From: Henriciella sp.
GTDB taxonomy: Bacteria; Pseudomonadota; Alphaproteobacteria; Caulobacterales; Hyphomonadaceae
Length of the DNA stretch: 64,000 nt
Direction: 5' to 3'
Assembly (NCBI GenBank): GCA_041984335.1
Contig: JBHIYI010000008.1
Span: forward strand, 46,297-110,296
The notes below the pieces were generated by a model. That model made no database searches. It worked only from the letters and a program-made list of their open reading frames with translations, and was not told the DNA's origin. Of the stretch, positions 1-64,000 are shown piece after piece (the stretch's first letter is position 1; each line of letters begins with the position of its first letter). The translations under genes were made by a program, and so were the position numbers.

Positions 1-1524
1 AACCGCGAATTCCATTGGCAGTTCCTGCAGCACTTCGCGGACGAAGCCGTTGACCAGCAGCGCGACGGCTTCCTCTTCGCCGATGCCGCGCTGGCGGACA
101 TAGAAGAGCTGGTCATCAGAGAGTTTGGTCGTCGTCGCCTCATGCTCAAGCTGCGCGTCGGCGCGGCGGTTTTCGACATAAGGCACCGTGTGGGCACCGC
201 AGCGATCGCCGATCAGCAAGCTGTCGCATTGGGTAAAATTGCGCGCCTGTTCGGCTTTCTTGTTCACCGAAACCAGCCCGCGATAGGTATTGTCGGACTT
301 ACCAGCGCTGATGCCCTTGGAGATAATCCGGGAGCGTGTGCGCTTTCCGAGATGGATCATCTTGGTGCCGGTATCGGCCATCTGCCGGCCATTGGTCACG
401 GCGATGGAATAGAACTCACCCACACTGTCATCCCCGCGCAGGATACAGCTTGGATATTTCCAGGTCACGGCTGAACCTGTCTCAACCTGCGTCCAGCTGA
501 TCTTGGAGCGCGCGCCCCGGCAATCGCCGCGCTTGGTGACAAAATTATAGATCCCGCCCTTGCCGTCTTCATCGCCAGGCCACCAGTTCTGCACTGTTGA
601 GTATTTGATCTCGGCATCTTCCAGGGCGACCAGTTCGACCACCGCTGCGTGGAGCTGGTTCTCATCCCGCATCGGCGCCGTACAGCCCTCAAGATAGGAC
701 ACGTATGCGCCCTTGTCGGCGACGATCAACGTGCGCTCGAACTGACCCGTGTTCTCGGCATTCATCCGGAAATATGTGCTGAGTTCCATCGGACAGCGCA
801 CGCCGGGCGGGACGTAAACAAAGGTCCCATCAGAAAACACGGCGCTGTTCAGAGTCGCAAAGAAATTGTCAGACTGCGGCACGACGGTGCCGAGATATTT
901 CTTCACCAGCTCCGGGTGTTCATGCACCGCCTCGGAGATGGACATGAAGATGACCCCGGCTTTCTTCAGTTCCTCGCGGAAGGTCGTCGCCACTGACACA
1001 GAGTCAAATACGGCATCGACAGCAACTGTCGGTCGGTCGGTTTCGGTGCGCGCTTCTATCGCTGTCTCAGCAGCGCCTTCGACGCCCAGCAACACCTCTG
1101 CTTCGCGCAGGGGAATGCCGAGCTTCTCATAGGTCTCGAGGATTTCCTTGGGAACGTCGTCAATCGACTCATACTTCGCTCCGGCTTTCGGCGCGGCGTA
1201 ATAATAGATGTCCTGGTAGTCGATCTTCTCATAGCGCACCATCGCCCAGTCAGGCTCTTCCATGGTGAGCCAGCGTTCATAGGCTTTCAGCCGCCATTCG
1301 AGCAGCCATTCCGGCTCGCCCTTCTTTTCGGAGATGAATTTGACGATGTCCGGGTTGAGGCCTTTGGGCGCGTACTCGGTCTCGATCTCGGTCGAAAAGC
1401 CGGCTTTGTACTGGTCGGATTCCAGCGCTTTCGCAGCCGCGACGGTGCCCTGGTCAATGCTGTCTTTGACTTTGACTTCCACGCAATCGTCCTCGTGCTC
1501 TTCGATGCCGCCGCAGCAATCCAT
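1..1524 (-). CDS. sufB: Fe-S cluster assembly protein SufB (partial; 3' end runs off the left edge)
   Basis: Not in the ORF track; translated by hand. ATG at 1524 with CAGGAG 6 nt upstream gives MDCCGG...[44 protein letters not shown], and at the window edge [40 protein letters not shown]. Both are SufB signatures. Confidence 0.97.
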
Positions 1525-1551
1525 GCCGTGCTCCTGAAACCTTCATCCTCA

Positions 1552-1579
1552 ATATGGTCCATTTGCCGGACTTTTTCAC
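1552..1579 (-). promoter_or_regulatory. Possible RpoH (sigma32)-type promoter for sufB
   Basis: Minus strand reads GTGAAA-N14-GACCATAT, resembling TTGAAA-N13-15-CCCCATNT, 28 nt upstream of the sufB ATG. Motif match by eye only. Confidence 0.3.
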
Positions 1580-1610
1580 CCCTGTGCGGCAGGAGACCGC
1601 GCAAAAAAGA

Positions 1611-2453
1611 TCAGGCCTTCAACACTGCGGCGTGATGCGCCACGTGATCCTCGATGAAGCTGGCGATGAAATAATAGGAATGATCATAGCCCGTTTGCAC
1701 GCGATGGGTCACGCGCTGACCGTGATTGGCGGCCTCTTCCAGAAACAGAGCCGGATCCAGTTGCTCGGCGAGAAATTGATCCGCATCGCCCTGATCGATC
1801 AGGATGTCTGCATCCGATGGCATCTCCTTGACGAGCTCGGTTGCGTCATAGGCTTCCCAGGCCACCGACAGCGGGCCGAGATATTGCTCGAACGCCTTTT
1901 GTCCCCAGGGCACGCGCGCCGGTGAGACAATGGGCGCGAATGCCGAGCAGGATTGATAAAGCGCCTGATTCTTCAGGTGCAGCGTGATCGCGCCATGCCC
2001 GCCCATGGAGTGGCCGGTAATGCCTTGGCGACTGAGATCCGCCTGCTTGAAGTGATCCGCAAACAGCCATTGCAGGTCGACGGTCACGTAGTCGTCCATC
2101 TTATAATGTCGATCCCAGGGCGCCTGCGTCGCTTTGAGGTAGAATCCCGCCCCTTGCCCGAGATCATAGCCCTCTGCGTCCGGCACCTCGTTGCCGCGCG
2201 GACTGGTATCCGGCGCCACCACCATCAGGCCATGTTCGGCGGCATATTTCTGGATCCCGGACTTTTCCATCACATTCGCCCAGGTACAGGTCAGGCCGGA
2301 CAAGTACCAGAGCACAGGCACCGGCCCATCCTTGGCTTGCGGCGGGGTGTAGACGCCAAACCGCATGGTGCAGTTGGTGACGCTGCTGAAATGGTCGTGG
2401 ACGGAAAGTGAACCGCCAAAATTGCGCCATTCAGAGACGGTTTCTAAGGACAT
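1611..2453 (-). CDS. fghA: S-formylglutathione hydrolase
   Basis: Motifs WYLSGLTCT, GQGAGFY, GHSMGGHGA (nucleophile elbow) and GYDHSYYFI. Start placed at MSLETVSE (2453) rather than the ORF-track 2474. Confidence 0.97.
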   Translation of the reverse strand: MSLETVSEWRNFGGSLSVHDHFSSVTNCTMRFGVYTPPQAKDGPVPVLWYLSGLTCTWANVMEKSGIQKYAAEHGLMVVAPDTSPRGNEVPDAEGYDLGQGAGFYLKATQAPWDRHYKMDDYVTVDLQWLFADHFKQADLSRQGITGHSMGGHGAITLHLKNQALYQSCSAFAPIVSPARVPWGQKAFEQYLGPLSVAWEAYDATELVKEMPSDADILIDQGDADQFLAEQLDPALFLEEAANHGQRVTHRVQTGYDHSYYFIASFIEDHVAHHAAVLKA

Positions 2454-2769
2454 CGCAGCTGGCCCTCCGTGCAATCGCTTGAGTCCGTAGCGCCATGCGG
2501 TGCGTTCACCCCATGTGCAAGCAAAATCTGATTGTCCCGTACAGTTCGCCCCCGAACGACACCCTCAATTCGGCGAACGTAAATTGGCGCAGCCTACAAA
2601 CGCTCGCGGTTCGCGATCAAAAGTCGAAATCGCAAACAGCACGCTTCGGACGGCAAGCCCCCTCAATGCCAAAGTATTCAAAAAGATAGTGAAATAATGA
2701 GACATCCCGACAATGCAAATAAGCAGGAATTGAATTTCATGTATTTTTTAATCGGTCATCGAGTATATT

Positions 2770-4458
2770 ATGTTTTTTCAAAGCTGTTCTGTCCTCTTCC
2801 TTGCTTTCCTGATATGTGTCGCATGCTCTGGCGGAGGCGGCGGTTCCGATACGCCACCGCTTGCGCCCACGCCGCCGCCTCCGGCGCTACCCGCCAACGT
2901 CGCCCCCGAACTCGTCATAGCGTCGGTCTCTTCGACTGTGGACGAGCGGCAAAGTCTGACCATAGATGCCAGTGCGTCCAGCGACGCAGACGGCGACAGT
3001 CTGAGTTTTGAGATTAGCGTTTCTGGCTCCAGCAATGTCCGCCTCGTCGACACAGATTCCGCGCCAGTCTGGACCATCGAAACGAATGAAGTTTCAGAAG
3101 ATGAAACGTTCTCGGTCACCGTTACCGTTTCGGCGGGTGAGCATGCCATTTCCGAAACGCTCGATTTCACGTTGTCGAATTATGATCGAGCGCCGCTCAG
3201 TGCGATGTGGGGCACTGAAACCACCCGTTTGGCTTTTGACGACTCTCAAAACATTGATTTTCGGGCCTTGAAACACGTTCCAGTTTCCCATGAAGCTTAC
3301 AGCCTGGTGACAGATGGAACCACGTCCGCAATCGAAATTATCAGGTCCGACGGTGATGCAGCCTACGCAGATCCGATACTGTCGCTGCCGAACTTTGCGC
3401 CTGCGCAAGACAAGCTTTTTTCCGCCGAACTCAATTTCCTCGTCGATACCGATTTCGTGCTACTTTCGCCCGAAACCGGACGCGTTCAAATTTTTCTTAG
3501 CGACCCGAATGATCACGATAAATTGTTAAATGCTGGGACGTTTGTCGTTCCGGGAGCTTGCACGGTCGTTGAGGCGTATGTTGGAGATTATGACGATACA
3601 TTGACAGGCGGAAACTTCGCTTTCGGAAGTCTATGGCCAGGTTTGCTCATTGGAACTGATACCAGTCTGACGGCGCTCATCAACAATGCCCAAATAGATC
3701 AACCTCAGGGTACCGCCGGATCACCTAGACCGGCTCTCGATCGCATCGGTACGTTTTCAGAATCTCGGCTGATTTCGATGAATGGCAATTTTTGCCATCT
3801 TCAAAGAAATCCTGCTCCAACGCGGGAGAACCCCGCTCAGCATGAAATCTTCGATCCAGTAAGAAGTGAAATTGTTCAGATTCTCAGCACGCGCGGTGAT
3901 GAAGCGATCTTTGGAAAGTCAATCCCGATCTCAAGTCCAGAAGGCATGGAACTCATTGATATTAAATCAGGTGCCAACATGGACCTTTCGACTCTACGTT
4001 TCCTGCTTTTTTCCAGCGGCGAACACGACAAAGGGCACCAACTAACCATTATTCACGAGGATAAGAACGGATCCATCGAGCAGCGAGATGTTCCGCTTCC
4101 CAACGGGGTTCCCACGCAGTTGTATACGAACAGCATTGACCTTTGGCCCGACGAGAACCAGCCACCGACCGTCAGCCAAGATTACGATTCTGATATCATT
4201 ATCACGGCCCCGGAAACGCCGTATATCTATGTGCTCGAAAACTTGTCGTCACCGACTGAACCGTTTTGTTTCGGTGAAATCACATATTTTGAAGTCGGCT
4301 ACGGCGTAAACGAGGTTGAACAAATTATACCCTTTCTCACCGACTCTCCCCGTCAACTGATCACGAATGATGGACAAACGCTACGTTTCTATTCGAGTAC
4401 CGAGCAGGATGATCGCGTTCCGCCAACCGGCGGAGGCATACCTCCGGATCGTTGCTAA
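2770..4458 (+). CDS. Orphan secreted lipoprotein: Gly/Pro linker, Ig/PKD-like N-terminal module, unknown C-terminal region
   Basis: 562 aa ORF. Hydrophobic N-terminus with a lipobox-like VAC, then SGGGGGS and TPPPPP. NVAP...SDADGDSLSF is typical of Ig/cadherin-like repeats. AT-rich upstream region. Confidence 0.7.
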   Translation: MFFQSCSVLFLAFLICVACSGGGGGSDTPPLAPTPPPPALPANVAPELVIASVSSTVDERQSLTIDASASSDADGDSLSFEISVSGSSNVRLVDTDSAPVWTIETNEVSEDETFSVTVTVSAGEHAISETLDFTLSNYDRAPLSAMWGTETTRLAFDDSQNIDFRALKHVPVSHEAYSLVTDGTTSAIEIIRSDGDAAYADPILSLPNFAPAQDKLFSAELNFLVDTDFVLLSPETGRVQIFLSDPNDHDKLLNAGTFVVPGACTVVEAYVGDYDDTLTGGNFAFGSLWPGLLIGTDTSLTALINNAQIDQPQGTAGSPRPALDRIGTFSESRLISMNGNFCHLQRNPAPTRENPAQHEIFDPVRSEIVQILSTRGDEAIFGKSIPISSPEGMELIDIKSGANMDLSTLRFLLFSSGEHDKGHQLTIIHEDKNGSIEQRDVPLPNGVPTQLYTNSIDLWPDENQPPTVSQDYDSDIIITAPETPYIYVLENLSSPTEPFCFGEITYFEVGYGVNEVEQIIPFLTDSPRQLITNDGQTLRFYSSTEQDDRVPPTGGGIPPDRC

Positions 4459-4460
4459 CT

Positions 4461-4838
4461 CTAACCGCGGTGCAGCGCGCAGAGCTTGTTGCCGTCCGGA
4501 TCTCGGAGGTAAGCGAGATACATCCGGCCGGAGGGCTGCTCGCGCCAGCCTGGAGGGTCTTCATCTGTCGTCCCGCCCGCGGCGACACCTGCGGCGTGCC
4601 ACGCATCTGCCTGCTCGGGATTGTCCATCGCAAACCCGATCGTCCCGCCATTTGCGAAGGTCGCTGGCTTGCCATTGATCGGCTTGGTGACCATGAACAC
4701 GCCGCCATTGTGGAGATAGATCAAGCGCCCTTTCGGATCGGTAATCCCGGGCTTGCCGCCGAGCGCTGTGAAAGTGGCATCATAGAACGCCTTGGCTTTG
4801 TCGAGATCGTCCGACCCGACCATCATGTGTGAGTACAT
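4461..4838 (-). CDS. VOC/glyoxalase family protein
   Basis: MYSHMMVGSDDLDKAKAFYDA and YLAYLRDPDGNKLCA are VOC motifs. RBS AAGGA upstream. Confidence 0.92.
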   Translation of the reverse strand: MYSHMMVGSDDLDKAKAFYDATFTALGGKPGITDPKGRLIYLHNGGVFMVTKPINGKPATFANGGTIGFAMDNPEQADAWHAAGVAAGGTTDEDPPGWREQPSGRMYLAYLRDPDGNKLCALHRG

Positions 4839-4898
4839 TTAGTTTCCTTTGTTCTAGTTTCCGTTGTCTTCGGTGGAACTACTAGCGTGGACTACAAT

Positions 4899-5741
4899 CT
4901 AGGGCCGATGCTTGGTTTGCGACATTGGTAGAAGAAACTCATACAAAATCCAACGACCTTGAAAGTACAAGGACTCGAGCTTCTTGTCTCTCGTCAAAAG
5001 TCCATCAAAATACGTTGCATAGGTAGCAAACATCAGATCGACGATATCATTTCTAATTCGATCTGCTCCAATTTTCGGGGCGCTGCCACTTTCTATCCAA
5101 TCCAAAAAGTGTAGCCCTTGAAACAGCGCAAATCGATAGATCAACGTGTTGGGCCATTCCGCTTCGGTAGGCCAGTTTCGAGTATCAGGGTGTTGCTCGT
5201 GAAGCGAGCCGGCCATCATGGAAACCATAGCCAAAAATTTCTTCAATGTATCCAAATCAAATTCGCGACCCTGTCGAATTCTTTTTATCTGAGCCTGAGA
5301 AAATTGAGATTGAAACTGCGAATAATCTTCCATCAAATCGGCGGTGTTTCTAGACATCTGAGATAGGTGACCTTGAGCATCATTTCTTTTTTGCTCAACG
5401 TCGGCTCGAAACCGTTCATCGCCGGATGCAAACCTCGCAACGTTCGCGCAAAAACCGACGAATTCCCTCGACTGACGCTGGTCTACAAGCCGACTTGACA
5501 ACCCCGCGCGCCGTCCGCGCAATTGAGCAACAATTTTAGTAGATTTCAGGATTAGAACTTGTGAGGGGTATCTGCAGATCACGGAAACACTATCAAAAAT
5601 CGCACGATCCGACTTTGCCTTGTGCATTTCCATGCCGGCATAGTCCGTCAGCACCACAAAGTTTTGTGGGTTTTTTGATAGAAATCGGCCCAACTCTGAA
5701 GAATTGATTTCGTTGGTATCGACAACCAGTTTTCGCGACAC
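4899..5741 (-). CDS. Hypothetical protein with PIN-domain-like acidic motifs
   Basis: Probable GTG start at 5741 gives MSRKLVVDTN. Motifs VVDTN, TDYAGME and RNDIVD...DGLLTRDKKL. AT-richer than neighbours. Confidence 0.6.
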   Translation of the reverse strand: MSRKLVVDTNEINSSELGRFLSKNPQNFVVLTDYAGMEMHKAKSDRAIFDSVSVICRYPSQVLILKSTKIVAQLRGRRAGLSSRLVDQRQSREFVGFCANVARFASGDERFRADVEQKRNDAQGHLSQMSRNTADLMEDYSQFQSQFSQAQIKRIRQGREFDLDTLKKFLAMVSMMAGSLHEQHPDTRNWPTEAEWPNTLIYRFALFQGLHFLDWIESGSAPKIGADRIRNDIVDLMFATYATYFDGLLTRDKKLESLYFQGRWILYEFLLPMSQTKHRP

Positions 5742-5742
5742 A

Positions 5743-6852
5743 CTAATAAACCACCACGCTTCTGATGCTCTTGCCTTCATGCATCAGGTCGAAGGCCTTG
5801 TTGATGTCTTCTAGGCCCATGACGTGGGTGATCATCGGGTCGATCTGGATCTTCTGGTTCATATACCAGTCGACAATCTTGGGCACATCGGTGCGCCCTT
5901 TCGCGCCGCCGAATGCTGTGCCTTTCCAGGTCCGGCCGGTGACCAGCTGGAATGGCCGGGTCGAGATTTCCTTGCCCGCTTCGGCGACGCCGATGATCAC
6001 GCTCGTGCCCCAGCCGCGATGGCAGCATTCAAGTGCGTCGCGCATCACATCCGTATTGCCGGTGCAGTCAAAGGAATAGTCCGCGCCGCCATCGGTCAGC
6101 TCGACCAGATGATCGACCAGTGAGCCTTTGACGTCGCGCGGATTGACGAAATGGGTCATGCCGAATTTCTTGCCCCACTCTTCCTTGTCAGGATTGACGT
6201 CGACCCCGACAATCTTGTCTGCACCGACCATTTTCGCGCCCTGGATCACGTTGAGGCCGATACCGCCGAGGCCGAACACGACGACATTGTCGCCCGCCTG
6301 GACCTTGGCCGTGTTGGTCACAGCGCCGACACCGGTTGTCACGCCGCACCCAACATAGCAGGCTTTGTCAAAGGGCGCGTCCTCCCGGACCTTGGCGACG
6401 GCAATTTCCGGCAGCACGGTGAAGTTGGAGAAGGTTGAGCAGCCCATATAGTGATAGATGGTCTGACCTTTATAGGAGAAGCGCGACGTCCCATCCGGCA
6501 TCAGGCCTTTGCCCTGCGTCGCGCGGATCGAGGTGCAGAGATTGGTCTTGCCAGACAGACAGGCTTTGCACTGGCGGCATTCAGGGATGTAGAGCGGGAT
6601 GACATGATCGCCGGGCTGCACACTGGTCACGCCGGCCCCGACTTCGCGCACAATGCCTGCGCCTTCATGGCCAAGAATGCTCGGAAACACGCCCTCGCTG
6701 TCAAACCCGTCCAGCGTGTAGGCATCGGTGTGGCAGATGCCGGTCGCCATGATCTCGACCAGGACCTCGCCCGCCTTCGGGCCTTCCAGATCGAGCTCAA
6801 CAATCTCCAGAGGTTTCTTGGCCTCGAAGGCCACAGCTGCGCGTGTTTTCAT
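5743..6852 (-). CDS. frmA: S-(hydroxymethyl)glutathione dehydrogenase / class III alcohol dehydrogenase (GSNO reductase)
   Basis: [18 protein letters not shown], structural Zn site CRQCKAC...C, GLGGIG and C-terminal GKSIRSVV. Confidence 0.98.
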
Positions 6853-6919
6853 TCACCTGCTCCTAAATGCATTTCACGCGCAATAAGCGCGCTTGCAGCA
6901 AGAAGCTCAACCCCCATTC

Positions 6920-6949
6920 TTGTCTCTGGTTGTCTTTGGCTTGTCTTTG
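6920..6949. repeat. Three phased direct repeats TTGTCT(C/T)TG
   Basis: TTGTCTCTG at 6920, TTGTCTTTG at 6930 and TTGTCTTTG at 6941 (periods 10 and 11 bp), between the desulfurase stop and the frmA start. Confidence 0.75.
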
Positions 6950-6955
6950 TCGCTC

Positions 6956-8095
6956 TCAGGCAAACGTACCGAGCGCCCGCCGGGCAGCGGTGAGCCAGGC
7001 CTCGGCAACCGCGTCAAAGTCTTCTGGCTGGCTGTCCCAGCCGAAACTGACACGAATGGCGCTGTCGGAGAGTTCATCCGGCACGCCCATCGCGCCAAGC
7101 ACGAGCGAGCGTTTCACCTTGCCGCTCGAACAGGCGGATCCAGACGACACGGCCACGCCTGCGAGGTCCATGGCCATGACCTGCGTTTCAGCGCGGAAGC
7201 CTGCAATCGCGAAATTTGAGGTTTGCGGCAGGCGCTCCGCATCTGCCCCGAAGATCGTGACGCCCGCCTCTTCGCGCAGGCGCGCTTCCATTTTATCCCG
7301 CAGCGGCGCGAGCGCTTGCAGCTTCGTCATGTCCCGGATCGCAGCTTCTGTGGCGGCGCCGAAGCCCGCAATGCCGCTCAGATTCTCTGTCCCCGATCGC
7401 AGCGAGCGCTCCTGGCCGCCGCCGAACAGGACCGGCTTCAACGGCGCACCTGAGCGCACCCATAGCGCGCCGACGCCCTGCGGCCCGCCAACCTTGTGAG
7501 CCGAAAGCGCCAGGTAGTCGACGCCAAGCAGGTTCACGTTGACCAAGATCTTGCCGAGACCCTGTACCGCGTCGCAATGGGTGAGGCCGCCGGCTTCGCG
7601 CACCAGGGTCGCGGCTTCGGCGACCGGCTGGATAACGCCCGTCTCATTATTCGCCATCATCAACGCGAGTATCGGAACGCCGTCGCGGTCCGTGTCCCAG
7701 CGCGCCAGCCGGTCACGCAGCCAGTCCAGATCCAGCGCGCCACTGCCTGTCACATAGGCCGTTTCCATCGGCACACCGGCATAGCCAGCATTTTTCAAAA
7801 CGGCCTCATGCTCAATCGCCGAGACGAGGAGCGTGCATTTGCCGTCCAATTGGGCGACCACGCCGTTCAGGGCGAGCGCGTTGGCTTCGGTACCGCCGCT
7901 GGTGAATATGATATCCTGCGCCCGCGCCCCAATGGCGAGCGAGACCTGAGCGCGCGCTGTCTCAAGCAGCTTGCGCGCCGCCCGCCCGGGTCCATGCACG
8001 CTGGACGGGTTTGCTCCGACGTCCAGAGCGGCCAGCATCGCCGTTTTCGCCTCCGGCCGAACCGGCGCCGTTGCATTATAGTCTGCGTAGATCAT
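6956..8095 (-). CDS. iscS: Cysteine desulfurase (IscS/NifS-like, group I)
   Basis: YADYNATAP, NPSSVH, NNETG, SAHKVGGPQG (PLP Lys) and SSGSACSSG (catalytic Cys loop). Confidence 0.93.
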   Translation of the reverse strand: MIYADYNATAPVRPEAKTAMLAALDVGANPSSVHGPGRAARKLLETARAQVSLAIGARAQDIIFTSGGTEANALALNGVVAQLDGKCTLLVSAIEHEAVLKNAGYAGVPMETAYVTGSGALDLDWLRDRLARWDTDRDGVPILALMMANNETGVIQPVAEAATLVREAGGLTHCDAVQGLGKILVNVNLLGVDYLALSAHKVGGPQGVGALWVRSGAPLKPVLFGGGQERSLRSGTENLSGIAGFGAATEAAIRDMTKLQALAPLRDKMEARLREEAGVTIFGADAERLPQTSNFAIAGFRAETQVMAMDLAGVAVSSGSACSSGKVKRSLVLGAMGVPDELSDSAIRVSFGWDSQPEDFDAVAEAWLTAARRALGTFA

Positions 8096-8210
8096 CGCGC
8101 CCCTATATCATCGTGATCGTTGTCCTGCAGAAAAATTTGCATTTGGTCACCGAGATTCGCTATAGCCGCCGCTCGACCTAGATTCAGCGCCGATAAGCGA
8201 GAAAAACGTC

Positions 8211-8966
8211 ATGGCAGAAATGCTCATTCAAGGCCCGCAGGGCCGGATCGAAGCCCGCTACACTCCTCCCCCATATGAAGGCGCATCGCTCGCGCTGATT
8301 CTGCACCCGCACCCGCGGGCAGGTGGCACGATGCAGGATCCGATCACGATCCGACTGTATCAGATGTTCGAGGAAAAAGGTTTCGGTGTCCTGCGCTTCA
8401 ACACGCGCGGCGTCGGCCGGTCGCAGGGCGTCTATGATCAGGGCGTGGGCGAGCTTGAAGATGCGGCCTTCGTGCTGGACTATGTCGAGAACCTGTCGGA
8501 GAGCCCGCGCTATGTCTGGTGCGCAGGCTATTCTTTCGGCGCCTGGATCACGCTGCAGCTGCTGATGCGCCGGCCGGAGATTGATGGCTTTCTCGCCATT
8601 GCGCCGCCGGCCAATCACTATGATCTGAGCTTCCTCGCGCCCTGCCCGGCGTCCGGCCTGATCATTTCAGGTGAAGCCGACGCCATCTCGAAACCCGCCG
8701 ATGTAGAGCGCGCGCTGACCAAAGTGCGCATCCAGAAAGGCGAGAGTATTGAGCGCGAGAGCATTCCCGGCGCCAACCATTTCTTCCAGGACAAGCATGA
8801 CGATCTGATCGACATTTGCTCCGCCTATGTCGACCGTCGCCTGATCGACGATGAAGAGAAACTGCGCCGCGAAGCCGAAGCCGCTGCCGCCAAGGCCGGG
8901 AGCCGCAAGCCGCCTATTCCGCGCGCCTTGCCGCTGAAGCCGGAAGACAACACGCCGCAAGGCTGA
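8211..8966 (+). CDS. Alpha/beta hydrolase (conserved suf-linked type)
   Basis: HPHPRAGGTM, RFNTRGVGRSQG, GYSFG nucleophile motif and ANHFF. Confidence 0.9.
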   Translation: MAEMLIQGPQGRIEARYTPPPYEGASLALILHPHPRAGGTMQDPITIRLYQMFEEKGFGVLRFNTRGVGRSQGVYDQGVGELEDAAFVLDYVENLSESPRYVWCAGYSFGAWITLQLLMRRPEIDGFLAIAPPANHYDLSFLAPCPASGLIISGEADAISKPADVERALTKVRIQKGESIERESIPGANHFFQDKHDDLIDICSAYVDRRLIDDEEKLRREAEAAAAKAGSRKPPIPRALPLKPEDNTPQG

Positions 8967-9023
8967 GTCCACAAGCGCGTCTGAATCAGATAGCCAGTCA
9001 AGTCTGCCTGGCCATGAGAGCTT

Positions 9024-9560
9024 ATGTCTGATCTGCCGCTTCAATTAACGCCCCACCCGGCGCATCTGATCGATGGTGTGACCCGGCTCGAATTTGCCGC
9101 GGTAAGAGACGGCGCGGGCCTGCGCCTTCAATATGACCTGTATGGCGACCTTTCGCGCTTGCACGTCCCGTCCGGCGAAGGCGCCGCGCGCCGCGACAAG
9201 CTGTGGCGACGCACCTGTTTCGAACTGTTTGTTCAAGCTGAAACCGCCGACGGATACTTGGAGTTCAATTTCGCCCCGAATGGCGACTGGGCGGCGTATC
9301 AGTTCACAGGCTTTCGCGAGGGACAAAGCGATTTAGCGATCGCGGCGCCGCGCTTTGAACTGCAACACGCCCCTGACCGCTTGTCTCATTCTGTCCACCT
9401 CGACGCATTGCCGTCCGCCTACCGAACGCAAAACTTGCGGCTGGGACCGACCGCGATCATCGAGGGAAGTGACGGCAAACTTTCATATTGGGCCTTGCAT
9501 CATCCCTCAAATAAGCCCGATTTCCACCGTAGCGAGACGTTTCAACTCAATCTGGACTAA
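9024..9560 (+). CDS. DOMON-like domain protein
   Basis: LWRRTCFELF, YLEFNFAPNGDWAAYQF and YWALHHP..KPDFH match this family as I recall it. Confidence 0.75.
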   Translation: MSDLPLQLTPHPAHLIDGVTRLEFAAVRDGAGLRLQYDLYGDLSRLHVPSGEGAARRDKLWRRTCFELFVQAETADGYLEFNFAPNGDWAAYQFTGFREGQSDLAIAAPRFELQHAPDRLSHSVHLDALPSAYRTQNLRLGPTAIIEGSDGKLSYWALHHPSNKPDFHRSETFQLNLD

Positions 9561-9563
9561 AGC

Positions 9564-10781
9564 ATGAGCATTCTCTTTGGGATCGACCGGCTGCTGCAGG
9601 ACGACACACTTCGAGCCAAACTCGCTGGTCGGCGCGTCGGTCTTGTCGGACACCCGGCATCGGTCACTGCGTCGCTAGATCATTCACTCTACGCGCTGGC
9701 GGCGCTGGATGATGTCAACGTCACCTGCGCGCTCGGACCGCAGCATGGCATGCGCGGCGACAAGCAGGATAATATGATCGAGACAGATGACTATCGCGAT
9801 CCTGATCTCGGCATCCCGATCTTTTCGCTCTATGGCGAACACCGCCGCCCGACGGACCGCATGCTCGAGCCGGTGGATGTGATCCTGTATGATCTCCAGG
9901 ACCTGGGCTGCCGCGTCTACACTTATGTCACCACGCTGATCTATGTGATCGAGGAAGCCGCGCGGCTGGGTAAATCGGTCTGGGTGCTCGACCGTCCCAA
10001 TCCAGCTGGACGCCCGATTGACGGACTGACGCTGCGCCCTGGATGGGAAAGCTTTGTCGGCGTCGCCGAATTCCCGATGGTGCATGGCCTGACCATGGGC
10101 GAGCTCGGTGCCTGGTACATCGCCAGCAAGAAGATTGATGTCGACTATCATGTCGCCGAAATGCAGGACTATCGCCCGAATGAAGGCCCCGGTTATGGCT
10201 GGCCAGTGACCGAGCGCGCCTGGGTCAATCCGAGCCCGAATGCAGCCAGTCTCAACATGGCGCGCGCCTATGGCGGCACCGTAATGCTTGAAGGCACCAC
10301 GCTGTCAGAAGGGCGTGGAACCACGAGATCTCTAGAAGTGATGGGCGCACCTGATCTCAAGGCAAAAGACCTTATCGAGGAAATGTATCGCCTGGCGCCG
10401 GACTGGCTGGCAGGCTGCAAACTCCGCCCGGCCTGGTTTGAGCCGACCTTCCACAAGCATGCGGGTCAGCTGTGCGAAGGATTTCAAATCCATGCGGAAA
10501 TGGATTTCTACGATCCAAGCGTATTCAAGTCCTGGCGCGTCACGGCGCTGGCCTTCAAAGCCATTCGCGGCCTGTATCCGGATTATGATCTATGGCGCGG
10601 CCTGGACTTCAAGTATGAGTATACGGAAGGTCATCCCGCCATCGACATCATCAATGGATCGGATGAGCTGCGTCTTTGGGTTGATGATGCCGACGCCACG
10701 CCCGCCGACCTGGACGACAAGATCGAAGCCGATCTCACCGCCTGGCGCGCCGAAACCGAACCGCATCTCATCTATCGGTAG
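9564..10781 (+). CDS. DUF1343 / exo-beta-N-acetylmuramidase NamZ family protein
   Basis: GPQHG, FSLYG, DLQDLGCRVYTY, VLDRPNP, HGLTMGE, PSPN and SEGRGTTR. Confidence 0.88.
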   Translation: MSILFGIDRLLQDDTLRAKLAGRRVGLVGHPASVTASLDHSLYALAALDDVNVTCALGPQHGMRGDKQDNMIETDDYRDPDLGIPIFSLYGEHRRPTDRMLEPVDVILYDLQDLGCRVYTYVTTLIYVIEEAARLGKSVWVLDRPNPAGRPIDGLTLRPGWESFVGVAEFPMVHGLTMGELGAWYIASKKIDVDYHVAEMQDYRPNEGPGYGWPVTERAWVNPSPNAASLNMARAYGGTVMLEGTTLSEGRGTTRSLEVMGAPDLKAKDLIEEMYRLAPDWLAGCKLRPAWFEPTFHKHAGQLCEGFQIHAEMDFYDPSVFKSWRVTALAFKAIRGLYPDYDLWRGLDFKYEYTEGHPAIDIINGSDELRLWVDDADATPADLDDKIEADLTAWRAETEPHLIYR

Positions 10782-10872
10782 CACCCTTAAAAAAATTGGC
10801 TTTTCTGCCCCGCCGCGGTTCTAAGAGCGTCTGAGGCATGCTAACCGCCCCGCTTCACTAAGGACAAATGTG

Positions 10873-12126
10873 ATGAGCGACTACAGATCCGACTTCCTGC
10901 GCACGCTCGACGCGCGCGGCTACATCAAGCAGACGACCCACGTGGCCGAGCTTGATGCCTATTGCTCCACAGGTGTCCCTACAGCCTATATCGGCTTTGA
11001 CGCGACCGCTGACAGTCTTCATGTCGGGTCACTTGTCGGCATCATGATGCTGAGGCGTCTGCAGCAGGCTGGCGGCAAGCCCATCGTCCTGATGGGCGGT
11101 GGCACCACCAAAATCGGCGATCCGACCGATAAGGAAAAATCACGCCCGATCCTGACAGAAGACCAGATCGCCTCGAACATAGAAGGCATCAAGCGCGCAT
11201 TCGAGCCGTTCCTGACATTCGGAGACGGCCCGACCGATGCCGTCATGGTCAATAATGACGATTGGCTGAGCAAGATCGGATATATCGAATTCCTGCGCGA
11301 TATCGGCAAATACTTCACCATCAACACGATGGTGAAACAGGAAACGGTGGCCCGGCGCCTGACCAATGAGCAGCCTTATACCTTCCTGGAATTCAATTAC
11401 CTACTGCTACAGTCCTACGACTTTCTGGAACTGTCGCGTCGGCACAATTGCTTCCTGCAGATGGGCGGGTCGGACCAGTGGGGCAATATTGTTGGCGGCG
11501 CCGATCTGATCCACAAGGCTGATGGCAATCAGGGCTTCGGCCTGACCTCCCCGCTCATCACCACCGCGTCCGGTGGCAAGATGGGCAAGACCGCCGATGG
11601 CGCGGTCTGGCTGAATGCCGAGAAACGCAGCCCATATGAGTACTGGCAGTTCTGGCGCAACACTGAGGATGCTGATGTTGGACGTTTCCTGAAACTGTTC
11701 ACCGACCTGCCGCTGGACGAGATTGCCCGTCTCGACGCGCTGGAAGGCGCCGAGATCAACCAGGCCAAGATCGCGCTCGCCAATGCGGCGACGATCATGC
11801 TGCACGGCGAACAGGCCGCGCGAGAAGCTGAAGCCGCGGCGAGCAAAGCATTCACGGGCGGCGGGGTCTCAGCTGACCTCCCGACCTTCGACATCGCCAA
11901 AGCTGACTTCACCGATGGCCCGACGACAACGGCGCTGTTGCGTGCTGGCGAACTCGTCGCATCAAATGGCGAGGCCCGCCGCAAAATGGGTGAAGGTGCT
12001 GTCCGCGTGAATGACGAGAAAATCTCAGCCGATCAGACCCATGCCTGGGGCGACATGCTCGACGAAGTGGGCGCATTCAAAGTGCAAGTCGGCAAGAAGC
12101 GTATCGCGCTGGTGAGACCAGTTTAG
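10873..12126 (+). CDS. tyrS: Tyrosine--tRNA ligase
   Basis: YIGFDATADSLHVGS (HIGH-like), QMGGSDQWGNI, KMGKT (KMSKS-like) and C-terminal S4 domain. Confidence 0.98.
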   Translation: MSDYRSDFLRTLDARGYIKQTTHVAELDAYCSTGVPTAYIGFDATADSLHVGSLVGIMMLRRLQQAGGKPIVLMGGGTTKIGDPTDKEKSRPILTEDQIASNIEGIKRAFEPFLTFGDGPTDAVMVNNDDWLSKIGYIEFLRDIGKYFTINTMVKQETVARRLTNEQPYTFLEFNYLLLQSYDFLELSRRHNCFLQMGGSDQWGNIVGGADLIHKADGNQGFGLTSPLITTASGGKMGKTADGAVWLNAEKRSPYEYWQFWRNTEDADVGRFLKLFTDLPLDEIARLDALEGAEINQAKIALANAATIMLHGEQAAREAEAAASKAFTGGGVSADLPTFDIAKADFTDGPTTTALLRAGELVASNGEARRKMGEGAVRVNDEKISADQTHAWGDMLDEVGAFKVQVGKKRIALVRPV

Positions 12127-12128
12127 GT

Positions 12129-15100
12129 CTATCCACCGCCTCCCGGTGTTGGGGATAGAATTTCCTCATCCGGCAGTTCTGGCAGCTTCTCGGTCGGTGG
12201 CTTCAGATTTGGATCGACGGGGAGCGCCTCAGGGATTGTCGTATCGGACGGGTTCTCGAAGATCCGGCGCAGGATGCCTGGCGTCACGGCTGAAAGCGGG
12301 TTCACGGCGACTTGCGCTTTCTCAAGCGAGCCGCTGACGGAATAAGTGATCGAGAAAATCCCTTCGCCCTGCCGGCCAACGATCAGGTCGCCAATGATCG
12401 GCACGCCGCCAAGAACGGAGTTTACGCCAAAGCTTGGCACCAGCACGCCATCGAGGTTGATACCCTTGCCATCCATCCCGATCCAGCCATTCACGGTCAG
12501 GCCAAGCGCCGGGCCGCTGGCGCGCCCACCTTCGATCACATAGCGCCCACCGCCAATCGTGACCGGGGCTTCGATGCGGGAGAACAGCACGCCTTCGCCC
12601 GACAGGGTGTCGGTTAACCCGCGCAAGGATGCGAGGGACAGGATCTGCGTAAAGAAGGGCGCATTGATCAGACGCGTATCTTCGATTGTGGCGCGCAGGC
12701 GTGCGGGCGTATCTTCGGTCGCCAGAGACCCGCGCAGATCGAGAATGCCGCCCTCCATGAAATCGACCCCAAAAAAGGCGCTGGCCAGATATCCGGCATC
12801 GCTGGTTTTCAATTCCAATGCGAGTGGCTTCCCCTGTCCTTCATTGTCGAGATTTGCGATGAAGGTGGCGCCAGCCAGCGTATTGCCGCTCGCGCGCAGT
12901 CCCTGGAACCCGCCAGAGCGTGTCAGCTGAAACGAGAGCGCTGATCCGATCAGGTCGAGATCCCGTCGCAGACGAAGTCGTTCCACTGTCGCCGCGAATG
13001 ATAAATCGATGCCCTCGGCGCCGTCACCAACCCCGCCCATCGCGCCGAGCTCGCGCAGAAAGCCTGAAATATCGAGATAGTCGCCATTCAGCTCGATGTT
13101 AAAGCCGCCTGCGTCCGTGCGCGCGATCTGGCCCGCCACATCAATCGTGTCTTCAATATAGAGCTGTCTCAGGTCCAGTGATTGCAACCGGCCATCGGTC
13201 GCCAGTCTGAGGTCGCCATCGAGCGAGGCCGACGCGCTGGAGACGCGCAGCGCCGCTGCCTGCTCACGCAGGTCTCCGGTATAGTTCAAAGTCGCACGCG
13301 CCGTTTCACCCGTCGGCTTGACCCAGTCGATTTCTGACACGTCGATCCGCGCTTCACTGAGGTCGAAGGCAAACGTGCCCGTCTGAAGTCCGTTGGCGCC
13401 GACTTTGCCTTGCATCTCGACCGGGATTTCGCCGGTCAGGAAGGCGCGTCCGACCAGCCCGAACACGTTCAGGACGTCTGATGTGATCACGGCCGTCGCA
13501 GAAAGGTCTGCTGGCGCACCTTCATCATCAAAGGCATCGCGCCAGGTGAACTGGATCGGCGACGAGCCAAGATTGCCAAAACCGGTCAGGATCATGCGGT
13601 CGAGCGTGACATCCACATTCACATTGCCCTCGGCAATATCAAACGGCCCTGCCGCGCCGGTCAGTCCGGCATTTCGGATCTGTCCTTTGACTTCGAGGAG
13701 ATGATCTTCGAGCGGCACATTGCTGAGCGCCGGGCGTGTCAGCGTCAGCGATGCGGTGGCGTCGCCGCTCACCCGCTCAGGATCGAAACCGGTTTCCTCC
13801 TGCAGGCGCAACCGCGAATTCGACAGATGGCGCAGTACCGAAACAGCGGGTCCTGAACCGTAAGCTGTAACAACAAAATTCTCGCCGCGCGGATTGAAAG
13901 CCGGAAAGTCGACGCCGCCGGACTGGATGACCCAGTCATCATAGGTCGCACTGATCACGGTGATATCGAGACTATTGCCCCCAACCCGTCCTGTGCCGAC
14001 GACGTTTTCGACCGGCGGCATATCACTAAGGAAGCGCAGGCTGCCATCCTCAAACGCAAACGTGACGGCAAGATCTTCTTCGCGAAGATAACCCTCTGCC
14101 ATGCTGTCCGGTTTGATGCTGACCACGGCGGTGGCCTCAGTTGCGTTGCCGCTCAGCAATTGGTCCGAGACATAATTCCGCGCGCCGCGGCCAAGGTTCA
14201 CTGGCCAGTAGGCGAGAATGGTGTCCTTGCTGATATCGCCGACGAGTTCGGCGGCAACATCAAGCGTGAACGGCAATTCTCCGTCTTCGTGCTCGACATT
14301 CCAGTCCAGCTCACCAGTGGCCTGCAAACGCGCGGCATCAATGTCTGCGCCGAGCGACTGAACGGCAATGATCGTGAAATCATCCGACAGGTCAGCCTCT
14401 AGCTCCAGATTGCGAATCTCGGACGGCGCTTCGAAAAGGCTCGTCATGTCCAGCGTCATCTCTTCTGACCGGAGCGCAACGCGGCGCAGCGCGTTTGTGG
14501 CGAGGACATTTGAGAGCTCGCCTTCGAAGCGCCCACTCAGCCGCGCCGAGGCCAGCTGGAGAAAATCGATCCGGACCTGATCCTGGTTCGGAAGATAGAC
14601 AACGGATGTGGTGATATCCGTCACCTCGCCAGCCCAATCTCCGAGACTGAGCGAGCCGCCGTCGCGAGACGCGACAATGCCGACCTGCTGCAATCCATCT
14701 GCACGCAGGAGTTCCGCATTGAATGAGGTACCGAGGCGAAGATCGCTGTCATCCAACCCCTCTACCCCGAGACGGCCCGCCAGGTCTGCGATCGGCAGAA
14801 CCCCGACATCGAGAACCGCCTTGAGCGATTGATAGCCGCCATATGAGTCGAGCGAGATTCCGAAGATTTGCGGCAGCCCCATGCCCTGCCCGTCCCCGGC
14901 GAACTGGATGCTGACATCATTCTCCAGCTTCTGGAACTGACCGGACGCGGCTTTGATCGATCCGATAGCGCTGCCATCTTCACAGATCACCTGCAGGTCA
15001 AAATTATTGAATTCAAGCCCTTCAAATTCGAGCGACTGATTGAATGTTTCCAGGCCGACAAGCACATCGGTCAGCACGCTGTTAATGCGGTCGAGCCAGT

Positions 15101-15563
15101 CCTGCGGGGTTTGAGGCAGCACGCCGGCCCTAATCTCCGGCATCGGATCTCCTGCTACGGTCCAGCGGTTCGGCGCAACATTCTCAACCTCGATCCATCC
15201 TTGCTGCAGGTCTGCTTCGAGCACTTCGACATTTCCGAGCAGGATGGCGCCCGCGTCGAGCGTGAGTTCGGCCTTTTGCGCAAATCCGGCTTCATCGCCA
15301 GCCGCGTCTTTCAGAGAGAGATTATCGGCGACAACGAACATGCGACGCTCGGACGGCGACCATTGCAGGGTCAGGCGCTCGACGGTAACGGCGCGGCCAT
15401 CGCGCGCATTGGTCAGGGCGCGTTCAACATCGTCGCGAAAAATGCCAAGTTCGACCGGTCCGCTGGCCAGCATGAAGGCCAGAATCCCGATCGCCGCCAT
15501 CAAAACCAGCGAGATGACTCCGAAAACTTCTAAAATAATGACTTTTGTGGTCTGGCGAACCAA
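12129..15563 (-). CDS. AsmA-like / YhdP (DUF3971) family large periplasmic protein
   Basis: 1144 aa with an N-terminal TM anchor and C-terminal GVLVP...GGVPIIG.LIVG..GEGIF..TYSVSG....VNPLS...PG.LR.IF. Lies between tyrS and bcp. Confidence 0.85.
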   Translation of the reverse strand: MVRQTTKVIILEVFGVISLVLMAAIGILAFMLASGPVELGIFRDDVERALTNARDGRAVTVERLTLQWSPSERRMFVVADNLSLKDAAGDEAGFAQKAELTLDAGAILLGNVEVLEADLQQGWIEVENVAPNRWTVAGDPMPEIRAGVLPQTPQDWLDRINSVLTDVLVGLETFNQSLEFEGLEFNNFDLQVICEDGSAIGSIKAASGQFQKLENDVSIQFAGDGQGMGLPQIFGISLDSYGGYQSLKAVLDVGVLPIADLAGRLGVEGLDDSDLRLGTSFNAELLRADGLQQVGIVASRDGGSLSLGDWAGEVTDITTSVVYLPNQDQVRIDFLQLASARLSGRFEGELSNVLATNALRRVALRSEEMTLDMTSLFEAPSEIRNLELEADLSDDFTIIAVQSLGADIDAARLQATGELDWNVEHEDGELPFTLDVAAELVGDISKDTILAYWPVNLGRGARNYVSDQLLSGNATEATAVVSIKPDSMAEGYLREEDLAVTFAFEDGSLRFLSDMPPVENVVGTGRVGGNSLDITVISATYDDWVIQSGGVDFPAFNPRGENFVVTAYGSGPAVSVLRHLSNSRLRLQEETGFDPERVSGDATASLTLTRPALSNVPLEDHLLEVKGQIRNAGLTGAAGPFDIAEGNVNVDVTLDRMILTGFGNLGSSPIQFTWRDAFDDEGAPADLSATAVITSDVLNVFGLVGRAFLTGEIPVEMQGKVGANGLQTGTFAFDLSEARIDVSEIDWVKPTGETARATLNYTGDLREQAAALRVSSASASLDGDLRLATDGRLQSLDLRQLYIEDTIDVAGQIARTDAGGFNIELNGDYLDISGFLRELGAMGGVGDGAEGIDLSFAATVERLRLRRDLDLIGSALSFQLTRSGGFQGLRASGNTLAGATFIANLDNEGQGKPLALELKTSDAGYLASAFFGVDFMEGGILDLRGSLATEDTPARLRATIEDTRLINAPFFTQILSLASLRGLTDTLSGEGVLFSRIEAPVTIGGGRYVIEGGRASGPALGLTVNGWIGMDGKGINLDGVLVPSFGVNSVLGGVPIIGDLIVGRQGEGIFSITYSVSGSLEKAQVAVNPLSAVTPGILRRIFENPSDTTIPEALPVDPNLKPPTEKLPELPDEEILSPTPGGGG

Positions 15564-15644
15564 GTCAAATACTCCAAGTAATCAACACACTGCCTCACAG
15601 CGCTTCCACTGGGACAGCCTCCCACCAAACATGAAAGACATGCC

Positions 15645-16124
15645 ATGACAAACCGACCAGAAAAAGGCGATAAAGCACCAAATGTGACCATCCCCGTTTC
15701 CGATGAAGAAACGGTCAATTTGAGCAAACCCGCCAGCGCGGCTCATGTGGTCTATTTCTATCCACGCGACAACACGCCGGGCTGCACCACCGAATCAATC
15801 GACTTTTCGTCGCTGAAGCCTAAATTTGAGGCACTCGGCGCGCAAATAATCGGCGTGTCAAAAGACAGCCTGAAGAGTCACGCCAAATTCGCTACCAAGA
15901 AGGAGCTGACAGTCACGCTCGCAAGTGATGAAACGACGGACGCCTGCGAACAATTCGGTGTCTGGGTCGAGAAAAACATGTATGGAAAGAAGTACATGGG
16001 CATCGAGCGTTCAACCTTCATCATCCTCGCCGATGGCACGATCGCGGACGTCTGGCGCAAGGTAAAAGTGAAGGGCCATGCCCAATCGGTTCTTGAGGCG
16101 TTGGAAACAATTTTGAACGCCTGA
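15645..16124 (+). CDS. bcp: Peroxiredoxin Bcp/PrxQ
   Basis: YFYPRDNTPGCTTE, KNMYGKKYMGIERSTF and VWRKVKVKGHA. Confidence 0.95.
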   Translation: MTNRPEKGDKAPNVTIPVSDEETVNLSKPASAAHVVYFYPRDNTPGCTTESIDFSSLKPKFEALGAQIIGVSKDSLKSHAKFATKKELTVTLASDETTDACEQFGVWVEKNMYGKKYMGIERSTFIILADGTIADVWRKVKVKGHAQSVLEALETILNA

Positions 16125-16143
16125 TTCGTCAAATAAAAATACT

Positions 16144-16159
16144 TTAAGGCGAATTTTAC
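16144..16159. promoter_or_regulatory. Putative CtrA box 1 upstream of the M23 peptidase-bactofilin operon
   Basis: TTAA-GGCGAAT-TTTAC, one mismatch to TTAA-N7-TTAAC. Confidence 0.4.
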
Positions 16160-16269
16160 GGAAACAGGCCATTTTGGAGCCGGAAAACCGCAAAAGGGGG
16201 CTTTTCGTCCGGATCACAATGAGGTTACTGTGGGTCATCACCAATCAAGACGTCATACAGCCTGCAGCC

Positions 16270-16285
16270 TTAACGGCGTCTTACC
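16270..16285. promoter_or_regulatory. Putative CtrA box 2 upstream of the M23 peptidase-bactofilin operon
   Basis: TTAA-CGGCGTC-TTACC, one mismatch to TTAA-N7-TTAAC. Confidence 0.5.
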
Positions 16286-16303
16286 TGCGGATAGGTGCGT
16301 AGA

Positions 16304-17515
16304 ATGAAATCGACTGCAAAGATCTCTGACTTTGTACGCCGGGCATTTCCGGAGCGGCAAATTTACCACCGTAGTGGTGGGACTGTCCGCTACTTCACTG
16401 TTTCTCCTCTACAGCAGATTCTTCTGACCTGTGCAGCGGCTGCTCTTGTTGGGTGGTCGCTTTTCGCATCGGCTGCGGTCGTGTTCGGACAGAAGACGGT
16501 TGCTGTCGGCTCAGCTGCCAGCGAGGTCAACCGGCTGGAACGCTGGGTCCAGGATCTTCGCGCCAAGGAAGCGCTGTCCACTTCGCAACTCGAACAGCGC
16601 ACCGAGGCGTTCCAGGACGCAACGCTGGAATTCCAGCGCCGGCACGAAACCCTGGCGACAATGCTCGAAGCGATGAAAACCGGCGGAGAATTGGAGGTTT
16701 CGGCGCTAAGGGGAAACTCGGCGTCCCTCCTGGTGACGGCCTCGATCGATGAGGCAGACGCTCGGCAATCGCAACGGTTTGCCGCCACCGAAAGCCGCCT
16801 GCCGCAAGTTGGCCTGCGCGGCGATGTCAGCAAGATCCGTTCGGAGCAGGACCAGTTCCTCGACGAAATCGAAGAGATGGCCGTCGAGAAAGCTGAAGCA
16901 GCGCGCGGTATTTTGCGCCTGACGGCTGTCGGCGCTGGCCGCATTACAAGCGGCGAGAATATGGGCGGACCGGAAGTCAGCTTTGCCAGCCTCCTCTCTG
17001 GACAGTTCGCGACACCGGAAGAAGAACATTTTGCCGTGCGGGTGGCTCAGGTTGCCGCGCGTATGGAAGAAGCCCGTTATTTTGAAACCCTGGTCGATCG
17101 CCTGCCTCTGGCGACACCGATTGGCATCCCATCGCGGGTCACCTCGCCGTTCGGAATGCGCATCGATCCGTTCCGCAAACGCCCGAGCTGGCATGGCGGA
17201 ATTGACATGGGCGCCGGCTGGAATGCCCCCATCGTGGCGGCCGGTCCAGGAAAAGTTATTTATGCCGGAACGAAATCAGGGTATGGTAGGGTCGTCGATG
17301 TAGATCATGGCGGCGGTTTCGTATCTCGATATGCGCACCTTCGACGGATTGTGGCCAAGAAAGGCCAGGACGTCGAAATCGGCGACAAGCTCGGCACCAT
17401 GGGTTCGACCGGGCGCAGCACGGGTCCCCACCTTCATTACGAAGTGCTGTTCCATGGAAAGCAGTATAATCCAGTAGAGTTCATTAAGGCAGGAAAACAT
17501 GTTTACGAAGACTAA
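16304..17515 (+). CDS. lmdC: M23 endopeptidase with N-terminal DUF5930-like region, TM helix and coiled coil (LmdC-like)
   Basis: FPERQIYHRS N-terminus, TM segment, coiled coil, and Zn motifs HGGID and STGPHLHYEV. Overlaps the bactofilin gene by 17 nt. Confidence 0.85.
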   Translation: MKSTAKISDFVRRAFPERQIYHRSGGTVRYFTVSPLQQILLTCAAAALVGWSLFASAAVVFGQKTVAVGSAASEVNRLERWVQDLRAKEALSTSQLEQRTEAFQDATLEFQRRHETLATMLEAMKTGGELEVSALRGNSASLLVTASIDEADARQSQRFAATESRLPQVGLRGDVSKIRSEQDQFLDEIEEMAVEKAEAARGILRLTAVGAGRITSGENMGGPEVSFASLLSGQFATPEEEHFAVRVAQVAARMEEARYFETLVDRLPLATPIGIPSRVTSPFGMRIDPFRKRPSWHGGIDMGAGWNAPIVAAGPGKVIYAGTKSGYGRVVDVDHGGGFVSRYAHLRRIVAKKGQDVEIGDKLGTMGSTGRSTGPHLHYEVLFHGKQYNPVEFIKAGKHVYED

Positions 17516-18014
17516 GGGCGACACTCCACCAGGCTTCACCCCGGCACAGGACGCGGTTCGCAGCGCTTCAACCAAGCCCGCAGCACGCGTTGGCGCATCC
17601 ATCATTTGCTCCGACGTCGAAATCAAAGGCTCCATCAAGTCCGATGGCGCTCTTCAGATCGATGGTCAGGTCGAAGGCGATGTGACCTCGGGCGATGTCA
17701 CCGTCGGGTCCACCGGCCGCATCGTTGGCGAGATCAAGGCGGAGACTTTGCGCGTCAAAGGCAAGATCGTCGGCTCCATTCGCGCCCGCAAGGTCGAGCT
17801 GGAAACCGGTGCGTCGGTCGAAGGCGATATTTTCCACGCCGCGCTGATCATTCAGCCGGATGCCAGCTTCGAAGGCCAGGTCAAACGCGAAGAGAACCCG
17901 CTCAAGGAAACGGCGCCAAAGCCTGCCGCACAGGCGCCGCAAACCAACGGGTCCGGTCTCGGCAATGCGACGACCAGCATTCCGACACCAAACGGCACCG
18001 CCGGTAACGCTTAA
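17499..18014 (+). CDS. bacA: Bactofilin (polymer-forming cytoskeletal protein)
   Basis: SIICSDVEIKGSI...LQIDGQVEGDV...V.GDI....LII...A.FEG beta-helix. N-terminus MFTK resembles the bactofilin membrane-targeting peptide. Confidence 0.93.
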   Translation: MFTKTKGDTPPGFTPAQDAVRSASTKPAARVGASIICSDVEIKGSIKSDGALQIDGQVEGDVTSGDVTVGSTGRIVGEIKAETLRVKGKIVGSIRARKVELETGASVEGDIFHAALIIQPDASFEGQVKREENPLKETAPKPAAQAPQTNGSGLGNATTSIPTPNGTAGNA

Positions 18015-18035
18015 AATAAGCAAGCAGGACAATAC

Positions 18036-18067
18036 AAAGAAGCCGGGCCCCAGGGTCCGGCTTTTTC
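18036..18067. terminator. Bidirectional intrinsic terminator between bacA and prfB
   Basis: AAGCCGG-N10-CCGGCTT stem followed by a T tract and preceded by an A-rich run. Confidence 0.7.
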
Positions 18068-18070
18068 GTA

Positions 18071-19184
18071 TCAGGCGTCTTCAGTCTCGCTATCACCAAG
18101 CGCGTGGGACAGCGCCGCCGACAGGAATGGCGTCAGATCGCCGTCCAGCACACCGCTCGTATCGGACGTCTCATGATTGGTGCGCAGGTCCTTGACCAGC
18201 TGATAGGGCTGCAGGACGTAGGACCGGATCTGGTGGCCCCACCCGATCTCGGTTTTCGAGTCATGGCTGTCCTGCGCCGCTTGCTGTCGCTTTTGCAGTT
18301 CGACTTCGTAGAGTCGCGAGCGCAGCATTTCCCAGGCCGTCGCGCGGTTCTGGTGCTGTGAGCGCCCGGATTGGCAAGCCACCGCGATCCCGGTTGGTTC
18401 GTGCGTCAAACGCACGGCCGAGTCCGTCTTGTTCACGTGCTGCCCACCTTTGCCGGACGCACGATACGTATCGGTGCGTACATCCGACGGGTTGATCTCG
18501 ACTTCAATGGAATCGTCGATCACCGGAGACACTGCGACTGACGCAAAACTCGTGTGACGACGCGCCGAGCTGTCAAACGGCGATATCCGCACCAGGCGGT
18601 GAACACCCTGTTCTGATTTCAACCAGCCATAGGCATTCTCACCTTTGATCAACAATGTGGCGGACTTGATGCCCGCTTCATCACCTTCATGACTTTCAAT
18701 TTCCTCGACCTTGTATCCAGACTGCTCGGCCCAGCGCACATACATGCGCCGGATCATTGAGGCCCAGTCCTGGCTCTCGGTGCCGCCGGCACCGGAATTG
18801 ATATTCATATAGCAATCATTGCCGTCGGCTTCACCGGAGAGCAGCGCCTCGAGCTCGGCTTTCTCGGCTTTTTCCGCGGCGCGGCGCAGGGAAGCGGCAA
18901 CATCGGCGAGCATGGCCTCATCACCGTCCGCGAGCTCCAGAAGCTCGAGACCATCTGACGCTTCCTGCTCCAGCTCCTCGACGGTGTTCATGCCCGTTTC
19001 GAGCTTCTGGCGCTCGGCCATCAGCTTGCGCGCCTCTTCCGGATCATCCCAGAAGTCAGGCCGCTCGGATAGCGCGTTTAATTCGTCGAGGCGTTTGCTG
19101 GCGACATCCCAGTCAAAGACGCCTCCTCAGCAGTTCAGATGACTGCTTGATTTGTTCGGCAAGGGCGAGAATTTCTGCTGACAT
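18071..19184 (-). CDS. prfB: Peptide chain release factor 2 with programmed +1 frameshift: join(19184..19116,19114..18071), 370 aa
   Basis: ATG 19184 ([23 protein letters not shown]), then CTT TGA C with internal SD AGGAGG just upstream, continuing [15 protein letters not shown] and GGQ motifs present. Confidence 0.97.
19112..19127 (-). promoter_or_regulatory. RF2 +1 frameshift cassette
   Basis: Minus strand AGGAGG-CGT-CTTTGAC. Confidence 0.95.
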
Positions 19185-19238
19185 TCTGGTTCCTGAAACT
19201 CAAGTGATCGCTGGAAATGGAGGCGTTTCACGTTCAGG

Positions 19239-21827
19239 TCAATAAACCTCGTCCTCGATATCCGTCTGAATAACATCAGATTCCACCACTTCGCCCGTCT
19301 CAGGGTCAATCTGCGGTTCGACCGGGGTTCCTTGTCCGAAGATCGATCCATCGCCTATCCCGGACAGGCTGAGATTGTTCGTATTCTCGCTGAACGCCAT
19401 GCCTGGTTCCGTACCGGGTCGGAAGGCTTCCAAGATGATTTCATCGCTTGAGAATGTCGGCATGCCGCCGGTTTGGGCATCGACTGAGACCAATCGAACG
19501 CCCGGTGGAATGCGGAACGGCAGCGCGGGCTCGTCCGCTAGCGCACGCTCCATGAATTCAGTGAAGATGACGCCGGCAACGGCCCCGCCGCCTTCGCCTT
19601 CGCCCAGTGTGCGCGGCGTATCAAACCCGGTCCAGATCCCAACGACCAGGTCCGGAGAAAAGCCGAAGAAGAGCGCATCAATATAATCATTGGTGGTTCC
19701 GGTTTTTCCGGCGAGTGGCTTGCCAACTCGCCGCGCCCGGCGGCCGGTCCCGCGCTCGATCACGCCTTCAAGCATGTGCACCAGCTGATAGGCGATGATG
19801 GGATCGACCAGCTGCTTGCGGTCGTCTGGCAGGGTCGGTGGCTCTGATCCGTCCCAGACCTCTGAAATGCAGGTCTCGCATTCGCGTTGGTCGTGCTTGT
19901 ACAGCGTGACACCGCGGCGGTCCTGAACCCGGTCGAGCAGGGTCGGGGTGACTTCCTTGCCGCCATTCACCAGGGCTGCATAGGCTTTCGACATGCGCCA
20001 GGGCGAGGTTTCGCCCGAGCCTAGCGACATGGCCGGATAAGGCGGCAGGCGGTCATAAATTCCGAACCGCTCTGCGAACTCAGACACAGCCTCCATTCCA
20101 ATATCGGTGGCGACGCGCGCGGTGACCTGGTTGTATGACTTTTCCAACGCCACACGCATGGTCACTTCACCATAGCTGCGGCCTTCGGCGTAGTTTTCCG
20201 GCTTCCAGATCTCGTCCGTGTTCTCGTCATAATAGACATAGGGCGAGTCGAGGATGCGAACCGACGGCGTATATCCCTGCTCCAAAGCTGCCCCGTAGAC
20301 GAACGGCTTGAAGGACGAACCGGGCTGGCGCTGCGCCTGCGTGACCCGATTGAAAGGGCTTTTGAAGAAAGAGTAACCGCCCATCATTGCCAGTACGCGG
20401 CCTGTATGCGGATCCAGCGCGACGATGGCGCCTTCCAGTTCAGGAATTTGTTTGAGGATGGCCTGGCCGACAGGCACCATAATGGGTTCGACGGGGGCGA
20501 GCGCCTCGCCTTCATCATCGCTGGTGCCCTCGCGCGTCGGGGTGCTTTCTTCCACGCTCAAGGCCTGGCGGCTAACTTCGGCCAGGATGACATCGCCCGC
20601 GCGCAATCCGGTCTGACCATTGGCGCGCACAAAGGTTTTCGACCATTCCACATCCTCTGCCGGAATGCTGGTCTCGGCCCCATCGTCGAGCAGGAGCGTC
20701 GCACCGCTATCATTGATCCGGGTAATCAGTGCGCGCTCCCATGTGCCATATCCGCCTGGGCGAGTGACAGCATTTAGCTGTTCCAGCACATCATCGGCTG
20801 ACAGGTCGATGGATTGCAGCGGCCCGCGATATTCATGTCGGCGGTCATAGGTCTCGAGACCGATCTGCAGCGCTTCCTGGGCCGCGAGTTGCAGCTTTGT
20901 GTCGATCGTTGTCCGGATGGACAATCCGCCCTGCTCCAGCTCTTCTTCGCCATAAAGGTCGATCAGCTGCTTGCGGAGTTCCTGGACGAAATAGGTCGCG
21001 GCGGCATATTCCGGCCCGTAGAGGCGCTTGGTCGTGTTCAGCGGCTTGGCCTTGGCCTCATCGGCTTGTTCCTTCGTGATATAGCCATCATCGACCATCC
21101 GGTTGAGCACATAATTGCGTCTTTGCAGCACGCGCTCCGGATTGGTGTAAGGGTTCACGCGTCCGGGGAATTTCGGCAGCGAAGCCAGCACTGCCGCTTC
21201 CGACAGGTCCAGCTCAGGCAGCGATTTGTTGAAATAGTTCAGCGCCGCAGATCCAACCCCGTAAGAGCGTCCACCGAGGTAAATCTCATTCAGATAGAGC
21301 TCGATGATGTGTTCCTTGGAGAAGGCTTTCTCCATGCGCTGGGCAACAATCGCTTCTTTGGCTTTGCGCACAACGGTCTGGTCGCGCGTCAGCAGCATGT
21401 TCTTGGCCACCTGCTGCGTAATCGTCGATCCACCTTGCATGCCGCCGCTGCCGGTAATCTTGTTTTTCGCAGTGTTTATGACGCCGCGAGTCATGCCGAG
21501 ATAGTCGATGCCGCCATGCGTGAAGAAGTTTTTGTCTTCAGCGGAAACAAAGGCGTGGATTACATGTTCCGGAATGGCTTCATACGGAATGAAGACCCTG
21601 TGCTCATCGGCAAACTCGTAGATGAGTGTCCCATCCCCGGCATGTACGCGGGAGGTCACAGGCGGATTATACTCAGACAGTTTCTCGACCGATGGCACGG
21701 TCCGGCCAAGCGCGGCCATCCAGATAAAGAACGCGATAATGGCAAGTACGCCGATCGCAATGCCCGCCAACACCGTCCACAACAGGAACTTCCAGGTGAA
21801 TACACGCTGTTTGATAGCTGCCCACAT
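19239..21827 (-). CDS. mrcA: Penicillin-binding protein 1A (class A PBP)
   Basis: TG motifs SAEDKNF.THGG and GGSTITQQVAKN. TP motifs GSSFK, SYN and KTG. Confidence 0.96.
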   Translation of the reverse strand: MWAAIKQRVFTWKFLLWTVLAGIAIGVLAIIAFFIWMAALGRTVPSVEKLSEYNPPVTSRVHAGDGTLIYEFADEHRVFIPYEAIPEHVIHAFVSAEDKNFFTHGGIDYLGMTRGVINTAKNKITGSGGMQGGSTITQQVAKNMLLTRDQTVVRKAKEAIVAQRMEKAFSKEHIIELYLNEIYLGGRSYGVGSAALNYFNKSLPELDLSEAAVLASLPKFPGRVNPYTNPERVLQRRNYVLNRMVDDGYITKEQADEAKAKPLNTTKRLYGPEYAAATYFVQELRKQLIDLYGEEELEQGGLSIRTTIDTKLQLAAQEALQIGLETYDRRHEYRGPLQSIDLSADDVLEQLNAVTRPGGYGTWERALITRINDSGATLLLDDGAETSIPAEDVEWSKTFVRANGQTGLRAGDVILAEVSRQALSVEESTPTREGTSDDEGEALAPVEPIMVPVGQAILKQIPELEGAIVALDPHTGRVLAMMGGYSFFKSPFNRVTQAQRQPGSSFKPFVYGAALEQGYTPSVRILDSPYVYYDENTDEIWKPENYAEGRSYGEVTMRVALEKSYNQVTARVATDIGMEAVSEFAERFGIYDRLPPYPAMSLGSGETSPWRMSKAYAALVNGGKEVTPTLLDRVQDRRGVTLYKHDQRECETCISEVWDGSEPPTLPDDRKQLVDPIIAYQLVHMLEGVIERGTGRRARRVGKPLAGKTGTTNDYIDALFFGFSPDLVVGIWTGFDTPRTLGEGEGGGAVAGVIFTEFMERALADEPALPFRIPPGVRLVSVDAQTGGMPTFSSDEIILEAFRPGTEPGMAFSENTNNLSLSGIGDGSIFGQGTPVEPQIDPETGEVVESDVIQTDIEDEVY

Positions 21828-21918
21828 GCTGCAAGGACCTCATAATTCTTCTGCGCGGTGAATCACACGCTAACGGGGCAAGACTAAGGCGCTTCTGCAG
21901 TGCCGAAAAGGCGTGCCA

Positions 21919-23172
21919 TCAGTTTGTTGCCAAGATTAAATCCTGACGATCGAAATAGGCATCAATGGCGCGCTTGATGGCTTCGGCGGATTTGCGTCGT
22001 CCGCGTTCCGATTTGAGGCGTCTTGCATCGTCGCGATTGGTCAGGAAGCCAATCTCGACCAGCACGGCCGGGACATCAGGCGCGAGCAGCACGAACAGGT
22101 TCCCCTGGCGGTGGGAATTGCGCACGAGCGGCCCTGCCTTGCCGAGTTCTGGCACCAGGAATTCCGCAAAAATCGAAGAGTTGGACTTGGTTTCCCGAAG
22201 CGTCAGGTCCTGCAAAATGTTGGACACTTCAATCGAGGTGCCGTCCTCTATGGGAAGATCCCAGCCAAACTTTTTGGCTGTACCCTCAATGCGCGCCTCT
22301 CCCCGCGTCGATATCGTATAGACCGAAGCGCCTGAAACGGTGGGCGCGCCGGCTGCATCTGCGTGCACAGAGATAAACAGATCCGCCCCCCAGTTACGCG
22401 CCATCGTGACGCGATCTTCGTGCTCGATATAGACATCTGTCTCGCGCGTGAGTTTCACCACGTATCGCGGATCCTGCTCGATCATCTGCTTCAGCTTCAG
22501 AGATGTTTTCAGAACGATGTCGCTTTCTTTTCCGCCGATAATCGCGAGCGCGCCGGGGTCGCGACCGCCATGCCCTGGATCGATAACGATCACGCGGCGC
22601 TGGCGGGCAGCCATCTGCATCAGGGCGCCAATGCTAGCGGGTTTGGAGGATGGCGCTTCCGGTCGAATCTCCGGGACGAAATCCGCGACTTGAGTCGGGG
22701 CGGGCGGCTCGGACTCGCCGCGGCGGATGGCTTCGAACCGGGCAAAGCGACTTTCATCGCGGCGGGCTGCATTTCTGAACCGGGCCTCAGATACGCCGCT
22801 AAGGTCAAGAATGAAGCGGTACAATTGTTCTGATCCCGATGGCGGCAGGTCAATCTCGCGCATGATCATCATCGGGCGATCGAGCTCGAACACGATCCGG
22901 TCGCTATCCAGCGTATAGGCAAATATCCCGCCTGTCGGTTCGGAATAGAATGGCTGCGCGGACAGTTCAAACCGATCCGGCACCATCTCTATGACCATGC
23001 CGTCGATTGTCTCTCTCAGGAATATATCTGGCCGGATGGCTGTTTCTGACGTGATGGTGATTCGGGTGAACTCACCGTCGCCTGCAATGCCGATGGATTG
23101 CACCTGCGCCGCCCCGGTGGCGGCAAGCCAGGCCGACATAAAAAACAGACAAATGACCTTCACCGAATGCAT
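21919..23172 (-). CDS. amiC: N-acetylmuramoyl-L-alanine amidase (AmiC-like)
   Basis: IVIDPGHGG.DPG, E, SVHAD and VLVEIGF.TN Amidase_3 motifs. Signal peptide when started at 23172. Confidence 0.92.
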   Translation of the reverse strand: MHSVKVICLFFMSAWLAATGAAQVQSIGIAGDGEFTRITITSETAIRPDIFLRETIDGMVIEMVPDRFELSAQPFYSEPTGGIFAYTLDSDRIVFELDRPMMIMREIDLPPSGSEQLYRFILDLSGVSEARFRNAARRDESRFARFEAIRRGESEPPAPTQVADFVPEIRPEAPSSKPASIGALMQMAARQRRVIVIDPGHGGRDPGALAIIGGKESDIVLKTSLKLKQMIEQDPRYVVKLTRETDVYIEHEDRVTMARNWGADLFISVHADAAGAPTVSGASVYTISTRGEARIEGTAKKFGWDLPIEDGTSIEVSNILQDLTLRETKSNSSIFAEFLVPELGKAGPLVRNSHRQGNLFVLLAPDVPAVLVEIGFLTNRDDARRLKSERGRRKSAEAIKRAIDAYFDRQDLILATN

Positions 23173-23244
23173 CAATCGTATTCGCTCTAACGGCACCGCC
23201 CCGGTGCGTTCTTATCCCAGTGCACAGGTTTATTCTATCCAGTC

Positions 23245-23260
23245 TTAATCACAGATTTAC
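23245..23260. promoter_or_regulatory. Putative CtrA box in the amiC/rne divergent region
   Basis: TTAA-TCACAGA-TTTAC, one mismatch to TTAA-N7-TTAAC. Confidence 0.45.
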
Positions 23261-23589
23261 CGAAGTGCAGGTAATATTCATCCGTTCCCCCGCATTTTTG
23301 CCCTTTTAATTCAAGATCAGAAGGGGCATGTAGGAAACAACCCCAGATGGGGCCCGAACAGAATCCCCGAAAGGCGGGTGAACAGGCTTAGTCCCCTGCA
23401 CCATCGCCGAGACCGGAACGGATAAAATGAGCTTACAGGCCGCTACAACCAAGACCGAGAGCCGCTCTTTTGAAAGAGCAGGCCGGGCTGGTCGACTGCC
23501 TGTCCCTGATAACACATTCACTGGCGCGTTTCGCCATCGCCTGCACCGATTGCGGGCCTTAGCGCCGCCAGACTGCAAGGCAGTTTACA

Positions 23590-26181
23590 ATGAGCAAACT
23601 TATGCTGATCGACGCGGTCCACCAGGAAGAGACCCGTGTCGCCCTCGTCAACAATGGTCGTGTCGAAGACTTTGATTTTGAAACAACCGGAAGCGAACAA
23701 TTAAGAGGCAATATCTATCTCGCGAAAGTCACGCGAGTAGAACCGTCTCTGCAGGCCTGCTTCGTCGAATATGGCGGCAATCGCCACGGCTTCCTCGCAT
23801 TCAGCGAAATCCATCCTGACTATTACCAGCTGCCGCAAGCGGATCGCGAAGCGCTACTGGAAGAAGCAGCGCGCGAGGCCGAAGCCGCCGCCGACGAAGA
23901 TCCCGACGAAGATGACGGAGACGAGGCCGGCGTCGACGAAGAAGACTCAACCAATGACACAGATGACGAGGCCGACGATACGGGCGACGATTCTGATCAG
24001 GAGGTTGAAGCATCTGACTCAGATGACGGTGATGAAAGCGATGATGACGCAAAGAAAAAGGCGAAGGCAAAGCCAGCGCGTCGCCAACGTAGTCCTCGCA
24101 AGTCTCGTGGGACGTCCATCACGCGCCGCTACAAGATCCAGGAAGTCATCCGCCGCCGGCAGGTCCTTCTGGTCCAGGTGGTCAAGGAAGAACGCGGCAA
24201 TAAAGGCGCGGCCCTGACAACCTATCTGTCACTGGCGGGTCGCTATTCGGTCCTGATGCCAAATACACCGCGCGGCGGTGGTATTTCGCGCAAGATCCCA
24301 AACGGCAATGACCGCAAGCGTCTGAAAACCGTCATGGATGGCCTGCAAGTGCCAAAAGGCATGGGCCTGATCGTTCGGACCGCTGGTGCCAAACGCACCA
24401 AATCAGAAATCCGCCGCGACTATGATTATCTCCAGAAACTCTGGTCGAATATCCGCGCCAAGACATTGGAATCTGTCGCCCCTGCCCTGATCCATGAAGA
24501 AGGCGGGCTCGTTCATCGCGCCATGCGCGACATGTTTGATCGGGAGATTTCCGAAGTCGTCGTCCAGGGCGACCGCGCCTATCGCGAAGCCAAGGATCTC
24601 GCCAAGACCCTGATGCCGACCCAGGCGAAGAAAGTTAAACGCTGGACCGCTCAGGCCCCGCTCTTCGTCAAGGAAAACGTGGAGGACCAGCTCGATTCGA
24701 TCTTCTCGCCGGTCGTTCAGATGAAGTCTGGTGGCTACCTCGTGATCAACCAGACCGAAGCACTGGTCGCCATCGACGTGAACTCGGGCAAATCGACTCG
24801 TGAGCGCAATATCGAGCAGACCGCCCTGCATACCAATCTCGAAGCAGCCGAAGAAGCTTGCCGACAGATGCGCCTGCGCGATCTGGCGGGACTCATCGTC
24901 ATCGATTTCATCGATATGGACGAGAACAAGAATAACCGCGCCGTTGAAAAGAAAATGAAAGAGGCGCTGAAACTTGACCGCGCCCGCGTTCAGAACAATC
25001 GCATCTCGCAATTCGGTCTGATGGAAATCTCGCGCCAGCGCCGTCGTGCAGGCGTCCTGCAAGCAACATCTGCAAAATGCGAGTCCTGCGACGGGACGGG
25101 TCGGCGTCGGTCGACCTCCTCTGCCGCTCTGCAACTCATCCGCGCCATTGAAGCGCGGGCAGCTGGCGGCGGTCTTCGCGGCATGACCGTGACGGCGCCA
25201 ACAGATGTCGCGCTTTACCTGCTCAATTCCAAGCGCGATTCGATCTCGGCCATTGAGGAAGAAGCTGGTTTTACCATCGCGATAAAATCTTCCGGTGCAA
25301 TGATCCCCGGCGATTTCGAGCTCGACGCAGACAAGGGGTCAGGGGGACGGCGAAGACGCAAGAAATTCAATCGCGAAGAGTTCCTTGAAGGCGATGCAGA
25401 CGATCATTTGCTGCCGGATTCTGACGCGGATGAAGACGAGGCCGAGGACGAAGTTGAAGCGGCCACCACCGATGATGCTGGTGAAGACGATGGCGGACGC
25501 AAGAAACGTCGCCGCCGCGGTCGCCGCGGAGGACGTCGTCGCCGCAAGGATGGCGAAGCCATGGATCCCGGCGCGCCGCCTTCAGATGGTGGGGCGCTGC
25601 TCGATGGCTTGGCCGTATCCATCTCTAACCTCCTGGGCGATCAACCCGATGATCTGCCGGAAGCGAGCGAAGGCGGGCTGGATGCCAAGCCTGTTGCCAT
25701 GCCCGAAGCGCGATCTGGCGGATCCGACAACGACAATAGCGAGTCCACGACAAAGGAGTCTGACTCCGAAGACGAACCCAAAGAAGGCAAGAAACGTCGC
25801 CGCCGCCGTCGACGCAAACGCCGCGGCGATGACGAAAGCACGCCGGAATCAGCTGATGCTGCCGAAACTGGGGATTCCGACGGTAAAGCTGATACTCCCA
25901 AGGAGAGCGAGGCGCCTGAGGACAAGCAACCTGTCAAGGCCACCGAATCGCAGCCTGCGTCCGAGCCTGCTCCAGAACCAGCGCCTGAGCCTGAGCCCGA
26001 GCCTGAGCCACAACCTGAACCCAAGACAGAAGCCGAAGAACCAACCGAATCCGACGCCGCACAAGAGCCAGCGCCCGAGCCGGAACTCGTTTCTGAAACC
26101 GTGGAGCGAAAAACCACTGAACCGGTTCTCGAGACCACGACCGAGCCGACAAAGAAAAAGCGCGGTTGGTGGTCGCGATAG
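23590..26181 (+). CDS. rne: Ribonuclease E
   Basis: GNIYLAKV.RVEPSLQACFV, QVVKEERGNKGAALTT, IDVNSG, GLIVIDFIDM, Zn-link CESCDGTG, disordered C-terminus ending GWWSR. Confidence 0.97.
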   Translation: MSKLMLIDAVHQEETRVALVNNGRVEDFDFETTGSEQLRGNIYLAKVTRVEPSLQACFVEYGGNRHGFLAFSEIHPDYYQLPQADREALLEEAAREAEAAADEDPDEDDGDEAGVDEEDSTNDTDDEADDTGDDSDQEVEASDSDDGDESDDDAKKKAKAKPARRQRSPRKSRGTSITRRYKIQEVIRRRQVLLVQVVKEERGNKGAALTTYLSLAGRYSVLMPNTPRGGGISRKIPNGNDRKRLKTVMDGLQVPKGMGLIVRTAGAKRTKSEIRRDYDYLQKLWSNIRAKTLESVAPALIHEEGGLVHRAMRDMFDREISEVVVQGDRAYREAKDLAKTLMPTQAKKVKRWTAQAPLFVKENVEDQLDSIFSPVVQMKSGGYLVINQTEALVAIDVNSGKSTRERNIEQTALHTNLEAAEEACRQMRLRDLAGLIVIDFIDMDENKNNRAVEKKMKEALKLDRARVQNNRISQFGLMEISRQRRRAGVLQATSAKCESCDGTGRRRSTSSAALQLIRAIEARAAGGGLRGMTVTAPTDVALYLLNSKRDSISAIEEEAGFTIAIKSSGAMIPGDFELDADKGSGGRRRRKKFNREEFLEGDADDHLLPDSDADEDEAEDEVEAATTDDAGEDDGGRKKRRRRGRRGGRRRRKDGEAMDPGAPPSDGGALLDGLAVSISNLLGDQPDDLPEASEGGLDAKPVAMPEARSGGSDNDNSESTTKESDSEDEPKEGKKRRRRRRRKRRGDDESTPESADAAETGDSDGKADTPKESEAPEDKQPVKATESQPASEPAPEPAPEPEPEPEPQPEPKTEAEEPTESDAAQEPAPEPELVSETVERKTTEPVLETTTEPTKKKRGWWSR
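25957..26025 (+). repeat. Glu-Pro repeat tract in the RNase E C-terminal region
   Basis: Encodes ASEPAPEPAPEPEPEPEPQPEPK. Confidence 0.8.
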
Positions 26182-26192
26182 ACCGAAAAACT

Positions 26193-26233
26193 CTACAGTT
26201 CGAGGTCAGAATTTTTCTTGACCCCGAGCTGTG
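26193..26233 (+). terminator. Possible hairpin/terminator after rne
   Basis: ACAGTTCGAGGTCA...TGACCCCGAGCTGT imperfect stem with no clean U tract. Confidence 0.35.
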
Positions 26234-26365
26234 GAAATCCTATGTGCGCCGCTGACAAGTAAGCGAACCACGACGAGCTGTTTTTGGCTGTCAGTACGGG
26301 GGAGCCCAACTGTCTTCACTTTCAATGTCGGTTTAGGGCCGATCTTGCTTTGCGAGGATACTTGG

Positions 26366-26515
26366 ATGACTCATCCCCTGAAGGGCGCTTGTCCCTCTAT
26401 TCCGATCCGTCCGATCAAACGCCTGGATGTCGCGTTTGATACGACCACCGTCTACAGGACCTTTGCCAAGGACGCCGATTACATGGCAGCCGTGGCTGAA
26501 CTTATAAGGGCGTAG
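26366..26515 (+). CDS. Candidate 49-aa upstream ORF / leader peptide of speF
   Basis: GAGGA SD 7 nt before ATG 26366. MTHPLKGACPSIPIRPIKRLDVAFDTTTVYRTFAKDADYMAAVAELIRA*. No homology evidence. Confidence 0.35.
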   Translation: MTHPLKGACPSIPIRPIKRLDVAFDTTTVYRTFAKDADYMAAVAELIRA

Positions 26516-26600
26516 CGGGCCACTTGCCCGCCAATTCCGACTGAGCCGGGTACGCCTTTTCAGGTCGTATCTGACACTTTCGAACGTTTCGTGCGTTCGC
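26465..26600 (+). ncRNA. speF-type alphaproteobacterial cis-regulatory leader RNA
   Basis: Directly upstream of the ornithine decarboxylase. Contains GCGGGC-CACTT-GCCCGC, CCCGCCAATTCCGACTGAGCCGGGTACGCCTTTTCAGGTCGTAT and CGAACG-N7-CGTTCG. Resembles the speF motif from memory; boundaries approximate. Confidence 0.6.
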
Positions 26601-26618
26601 AATTCGGACCCTTAAACC

Positions 26619-27806
26619 ATGTTCAATCAAACCTCTTCGCGCCTGGCGCAACCTGCCATTCTTCCTGACTTTGACCGTCCGTTCGGTCTGCCCGCATTCA
26701 ACTCGGTTGCGGATGTGATCGATGCCTATGACGGCGATGACGCGATCTATGTCCTCTATCCGAAACGGATTGAGGCTGCCGCGCATCTGTTCCTGGAAGG
26801 CTTTCCGGGCACCTCCATCTATGCCGTCAAAGCCAACCCGCACCCAACCGTTCTGAAAACCCTCTGGGCCTCAGGCCTGCGCGGATTTGATGTCGCCTCT
26901 ATTCGCGAGATCGATCTGGCGCGCGCCGCGTGTCCCGACGCAGAACTCTTCCTGATGCATCCGGTGAAATCCCGCCGCACAATCCGCCATGCCTACGCTG
27001 CCGGTGTCCGTCATTTTGCCTTCGACTGCGCCGCCGAGCTCGGCAAGATCCTGGTCGAGACCAATGATGCAGACGACCTGCATCTGCACCTGCGCCTGGC
27101 ACTCCCAAGCGGCGGATCTGCCAGTATGCCGCTTGAAGGCAAATATGGCGCGACCTATCGCGACGCTGTCGACTTGCTACGCGCGGCGCGGCCGGTCGCG
27201 GCAAAGCTTGGCGTCTGCTTCCATGTCGGCAGCCAGTGCATGGATCCGGCGGATTATATCAAGGCGCTTTCCTATGCGCACGGATTGCTGGAAACCGCTG
27301 ATATCCGGATTGACAGCCTCGACTGCGGCGGCGGCTTCCCAGTCGCCTATCCAGGCCTGACACCCCCGCCCATGCAAGCCTATTTCGATCGCATTCGCAA
27401 AGGCCTGAAAATCTTTGGCTTTGAGTCGCTCGAGATTATCGGCGAGCCTGGCCGCGCCCTGTGCGGCGAGGGCGGTTCGACACTGGCACGGGTGGAGCTG
27501 CGCAAAGGCGGCGACCTGTACCTGAATGAAGGCTCTTACGGTTCCTTGTTCGATGCGGCGCAATGCGGCTGGAAATATCCTGTGAAGCTGCACCGGGCAG
27601 GCGAGACATCGACCGATACAGAGGACTTCCGTTTCTTTGGTCCGACCTGCGACAGCATGGATACAATGGCGGGCCCATTCCAGCTTCCTGCTGACACCCA
27701 TGAGGGCGATTGGATCGAAATTTGCCACCTCGGCGCCTATGGACAGGCCCTGGCGACAAACTTTAACGGCTTCCAATCTGAAACGACTGTCGCCGTCCTG
27801 GGCTAA
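26619..27806 (+). CDS. speF: Ornithine/lysine decarboxylase, type III PLP fold (group IV)
   Basis: YAVKANP (PLP Lys), FDVAS, FHVGSQ, GGGFP, EPGR and FFGPTCDSMD. Confidence 0.9.
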   Translation: MFNQTSSRLAQPAILPDFDRPFGLPAFNSVADVIDAYDGDDAIYVLYPKRIEAAAHLFLEGFPGTSIYAVKANPHPTVLKTLWASGLRGFDVASIREIDLARAACPDAELFLMHPVKSRRTIRHAYAAGVRHFAFDCAAELGKILVETNDADDLHLHLRLALPSGGSASMPLEGKYGATYRDAVDLLRAARPVAAKLGVCFHVGSQCMDPADYIKALSYAHGLLETADIRIDSLDCGGGFPVAYPGLTPPPMQAYFDRIRKGLKIFGFESLEIIGEPGRALCGEGGSTLARVELRKGGDLYLNEGSYGSLFDAAQCGWKYPVKLHRAGETSTDTEDFRFFGPTCDSMDTMAGPFQLPADTHEGDWIEICHLGAYGQALATNFNGFQSETTVAVLG

Positions 27807-27855
27807 GCCGCGCCTGGGCATGGACACCCGTATATTAAAATGAGAGTCAGAGGAG

Positions 27856-28764
27856 ATGCGAACATCTCTTCTGGCTCTCATCATATCTCTTTCCAGCACG
27901 GCATGCACGCACGCGGCGACGCCAGCAGCGGAACTAGAGGCCTGCAGCCTCGCGGCGCAAGGTGAAAGCGCGCTTTCGGCATGGCGGGACGCAGGCTTTG
28001 AAACCGAATCTCCAGACCAGACGGCGATCGAACTCGCCGCCTGCCTCGCAGCGCCAGATCCGTTCCTGCGCGATCGGATTGGCTATGAGGGACTGACCGC
28101 GACCCTGCGCGCGGGCGAGGTTTCCTCGGAAACGCGCCGCGACTTGATCGCCGCGCTCGCGACCGCCCTGGCGCAAGAGGATGCGGCAGGCTTCTACGCG
28201 CCCTTCGCTGCGCTCGCCCTGTCCGAACTTGCCCGCACCGACCGCGTTGAGGCCTTCCTGAGCGCAGAAGAACGCACTGATCTCGCGGCAATGGCCGCCG
28301 CCTATCTCGAAGGTGTGCGCGACTACCGCGCATACTCCGACACAGAAGGCTGGCGCCACGGTGTCGCGCATGGCGCCGACTTTGCCATGCAGCTCTCGCT
28401 CAATCCGAACCTGGACACACGCTCGCTTCTCACGATGAGAGACGCGATTACCGCGCAAATCAGCCAGCAGTCCGAACACGCCTTCACACTTGGCGAGCCG
28501 GAACGTCTGGCGCGGCCCATCCTGTTCATGGCCATGCGAGGCGACATCGAGCCTGAGAACTGGAGCGCATGGTTCAGCGAACTGGCAGATCCTGCGCCGC
28601 TCAATGATTGGAACGACGCTTTCTCGTCGGAAGCTGCGCTTGTCCGCCTGCACAATGTAAAAAGCTTCGCCCAGTCGCTCTATGTGAACGCAAGTCTGAG
28701 TGAAAACCCGAATCTGGAACCCATCGCTGAAGGGGCGTTGGACGTCCTGAAAGCGCTGCCTTAA
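27856..28764 (+). CDS. DUF2785 domain protein with export signal
   Basis: DPFLRDRIGYE, DYRAYS.TEGWRHGVAHGADF and GEPERLAR. Hydrophobic N-terminus. Confidence 0.8.
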   Translation: MRTSLLALIISLSSTACTHAATPAAELEACSLAAQGESALSAWRDAGFETESPDQTAIELAACLAAPDPFLRDRIGYEGLTATLRAGEVSSETRRDLIAALATALAQEDAAGFYAPFAALALSELARTDRVEAFLSAEERTDLAAMAAAYLEGVRDYRAYSDTEGWRHGVAHGADFAMQLSLNPNLDTRSLLTMRDAITAQISQQSEHAFTLGEPERLARPILFMAMRGDIEPENWSAWFSELADPAPLNDWNDAFSSEAALVRLHNVKSFAQSLYVNASLSENPNLEPIAEGALDVLKALP

Positions 28765-30536
28765 CTGGCAGAAACAGCATCGATGACTTCAATCTGCGCG
28801 GTGCGGCGACCGTTCCAGACATTGTCTTTCAATCGACCCGCCAGGTGGACCCGGCCACGCTGCAGGAGCGCATCGCCGAGGGGGGTTCCGATGCAGCGCC
28901 ACACAAGGGCCTCCACCCGCGCACCCATATCCTCGACGGTAAGTTTCAGATGGTTCTCCCCGATCGGGCGCGTATGGGTGATTTCGACATCGCGCAGGGC
29001 AAAAATCGGCTCCGGCGCAGCCTGACCAAAGGGGCCAATGGTCTGAATGAGATCGAACGTCTCGGGCGTGACCTGCGTCGGTGCCAGGAGCGCGTCTATG
29101 GTGAGCTCCTTCGCGGCGGCGCGCTCTTCCCGGAATTCCGACATATGGTCCTGCATCCAGCTCCTGAGACCGTCCAGCTGTTCAGGCTCAAGGCTGAGCC
29201 CGCCAGCCATCGCATGCCCACCGCCTGACAGGATCACGCCCTCTTTGGCGGCTGCAGAAATCGCGTCGCCAATGTTCACCCCGTGCACGGATCTCGCCGA
29301 CCCCTTGGCGACGGGCCCGAGGCCCTGTCCCCAACCGATCACGATACTCGGCAGGTGAAACCGGTCCTTCAGGCGTCCGGCAACGATACCAATCACGCCG
29401 GGATGCCAGCCTTCGCCCGCGGCGATCAAAATACCTGTATCCGGATTGGCATCGATCTGTTTCTGCGCGTCCACGCTCGCCTGTTCGAGAATCGCAGCCT
29501 CGACCGCTTTTCGCTCGTCATTGTGCGCGTGAAGGCGCTCGGCAAGAGCAATCGCCTCGGCCCGGTCATCGGTCGCCAGCAGTTTCGCCGCAAGCCAAGG
29601 ATCGCCGACGCGGCCACCCGCGTTTAGGCGCGGTCCGAGCACGAATGTCGCGTGATAGACACTCTCAATTGTCCCGATCCCGGCAATATCCGCGAGCGCG
29701 CGCAGGCCTGGGTTCTGGCCGCGTTCGAGGATTTTCAGGCCCTGCGTCACGAATGCCCGGTTCGCCCCGCGAAGGGGCGACATATCGCAAAGCGTGCCGA
29801 GCGCGCAGAGATCGAGCCAGTTCAGAATATCCGGCAAACCGCCCGGCGGCGCGACGCCTCGCTCTCGGGCTAATTTGTTCAAGGTGGCCACGAAGACATA
29901 GACCACGCCAGCTGCGGCCAGATGCCCCTGCCCGCTCGTATCATCGGACCTGTTGGGATTGACGAGTGCCGCGCATTCCGGCGGTTCTGCGCCCATCAGA
30001 TGATGGTCGATGACAATCACCGGCAGGTCGATCGCGACGGCTTCGGCGAGCGCTGCCGTCGCCGCTGCGCCGCAATCCACCGTGATGACGAGGTCGGCGC
30101 CCTGCTCTTTCAGATGCCGAAACGCCGCCGGGCTGGGACCATACCCTTCGGTAAGACGATCCGGGACATAAAGGCCGATCTCCTGCCCCCAGGCGCGGAA
30201 ATAGCGCGCCAGGATGGCCGAGCTGGTGCCGCCATCAACGTCATAATCGGCAAACACGGTGACACGCTGCCCCGCCAATATGGCATCCAGGGTCAGCGCG
30301 GCGGCCTTCATCATGTCCTGAAAGCTTGCCGGGTCCGGAAACAGCGCGCGCAGCGTTGGGTTGAGAAAAGTCTCCACCTCGTCCGGCGCAATACCCCGTG
30401 GCGCCAGCAGCCGGGCGAGCAGATCATTGCCCCCAAGTTGCGGCAATAGCGCCCGCACACCCGCTTCATCCGGCTCACGAAGTGTCCAGTAGCGCCCGCC
30501 ATAGGAATCGCGAATTGATAGAGCCGAACCCGTCAT
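28761..30536 (-). CDS. recJ: Single-stranded-DNA-specific exonuclease RecJ
   Basis: DYDVDG, VDCG, IDHH (DHH), GPRLNAGGR, GSARS and GGHAMAGG. Start placed at MTGSAL (30536). Confidence 0.96.
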   Translation of the reverse strand: MTGSALSIRDSYGGRYWTLREPDEAGVRALLPQLGGNDLLARLLAPRGIAPDEVETFLNPTLRALFPDPASFQDMMKAAALTLDAILAGQRVTVFADYDVDGGTSSAILARYFRAWGQEIGLYVPDRLTEGYGPSPAAFRHLKEQGADLVITVDCGAAATAALAEAVAIDLPVIVIDHHLMGAEPPECAALVNPNRSDDTSGQGHLAAAGVVYVFVATLNKLARERGVAPPGGLPDILNWLDLCALGTLCDMSPLRGANRAFVTQGLKILERGQNPGLRALADIAGIGTIESVYHATFVLGPRLNAGGRVGDPWLAAKLLATDDRAEAIALAERLHAHNDERKAVEAAILEQASVDAQKQIDANPDTGILIAAGEGWHPGVIGIVAGRLKDRFHLPSIVIGWGQGLGPVAKGSARSVHGVNIGDAISAAAKEGVILSGGGHAMAGGLSLEPEQLDGLRSWMQDHMSEFREERAAAKELTIDALLAPTQVTPETFDLIQTIGPFGQAAPEPIFALRDVEITHTRPIGENHLKLTVEDMGARVEALVWRCIGTPLGDALLQRGRVHLAGRLKDNVWNGRRTAQIEVIDAVSAS

Positions 30537-30692
30537 GATTGCAGATGTGACAAGAGTCGGCGCGCCACAAAACCCGAAACGGCATGACAATGCATCACCG
30601 TAGTTTGAGACGTGATGACAAAGACGAAGTCCCGTCCGCTATTCTATGAGTAGAGACTTCGGGCTTTTGCGGGCGCGGACGGGGATCAACTG

Positions 30693-31736
30693 GTGCAGAC
30701 GCTTCTACACAACGAAACGAAACCGGGATCGCGCCAAAGCCGCACTGTGAAGGCGATCCATGACACATGCGATGGGGAGGGCTACCGCGCGCGAACGTCA
30801 GTCATGCTCGAATGCACGCCCCTGCAGACATCGCAGAACATCGGCAAGTATGCAGCTAATACCTGGTACACTGACAAAGCGATCTTGTTGCAAAACGAGA
30901 CGGATGCGTTCGCCATGGATCATTCACGGCGCCATGTCAGCGATACGTCTCATTTGATCCTGCTGCGTCGCATGCTGTCGGGCCACCTCTGGGGACGTGT
31001 CGGCGATACCAGCACAATCTATTCGCCCGGCCCGATACACGTTCAGGATCAGGAGATGCGATATGAAGGCCTCCAGGACCGCGCCGTGTTTCAGTCAGCT
31101 TTCATTTTCAAGTCGGCCCTGGGATTCCATCCTTCCAGACATTTGCGAAGCGGCCAGATCAATCCCAACTCGGTGGCGGGGCAGTGTCTGGTCGTCGCGT
31201 GGGAAGCCCTGTTTGATCAACTCTGGGCCAATGACACCTATGTCGACGCTGAGCTGTTCGATCGGTTCTTCGCATGCGCCAAAATCGCACTCGGCGCACC
31301 GGCCGAACGAGAGGACGTTCGGATGCACGCGCGCAACGCTTTATATGATGTGATCTGCCGCTACATTGAAAACAATCTCGGCGACTACGAACTCGCCGTC
31401 CCCCAGCTGTTGCACAAATTCGGTGTCTCGCGCGCGAGCTTGTATCGAATGTTCGAAGACGCTGGCGGCGTGAGGAATTATATCCGTCAACGCCGTGCCA
31501 CCCGGGCTTTACTGGACGTTTCTCGCCAGCCCGATCAACGCGGGATCATTCGTGCAGTTGCCGAACAATGGGGGTTTTCCAGCGCGCCAAACTTCAATCG
31601 CATCATTCGTGAGCTCTATGGCTACAGCCCCGGTGCAATGTTTGACCGCCAGACCGTGTTCGACGCGGCGCCGAAACCGTCGCTTTTCACCAAAATTATT
31701 GCGCAGGAAAACGCTAGATTCGGTGCCAGCTCTTGA
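30693..31736 (+). CDS. AraC-family transcriptional regulator
   Basis: C-terminal double HTH: FGVSRASLYRMF...YIRQRR...VAEQWGFSSAPNFNR..RELYGYSPG. Confidence 0.85.
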   Translation: MQTLLHNETKPGSRQSRTVKAIHDTCDGEGYRARTSVMLECTPLQTSQNIGKYAANTWYTDKAILLQNETDAFAMDHSRRHVSDTSHLILLRRMLSGHLWGRVGDTSTIYSPGPIHVQDQEMRYEGLQDRAVFQSAFIFKSALGFHPSRHLRSGQINPNSVAGQCLVVAWEALFDQLWANDTYVDAELFDRFFACAKIALGAPAEREDVRMHARNALYDVICRYIENNLGDYELAVPQLLHKFGVSRASLYRMFEDAGGVRNYIRQRRATRALLDVSRQPDQRGIIRAVAEQWGFSSAPNFNRIIRELYGYSPGAMFDRQTVFDAAPKPSLFTKIIAQENARFGASS

Positions 31737-32667
31737 TCTTGCGGACCATGCCGTCAGCGCTGCTCATGACGAGTGTATCCGTCTCGATGTTAGCGCCATT
31801 GCGCACCACGCCATCGACCAGACCGCCTTTGGTGACACCCGTCGCGCAGAATACAGTCTCGCCGGAGGCCAGTTCATGCAGGCTATACTTCTTGTCATAG
31901 TCGGTGATGCCGGTGCGGTCGGCGCGGCGACGTTCATCATCATTACGGAACACGAGACGCCCCTGCATCTGCCCGCCAACGCATTTCAGCGCCGCGGCGG
32001 CGAGCACGCCTTCCGGCGCACCGCCGGAGCCGACATACATATCGATGCCGGTGCTTGGATTGGTCGTATTGATCACGCCCGCGACATCGCCGTCTGAGAT
32101 CAGATGAATGCGGGCCCCGGCCTCGCGCAGGCTTTCAATGATCTCCGCATGACGCGGACGATCGAGCACACAGGCCGTCATCGCCGAAACATCAACACCT
32201 TTGGCTTTTGCGAGTTCGGTGATGTTCTCTGCCGGAGTGGCATCGAGGTCGATCACGCCCTCTTCATAGCCAGGACCAATCGCTATCTTCTGCATATATG
32301 TGTCAGGTGCGAATAGCAGCCCGCCGCGCGGCGCAATCGCTAGGACCGCCAACGCATTTGCCATGGCTTTTGCGGTCAGGGTCGTCCCTTCCAGGGGGTC
32401 GAGCGCGATATCGATCTCAGGTCCGTTCCCGGTGCCGACTTCTTCGCCAATATAGAGCATCGGCGCTTCATCGCGTTCACCTTCGCCGATCACGACCCGG
32501 CCTTTGAAATCGACGGCATTGAAGGCGGTGCGCATCGCATCCACTGCTGCAGCATCGGCGGCTTTCTCGTCGCCGCGCCCTGCCAGGGTTTCAGCCGCGA
32601 TCGCGGCCTTTTCCGTTACCCGCACCATGGCATCCGCCAAATGCGGAATCAGAATGCTGTCAGTCAT
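31714..32667 (-). CDS. glpX: Fructose-1,6-bisphosphatase class II
   Basis: GRGDEKAAD.AAV.AMR, VIGEGERDEAPMLYIGE, DPLEGT and LDRPRH. Confidence 0.97.
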   Translation of the reverse strand: MTDSILIPHLADAMVRVTEKAAIAAETLAGRGDEKAADAAAVDAMRTAFNAVDFKGRVVIGEGERDEAPMLYIGEEVGTGNGPEIDIALDPLEGTTLTAKAMANALAVLAIAPRGGLLFAPDTYMQKIAIGPGYEEGVIDLDATPAENITELAKAKGVDVSAMTACVLDRPRHAEIIESLREAGARIHLISDGDVAGVINTTNPSTGIDMYVGSGGAPEGVLAAAALKCVGGQMQGRLVFRNDDERRRADRTGITDYDKKYSLHELASGETVFCATGVTKGGLVDGVVRNGANIETDTLVMSSADGMVRKIKSWHRI

Positions 32668-32708
32668 CTCTCACTCCCCCAGACCGTGCGTCGGCCCAGC
32701 TCAAAAAA

Positions 32709-33992
32709 CTACATTGCCGCATCGATCGGAATCACTTGCGGCGCACCAACGCTGGCCTCCAAAGCGGACACTCTGGCGCTGGCGGCATCAATGTCCCCGC
32801 GAGAACACACATGCGTAACAATAGCAACAGGCGAGACATCGCTGTCATCAGCGGACTCCTGCAGCAGCTTGTCGACCGACACACCCTGGCTTGCAAGCGC
32901 TTCGGTCAGGCTCGCGAGCGCACCGGAGCGATCGGCCAGTCGTACACGCAGGAAAAATGCCGAACGTTCGGCCGATTCTGCGGCGACGAATTTGCGTGTC
33001 TGGTGGTGAGCGGCGCGCCCGAAAGGGCTGCGCGCGGTCGGCGAGAAAAGCTTTGCGATATCGCCCATCACCGCGCTGGCTGTTGGTCCCGGTCCCGCGC
33101 CGGGGCCGGTCAGCGTCACGGCTCCCAATGGTTCGCCCTCTACCCGCACCGTGTTCAACGCGCCGTCGATCCGGGCGAGCGGATGATCGATTGGCATGGC
33201 TAGCGGAGCGACGCGGCAGACAACACCTGCTTCGGTGGAAATGCCTTCGGCGATCAGCTTGATCCGCAGGCCAAGGCGATCGGCAAGCGTCAAATCCATC
33301 AGCTCAATCGTATCGACGCCTTTGACGGACACTTTGCTGAAATCGAGGTCTGCCGTGAAGGCGATGGATGCCAGGATCGCCGCCTTGTGCGCGGCGTCCA
33401 TGCCCGACACATCCAGCGTCGGATCGGCCTCTGCATATCCCAGTCGTTGTGCTTCATCGAGCACCTCATCATAGGAACGACCCGTCTCAAGCATCTGCGT
33501 TGTGAGATAATTACAGGTGCCATTGAGGATGCCCGAGACACGCTGAATCGAAACACCGGTCAGGGAATCCCGCAGCACCCGCACAACCGGAACGCCGCCG
33601 GCGACGGCGGCTTCGAACATGAGATCCACATCATTGGCTTGCGCCAGTGATTCAAGCGCCTGGCCATGCATCGCAATCAGCGCCTTGTTGGCCGTCACCA
33701 CATGCTTGCCGGATTTCAACCCGTCCTCGACCGCGACTTTGGCAGGGCCGTCAGACCCACCCATCAGCTCGACAAAAACGTCGACTTCCGAATGCGTGGC
33801 AAGTTCTGCCGCATCGTCGAACCAGGGATAGGCCGAAATATCGACTGGCCGATTGCGGCTCTTGCTGCGCGCCGAGACGCCAACAATCTCGACCTTGCCC
33901 GGCAGGCGCAATTCGGCCTGGCGTTCGACCAGTTTTATCAACCCGCAGCCGACATGGCCAAGGCCTGCAATTCCCAATTTGACTGTTTTCAC
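32709..33992 (-). CDS. hom: Homoserine dehydrogenase with ACT domain
   Basis: GLGHVG, VVTANKA, FEAAVAGG, GILNGTCNY, GYAEADP.LDV.G.DA, GAGPGPTASAV and C-terminal ACT. Confidence 0.97.
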   Translation of the reverse strand: MKTVKLGIAGLGHVGCGLIKLVERQAELRLPGKVEIVGVSARSKSRNRPVDISAYPWFDDAAELATHSEVDVFVELMGGSDGPAKVAVEDGLKSGKHVVTANKALIAMHGQALESLAQANDVDLMFEAAVAGGVPVVRVLRDSLTGVSIQRVSGILNGTCNYLTTQMLETGRSYDEVLDEAQRLGYAEADPTLDVSGMDAAHKAAILASIAFTADLDFSKVSVKGVDTIELMDLTLADRLGLRIKLIAEGISTEAGVVCRVAPLAMPIDHPLARIDGALNTVRVEGEPLGAVTLTGPGAGPGPTASAVMGDIAKLFSPTARSPFGRAAHHQTRKFVAAESAERSAFFLRVRLADRSGALASLTEALASQGVSVDKLLQESADDSDVSPVAIVTHVCSRGDIDAASARVSALEASVGAPQVIPIDAAM

Positions 33993-35206
33993 GATCCCGT
34001 CCTTTGCAGGGTGTCGCTTTGCCCGTCTGCATCCATTTTGGCAAGGAACCGCTTCACGTTTCGGGCGGCTTGTCTGATGCGCTGCTCGTTTTCGACCAGG
34101 GCGATGCGTACATGTCGGTCACCATGCTCTCCGAAGCCAGCACCCGGTGCGACCGCAACTTCGGCCTCGTTCATCAGTTTGAGCGCAAAATCCAGGCTGC
34201 GCATGTCGCCGCACTGAGGCGGGATTTCTGCCCAGGCAAACATGGACGCGGCCGGACTTGGAATCTGCCACCCGGCACGCCCGAAGCTTTCGATCAATAC
34301 ATCCCGGCGAGATTTGTAGGTGGCGCGGTACTGCTCGACGCAATCCTGCGGACCGTCGAGCGCGGCACAAGCCGCCACCTGGATCGGGGTGAACGCCCCA
34401 TAGTCGAGGTAGGACTTCACCCGCGCCAGCGCGCCAATCAGGCGCTCGTTCCCGGCCGCAAATCCGATCCGCCAGCCGGCCATTGAATAGGTCTTGGACA
34501 TGGTCGTGGTTTCAACCGCGATGTCCTTTGCACCATCGACCTGAAGGATAGATGGCGTCGGCTCGTCAAAATAGATTTCGTTATAGGCGAGGTCTGACAG
34601 AATATAGAGATCATGCTTCTTCGCGAGCGCCACCGCATCCTTGTAGAACTCGAGATCGCAGACATCCGCCGTCGGATTTGACGGATAGCAGAGCACCATC
34701 GCCGTAGGCGGCGGGACAGAATAGCGGATCGCCTTGCTGATGCCGGACAGATAGGCCTCCGGCGTGGGGGCCGGGATCGCCCGGATCGATGCCCCGGCCA
34801 TGATGAAGCCGAAATGGTGCAGCGGATAGGATGGGTCGGGCGCCAGGATGACATCGCCCGGCGCGGTGATAGCCTGCGCCAGATTGGCGAAGCCTTCCTT
34901 TGATCCGAGCGTGACAACCACCTCGCGATCCTTGTTCAGTTTAACCCCGAAACGGCGATCATAATAATCGACCAGAGCGCGGCGCAGTCCCGGGATCCCG
35001 CGCGAGGCGGAATAGCCATGAACGTTCGGCTTCGCGGCGGTCTCGGCGAGCTTGGCAATGACATGCGGCGGGGCCGGCATGTCCGGATTGCCCATTCCCA
35101 GATCGATAATGTCTGCGCCGCCCGCCCGCAATTCAGCCTTGCGACGATTGACCTGTTCGAAAACGTAAGGCGGTAAGCGCCTTATCTTGTGAAATTCTCC
35201 GCTCAT
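33989..35206 (-). CDS. Class I/II PLP aminotransferase (AlaC / LL-diaminopimelate aminotransferase-like)
   Basis: RLPPYVF, MGNPD, HGYSASRGIP, NPTA, SDLAY, SKTYSMAGWRIG and VRIALVENEQRIRQA. Confidence 0.9.
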   Translation of the reverse strand: MSGEFHKIRRLPPYVFEQVNRRKAELRAGGADIIDLGMGNPDMPAPPHVIAKLAETAAKPNVHGYSASRGIPGLRRALVDYYDRRFGVKLNKDREVVVTLGSKEGFANLAQAITAPGDVILAPDPSYPLHHFGFIMAGASIRAIPAPTPEAYLSGISKAIRYSVPPPTAMVLCYPSNPTADVCDLEFYKDAVALAKKHDLYILSDLAYNEIYFDEPTPSILQVDGAKDIAVETTTMSKTYSMAGWRIGFAAGNERLIGALARVKSYLDYGAFTPIQVAACAALDGPQDCVEQYRATYKSRRDVLIESFGRAGWQIPSPAASMFAWAEIPPQCGDMRSLDFALKLMNEAEVAVAPGAGFGEHGDRHVRIALVENEQRIRQAARNVKRFLAKMDADGQSDTLQRTGS

Positions 35207-35239
35207 CTTGCGGATCTCCATAATACTAGAAAACTTAGA

Positions 35240-35650
35240 TTAGAGGCGCGCGCGCGGCACGTTAAAACGGGCCTTGATCGCTTCCACCTCGGCGTCGGTC
35301 ATAAAATCGGGGGCGGGAAGTCGCCCCTCCACCGCTCGCCGTACCTCTACCGCCCAGGCCATAATCTCCTCGGGCGTCTCGACCGCCGCCGCTGCGCGCG
35401 GATCACTGTTAAACAAAGCCAGCGCGGCGCGGACATCCGCTTCAGACAGTTCCAGCTTGCGCCGCGGGTCATAATCCGGCGCGGTCTGCGGCACCGAAGC
35501 GAGGCTTGGATATCCTTCCCCGCGGAACTCGACCTTGCGTGCCTCGTACCAGTCCGGCGCCTGCGCACGCATCGTCTTCACCTTCTCAAACGAGCTGGAA
35601 CAGCCCGCCAAAAGGGCAAACGTTACGAAAATAACAGCGCGCATAAACAA
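35240..35650 (-). CDS. Small hypothetical lipoprotein
   Basis: Lipobox LAGC after a hydrophobic stretch. Lies upstream of the aminotransferase and divergent from phaC. Confidence 0.7.
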   Translation of the reverse strand: MFMRAVIFVTFALLAGCSSSFEKVKTMRAQAPDWYEARKVEFRGEGYPSLASVPQTAPDYDPRRKLELSEADVRAALALFNSDPRAAAAVETPEEIMAWAVEVRRAVEGRLPAPDFMTDAEVEAIKARFNVPRARL

Positions 35651-35727
35651 TTTCCCTCGCTGGACTCATAATTCTCAAAGCTGTTTAGTCCTATATAGGT
35701 TCGCACAGAATAGCGAGTGTCGGTCTG

Positions 35728-37659
35728 ATGACCAAAGGTAGAAACTTTGATTTTTTTGGGGCGAGTACGCTCCCGGATGCGTTTTCGGACGCAAATTCTG
35801 AAACTTTGCAGGTCATGGCCAGCAACCTGATGCAGGCCCTGCAGGAGGCGCAGGGTCTCCTGACGGACTCGCTGAACGGTGTCGATTTGCGCCCGCCGGC
35901 GCCGGGCCAGGCTGATCCATATGGCGGCCTGGAAGCGCAGGCCAAGATCGGCGCCGCGCTGATCCGCAATCCGGAAAAGTCCGGCCACGCGATGATGACG
36001 CTGTTTCAGGGATGGATGAACCTGTTCCAATCCATGGCCAGTGGCACGCCGCTGCCCCCGGATCGCCGGTTCGCCGATCCCGAGTGGGACTCCAATCCGG
36101 CATTCAACTTCATGCGCCGCGCCTGGATGCTCAATGCCGAGTGGTTGCAAGGTCTGGTCGACTCTGTTTCCGAAGAGTTGGACGAGACGACCAAACTGAA
36201 AGCGCGCTATTATCTCAGCCAGTTTGTCGACGCGATGTCGCCGACTAATATGCTCGCCACCAATCCGGCAGCGATCCGCGCGATGATCGAGACCAATGGA
36301 CAGAGTGTGCTCGAAGGCCTGAGAAATGCCCGCGGCGACCTGCAAAAAGGCGACGGCCGTCTGGCCATCACACAGACCGACGAACAGGCGTTCGAGATTG
36401 GCAAGAATGTCGCGACGGCCAAAGGTAAGGTCGTGTTTCGCAACAAGCTGATCGAAGTCATCCACTACAATCCGACCCGCAAGAAGATGCGCGAGACGCC
36501 AATGCTCATCTTCCCGCCCTGGATCAACAAATTCTATATTCTCGATCTGCAACCCGAAAATTCGATGATCCGCTGGTTGCTGTCAAAACGGGTGAACACA
36601 TTTGTCGTCTCCTGGCGCTCCGCCGATGACGAGACCAAAGACTATACCTGGGATGATTATATCGAGCAGGGCATTTTCGCAGCGCTCGACGCCGTCACAC
36701 AGGAAGCGGGCGTTAAGAAGGTCAACACAGTCGGCTATTGCATTGGCGGCACGCTCCTCTCCAGCGCGCTGGCCCATATGGGCCAGACGGGTGACAAGCG
36801 TATCAAGTCAGCAACCTATTTCGCATCGCAGTCTGATTTCGATCTTGCGGGCGAGCTGAAAATCTTTACCCAGGATGATGCGCTCACGCAAATCGACAGG
36901 GTGATCGACGAGAATAATGGCATCATGCCCGGCGAGATGATGGGCGAGACGTTCAACTGGCTCCGCCCGGCCGATCTGGTCTGGCGCTATGTGGTCGACA
37001 ATTACATGATGGGCAAACAGCCGCGGCCCTTCGACCTGCTCTACTGGAATGCTGATCAGACCAATATTCCGGGGCCGACGCACAAGAAGTACCTGAAAAG
37101 CTTCTACAACAAGAACCAGCTCTCACGCGGCAAGTTCAAAGTGTTGGGCGACCCTGTCTCCATGGCAGACATCAAGATTCCGGTCTTCATCCAGGCTGGG
37201 CGCTCGGACCATATCTGCCCGTGGCACTCGATCTATAAAGGCGCGCAGAATTTCGGCGGGCCAGTCCGGTTTACCCTGGCAGGGTCTGGCCATATTGCCG
37301 GTGTGATCAACCACCCGGATGCGCAAAAGTATCAGCACTGGGTCAATGAGGACCTGCCAAATAATCCGGGTCACTGGCTCTCCGGCGCAGAGGAATTGCC
37401 GGGGTCGTGGTGGCCGAGCTGGTGGGAATGGCTGAAACCGCTTTCGGGCAAGAAAGTCGAGGCGGTCAAACCCCGCAACCACAAGCTCGGATCAGCGCCC
37501 GGTCAGTACGCGGCGCTGAAGCTCAGCGACATTGCTGCGGGCAAGAAACCAGCCGGTCCTTATTCAGACGGCACGATGCCGACACAAGGCAAGCCGCTGA
37601 AAAAGAAGAAAGTGAAGCCAAGCTTTCGCATGCCCGCTGGCTGGCAACCGCGCGATTGA
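35728..37659 (+). CDS. phaC: Class I polyhydroxyalkanoate synthase
   Basis: DRRF.DPEW, PPWINKFYILDL, lipase box GYCIGG, catalytic D (SDHI) and H (SGHIAG), and GSWW. Confidence 0.96.
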   Translation: MTKGRNFDFFGASTLPDAFSDANSETLQVMASNLMQALQEAQGLLTDSLNGVDLRPPAPGQADPYGGLEAQAKIGAALIRNPEKSGHAMMTLFQGWMNLFQSMASGTPLPPDRRFADPEWDSNPAFNFMRRAWMLNAEWLQGLVDSVSEELDETTKLKARYYLSQFVDAMSPTNMLATNPAAIRAMIETNGQSVLEGLRNARGDLQKGDGRLAITQTDEQAFEIGKNVATAKGKVVFRNKLIEVIHYNPTRKKMRETPMLIFPPWINKFYILDLQPENSMIRWLLSKRVNTFVVSWRSADDETKDYTWDDYIEQGIFAALDAVTQEAGVKKVNTVGYCIGGTLLSSALAHMGQTGDKRIKSATYFASQSDFDLAGELKIFTQDDALTQIDRVIDENNGIMPGEMMGETFNWLRPADLVWRYVVDNYMMGKQPRPFDLLYWNADQTNIPGPTHKKYLKSFYNKNQLSRGKFKVLGDPVSMADIKIPVFIQAGRSDHICPWHSIYKGAQNFGGPVRFTLAGSGHIAGVINHPDAQKYQHWVNEDLPNNPGHWLSGAEELPGSWWPSWWEWLKPLSGKKVEAVKPRNHKLGSAPGQYAALKLSDIAAGKKPAGPYSDGTMPTQGKPLKKKKVKPSFRMPAGWQPRD

Positions 37660-37666
37660 TCTTTCT

Positions 37667-38293
37667 TCAATGGGCGCGTGAGTAGCACCCCCACTGGCTC
37701 TGCATGTTCAGGTTCCAGGCGAGCGCAGTCGCAAAGATCTGTGCGCGGGCATCTGTGATCCCGCTATCGCGATATGTGTTCCATTCGCCGTTCCAGGTAC
37801 CATCGGCATACTGGAATAGCCCCGTATATGGCCCGGCCGGGTTGACGATGTCAGCCTGTCCGCCGGACTCGCACATCATGACATCGTACATGCGTTGTTC
37901 GGTTTCCGGATAGGGGTGCACCAGCCGCGCCTCGCCGATCCAGACGCGATACTGCGCAAGCGCCGCCTCGCCTTCGAGCACTGGGTTGTTTGGCTCTGGC
38001 TCTGGCTCTGGCTCGGGCTCGGGCTCAGGATCTGGATCTGTTGCGGGCGGCAGGTCGGGTTCAGAAGACTCTGGCTCCGGCGGATCAGTCTCCGGCAGAT
38101 CATCAAGTACGGGTTCAGCCTCGGACTCGCCGGGATCCGGTGCGTCGGCTGCGGTCTGATCCGTCGACGGATTTTCAGGCTCAGAGCTCGGCACAGGCAC
38201 GCGCAGGAATTGCTGCGCCGGGCCGTGGCGCGCAATAAACCAACCTGTCGCAATGATCGCAGCGAGAACGATTATGATTGCAACCCAACGCAT
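37667..38293 (-). CDS. Membrane-anchored Rpf-like / lytic-transglycosylase-fold protein with an acidic Pro-rich linker
   Basis: N-terminal TM, EP-rich linker, C-terminal CESGG...GLFQY...TW...AQI.A...WGC. Confidence 0.7.
   Translation of the reverse strand: MRWVAIIIVLAAIIATGWFIARHGPAQQFLRVPVPSSEPENPSTDQTAADAPDPGESEAEPVLDDLPETDPPEPESSEPDLPPATDPDPEPEPEPEPEPEPNNPVLEGEAALAQYRVWIGEARLVHPYPETEQRMYDVMMCESGGQADIVNPAGPYTGLFQYADGTWNGEWNTYRDSGITDARAQIFATALAWNLNMQSQWGCYSRAH
37991..38038 (-). repeat. Eight 6-bp tandem units encoding (D/E)P repeats
   Basis: Plus strand TGGCTC x4, GGGCTC x2, AGGATC, TGGATC. Confidence 0.85.
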
Positions 38294-38402
38294 GAGCGGC
38301 TCCTTCGTCAGCCCCCATGCGTTTGAATGTACGCGTTTTGTGTGACAGATCCAAATCAGTTTGCGTCAGACGCGATTATGGACGCTGGCCGATTTGCGTT
38401 GG

Positions 38403-39578
<1,176 letters not shown>

Positions 39579-39707
39579 GATTTTACGCCCGCCCAATTGT
39601 TTCGACATCGAAACTGCATGATTTTCTCCCTGTGGACAAGTCTGTGGAAATACAGGTCATATCCGATTCCGCTTGCCTTTCGTGACGGGTGCGTCATCTT
39701 CTCAGAC

Positions 39708-41066
39708 ATGAGCTCTGCGCCAGATCGCCTTCCGCTGACGCGGGTCCTTGCTTTTGCCAGTGTTGGGATGCCGCTTGCTGCGATCGGGCTGCCCATGGCT
39801 GTCTTTGTAGCCCCCATGTATGCCGAACAGCTCGGCCTCGGCACGACCATGGTGGGCCTGATTTTCATGATCCTGCGCTTCTGGGATCTCGGCACCGATC
39901 CCGTTATGGGCTGGCTGGTTGACACGCGCCCAACCAGGAGAGGCCGGGTGAAGCATTGGCTGATTGCCAGCATTCCAGTGCTGATGCTTGGTGCCTTCTT
40001 CATGTTCATGCCGATGGGGGAGACGGTCTCGCCCGCCTATCTCGTGGTCTGGCTGATCGTCTTCTGGCTTGGTTTCACGATGCTGCAGACCCCGCATCAG
40101 TCCTGGGTGCCGATGATCACGACGGCGTATGATGAGCGCTCGCGCCTGTTCATGTGGCGCGAAATCATTTCGACCATCACGCTTTTGTCGTTGCTGATCA
40201 TCCCGACCGTCTTGGCGATCAATTTCGGCATTGATCGACGCGGACAGGTCATGGTCATGGGCGTCATTCTGATGATTGTGCTGCCTGCCACGATCGCGCT
40301 AGCCGTGTTGTTCGTACCGGATTCTCCTCCGAAAGAGAACGAACCCAAAATGAAGTTTTCCTGGGCGGCCATCAAAATCGCGTTCAGGGATCCAAATATG
40401 GTTCGCGTCCTGCTGGTCGAAATTCTGGTCGGGATAGCGATCGCGGGCACGGGTGGAACCTTCCTGTTTGCAGCGCAATGGGGGTTCGGCGTGACCGACT
40501 ATGCACCGGTTATCCTCATGGTCTTTTTCGTCGCGGGGTTCGCGGCGATGCCATTCTGGATCTGGTTGTCCAAGCGCACGGAGAAGCACATCGCATTTGT
40601 CGGAACCGCTGTCTGGTCAATTGCGACTTATATGATCTACCTGCCCTTGAGTCTGGCGGGCGGCGGCCTTGCACCGCTCCTGTTTGCTGCCGTCGTCTCC
40701 GGCCTCGGATATGGCACACCCTTTATCCTCGCCCGCTCCATGGTTGCCGATATCATCGAAGCCGAACAGGCCAAGACCGGAGAGAACCGCTCCGGCATGT
40801 ATTATTCGCTCATGTCCGGTGCCTATAAGACCGGGGCGAGTTTTGCGATCGGCATTCCCTACATCCTGCTCGGAGCATGGGTGGGCTTTGATCCCTCTGG
40901 CGACAACAGCCCCGAGGTCGTGCGCGGCGTGATGCTGGTCTTTGTCGGGGTTCCGGTAACAGCCTACGCGCTCGCTGCGATCATCATGCGAAACTACAAG
41001 CTGACGCGCGAGACCCAGACCACGAATGCGGCAAAACTTGCGCAGCGGATTTCCCATGGCTCATAG
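39708..41066 (+). CDS. MFS transporter (GPH/MFS_2-like)
   Basis: About 12 hydrophobic segments; D..TDP.MG.L.D and RSMVADII motifs. Start placed at MSSAPD (39708). Confidence 0.85.
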   Translation: MSSAPDRLPLTRVLAFASVGMPLAAIGLPMAVFVAPMYAEQLGLGTTMVGLIFMILRFWDLGTDPVMGWLVDTRPTRRGRVKHWLIASIPVLMLGAFFMFMPMGETVSPAYLVVWLIVFWLGFTMLQTPHQSWVPMITTAYDERSRLFMWREIISTITLLSLLIIPTVLAINFGIDRRGQVMVMGVILMIVLPATIALAVLFVPDSPPKENEPKMKFSWAAIKIAFRDPNMVRVLLVEILVGIAIAGTGGTFLFAAQWGFGVTDYAPVILMVFFVAGFAAMPFWIWLSKRTEKHIAFVGTAVWSIATYMIYLPLSLAGGGLAPLLFAAVVSGLGYGTPFILARSMVADIIEAEQAKTGENRSGMYYSLMSGAYKTGASFAIGIPYILLGAWVGFDPSGDNSPEVVRGVMLVFVGVPVTAYALAAIIMRNYKLTRETQTTNAAKLAQRISHGS

Positions 41067-42194
41067 GTTCATCCGGTACTGACCGCCCTTCAGGACAGGC
41101 GGCTGGAACAGATCCGTGCGGAGGCGCGACCGCGTCGGCAACAGTCCGAGACGTTGGATCGAATTCAAAAATCTCTGCTTGATCAGGCGCGCAACCACGC
41201 CGCTACCCGTGCCGCGCTCAAACCAGTTGGCATCATAATCCTTGCCGCCGCGCATCTCTCGCAGCGTATTGATCACACGCGCAGCGCGATCCGGGTAGTG
41301 CTGCACCAGCCATTCATGGAATATGTCCTTCAGCTCGTGCGGCAAGCGCAGCAGCACATAGCCTGCGCCTATCGCGCCCGCGTCTTTCGCCGTCTCGAGC
41401 AGGGCTTCGAGCTCAGGCTCATTCAGGGCCGGGATGATTGGCGCCGCCATGACGGTGACTGGAATGCCGGCATCACTCAATCGCTGCACGGCTTGATACC
41501 GCTTCCTGGGCGTCGCGGCGCGCGGCTCCATTCGCCGGGCAAGTTTCGGGTCGAGCGTGGTGATCGACACGCCCACGCGGCAGAGCTGCTTCTCCGCCAT
41601 TGGCGCGATCAGGTCGATGTCCCGCTCAATCAGCGCGGACTTGGTCAGGAGCGAAACCGGATGATTATGGTCGCTGAGAATTTGCAGAAAGCGCCGGGTC
41701 AGCTCCTGCTCACGCTCGACCGGCTGATACGCATCCGTATTCACCCCAAGCGCAATCGGACGCGGTACATAGCCCGGCCGCGACAGCTCTTTCAGCAAAA
41801 GGTCCGGGCCATCCGGTTTGAAGAATAGCTTGCTCTCAAAATCGAGCCCGGCGGACAGGCCATGATAAGCATGTGTCGGCCGCGCGAAACAATAGACACA
41901 GCCATGCTCGCAGCCTCGGTACGGATTGATGGAACGATCAAAATGGATGTCAGGCGATTTGTTGAAGGTGATAATCGTGCGCGGTGTTTCCTTCGTCAGC
42001 GTCGTCTTGAGGCGCGGCGCATCTTCCTCCACCGTGCCCCAGCCATCGTCGAGTGCTTCGCGGGTCTCGCGCTCAAATCGCCCGGTCTGGTTCGATACGG
42101 CGCCGCGCCCGCGATGATGAAAGCGCTCGCGCACCTCCGCCACCTCCGCGCGCTCCACCCGGCCCGATTTCGCCAATTTCTGTCCTGTTCTCAT
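41061..42194 (-). CDS. PA0069-family radical SAM protein (SplB-like)
   Basis: FDRSINPYRGCEHGCVYCFARPTH (CxxxCxxC), GLDFE, TDAYQP.E and LRLPHE. Confidence 0.92.
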   Translation of the reverse strand: MRTGQKLAKSGRVERAEVAEVRERFHHRGRGAVSNQTGRFERETREALDDGWGTVEEDAPRLKTTLTKETPRTIITFNKSPDIHFDRSINPYRGCEHGCVYCFARPTHAYHGLSAGLDFESKLFFKPDGPDLLLKELSRPGYVPRPIALGVNTDAYQPVEREQELTRRFLQILSDHNHPVSLLTKSALIERDIDLIAPMAEKQLCRVGVSITTLDPKLARRMEPRAATPRKRYQAVQRLSDAGIPVTVMAAPIIPALNEPELEALLETAKDAGAIGAGYVLLRLPHELKDIFHEWLVQHYPDRAARVINTLREMRGGKDYDANWFERGTGSGVVARLIKQRFLNSIQRLGLLPTRSRLRTDLFQPPVLKGGQYRMNL

Positions 42195-42218
42195 GTGTCA
42201 TCAAGAGCACAGGAACTA

Positions 42219-42233
42219 GAACAAAACAAGAAC
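42219..42233 (-). promoter_or_regulatory. Alphaproteobacterial LexA (SOS) box
   Basis: GAAC-AAAACAA-GAAC on + (GTTC-N7-GTTC on -), 25 nt upstream of the radical SAM start codon. Confidence 0.8.
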
Positions 42234-42286
42234 TTTTGGCGTGTATCCACAGTTTGTTTGCGCAATGAAGCCCGAGCGATTCCCGT

Positions 42287-43315
42287 CTATCTCAAAGCGA
42301 GCTTCAGCGCTTTTGCGAACACGCTTGGTAATCCATTTGCGGCCTGTCCATGCATCGTCTTTTGCGCCTCATCCGTTTCCGCGCGCCAGACCTTCAATGT
42401 CAGCGCAAAATGCGTGAAGACATGGCGGACCTCGCCAAGCTCCTGCCAATTCCCCTGAGACGGGAACTCTGGCTCGACCCACTCGCCTATCCAGGGAGAC
42501 GTGGGCAACCCCAGCATACCACCCAGCAAGCCCTTGTCGGGCCGGCGTTCGGTCAGCACCGTGTTCTCACCACCCAACAGGATATAGACATGGCCATACC
42601 GCTTGGGCTGGGCCTGTTTCTTCGGCTTGATCGGATAGCGTTCCGCAGCGCCCTCCTGCCGGGCGGCGCACATGTCCCGCAATGGACAGATCAGGCAATT
42701 CGGCGATTTTGGCGTGCAGATCGTTGCGCCGAGGTCCATCAGAGCTTCTGCGAACTCGGCCGGTCTGTGTTCTGGGACAAGCCCCTCAACCACAGACTTG
42801 AGGCGCGCTTTCTCGGCTTTCCACTCCCCTTTTAGCGCCATCAGCCGCGCGAATACCCGGTCGACATTGCCGTCCACAGCGGCTGCGCGGCGTCCGAAGG
42901 CCAGCGCCGCAATCGCACCCGCGGTATAGGGCCCTATGCCTGGCAGCTTAACCAGCTCCTCTGCGGTATCTGGCCACGCACCCCGAGCCGCTACTTCACG
43001 TGCACATTTCAGCAGATTGCGGGCGCGGGCATAGTATCCCAGCCCTGCCCAGGCGGACATCACCTCCTCGTCTGGCGCAGCGGCGAGGTCTTCAATACTC
43101 GGCCAGCGCTTCGTGAATTCCAGATAATACCGGGTGGCGTGCGGCACCGTGGTTTGCTGCAACATGATCTCGGCCAGCCAGACGCGATACGGGTCCGGCT
43201 TTACGCCATTGGCCCGCGCCCCCGGCCCGATCCGCCAGGGCAGTTCACGCGCCGCGCCTTCATACCAATCCAGCAATTGGTCAGAAAGGTCTGCAAAGTG
43301 TAACTTTTCATCCAT
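42287..43315 (-). CDS. mutY: A/G-specific adenine glycosylase
   Basis: EIMLQQT, WAGLGYYARARNL, HhH LPGIGPYTA, VDGNV and Fe-S motif CTPKSPNCLICPLRDMC. Start placed at MDEKLH. Confidence 0.96.
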   Translation of the reverse strand: MDEKLHFADLSDQLLDWYEGAARELPWRIGPGARANGVKPDPYRVWLAEIMLQQTTVPHATRYYLEFTKRWPSIEDLAAAPDEEVMSAWAGLGYYARARNLLKCAREVAARGAWPDTAEELVKLPGIGPYTAGAIAALAFGRRAAAVDGNVDRVFARLMALKGEWKAEKARLKSVVEGLVPEHRPAEFAEALMDLGATICTPKSPNCLICPLRDMCAARQEGAAERYPIKPKKQAQPKRYGHVYILLGGENTVLTERRPDKGLLGGMLGLPTSPWIGEWVEPEFPSQGNWQELGEVRHVFTHFALTLKVWRAETDEAQKTMHGQAANGLPSVFAKALKLALR

Positions 43316-43340
43316 GTTCATGCCGGGCAAGGTGACGCGA

Positions 43341-43916
43341 ATGGTAAAACGATCAAGCCTCGATCCGCTGGAAGAAGCTCGCGCCCGCGTCAAGCTGCGC
43401 TATGCGAAAGCCAAGCCTGTGCATCCTGGTCCCGGCACGATCGGCAAAGCTGCGATGCGTCTCACCCGCAAGTCGCTACCAAAGAAAGGCGCCACGCTCA
43501 GCCGCCTGAAAGTGCAGTGGGAGGACATTGTCGGTGAACAATTAGCGCGGCTGTGCCGTCCTGAAAAACTGACACCAGCAAAGGGTGGGCGCCGGCTCAC
43601 TTTGACGGTCATTCCGGCCGCTGCAGGCCTCGTGCAGCATCAGAGCGAAATGATTCGGCAGCGCGTCTCGGTTGCGGCAGGCGGCGACATTACCGCGATC
43701 AAGATCATGCAAGGCCATTTCGGCGCGTCGCCTCAACCGTCAAAGCCAACTCGGTCTATCCCGCTGACGCCAGAGCAACGAGACGCACTTGTCGCGAGCG
43801 CACGAGGAATTGAAGACGAAAAACTGCGGGAAGCGCTATTGGCTTTAGGAGAAGCCGTGCTAACCGCTGAACCTGAAGACCCCACGCCTGACGACGACCT
43901 GTCGCTTCCATTCTAA
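43341..43916 (+). CDS. DUF721 / DciA family protein
   Basis: W.DIVG..LA.LC.P.KL...L...VIPAAA..VQH....I..RV.......I..IKI.QG. Conserved position between mutY and dsbA. Confidence 0.8.
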   Translation: MVKRSSLDPLEEARARVKLRYAKAKPVHPGPGTIGKAAMRLTRKSLPKKGATLSRLKVQWEDIVGEQLARLCRPEKLTPAKGGRRLTLTVIPAAAGLVQHQSEMIRQRVSVAAGGDITAIKIMQGHFGASPQPSKPTRSIPLTPEQRDALVASARGIEDEKLREALLALGEAVLTAEPEDPTPDDDLSLPF

Positions 43917-43936
43917 CCTGCATGAAAGGTCCCCAC

Positions 43937-44620
43937 ATGCTTCGACTAACCCGCCGCATCACACTTGCAGCCATATCTGCGTTGGCGCTTGGCGCTTGTG
44001 GTGCAGCAGACACTGGAAACGCGCAAACCAGCGGCTCCGGCTCTGGTGAGATCGCATTGACTGACATCACGCTTGGGGACGCGGATGCACCTATCACCAT
44101 GGTAGAATATGCCAGCTGGACCTGTCCGGCTTGTCTGCAATTCCACACTGACGTCATTCCGATTCTGAGATCTGAATATATCGAGACTGGCAAAGTTCAG
44201 CTCGTATTTCGTGAGTTTCCAACCCCGCCCGCGAATATTTCGGTGGCTGGGTTCGCGCTGGCCCGCTGCGCCGGTGAAGACAGCTATTATGATGCCATAG
44301 ACGACCTGTTCCAGGCCCAGTCAAACATCATCAACCTGGCCCAGACAGGCGGTGACATTGAAGGGGCGCTGCGCAGTGTGGCATCGACCTATGGCATCGA
44401 AGGCGCCGCATTCATGGACTGCCTCTCCAACAAGGATGTCACCTATGCGATCGGTGAGTCCGTGATGAAAGGTGACAGTCAGGGCGTGAACTCAACCCCA
44501 ACTGTCTTCATCAATGGCGAGAAGCTGCAAGGCTATGAGTGGCGCACCGCCGATGGCATGCGCGCCGTCCTTGATGCCCGTCTGGGCGAAACGGACACCG
44601 CCGACACAACTGCAGAATAA
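43937..44620 (+). CDS. DsbA-family thioredoxin-fold lipoprotein, paralog 1
   Basis: TRR, lipobox LGAC, YASWTCPAC, REFP and STPT. Confidence 0.9.
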   Translation: MLRLTRRITLAAISALALGACGAADTGNAQTSGSGSGEIALTDITLGDADAPITMVEYASWTCPACLQFHTDVIPILRSEYIETGKVQLVFREFPTPPANISVAGFALARCAGEDSYYDAIDDLFQAQSNIINLAQTGGDIEGALRSVASTYGIEGAAFMDCLSNKDVTYAIGESVMKGDSQGVNSTPTVFINGEKLQGYEWRTADGMRAVLDARLGETDTADTTAE

Positions 44621-44724
44621 ACACAAGGTCGCCCACGCCTCGCCGCGTTGCGCCCGTCATTTCGCCCGCGCAACGGCGTTAACTTCTTGGCAACCAATCC
44701 GACTCAGACTGTTAAGGAAAGGTT

Positions 44725-45411
44725 ATGAGCATGCTTCGTTTCACCCGTCGCGGAACTGTAATGGCCGCTGCAGCGCTGGCGCTTGCAGCTTGTGGCTCAT
44801 CTTCGGACTCATCCGAATCGACGACCGGTTCAGGCGACGCTGGCACTGAAAAAGTTGTTCTTCAGGACATCGTATTCGGTGATCCGGAGGCCCCGGTCAC
44901 GCTGGTCGAATATGCCAGCTGGACCTGCCCGGCCTGTCTCGCATTTCACTCGCGGATCATGCCATCGATCAAGACCGATTACATTGACACCGGCAAAGTC
45001 AAACTCATCTTCCGGGAATTTCCGACGGCGCCTGCCAATGTCACTGTCGCCGGGTTTGCGCTCGCGCGCTGTACAGAAGGCGAGGCGTATTATGATATGC
45101 TTGACGAGTTGTTCGTTCGCCAGGACGCGATCCTCACGCTCGCCCGCCAGGGTGGGCCGGTCGTGGAAGCGCTGAAACAGGTCGCCGCCAATCATGGCAT
45201 TGAAGGCGATGAAGCCTTTGATGCGTGCCTGGAAAGTCAGGACAATCGCGATGCCATTCGCGCCTCGATCGCAGCTGCGCGCGCCGTGGGCGTCGATTCA
45301 ACGCCGACATTCTTTTTGAATGGCGAGCAGATGGACAGCAATGCGCGCTTATCTGTCGCCACATTTTCGGCTGAGCTGGATGCAGCTCTCGCCGCAGGCG
45401 ATAGCGAGTAA
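44725..45411 (+). CDS. DsbA-family thioredoxin-fold lipoprotein, paralog 2
   Basis: TRR, lipobox LAAC, YASWTCPAC, REFP and STPT. Confidence 0.9.
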   Translation: MSMLRFTRRGTVMAAAALALAACGSSSDSSESTTGSGDAGTEKVVLQDIVFGDPEAPVTLVEYASWTCPACLAFHSRIMPSIKTDYIDTGKVKLIFREFPTAPANVTVAGFALARCTEGEAYYDMLDELFVRQDAILTLARQGGPVVEALKQVAANHGIEGDEAFDACLESQDNRDAIRASIAAARAVGVDSTPTFFLNGEQMDSNARLSVATFSAELDAALAAGDSE

Positions 45412-45428
45412 GGGGGAATGGGGGCTGC

Positions 45429-48400
45429 ATGCAATTAAAAGAACTCCGCATCGCAGGCTTCAAATCCTTCGTCGATCCTGAATCCGTTCCAATTCTGCCA
45501 GGCCTGACCGGCATTGTCGGGCCCAATGGCTGCGGTAAGTCCAACCTGCTGGAAGCCATGCGCTGGGCCATGGGCGCGAACTCCGCCAAAGCCATGCGCG
45601 GCGGAGAAATGGATGACCTGATCTTCTCCGGCGCTGCCGGACGTCCCGCGCGGGAACTCGCGGAAGTGACACTGGTGCTCGACAACTCGCACCGCACCGC
45701 GCCGCCGGAGTTCAATAGCGCTGACACGCTCGAAATCATGCGCCGTCTGAAACGTGGTGCTGGCACGAGCTACAAGCTGAACGGGCGCACGGTGCGCGGC
45801 AAGGATATCAAGCTCCTGTTTGCCGATGCCTCAACCGGTGCCAACTCCCCTTCTCTGGTGCGTCAGGGTCAGATCAGCGAACTGATCGGGTCCAAGCCGC
45901 AAAATCGTCGACGTATCCTCGAAGAGGCTGCTGGTATTGCAGGCCTGAATACGCGCCGCCACGAGGCAGAGCTGAAACTGCGCGGTGCTGAAACCAATCT
46001 GGAACGCCTGACCGAAGTCTCAGCCGAAGTTGAGCGCCAGCTTGACAGTTTGAAGCGCCAGGCGCGAAAAGCAAGGAAATACAAAGAGTTAAGCGCTCAG
46101 ATCTCATCGCTTGAAGCGTATCTCGCGCACTTGAAGTGGCACACAGCAAAGGCAGATCAGGAAACTGCGGCGGTCGCTCTGGCCCGCGCGAAGACCGACG
46201 TCGAGCGCCTGACGCGCGAAGCCGCTGTCGCCGAAACCAGGCGGCTTGAGGCGAGCGAGGGCATCGGCCCAATGCGTACCGCCGAAGCGGTCGCGTCAGG
46301 CAAACTCGGGCAAGCCCGGATCGAACTGGCGAAGATCGAGACCGAGCGTAAAAACGCCGCCGACCTGCTTGCCGGGCTGGAACGAGAAGCGACGCGGCTC
46401 GCCGAAGATATCGTACGCGAGCAAAGCCAGAAAGAAGAAGCTGAACGAACGCTGGCCGATGCCAGGGAGGCGCTGGCCGCCCTGCCCGTCGAGAACGACA
46501 CGACCAACAAGGACAAAGAGGCAGAGGCGGAGCGCGTGCTCGCCGCCGCCAAGCAGGCGCTGGAGACCGCGCAGGCCGACGCCGATGCCAAATCCGAAGC
46601 CTTCGCCCAGAAGCGCGCGGAAATTCAGGCGCTCGAAGCCAATGCCAATGCGCATCGTCGCCGGATGGAAAGCCTCGAACAGGAAGTCCAGCACCTGCGC
46701 GGGATCGTCGAAGCGCTGCCAGACACAACCGCGCTTTCAAACGAGCTGCACATCGCGCGCGAGGCAGAGTCTGAAGCCGAGGCTGCGCTTGAAGCCGCCC
46801 AGCAAGCGCTGGAGACGGCTGAACAGACAATCCTCGACAAGCAGGAAGCTGAAGCCGCCGCGAAAGAACCCGCGGACAAAGCGCAGGACACTCTGCGGAC
46901 GCTGGAGACTGAAATTGCTGGCCTCACCCGCCTCTTGCGAAAAGCAGACGCGACGCAAAGCCCGCCTGTCGTCGAGCAGATGCGCACGCGCGATGGCTAT
47001 GAAAAAGCTGTCGCCGCGGCGCTCGGAGACGATTTGCAGGCCCCGACGGATCGGTCTGCCTCAATCTACTGGGCCGGAAGCCGCGTCACGACACAGGCTC
47101 TTCCCGGCTATGCCAAGCCTCTGACAGATTTTGTTGAGGCGCCAGGCGAACTTGCCGCCCGGCTCTCTCAGTGCGGTGTGGTCTCACGCTCTGAAGGCGA
47201 AGAACTCGCGCCTGATTTGAAGCCGGGCCAGCGCCTTGTCACGTTGGATGGCCATCTCTGGCGCTGGGACGGTTTCACCCGCACCCCGGCCGCGCCCGTC
47301 GCCGCCGCGGAACGCCTGGAACAACAAGCGAGGCTGGAAGCTGCGCAATCCGCGCTCGGCCCGCAGCGTCAGGAAGTCTCCGAGCTTCAGGCCCGGTATG
47401 CGGAGATCCGCGGCGCGCGCATCGGGGCGGAGGAAGACTTCAGACAGATCCGCCGCACCGTTCAGGATGCAACACAGCGCCTCGAGCAGGCGCGGCGCAA
47501 CCTGGCGAGCGCCAAACAGCATACCGATCGCGCCAGCCTGAAAGCCGATTCAGCAAAAGAAAACCTCGCGCGCGTCGAGTCTGATCTGCACATTGCCAGG
47601 GAAGCCTATCAGACGGCCGCGAAGCCAGAGAACACCGAAGACCTGGCGCGGCTAGAGCTGGCAGTGACCGAAGCGCGCCAAGTACTTGCAGCTGCACGAG
47701 AGCGCGAAACCGAATGCCGCGGGCGTCTGACCGACCTGACCCGAAACCGGCAACAGGCTATGGCGCGCCGCAATGCTCTGGAGCAGGATGTCGAGCGCTG
47801 GACAGGGCGGCTGGAAAGCTCCGTGACCCGTGTTCAGTCCCTGATTTCGCGCCGCGCTGAGGCAGCCAGCGAGGCAGCCGCTGCCAGAGCCCGCCCGGAA
47901 GCCCTGCAGACGCAGCTTGATACGCTCGCAGCCCGGGTCGAAACGCTGGACAGCGAACGCCAGCAAGCCGCAGATGCGCTTGCTGCCCGCGAGGCAGAAA
48001 TTCGCGAAGTTGAGGAAGCCGCGCGCTCGACCAACAATCTCGCCATGAGTGCGCGGGAAACCCTCGCCATCGCGAACGCCAAGCTTGAAAACGCCACGGA
48101 GCGGTTGTCCGAAGCCTCAGAGATTGCGCAATCCCACTTCCAGCGCGCCCCTGAAGGCTTGCTTGCCATTGCCAAAGAAGGTCTCGACGAAGAGACGATG
48201 GCGTCGCTGGACGTGAAAGAGGCCGAACGCGAGCTGGACCGCCTGCGTCTTGATCGCGAGCGCCTCGGCGGTGTGAACATGGAAGCCGAATCGGAAGTCG
48301 AGGAATTGTCTTCGCGCCTCGGACTTCAAGCTGAAGAGAAAGCCGACCTGACCTCGGCAATCGCCAAGCTTCGGGAAGGCGTGAAGGCGCTGAATGATGA

Positions 48401-48890
48401 AGGCCGGACACGCCTGCTCGCGGCCTTCGACCAGGTGAATGAGCACTTCAAAGCGCTGTTCACCACACTGTTCCGCGGCGGTGAAGCTGAGCTGCGCCTG
48501 GTCGATGCGGATGATCCGCTGGCGGCGGGCCTGGAAATCTTCGCGCAGCCTCCTGGAAAACGCCTCGGCACATTGTCCCTGATGTCAGGCGGCGAACAGG
48601 CCCTGACGGCGACGGCGCTGATCTTTGCGGTCTTCCTGTCGCGTCCGTCTCCGATTTGTGTGCTGGACGAAGTCGATGCGCCACTGGATGACGCCAATGT
48701 CGACCGGTTCTGCCGGATGCTGGACGAGATGCGCCAGCGCACGGATACGCGGTTTATTGTGATCACGCACAATCCGGTGACGATGAGCCGTATGGATCGC
48801 CTGTTCGGCGTCACGATGCGCGAAAAAGGCGTGTCAAAACTGGTCTCGGTCGACCTCGATACGGCGGAAGAGCTTGTTGCAGCGGAGTAG
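45429..48890 (+). CDS. smc: Chromosome segregation protein SMC
   Basis: GFKSF, Walker A GPNGCGKSN, QGQI, long coiled coils, signature SGGE and Walker B LDEVDAPLD. Confidence 0.98.
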   Translation: MQLKELRIAGFKSFVDPESVPILPGLTGIVGPNGCGKSNLLEAMRWAMGANSAKAMRGGEMDDLIFSGAAGRPARELAEVTLVLDNSHRTAPPEFNSADTLEIMRRLKRGAGTSYKLNGRTVRGKDIKLLFADASTGANSPSLVRQGQISELIGSKPQNRRRILEEAAGIAGLNTRRHEAELKLRGAETNLERLTEVSAEVERQLDSLKRQARKARKYKELSAQISSLEAYLAHLKWHTAKADQETAAVALARAKTDVERLTREAAVAETRRLEASEGIGPMRTAEAVASGKLGQARIELAKIETERKNAADLLAGLEREATRLAEDIVREQSQKEEAERTLADAREALAALPVENDTTNKDKEAEAERVLAAAKQALETAQADADAKSEAFAQKRAEIQALEANANAHRRRMESLEQEVQHLRGIVEALPDTTALSNELHIAREAESEAEAALEAAQQALETAEQTILDKQEAEAAAKEPADKAQDTLRTLETEIAGLTRLLRKADATQSPPVVEQMRTRDGYEKAVAAALGDDLQAPTDRSASIYWAGSRVTTQALPGYAKPLTDFVEAPGELAARLSQCGVVSRSEGEELAPDLKPGQRLVTLDGHLWRWDGFTRTPAAPVAAAERLEQQARLEAAQSALGPQRQEVSELQARYAEIRGARIGAEEDFRQIRRTVQDATQRLEQARRNLASAKQHTDRASLKADSAKENLARVESDLHIAREAYQTAAKPENTEDLARLELAVTEARQVLAAARERETECRGRLTDLTRNRQQAMARRNALEQDVERWTGRLESSVTRVQSLISRRAEAASEAAAARARPEALQTQLDTLAARVETLDSERQQAADALAAREAEIREVEEAARSTNNLAMSARETLAIANAKLENATERLSEASEIAQSHFQRAPEGLLAIAKEGLDEETMASLDVKEAERELDRLRLDRERLGGVNMEAESEVEELSSRLGLQAEEKADLTSAIAKLREGVKALNDEGRTRLLAAFDQVNEHFKALFTTLFRGGEAELRLVDADDPLAAGLEIFAQPPGKRLGTLSLMSGGEQALTATALIFAVFLSRPSPICVLDEVDAPLDDANVDRFCRMLDEMRQRTDTRFIVITHNPVTMSRMDRLFGVTMREKGVSKLVSVDLDTAEELVAAE

Positions 48891-48908
48891 ACGCGGTAGC
48901 GACTCGGC

Positions 48909-49256
48909 ATGAATACTGAGCAAAATGACGATCTCGGGGCCCGCATTGCCCGCGCCAAAAGCGCGCAGGAGGACCTTGAGAAAAAGCAGCGGCAGCACGA
49001 ATCCGCCTCTGGCGTGTCCGCTGGCGCCCTCGCTTTACGCTATGGCGCAGAGTTCGGAATGGCCGTATTTGTTGGGATTATGATCGGTTACTGGATCGAT
49101 GCAGCTTTCGGAACCAAGCCATGGGGTCTGCTGATCATGATGTGCTTCGGCCTGGCGGCTGGAATCCTAAGTGTTATTCGCGCCTACAAAGAGTTGACTG
49201 ACGCGGCTAATCCGGCCATGAGCGCCGACAAAACGGGCTCTAACCCTGAAGAATAG
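48909..49256 (+). CDS. atpI: ATP synthase protein I (AtpZ/AtpI)
   Basis: G..IGYWID..FGTKPWGL....FG..AG; first gene of the F0 cluster. Confidence 0.88.
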   Translation: MNTEQNDDLGARIARAKSAQEDLEKKQRQHESASGVSAGALALRYGAEFGMAVFVGIMIGYWIDAAFGTKPWGLLIMMCFGLAAGILSVIRAYKELTDAANPAMSADKTGSNPEE

Positions 49257-49264
49257 ACGTACAA

Positions 49265-50053
49265 ATGACTTTCTTTTTCCACGGCGCCGCCGACCCAATG
49301 CACCAGTTCGAGGTCAAGCGAATCTTCGAACTTCCGCCGGTTTTTGGCTTCGATGTCTCGTTCACCAATGCATCCTTGTGGATGCTGGTCGGTGTGGGAC
49401 TCTGCATCGCCCTGTTCGGCTATGCGGCATCGCGCGGCAAGGTCGTCCCGAACCGTCTGCAATCGGTTGGCGAGATCGGCTACGGCTTCGTCGCTGACAT
49501 GATCCGCAGCACCGCCGGCGAGGAAGGTCTGCGCTTCTTCCCGTTCGTGTTCACGCTGTTCTTCTTCATTCTGTCGGCCAACCTGATCGGCATGTCGCCC
49601 TATGCGTTCACCACGACCAGCCACATTATCGTGACCGGGGCGCTGGCGCTCCTGGTGATCGGCATCGTGATCATTTTCGGCCTGTGGAAAAACGGCCTGA
49701 AATTCTTTGGCCTTTTCGCGCCATCGCTCGGCGATATGCACATTCTCGGCAAATTGGGCATCTATGCGATCCTGATCCCAATTGAGATCATTTCCTTCAT
49801 CGCGCGGCCGCTGACACTTTCGCTGCGTCTGTTCGCCAACATGCTCGCCGGACATATCCTGCTGAAACTGTTCGCTGGTTTTGCTGTCACTGGCATTACC
49901 GCTGGCGGTATTGGCCTCGCTGTTGCGCCCCTCGCCTTCAGCATGGGTGTGGCGCTGAACGCTCTCGAATTCCTCGTCGCGGGTCTGCAAGCCTATGTGT
50001 TTGCGATCCTGACCTGCGTCTATCTGAATGACGCATTGCACCCGTCGCACTAA
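49265..50053 (+). CDS. atpB: ATP synthase F0 subunit a
   Basis: DPMHQF, PNRLQS, RPLTLSLRLFANMLAGH and LQAYVF. Confidence 0.97.
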   Translation: MTFFFHGAADPMHQFEVKRIFELPPVFGFDVSFTNASLWMLVGVGLCIALFGYAASRGKVVPNRLQSVGEIGYGFVADMIRSTAGEEGLRFFPFVFTLFFFILSANLIGMSPYAFTTTSHIIVTGALALLVIGIVIIFGLWKNGLKFFGLFAPSLGDMHILGKLGIYAILIPIEIISFIARPLTLSLRLFANMLAGHILLKLFAGFAVTGITAGGIGLAVAPLAFSMGVALNALEFLVAGLQAYVFAILTCVYLNDALHPSH

Positions 50054-50164
50054 GGAGCCCACTTCACTGCGGCTATTTAGCCGTGCTGATTCAACTTGAC
50101 GTGCCCTTACGAACAGGCTTCACGGGGCGCAAATCGAACGAAAGACTTCCCAAAGGAGATTCTC

Positions 50165-50401
50165 ATGGAAGGCGATATCACTCTCGGTCTTAAGTACGTT
50201 GGTGCTGGCCTCGCGACTCTCGGCATGATCGGTGCTGCGATTGGTGTGGGTAACATCTTCGGCTCATTCCTGGACGCTGCGATGCGCAACCCTTCTGCTG
50301 CCCCGCAGCAGACCGGTAACCTGTTCATCGGTATGGCGCTTTCAGAAGCGCTCGGCATTCTGGCCTTCCTGGTCTCGATCCTGATCCTGTTCGTGGTCTA
50401 A
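50165..50401 (+). CDS. atpE: ATP synthase F0 subunit c
   Basis: GAAIGVG, RNP and ALSEA (proton-binding Glu). Start ATG 50165. Confidence 0.97.
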   Translation: MEGDITLGLKYVGAGLATLGMIGAAIGVGNIFGSFLDAAMRNPSAAPQQTGNLFIGMALSEALGILAFLVSILILFVV

Positions 50402-50444
50402 CCACAACGCGTCCCTTCGAGACTCTATAAGGACCCTCTAGGCC

Positions 50445-50984
50445 ATGCTTGCGATCATTCTCGCTGCAGATGCTGCATCAGGCGCTGAAAAGGCGGCATT
50501 CCCGCCATTCGAGACCTGGCACTTCCCATCCCAGATTTTCTGGCTGGTGGTGCTGTTCGGCTCGCTCTATTTCATTCTCTCTCGCTTCATTTTGCCGAGC
50601 ATCGGCAATACGCTGGAGCGTCGTGAGAGTTCGATAGCAAGCGACCTGGACGAAGCAGCCCGCCTGAACGATGAAGCGCTCGAAGCGCAGAAGGCGGTCG
50701 AGGTCTCGATCGCCAAGGCGCACGCCAAAGCCCGGGAAACTGCGGACAAGGCACGCGCCAAGATCGATGCCGAACTGGCAGCGGAAACTGCGAAAGTGGA
50801 CGCCGAAGTCGACAAGAAACTAGCTGAAGCCGAAACGCGGATCTCCGCGCTTCGCGCCGACGCGATGAAGAATGTCGAATCGATTGCTGAAGATGCGGCG
50901 CAAAGCGTGCTTGGCAAGTTTGGCTCCAAGGCTGGCAAGGCTGATGTTTCAGCCGCCGTAAAATCCGTCCTGGCGAAAGGGTAA
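50445..50984 (+). CDS. atpF2: ATP synthase F0 subunit b'
   Basis: FPPF......SQIFWL...F..LY....R..LP.I followed by a coiled coil. Confidence 0.92.
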   Translation: MLAIILAADAASGAEKAAFPPFETWHFPSQIFWLVVLFGSLYFILSRFILPSIGNTLERRESSIASDLDEAARLNDEALEAQKAVEVSIAKAHAKARETADKARAKIDAELAAETAKVDAEVDKKLAEAETRISALRADAMKNVESIAEDAAQSVLGKFGSKAGKADVSAAVKSVLAKG

Positions 50985-50988
50985 GCTT

Positions 50989-51540
50989 ATGCGAATCGCA
51001 TTTCTGACGCCCCTGCTTCTTCTGGCGCCTGCGGCTTATGCTGCCGACGAGAACGTGGCCTGGTACGCCGACCCGACCACAAACACCGCATTTGCGGCTC
51101 TGGTGATCTTCCTGATCATCGTCACCCTAGTTGGCGGGTTCAAGCTGATCTTCTCTAAGCTCGACGAGCGCGCTGAAGGCATCCAGAGCCAGATCGACGA
51201 AGCCCGTGCGCTTCGCGAAGAGGCCTCCAAGCTGATGGCTGATGCGAAGAAGAAAGCCAAGGAAGCTGACGCCGCCGCTGATGACATCATCAAACGCGCC
51301 AAGGCCGATGCCGACGCGATGATGAAACAGGCCAAAGCAGACCTGAAGGCCAAAGTGACACGCCGCGAAGCTCAGGCAGAAGCTCGCATTGCGCGCGCTG
51401 AATCCGATGCCGCAGCCGATGTCCGGCGTGTGGCCGCCGACGCTGCGACCGAAGCAGCGCGGACAATTCTGTCGGGATCCGGCGAAGCGAGCGATCTGTT
51501 CGACAATGCACTGGGCGAGATCGACAAACGCCTCAATTAA
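50989..51540 (+). CDS. atpF: ATP synthase F0 subunit b
   Basis: TM then LDERA..I..QIDEA..LREEA and A..RIARAE..A..DVR. Confidence 0.92.
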   Translation: MRIAFLTPLLLLAPAAYAADENVAWYADPTTNTAFAALVIFLIIVTLVGGFKLIFSKLDERAEGIQSQIDEARALREEASKLMADAKKKAKEADAAADDIIKRAKADADAMMKQAKADLKAKVTRREAQAEARIARAESDAAADVRRVAADAATEAARTILSGSGEASDLFDNALGEIDKRLN

Positions 51541-51577
51541 GGCGCATCGTTCTTCATTTTGCTGAATCTGAATTCAA

Positions 51578-51606
51578 GAAAGCCCGCTCACGCAGCGGGC
51601 TTTTTT
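51578..51606. terminator. Bidirectional intrinsic terminator after atpF
   Basis: AAAGCCCGCT-CACGC-AGCGGGCTTT followed by more T. Confidence 0.85.
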
Positions 51607-51979
51607 ATTTGCTGCTCGTTCTTTTCTCGCGGGCGAATACGGCTTTCATGAGCCAGTTTGGCGCGAACCGCTCGACGCGCGGATGACGATCCAGAACGCC
51701 TTCCATCCAACGCCGTCCCCATAGCGAGTTGCGTCCGAGCAGAACCACGCCGAGGATCGCTATTGGCAGGCCAATCGGCAATAATGGGGTCACAAAGGCA
51801 ATCGGAATCGCGATCGCAATCAGAACCAGGCCAAGCAGCGCGAAGGCTTGGCGGATAAGCGTCCGAACACTCGAACCAACAACGCCAAGCGGTGCTGCTG
51901 CGGCACCCTGCTTGAGGCGCTCTTTTCCGAATGGGGATGATCCGTCGGGCATAAGCTTTAATATGGTCCTCTGCGGCAT
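51605..51979 (-). CDS. Small membrane protein (PGPGW-like)
   Basis: Hydrophobic hairpin with TPLLPIGLPIAILG; exact start uncertain. Confidence 0.6.
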   Translation of the reverse strand: MPQRTILKLMPDGSSPFGKERLKQGAAAAPLGVVGSSVRTLIRQAFALLGLVLIAIAIPIAFVTPLLPIGLPIAILGVVLLGRNSLWGRRWMEGVLDRHPRVERFAPNWLMKAVFAREKRTSSK

Positions 51980-52102
51980 ACTTCCAATAGGCCTTATCTG
52001 AATTATGACTCTGGCAAGACTTAGGCATTTTGCCTACACACATTCCGTTGAAATCACGTGAATTTCAGCAAATCGTTTCGCCAAAGGCACACCAGATCTG
52101 AA

Positions 52103-53224
52103 ATGGACCAGTTAAAAAGCGTTCAAGCCTTGCGCGCCATAGCGGCGCTGGCCGTGATGTTTGCGCATCTTCAGGGACTGGAAATGCAGGTGTCTGGCGG
52201 GTCCTCGTTGCTCTCGCCGCTATGGATTGCAGGGGTCAGCGGTGTAGACCTGTTCTTCGTCATCTCGGGATTCATCATGGTCTGGGTCGCCGGGGATTGG
52301 ACCGCGGGTAGAACAAGCAGTCTAAAGTTCATGTTTTCCCGAATCCTGCGGATTTATCCGCTCTGGTGGCTGTTTGCGGGGATCACAGCGGCCTATTTCT
52401 TCGCCTCAACCGGTCTTCCGTGGGATGTAGATCGGGTCGAGGAGACTGACGGTCCGATACACCTCGTCAAATCGTTCCTGCTTCTGCCGCAAGGCCCTCC
52501 CCCCGTGCTTACGCTCGGATGGACGCTCATCCATGAGATGTATTTCTATATTGTCTTCGCGCTGATCCTGATGCTCCCGGTCCGGATCCGAAAATTTGCG
52601 TTCCTGGGCTGGGCTGCGATTATTGTCGCTTCGATCTCATTTCAGCTGACCGGCTTCGCACCGGATAGCCTGATCAGTCTCGCGATCTTTCCGCTCACAC
52701 TGGAATTCCTGATGGGGAGTGCAGTCGCCTGGATTATTCTCTCCGGCAGAACGCGTTTTGCCGGGCTCACATTAGGCCTGGGGCTGGCGCTATTGGTCTA
52801 TGCCATCCTCACAGTGGACTTCACCGTCGCGACAGCCATCCAACCGACGCATCGGACGCTCGTCTATGGTCCAGCTTATGCCTTGATCGTTTATGGGCTC
52901 GTCGCTCTGGAGCGTCGCCAGGTTCTGGATCGGTATATTCCGAGTCTCCTGGTGACGATCGGTGACTGGAGCTACTCGCTATATCTTTGCCATATCCTAG
53001 TCATCACAGCCTTTGCGCGCACTTTCTTCCCGGTATTCGGCGTGGCGGGCTTGTTCGACAATCTCGCATTTCTGGCGCTGGCGAGCGGATCAGCACTGAT
53101 CGTTTCCGGTCTGACTTATCGCTTCTTCGAAAAGCCAATCGTGGGGCGGAGTCGAGAGGTGCGGAACAGACTGTTTGGCACCCGGTCGCGAGATGCAGTT
53201 GATAAAAGCACCGTGGCTCCATAG
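52103..53224 (+). CDS. Acyltransferase family 3 (OafA-like), paralog 1
   Basis: QALRAIAALAVMFAH, GVDLFFVISGFIM, R..RIYP, WTL.HE..FY and GDWSYSLYL.H. Confidence 0.92.
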   Translation: MDQLKSVQALRAIAALAVMFAHLQGLEMQVSGGSSLLSPLWIAGVSGVDLFFVISGFIMVWVAGDWTAGRTSSLKFMFSRILRIYPLWWLFAGITAAYFFASTGLPWDVDRVEETDGPIHLVKSFLLLPQGPPPVLTLGWTLIHEMYFYIVFALILMLPVRIRKFAFLGWAAIIVASISFQLTGFAPDSLISLAIFPLTLEFLMGSAVAWIILSGRTRFAGLTLGLGLALLVYAILTVDFTVATAIQPTHRTLVYGPAYALIVYGLVALERRQVLDRYIPSLLVTIGDWSYSLYLCHILVITAFARTFFPVFGVAGLFDNLAFLALASGSALIVSGLTYRFFEKPIVGRSREVRNRLFGTRSRDAVDKSTVAP

Positions 53225-53278
53225 ACAAAATCGGTAGAGACTTACCTCCTGCACAATCGAAGCTGACGCCTGCTCCAC

Positions 53279-54439
53279 ATGACACAAGCCATACCCCAGC
53301 TGAAAACTGTCCAGGCGCTCCGCGGTATCGCAGCGCTCGCCGTTTTCCTTTGCCATGTGATGGCGATTGAAGAAGCGCATTCTGAGCGCGGCGCGAAGCT
53401 AACTGACCTCTGGATCAATGGCGCACATGGGGTAGATCTTTTCTTCGTGATCTCCGGCTTCATCATGGTCTGGGTCGCCGGGGATCTCCGCCGGGGCGCA
53501 GCGCAGGCTGGCGATTTTCTGTTCGCGCGCGCCACGCGCATCTATCCGCTCTGGTGGTTGTTTGCAGCGGCCATGGTGGTGTTCTTTGCCGCCATGAAAG
53601 GCACCTATTGGGATGCCCCTCGGATCGACGCCGCGGGCCTCGATGGGCCGCTGCATCTGTTCCACTCGTTCATCCTCTGGCCGCAGCCGGAGCACCCCGT
53701 ACTGGGGGTCGGCTGGACGCTCGTGCATGAGATGTATTTCTACATCGCGTTCGCCGCCCTGATCCTTTTGCTGCCGGCGCGGGCGCGCTTGTTTGGCATT
53801 CTCGCCTGGGCCATGATCGTCACGATTGGCGCTTTGGCAGGACTGTCAGCGAATTTCAGCGGCAACATGGTCGAGCTGATCTTCTACCCGATGACGATAG
53901 AGTTCATCTTGGGGGCATTGGTTGGCTATGCGATCAAGGCGGGGTGGCGAAGACATGCGCTTCTCGCCGCTTTTATTGGCGCCTTCGCAATTCTGATCCC
54001 GTTCCTGAATCTTGACCTCGAGCCGACGCAAACATTGATGACCCAGTTCGGAAATGAGGGATTCAGCGGCATGAATCCCGTCTGGCGGCGCACAATATTT
54101 TACGGGATTCCGGTTGCGCTGCTGATCTACGGACTGGTTTCGCTCGAGTTGGAGCGGGGTCTCAGGACACCGAAATTCATGGTCCATCTCGGCGACTGGA
54201 GCTATTCGCTCTATCTCTGCCACACGCTTACCATCAGTGCGATTGGCCGCGTGACTTACACGCTATTCGAGCCGGGCCTTGTTGTGACGACTGCCTATCT
54301 GATCCTTGTCACGGTCGGAACCATTCTTGTTTCCGCACTCACCTATTATTTCTTCGAGCGCCCATCGATCCGGTTCTTCCGCAGATGGCGTCCCAAATCC
54401 AAATCGGGCGCAGGCGATAAAACACCGGCGCCCGTCTAG
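53279..54439 (+). CDS. Acyltransferase family 3 (OafA-like), paralog 2
   Basis: QALRGIAALAVFLCH, GVDLFFVISGFIM, WTLVHEMYFY and GDWSYSLYLCH. Confidence 0.92.
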   Translation: MTQAIPQLKTVQALRGIAALAVFLCHVMAIEEAHSERGAKLTDLWINGAHGVDLFFVISGFIMVWVAGDLRRGAAQAGDFLFARATRIYPLWWLFAAAMVVFFAAMKGTYWDAPRIDAAGLDGPLHLFHSFILWPQPEHPVLGVGWTLVHEMYFYIAFAALILLLPARARLFGILAWAMIVTIGALAGLSANFSGNMVELIFYPMTIEFILGALVGYAIKAGWRRHALLAAFIGAFAILIPFLNLDLEPTQTLMTQFGNEGFSGMNPVWRRTIFYGIPVALLIYGLVSLELERGLRTPKFMVHLGDWSYSLYLCHTLTISAIGRVTYTLFEPGLVVTTAYLILVTVGTILVSALTYYFFERPSIRFFRRWRPKSKSGAGDKTPAPV

Positions 54440-54440
54440 A

Positions 54441-56009
54441 TTATTCCGCAGCCACCGCTTCTGGCGTTGGGGCGATCCACTTCAGAACGGGTTTGCGTGC
54501 CGCCTGCGTCTCGTCGAGCCGCTTTTTGGGAGCCAGATAGGGCGCACCCTTGAGCGTTTCGTCGCCTTTCGCCGCGCGCTCGGCGATTGCCGTCATGGTC
54601 TCGCAGAAGCGGTCAAGCTCCTGCTTGCTTTCGGTCTCAGTCGGCTCAATCAGCATCGCGCCATGCACCACCAGCGGGAAATACATGGTCATCGGGTGGT
54701 AGCCTTCATCGAGCATCGCCTTGGCAATATCGATGGTTTCGATGCCATCGGCTGTGAACGCGTCCGAGAACAAAGCCTCGTGCATGCAATACCCATCGAA
54801 AGCGGGCGTCATGACAGTCTTGAGACGCGCCTGAATGTAATTTGCGTTCAGTACAGCGTCTTCTGCGACTTGCTTCAGGCCGTCCGCACCGTGGCTCAGC
54901 ATATAGGTGAGCGCACGCACGAACATGCCCATCTGGCCATGGAATGCGACCATTCGGCCGAATGCCTCGCCGGCTTCACCGTCTGTTTCCTCGACCAGAC
55001 GGAAGCCATCATCATCCTTCACCACGAACGGCACGGGGGCATAAGGCGCAAGCGCGTCCGAGAGCACAGTCGGGCCAGAGCCCGGGCCGCCGCCACCATG
55101 CGGCGTCGAGAAGGTCTTGTGCAGGTTGATATGCATCGCATCAACGCCGAGATCGCCAGGGCGTACGCGTCCCACAATGGCGTTGAAGTTCGCGCCGTCG
55201 CAATAGAAATAGCCACCAGCGTCATGGATCAGATCGGCAATCGCCTTGATGTCAGTCTCAAATAGTCCGCACGTGTTCGGATTGGTCAGCATGATGCCGG
55301 CAATGTCGTCAGTTGTTTCGAGCTTGGACCTCAGAACATCCATGTCGACGCGGCCACGCGCATTGGCCTTGATCTCGTCGACAATGAAGCCGCACTGGAT
55401 CGCCGTTGCCGGATTCGTCCCGTGCGCTGAGGCAGGCACCAGGACGCGTTTGCGGGTCTCTGCCTCGCCGCGTGCCATCAGCGCCTGGCGGATGGCCAGC
55501 ATGCCGCAAAGCTCGCCATGCGCGCCGGCTTTCGGGCTCATCGCCACGGCTGGCATACCGGTTAGCGTTTTCAGCCAGGTCGCGAGCTCATCAATCAGCT
55601 CCAGCGCGCCTTGAACGGTGCGCTGCGGCTGGAGGGGATGAATGTCGGCGAAGCCCGGCATCCGCGCCGCTTTCTCATTCAGGCGTGGATTGTGCTTCAT
55701 CGTGCACGAACCGAGCGGGAACAGGCCGAGATCGATGGCGTAGTTGCGCTGGCTGAGCCGCATATAGTGGCGCACGGCCTCTGGTTCAGACAGGCCGGGC
55801 AGACCGGACGGCTGCTGACGCGCCACGCCGCCAAGGCGGGTCTTGCCACCTTTTGGTTTCGGCAAATCGACACCCGTTTTGTCCGGCGAGCCAATCTCGA
55901 AAATCAGGTCGGTATGCTGCAGCAGACCTTTCGAGCCGGAGACCGTCTCTACACGGTCTGTGTCTGAAGCGAAGGGTGAGGTCGGTCGACCTATCGATTG
56001 CATGCCCAT
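54441..56009 (-). CDS. gcvPB: Glycine dehydrogenase subunit 2
   Basis: PLGSCTMKHNPR, AGAHGE, SAHGTNPA, TNPNT, NLHKTFSTPHGGGGPG and EPTETE. Confidence 0.97.
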   Translation of the reverse strand: MGMQSIGRPTSPFASDTDRVETVSGSKGLLQHTDLIFEIGSPDKTGVDLPKPKGGKTRLGGVARQQPSGLPGLSEPEAVRHYMRLSQRNYAIDLGLFPLGSCTMKHNPRLNEKAARMPGFADIHPLQPQRTVQGALELIDELATWLKTLTGMPAVAMSPKAGAHGELCGMLAIRQALMARGEAETRKRVLVPASAHGTNPATAIQCGFIVDEIKANARGRVDMDVLRSKLETTDDIAGIMLTNPNTCGLFETDIKAIADLIHDAGGYFYCDGANFNAIVGRVRPGDLGVDAMHINLHKTFSTPHGGGGPGSGPTVLSDALAPYAPVPFVVKDDDGFRLVEETDGEAGEAFGRMVAFHGQMGMFVRALTYMLSHGADGLKQVAEDAVLNANYIQARLKTVMTPAFDGYCMHEALFSDAFTADGIETIDIAKAMLDEGYHPMTMYFPLVVHGAMLIEPTETESKQELDRFCETMTAIAERAAKGDETLKGAPYLAPKKRLDETQAARKPVLKWIAPTPEAVAAE

Positions 56010-57352
56010 CAGATCACCTCCTTCAGCGCGGCGACATAGGCCGCAATATCATCCTGCGTCGTGCACTCGGTAGCTGCGGCGATGATGACGTCGCCGATCC
56101 CGGCCTCCGGCATCAGACGACTCGCGCGGACACCGCCCAGAACGCCGCACTCTTCCAGCATGGCAAGCACAGCTTCGGCATCGACCGGTGTCCGGAACGC
56201 AAATTCGTTGAAAAAGCGCGGGGTCAGGATCTCGACGCCGGGAATGGCCTCCAGCGCATCTGCCAGCGCGCAGGCGGTTTCATGATTGAGCGCCGCGAGT
56301 TGTTCCAGGCCCTTGCCGCCGAGCAGCGTCATGTGGGCGGTAAAGGCGAGGGCGCAAAGCCCCGAATTCGTACAGATATTCGACGTCGCCTTGTCGCGCC
56401 GGATGTGCTGTTCGCGAGTGGAAAGCGTGAGAACGAAGCCGCGACTGCCATCAGCGTCCACGGTCTCTCCGCACAAGCGTCCCGGCATTTGTCGAACCAG
56501 CTTTTGCGTACAGGCGAACAGGCCGACATAGGGTCCGCCAAAGGTCAGCGGATTGCCGATGGACTGGCCTTCGCCTACGGCAATATCAGCGCCCATCTCC
56601 CCAGGCGGGGTGACGAGGCCGAGAGAGACAGCTTCGGTAAATACACTCACCATAAGCGCATTCTTCTCATGCGCGGCATCGGCGACCGGTGAGAGGTCGG
56701 TCACAGTTCCGAATACGTTGGGTGACTGACCGATCACGCAGGCCGTTGCCTCATCAACGTGTTTGGCAAGCTCAAGCTCGCCATCAATGGCCGTCTCCAG
56801 TGCGACGACTTCGATGCCTTGCGCCTCACAGAGAAGACGCGTGGCCGCTGCGTAGTGCGGGTGCAGGCCGCCAGACAGGACGACCTTCTTGCGGCGCGTC
56901 ACGCGGCACGCCATCACCGCCGCTTCGGCGCAGGCCGTCGAGCCGTCATACATGCTGGCATTGGCGACATCCATCGCCGTCATCGCTGCGACCTGGGTCT
57001 GGAACTCAAACAGGGTCTGCAGCGTGCCCTGTGCGATTTCTGGCTGATAGGGTGTGTATGTGGTGAGAAATTCCGAGCGTTGAATGATCATGTCGACGCT
57101 GGCAGGCACATGGTGCTTGTAAGCCCCTGCACCGACAAAGAATGGCACGTCGCTGGCCGTCGTGTTCTTCGCTGCAAGCCGCGCCAGATGCCGCTCTACC
57201 GCCAGTTCGCCCTGATGGTTCGGCAGATCATGAATAGGCCCGGTCAGGCGCGCGCTTTTGGGCACATCCTCATAGAAGTCATCAACGCTGGCGGCGCCGA
57301 TCGTATTCAGCATCGCGGCGCGATCTTCTGGCGTGAGCGGGAGGTAACGCAT
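56009..57352 (-). CDS. gcvPA: Glycine dehydrogenase subunit 1
   Basis: [28 protein letters not shown] and [17 protein letters not shown]. Confidence 0.97.
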
Positions 57353-57369
57353 TTTTTCTCTCTCCGTTT

Positions 57370-57390
57370 TCCCGGACTTGATCCGGGATC
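57370..57390. repeat. Short palindromic REP-like element
   Basis: TCCCGGA-CTTGA-TCCGGGA perfect 7-bp stem between gcvH and gcvPA. Confidence 0.55.
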
Positions 57391-57424
57391 TGTGTCAGTT
57401 TCGACGGACGATTGCCGTGCGCCC

Positions 57425-57796
57425 TTACAAGCCGTCGCAGAAGGCCTTGTACGCCGCGGCATCCATCAGGCCGTCGAGCTCGCTTTTGTCCGTAAACTTG
57501 ATCTTGCAGAACCAGCCCTTGCCTTCCGGGTCTTCATTGACCGTTTCAGGGGCGTCGGCGAGATCGCCATTGCCTTCGGTCACCTCGCCGCCGACCGGCG
57601 CGTAGACGTCAGACGCGGCTTTGACACTCTCAACTACGGCCATGTCATCGCCTTTGCCAAAGCTCGCGCCAGCTTCAGGGACCTCGACGAAGACCACGTC
57701 GCCAAGCTGCTCAGCGGCGTATTTGGTGATGCCGATCGTGCCGACATCGCCGTCGACGGCAATCCATTCATGGTCCTCTGTAAAATATGTACTCAT
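57425..57796 (-). CDS. gcvH: Glycine cleavage system H protein
   Basis: [35 protein letters not shown] (lipoyl Lys) and GWF. Confidence 0.97.
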
Positions 57797-57809
57797 CTCT
57801 CTCACCCCG

Positions 57810-58964
57810 TTAGCGTTTGTAATTTGGTTGGACGAATGGCAGATCGCAGACCTCTGCCGGGCGCGCTTTGCCGCGCACCATCAGATCGACCTTGGTACCC
57901 GGCACGGCGAGATCCGTGCGGACATAGCCCATCGCGATCGGCCGATCGACGCTCGGCCCGAAGCCGCCCGATGTGACCACGCCGACGCGCTCGCCATTCA
58001 GCTCGATTTCTGTGCCCTCACGCGCTGGCGCCCGCTCGAGCGGTTGGATTCCGACGCGTTTTTCTGCAGGTCCGTTAGCGAACGCGGAAAGAATGCGGTC
58101 AGCGCCCGGGAAATCCGCGCGTTCGCGCCGGGACTTCTGGATCACCCATCCGAGATCGGCTTCCACAGGATCGCGTGTGGCGTCCATATCGTGCCCATAG
58201 AGGCAGAGTCCGGCTTCCAGACGCAGACTGTCGCGGGCGCCCAGCCCGATCGGCTTCACGCGTTCGTCCGCCAGCAGCGTCTCAACCACGCCGCAACCGT
58301 AAGCATTATTGGGCAGCAGGAGCTCAAACCCGTCCTCGCCGGTATAACCGGATCGCGACAGCATGATTTTCTCGTCGCCGCGCTGCAGGTACGCGCAGCG
58401 CATGAATTTCAAATCGGCCGCCTCTGGATAATGCTCTGACAGAACCGCCTCGGCCTTCGGGCCTTGCAGCGCCATCAGGATGCGGTCATCCGCCTTTTGC
58501 AGCGCCGCTTCATCGCCGAGTTCGCGTTCGATATGGGCCCAGTCCTCAGCCTTCACCGCGCCATTGACGACGATGTAGAGCATGCCATCCAGCCCCTCGC
58601 CCGGCATGCGCGTGATGATCAGATCATCAAGGATTCCGCCTGCCTCGTTGAGCAGGACCGACAGACGCCCCTGCCCTGGCTTCAGGATAGCAATATTGCT
58701 TGGCACCAGGCGCTCCATCAGCGCGGCGATTTTTTCGTGCGCGCCGTCCTGGCCGAGCCCCTCTTTCAGGAACAGGAAGCACGGCCCCATATGAGACACG
58801 TCGAACAGGCCGGCATGCTCACGAGTCCAGAGATGCTCCGGCTTTACGCCCTCAAACTGAACCGGCATTTCGTAACCGGCAAACGGCACCATTTTCCCGC
58901 CATGCGCGACATGCACGTCATAAAGCGGCGTGCGCCTGAGCGTTTCGGTAGAGATTTCAGCCAA
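57810..58964 (-). CDS. gcvT: Glycine cleavage system aminomethyltransferase T
   Basis: [37 protein letters not shown] and GYV. TTG start. Confidence 0.97.
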
Positions 58965-59014
58965 TGCCGGCGCCTTTCAAAGCAGGACAGTTCCCGCCTT
59001 TGGCGGACCCGTGC

Positions 59015-59202
59015 TGCCCCCGCTGTCCTGGCGCCTGAGAGATTCCGCGGCCAGGTCGGCCACTTGCTCCTTCGGCGAGGCTGCCGCATTTGCGCGCCTC
59101 TTTCCAGCGTGTTGAATCCGAACCGGTCCTTTTGCCTGAGCGTTTCCGGGGCGGTTGCGCCTTCGGCGATCGGGAATTCGATTCTCTCCCGGAACGGATT
59201 TG
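59015..59202 (-). ncRNA. Tandem glycine riboswitch
   Basis: Aptamer 1: GGGAGAG...CGCCGAAGGCGCAA...CTCAGGCAAAAGGAC. Aptamer 2: CTGGAAAGAG...CGCCGAAGGAGCAA...AATCTCTCAGGC...GACAG. Directly upstream of gcvT. Confidence 0.95.
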
Positions 59203-59341
59203 ATGATTTCTAGCTAGTCCGAATCCGGAGCGGCGACAAGCGATATGTCCAGATACCGGGTTTCGGCGCGCTTAGACCCCGCCAGCGCCCAATATCTTGT
59301 CAGTCCTTGCTCATTGCTCATCCATGCCGAGGCGCCATCCC

Positions 59342-60586
59342 CTATTCGACGATGCGCAGGACAATCAGAGAATTCGCAATGTCTTCGTAAACCCCGATCA
59401 GTTCTGAGTTGGTGCTCGCTTCAAAATATCTGCTTGCATCGCCAGCACAGTTTTTCAGCGTCTCCTGCCCGGCCGTCGGCGCCTGGAACGCCACAGAGTA
59501 AATTTTGATGCCGAGATTACGCATCTCATCGCAGAGCTTGATTGCTTGCTCGCTGCTCGTCCCATGCGCCGCGTGAAACGCGGTATTGAATATGCCATCC
59601 GTCATCAGGATGACGACTTTCAGTGAATCACTGTCCTCATACGGTCGCGGTGTCGAAGCCTCTGGCCAGACCCCAGCCCAGTTCGGAGAGAGCAGATACC
59701 ACGCCCAAGCAACCCCCAGATGCCCGGCGGTTGGTCCGAAAGCGCGGAGGCTATCGATCGCTGACCCGAATGCATCGAGATCAGAGCTGAGCGTGAGAAG
59801 CCCGTTCCCCGGACAATTCAAGCCTCCATAGGGGAAATGGGTTCCCGGTCCAGGCGGGCTGTCGTCCCAGGCACGATCGTCCGTTCGTTCGCTGACACAA
59901 TCTATCCGCCCGCTGCGAGAAAGATTCCGGTCCAGCGTATCCGCGTCGCCCAATGCATATGGACCATATTCGAGCACATTGACGGATTCCGCATAGGCGA
60001 CAAAAGAGACGCGATTGTCATCCGACTCGGCTGCATTGACCAGCAAGTCGGCAGCGCGTTTCGCTGCCGTTTTCAGCGCCTCAAGCTTGCCCCCTGCATT
60101 CATTGACCCAGACAGGTCCAAAACCATCGCAACTTCGAGCTTCCGGCGGATGATCGAGGTTTTCGACTTGGCGTTCACCTTCAATGTCAGTTTTGACTTG
60201 CTGCCGTCAGGTTCGATCTTCTGGTTCATCATCCGCGCGTACCAGCAATCGACGGAGGCCGAGACGTCTCCAGCATCGCGGTCAAAATCGGAAACGATCG
60301 GATCGCAGGTGAGGAGTTCGTCTGAGACGCTCAGGTTTTCCGCAAACGAGGTATCGATCCTGGAATGAATATCGTCATCGCTCAGCGTGTCATCGCCGAG
60401 CAGAGTTGCCCCCGACAGCGCAGCAATATCGATCGCCGATTGCATATTCTTTTTCGCCGATATCAGCGCCGCGCCATCGAGCACGAAAGTGATCATCGCG
60501 AACAAGGCGACGAAATAGACTGCAGATATGACTGTGATGTTACCGCGGTTATCCCGAAGGGACCGCTTCGCTCCATGAATTTTCAC
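59342..60586 (-). CDS. TadG-like pilus assembly protein with vWA domain
   Basis: Tad N-terminal pseudopilin motif (RGN..VI.A...D...QSA.D.AAL.GA), MIDAS DLSGS, ILMTDG and IYSVAF. Confidence 0.85.
   Translation of the reverse strand: MKIHGAKRSLRDNRGNITVISAVYFVALFAMITFVLDGAALISAKKNMQSAIDIAALSGATLLGDDTLSDDDIHSRIDTSFAENLSVSDELLTCDPIVSDFDRDAGDVSASVDCWYARMMNQKIEPDGSKSKLTLKVNAKSKTSIIRRKLEVAMVLDLSGSMNAGGKLEALKTAAKRAADLLVNAAESDDNRVSFVAYAESVNVLEYGPYALGDADTLDRNLSRSGRIDCVSERTDDRAWDDSPPGPGTHFPYGGLNCPGNGLLTLSSDLDAFGSAIDSLRAFGPTAGHLGVAWAWYLLSPNWAGVWPEASTPRPYEDSDSLKVVILMTDGIFNTAFHAAHGTSSEQAIKLCDEMRNLGIKIYSVAFQAPTAGQETLKNCAGDASRYFEASTNSELIGVYEDIANSLIVLRIVE

Positions 60587-64000: not shown

What the first reader, a model, noticed from the sequence alone, without database searches (positions are those of the whole stretch)
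4899..5741. Standalone PIN-fold-like gene apparently translationally coupled to frmA
Seen: GTG starts 1 nt after the frmA TAG, and GGTGG in the last frmA codons can act as its SD. The protein has the PIN acidic pattern: VVDTN at the N-terminus, a downstream Glu (TDYAGME), and NDIVD...LLTRDKKL at the C-terminus, with a long insert (about 280 aa versus about 130 for VapC). It is locally AT-rich (21/60 GC at 5281-5340). There is no adjacent antitoxin-sized ORF. Inference: a foreign nuclease-like effector that uses the stress-inducible frmA promoter, for example an abortive-infection or defence RNase, or an RNA-damage processing enzyme. This is my top candidate for an undescribed system.
Basis: partly seen in the sequence, partly recalled or inferred. 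Interest (0 to 1): 0.72.

Follow-up and report, generated by a model that had tools for sequence, protein, structure and literature searches.

The report
Mobile solo PIN-like nuclease behind frmA
The gene right after the formaldehyde-detoxifying gene frmA is a horizontally acquired member of a large, unnamed protein family: a PIN-type nuclease core split by a 139-residue helical domain of unknown fold, which moves between genomes as a single promoterless gene and here probably depends on frmA for its expression.

Summary
On the minus strand, a 280-codon ORF (4899-5741) starts with GTG one base after the frmA stop. It is AT-rich and has no room for an antitoxin gene.

The PIN reading is supported. 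An AlphaFold2 model (pLDDT 95) gives PIN domains as its only credible fold matches. With the insert removed, a profile comparison puts D8, E38, D235 and D252 in register with VapC. Seven acidic positions are conserved in at least 126 of 133 relatives. Sequence-level support is weak: there are no Pfam, NCBIfam, PADLOC, PHROG or PDB hits.

New findings:
- The family is large (877 clusters at 50% identity) and has no conserved neighbour.
- Close copies in different contigs share only the ORF plus less than about 125 nt. At least five copies are integron cassettes bracketed by attC sites.
- It was not found in over 30 other species of the genus, where frmA abuts the VOC (glyoxalase-type) gene, and occurs in 3 of 401 genomes of the order.
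- The window copy belongs to a five-member clade (SH-aLRT 99.7). In all five the gene sits 0-2 nt after frmA with a GTG or TTG start.

A defence or toxin role is plausible but untested, and no RNA data exist. The scan had noted this gene only on this same window.

The parts
4899..5741 (-). Solo PIN-like nuclease gene: 280 aa, GTG start at 5741-5739, TAG stop at 4901-4899
   Evidence: ORF and translation. Family of 877 cluster representatives. AlphaFold2 model with pLDDT 95.3 and pTM 0.92.
5493..5741 (-). N-terminal half of the PIN core (aa 1-83). It holds strands S1-S3 and the conserved residues D8, N10, D33, E38, Q61 and T68.
   Evidence: Secondary structure of the model. hhalign register with a VapC profile. 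Conservation: D8 132/133, D33 126/133, E38 133/133. Foldseek match to the SMG6 PIN domain, probability 0.98 over 76 columns.
5076..5492 (-). Family-specific all-helical insert (aa 84-222) between S3 and the crossover helix. Its length is 137-144 aa in all 89 aligned relatives. It carries the conserved residues F94, R156, H184-P185 and R203.
   Evidence: Insert lengths. Insert-only model with pLDDT 93.5. No credible structural match in the PDB, all E>1 and probability<0.25. Conservation.
4902..5075 (-). C-terminal half of the PIN core (aa 223-280). It holds the crossover helix with N231-D232-x-x-D235, then T243, D246, strand S4, T250-x-D252 and a final helix.
   Evidence: hhalign register. Conservation: D232 127/133, D235 132/133, D246 131/133, D252 129/133.
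5742..5755 (-). Junction between frmA and the gene: GGTGG (5751-5755), frmA stop TAG (5743-5745) and one spacer base (5742) before the GTG.
   Evidence: The same 0-2 nt stop/start geometry with GTG or TTG starts occurs in L203, L093, L094/L201 and L016.
5743..6852 (-). frmA-like class III alcohol dehydrogenase (S-(hydroxymethyl)glutathione dehydrogenase type), the upstream gene of the operon.
   Evidence: Pfam ADH_N 5e-21 and ADH_zinc_N 1e-29. 77-87% nucleotide identity over the full gene in most of the genus species that match.
4839..4898 (-). 60-nt spacer after the gene. It ends in the AAAGGAAAC ribosome-binding stretch of the VOC gene. It has no attC site and no stable hairpin.
   Evidence: Fold z-score 0.06. 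No terminator-like or promoter-like site on the minus strand in 4300-7200. The spacer resembles the native frmA-VOC spacer of relatives. My attC scan finds none there.
4461..4838 (-). VOC/glyoxalase-family gene. In most relatives it follows frmA directly.
   Evidence: Pfam Glyoxalase 3.8e-07. In G009, G008, G023, G041, G022 and others the frmA-VOC gap is only 12-100 bp.

Best explanation
[quoted passage not shown] Its core is interrupted, between strand S3 and the crossover helix, by a conserved 139-residue helical domain of unknown fold. It belongs to a large unnamed family that behaves as a self-contained, promoterless, single-ORF mobile gene. Copies occur as integron cassettes, in prophages and genomic islands, and wedged behind unrelated host genes.

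In this genome, or a recent ancestor, a copy from an frmA-linked sub-clade was acquired horizontally and sits between frmA and the VOC gene. It has no detectable promoter of its own. It is most likely transcribed with frmA and translated at a low level by termination-reinitiation from a weak GTG start.

Shown here: the fold assignment, the conserved acidic set, the solo status, the foreign origin, the ORF-sized unit of transfer and the frmA-linked clade.

Inferred: nuclease activity, co-transcription and translational coupling, and the biological role. For the role I favour a conflict function, about 35% on its own: a single-gene anti-phage or toxin-like nuclease whose helical insert gates or targets the active site. 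I do not favour a role in formaldehyde metabolism.
For: Fold:
- AlphaFold2 model with pLDDT 95.3 and pTM 0.92.
- The only Foldseek PDB hits with high probability are PIN domains: SMG6 at 0.98, then SMG5 and 3i8o.
- The top viral-library hit is a PIN protein.
- An ESM Atlas structure search, run through a near relative's model, returns only PIN clusters after the protein's own family. VapC scores TM 0.65 over 122 aligned residues of a 133-aa target.
- hhalign of the core without the insert aligns 108 columns to a VapC profile, with D8, E38, D235 and T250-x-D252 in register.

Active site: D8, D33, E38, D232, D235, D246 and D252 are each conserved in 126-133 of 133 relatives. This fits the positions given for PIN-like domains in PMC5499597.

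Solo status: there is no conserved neighbour in 73 genomic loci.

Mobility:
- Pairs of copies with about 80-100% nucleotide identity share only the ORF plus less than about 125 nt.
- L144/L145, L099, L131, L025 and L028 carry R''/R' attC sites at the ORF borders. In L144/L145 the homology ends exactly at G|TT.
- Four viral contigs carry the gene. Some copies lie in islands with recombinases.

Foreign origin here: G+C and GC3 are low. None of the other species searched in the genus has it, 3 of 401 genomes in the order do, and relatives have empty frmA-VOC sites.

frmA clade: the window, L203, L093, L094/L201 and L016/L179 form one clade with SH-aLRT 99.7. All five have a stop/start gap of 0-2 nt and a GTG or TTG start.

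Signals: no promoter-like or terminator-like site lies on the minus strand between frmA and the VOC gene.
Against: - No sequence library recognises a PIN domain. The hhalign probability is only 11% with E 2.8e-3, and Foldseek E-values are 0.4 or worse.
- The predicted sheet has four strands, not the canonical five.
- I could not inspect the model's coordinates, so I could not test whether the acidic residues cluster in space or where the insert sits relative to them.
- There is no expression evidence at all.
- The window copy has no attC, and the genome has no integron integrase. How this copy was inserted is therefore unknown.
- There is no PADLOC hit, and many neighbours in other genomes are housekeeping genes.
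- A solo active VapC-like RNase without an antitoxin should be toxic unless it is regulated. That regulation is assumed, not shown.
Confidence: 0.6

Rival explanations
1. The nuclease is a working part of the formaldehyde/GSNO stress response. For example, it might process RNA or DNA damaged or cross-linked by formaldehyde, and is therefore kept translationally coupled to frmA.
For: Five members, diverged to 34-56% identity, all sit 0-2 nt after frmA, and they form one clade. In two of them, L094/L201 and L016, the gene lies between frmA and fghA; in L094/L201 its stop overlaps the fghA start (ATGA). All catalytic residues are kept in the five.
Against: The other 128 sequences in the tree have no frmA neighbour. 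Other tightly coupled upstream genes are unrelated to each other: rpiA, ChaC-like, an esterase, LysR, AbiTii and Abi_alpha. Every other genus member searched lacks the gene, and most of them keep frmA directly followed by the VOC gene. The link has a single origin, so it counts as one event. The literature search found no link between PIN domains and frmA.
Confidence: 0.12
2. The gene is a selfish nuclease that promotes its own spread or retention, in a homing-like or addiction-like way. That would explain ORF-sized insertions in intergenic gaps between conserved genes.
For: The homology between copies is limited to the ORF, also in pairs without a recognisable attC: L134/L151, L030/L151, L061/L064 and L041/L167. 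The distribution is sporadic. G+C is lower than the flanks in 102 of 106 loci. The insertion in the window adds almost no extra DNA.
Against: From my own knowledge, no PIN-like homing endonuclease is known. Several copies are ordinary integron cassettes, whose mobility comes from IntI and not from the cargo. No target-site signature was found at the window junctions.
Confidence: 0.1
3. The window copy is an inert passenger: an untranslated or decaying remnant of a transferred gene with no current function.
For: The start codon is weak (GTG), there is no strong Shine-Dalgarno site, and no RNA evidence exists. The public gene caller chose a truncated ORF.
Against: The reading frame is intact at 280 codons, and every family-invariant residue is kept. 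The model is very confident. The frmA-linked clade has kept the ORF intact across deep divergence.
Confidence: 0.08
4. The protein is not a PIN-type nuclease. It has a Rossmann-like alpha/beta fold with another activity, such as nucleotide binding or phosphatase activity, and the PIN matches are only fold-level resemblance.
For: All sequence and structure statistics against known PIN domains are weak. Methyltransferase and dehydratase Rossmann folds also appear among low-probability Foldseek hits.
Against: The acidic residues fall at exactly the four topological positions that define PIN-like active sites, and they are the most conserved residues in the family. The C-terminal motif ND-x-x-D...T-x-D matches the VapC pattern. 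After the protein's own family, all ESM Atlas structure neighbours are PIN clusters.
Confidence: 0.1

Closest known systems
[quoted passage not shown]
   Same: The strand and helix order is the same around the active site. Asp follows S1 (VVDxN), Glu lies in the helix after S2, the motif (N)D-x-x-D lies at the start of the crossover helix, and T-x-D follows S4.
   Different: There is no PF01850 hit. The protein is 280 aa, not about 130. A conserved 139-aa helical domain is inserted after S3. An extra conserved Asp follows S2 (D33, a FEN-like feature), and D246 is also conserved. No fifth strand is predicted. There is no VapB-type antitoxin gene, here or in other loci.
SMG6/SMG5 (EST1A) PIN domains and PIN_4/PhoH-PIN proteins
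   Same: These are the best structural matches to the N-terminal half of the core: Foldseek probability 0.8-0.98, rmsd 3.2-5 A over 76-81 columns. PIN_4 clusters also appear in the ESM Atlas structure list.
   Different: Only about 76-80 residues align. Identity is 16-18% and E-values are at least 0.4. These are eukaryotic nonsense-mediated-decay proteins with other domain contexts.
Integron gene cassettes of unknown function, some of which encode compact phage-defence genes (bioRxiv 10.1101/2024.07.02.601719 and 10.64898/2026.03.17.712381); genome insertion of cassettes at attG sites and SALINs (bioRxiv 10.1101/2022.09.11.507474)
   Same: The family's unit of transfer is a promoterless ORF with a 5' leader of a few bases. 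At least five relatives are bracketed by attC sites. The window copy is expressed, if at all, from a resident promoter, as described for cassettes inserted in genomes.
   Different: The window copy has no attC, and its genome has no integron integrase. Neither defence paper mentions a PIN protein.
Fused or single-chain toxin-antitoxin defence proteins (for example CapRel-type; recalled from my own knowledge, not tested)
   Same: A potentially toxic enzyme core is combined in one chain with an extra conserved domain, without a separate antitoxin.
   Different: This is purely an analogy. The fold and chemistry differ, and there is no evidence here that the insert inhibits or senses anything.

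Membership tests
PIN domain-like superfamily (definition in PMC5499597) | Rossmann-like alpha/beta/alpha core whose superimposable elements are S1, S2, the crossover helix H4 and S4 (the full core has five strands and five helices) | tested here: met
   The model has strands at 4-7, 28-31, 62-65 and 247-249 and a crossover helix at 226-242. PIN domains are the only high-probability fold matches. Caveat: no fifth strand is predicted, and Foldseek E-values are weak.
PIN domain-like superfamily (definition in PMC5499597) | [quoted passage not shown] | tested here: met
   D8 132/133, D235 132/133 (with D232 127/133), D252 129/133. Fourth positions: D33 126/133 and E38 133/133. The positions are in register with a VapC profile.
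PIN domain-like superfamily (definition in PMC5499597) | Acidic residues clustered in one metal-binding pocket; metal-dependent nuclease activity | not testable with these tools
Pfam PIN clan families (PF01850, PIN_3, PIN_4 and others) | A significant match to a curated family profile | tested here: not met
   None of the 89 family members has a PIN-clan hit at E<=1. NCBIfam gives none either. hhalign against a VapC profile gives probability 11% and E 2.8e-3.
VapBC type II toxin-antitoxin module | An adjacent, co-transcribed small antitoxin gene (VapB) upstream of the toxin | tested here: not met
   The flanks here are 1 nt and 60 nt. There is no conserved neighbour in 73 loci. The tightly coupled upstream ORFs are unrelated to one another.
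Integron gene cassette | An attC recombination site (R'' RYYYAAC ... R' GTTRRRY, an imperfect palindrome) at the 3' end of a promoterless ORF | tested here: not met
   Window copy: no attC in 4839-4898 and no AAC...GTT pair. Relatives L144/L145, L099, L131, L025 and L028 do meet it, with attC on both sides of the ORF. My detector is crude, with a background of about one hit per 11 kb per strand.
Integron gene cassette | An integron integrase or a cassette array in the same genome | tested here: not met
   TIGR02249 finds only generic tyrosine recombinases in G000, all far below the cut-off of 265 bits (best 73.9 bits).
Known anti-phage defence systems (PADLOC-DB v2.0.0) | A match to a model of a known or candidate defence protein | tested here: not met
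   0 families at E<=1. Some immediate neighbours in other genomes do match defence models, including DpdF, type II restriction-modification enzymes, BrxH and PsyrT.
Glutathione-dependent formaldehyde detoxification operon (frmA / fghA = frmB) | The gene after frmA is S-formylglutathione hydrolase (esterase D fold) | tested here: not met
   The protein has no esterase match. The real fghA is at 1611-2474 (-) (Pfam Esterase 1.3e-52).

The most novel reading that the evidence does not exclude
This is the founding example of a new single-gene conflict system. It would be a self-regulated PIN nuclease whose 139-residue helical insert, a fold with no known structural relative, acts as a built-in sensor or lid that frees the active site on phage infection or another trigger. 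It would spread as a minimal ORF-only cassette, through integron attC/attG routes and others. It could also be captured permanently by host operons, as behind frmA, where weak GTG/TTG reinitiation keeps its dose low.
Probability: 0.3. Interest if true: 0.78.

Novelty: new variant of a known kind. Interest (0 to 1): 0.58.

Why it matters
- The family is large: 877 clusters at 50% identity, from Proteobacteria to Planctomycetota, Verrucomicrobiota and Acidobacteriota. Yet it is absent from Pfam, NCBIfam, PADLOC and PHROGs and is annotated only as 'hypothetical protein'.
- It combines a recognisable catalytic core with a conserved domain of unknown fold and needs no partner gene. That makes it easy to test with one gene and a few point mutants.
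- Its ORF-sized mobility, including bona fide integron cassettes, adds a candidate to the pool of compact cassette-borne functions now being screened for phage defence.
- The frmA-linked clade shows a promoterless mobile gene becoming a stable passenger of a conserved stress operon. It also warns against reading operon position as evidence of function.
- Public annotation of this copy is truncated by 36 residues, which removes part of the active site.

Tried and rejected
- frmB/fghA identity. This was my first expectation for a roughly 280-aa gene after frmA. I rejected it: there is no esterase match, and fghA lies elsewhere in the window.
- Sequence searches of the protein and of the family profile against Pfam, NCBIfam, PADLOC, PHROGs and PDB sequences gave nothing meaningful.
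- A conserved partner or antitoxin. Clustering all ORFs within 4 kb in 73 genomic loci gave no neighbour family in more than 5 loci. The small upstream ORFs of 90-110 aa are unrelated to each other.
- Identity of the insert domain. A separate model was confident, but Foldseek against the PDB gave no credible match.
- An Rfam scan for an attC or other RNA family in 20 loci found only a group II intron in L064. I therefore wrote a crude attC detector. Its background is high, about one hit per 11 kb per strand, so I rely only on sites that bracket the ORF on both sides or coincide with homology breakpoints.
- attC, terminator or stable hairpin in the 60-nt spacer of the window: none.
- Expression. 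No RNA run holds the gene, and two small metatranscriptomes from the same study gave zero coverage, which proves nothing.
- Translational coupling as a general property of the family: rejected. Only about a fifth of loci have an upstream co-oriented open frame within 20 nt.
- A literature link between PIN domains and frmA or formaldehyde: none found.
Full report
**1. What is in the sequence**

The feature lies on the minus strand. A 280-codon ORF runs from GTG at 5741-5739 to TAG at 4901-4899.
- Directly upstream, and co-oriented, is a 369-aa class III alcohol dehydrogenase (5743-6852; Pfam ADH_N and ADH_zinc_N). Its TAG stop is one base from the GTG.
- Sixty bases downstream begins a 125-aa VOC/glyoxalase gene (4461-4838).
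- Further along the same strand are fghA (1611-2474, Esterase) and sufB, with a cysteine desulfurase upstream of frmA.
- The quoted motifs are present.
- The gene is AT-rich: 21/60 G+C at 5281-5340, gene G+C 0.461 against 0.595 and 0.616 for its neighbours, and GC3 0.48 against 0.76 and 0.75.
- The GGTGG at 5751-5755 is part of conserved frmA codons. Relatives without the gene have it too, so it is at best an incidental Shine-Dalgarno site.
- Contigs from public DNA runs bridge both junctions without differences.

**2. A real but unnamed family**

No Pfam, NCBIfam, PADLOC, PHROG or PDB-sequence match was found. An exhaustive phmmer search found 877 cluster representatives at E<=1e-3 and 166 at E<=1e-30.
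- Nearly all are 265-300 aa and are called 'hypothetical protein'.
- Relatives start M-R-K-V-V-D-x-N, which supports the GTG start. The public gene call for this locus (P0002, 244 aa) starts at Met37 and cuts off the first strand and two conserved Asp residues.
- Carriers include Alpha-, Beta-, Gamma- and Deltaproteobacteria, Planctomycetota, Verrucomicrobiota, Acidobacteriota and Omnitrophota, and one contig labelled archaeal.

**3. Fold and active site**

With an 89-sequence alignment, AlphaFold2 gives pLDDT 95.3 and pTM 0.92.
- Topology: strand 4-7, helix, strand 28-31, short helices, strand 62-65, then six long helices (88-217), helix 226-242, strand 247-249 and helix 253-276.
- In the PDB, the only matches with high Foldseek probability are PIN domains: SMG6 at 0.98 over 76 columns with rmsd 3.2 A, then SMG5 and 3i8o. 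The E-values are about 0.4, because the helical insert dominates the model. The top viral-library hit is also a PIN protein.
- The ESM Atlas structure search used a near relative's model. After the protein's own family it lists only PIN clusters: VapC at TM 0.65 over 122 aligned residues of a 133-aa target, plus PIN, PIN_4 and PhoH-PIN clusters.
- I built a VapC profile from 21 PF01850 proteins of related genomes. Profile-profile comparison aligns the N-terminal motifs. With insert columns 85-221 removed, it aligns 108 columns across the whole domain, with D8, E38, D235 and T250-x-D252 in register with the VapC invariants. The statistics are weak (E 2.8e-3, probability 11%).
- In 133 relatives, conservation is D8 132, D33 126, E38 133, D232 127, D235 132, D246 131 and D252 129. 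N10, Q61, T68, N231 and T243 are also conserved.
- These positions are the ones that define PIN-like active sites: Asp after S1, an acidic residue at the start of the crossover helix H4, an acidic residue after S4, and a fourth after S2 or in the following helix (PMC5499597).
[quoted passage not shown] It is not a member of any curated family.
- Differences from VapC: twice the length, an extra Asp after S2, no predicted fifth strand, and the insert.

**4. The insert**

The insert is 137-144 aa long in all 89 aligned relatives. It is all-helical. It carries near-invariant F94, R156, H184-P185 and R203. Modelled alone it is confident (pLDDT 93.5), but it has no credible structural relative in the PDB.

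**5. Solo and mobile**

- In 73 genomic loci, no neighbour family recurs in more than five loci.
- Immediate neighbours are a mix. Defence or mobile functions include SIR2, RES-Xre, ParE, HipA, Abi_alpha, AbiTii, BsuBI/PstI restriction enzymes, DpdF, helicases, resolvases and integrases. Housekeeping genes also occur.
- Four IMG/VR viral contigs carry the gene.
- The gene has lower G+C than its flanks in 102 of 106 loci, by 8.4 points on average.
- The most telling result concerns closely related copies in different contigs. They share homology only across the ORF and less than about 125 nt beyond it. Examples: L144/L145, 932 bp at 100%; L099/L103, 859 bp; L134/L151, 948 bp; L030/L151, 887 bp; L061/L064, 836 bp; L041/L167, 832 bp; L116/L119, 971 bp.
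- In L144/L145 the shared unit begins at GTTAGGC, 11 nt before the ATG. R'' (GCCTAAC) abuts the stop codon. The homology ends at ...ATCG|TT, the integron crossover point.
- L099, L131, L025 and L028 are likewise followed by attC sites. In L025 and L131 the gene is bracketed by near-identical attC copies.
- The family is therefore, among other things, integron cassette cargo. Cassettes of unknown function have recently been shown to encode compact phage-defence genes (bioRxiv 10.1101/2024.07.02.601719; 10.64898/2026.03.17.712381). Neither paper mentions a PIN protein.

**6. How it sits in this genome**

- The gene was not found in any other species searched in the genus. It occurs in 3 of 401 genomes sampled from the order.
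- Most relatives have frmA followed by the VOC gene after 12-100 bp. A few have other inserts at the same spot: 517 bp in G005, a 767-bp methyltransferase-like ORF in G004 and about 560 bp in G012.
- The window's insertion is almost exactly the ORF. The 60-nt spacer after it resembles the native frmA-VOC spacer, including the VOC ribosome-binding stretch.
- There is no attC, no stable hairpin, and no promoter-like or terminator-like site on the minus strand. The genome has no integron integrase.
- Insertion of cassettes at non-att genomic sites, with expression from resident promoters, has been demonstrated (bioRxiv 10.1101/2022.09.11.507474). Such insertions should retain an attC. The route is therefore only a possibility here. 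Import by homologous recombination through the conserved frmA and VOC flanks is an equally good alternative.

**7. An frmA-linked clade**

Screening about 165 family loci with the window's frmA, VOC and fghA proteins found four more distinct loci with frmA immediately upstream.
- L203 (P0122) and L093 (P0003): frmA, then the gene, then VOC. A TTG start overlaps the frmA TGA.
- L094 = L201 (P0124): frmA, then the gene, then fghA. GTG lies 2 nt after the frmA TAG, and the gene's stop overlaps the fghA start.
- L016 = L179 (a Robiginitomaculum metagenome-assembled genome): frmA, then the gene, then a ParE/Phd pair on the other strand, then fghA. TTG lies 2 nt after the frmA TAA.
- These five form one clade in a 133-sequence tree, with SH-aLRT 99.7.
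- They are only 34-56% identical to each other, while their frmA proteins are 71-87% identical to the window's.
- All five keep every catalytic residue. All five use a weak start codon, whereas 73% of family members start with ATG.
- The linkage thus has a single origin and has been kept through long divergence. The nuclease evolves much faster than its neighbours.

Because this is one event, and because other members sit just as tightly behind unrelated genes, I read the link as stable hitch-hiking on a well-expressed, inducible operon. I do not read it as a functional tie to formaldehyde. The latter stays open at about 12%.

**8. Mechanism proposed**

Shown:
- a PIN-like core with a complete, conserved acidic set;
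- a conserved insert of unknown fold;
- no partner gene;
- single-ORF mobility;
- foreign origin;
- stop/start juxtaposition with frmA.

Inferred:
- metal-dependent endonuclease activity, with RNA the more likely substrate by analogy with VapC and SMG6;
- transcription from the frmA promoter;
- low-level translation by termination-reinitiation at GTG;
- a conflict role (anti-phage or toxin-like) in which the insert targets or gates the nuclease.

No expression data could be obtained.

**9. Verdict**

The family is a new variant within the PIN-like superfamily. Its architecture and mobility have not been described in any source I could search. It is worth an experimental test.

Noticed in passing
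window 4899-5741 (-); protein P0002: The public gene call for this locus is a 244-aa product starting at the internal Met37. It lacks strand S1 and the conserved D8 and D33. Alignment with the family supports the GTG at 5741 as the start.
   Followed up: yes
L009 (G005) 2648-3165; L013 (G004) 2668-3430; G012:C5:700662-701223: The frmA-VOC intergenic gap is a variable spot in this genus. Other species carry unrelated inserts there: 517 bp in G005, a 767-bp ORF in G004 with a SAM-methyltransferase-like motif, and about 560 bp in G012.
   Followed up: partly
L016 6860-7533 (-): In the Robiginitomaculum metagenome-assembled genome, a ParE toxin / Phd-YefM antitoxin pair lies on the opposite strand between the PIN-like gene and fghA. 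This second small mobile module sits inside the same operon.
   Followed up: partly
L073 5225-5944, L138 99-818, L166 838-1557: In a Bradyrhizobium-type sub-lineage, a 240-aa protein precedes the family gene and overlaps its start by 1-4 nt. It has no Pfam match, is 66-77% identical among the three loci, and has only weak resemblance to PD-(D/E)xK nucleases in ESM Atlas (TM<0.4). It may be a lineage-specific partner.
   Followed up: partly
window 2770-4458 (+): A 562-aa ORF with weak Ig-like/PKD matches and lower G+C (0.48-0.52) lies antisense between the VOC gene and fghA. It is probably another acquired gene interrupting the frmA...fghA run.
   Followed up: no
L004 1910-2563 and 13989-14873: In a Pseudomonas genome the family gene lies in an island of about 11 kb. 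The island splits a comM-like Mg-chelatase gene and carries a large serine recombinase, a resolvase, an AAA_21 ATPase and a RelB/ParE pair next to it.
   Followed up: no
L064 10968-11086 (+): Rfam finds a group II intron D1-D4 element (RF01999, 114.7 bits) about 4 kb from the family gene in Paraburkholderia humisilvae.
   Followed up: no
window 5765-5770 (run X11, loose ends): In a seawater metagenome, other contigs match frmA up to about 5765-5770 and then continue with different sequence. These are co-occurring relatives whose frmA is followed by something other than this gene.
   Followed up: no
G000 and 12 genomes of the same genus: No canonical PIN/VapC (PF01850) match at E<=1e-8 was found in the window's genome or in the 12 other genus genomes searched. 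Sister families of the order carry 3-7 copies per genome.
   Followed up: no
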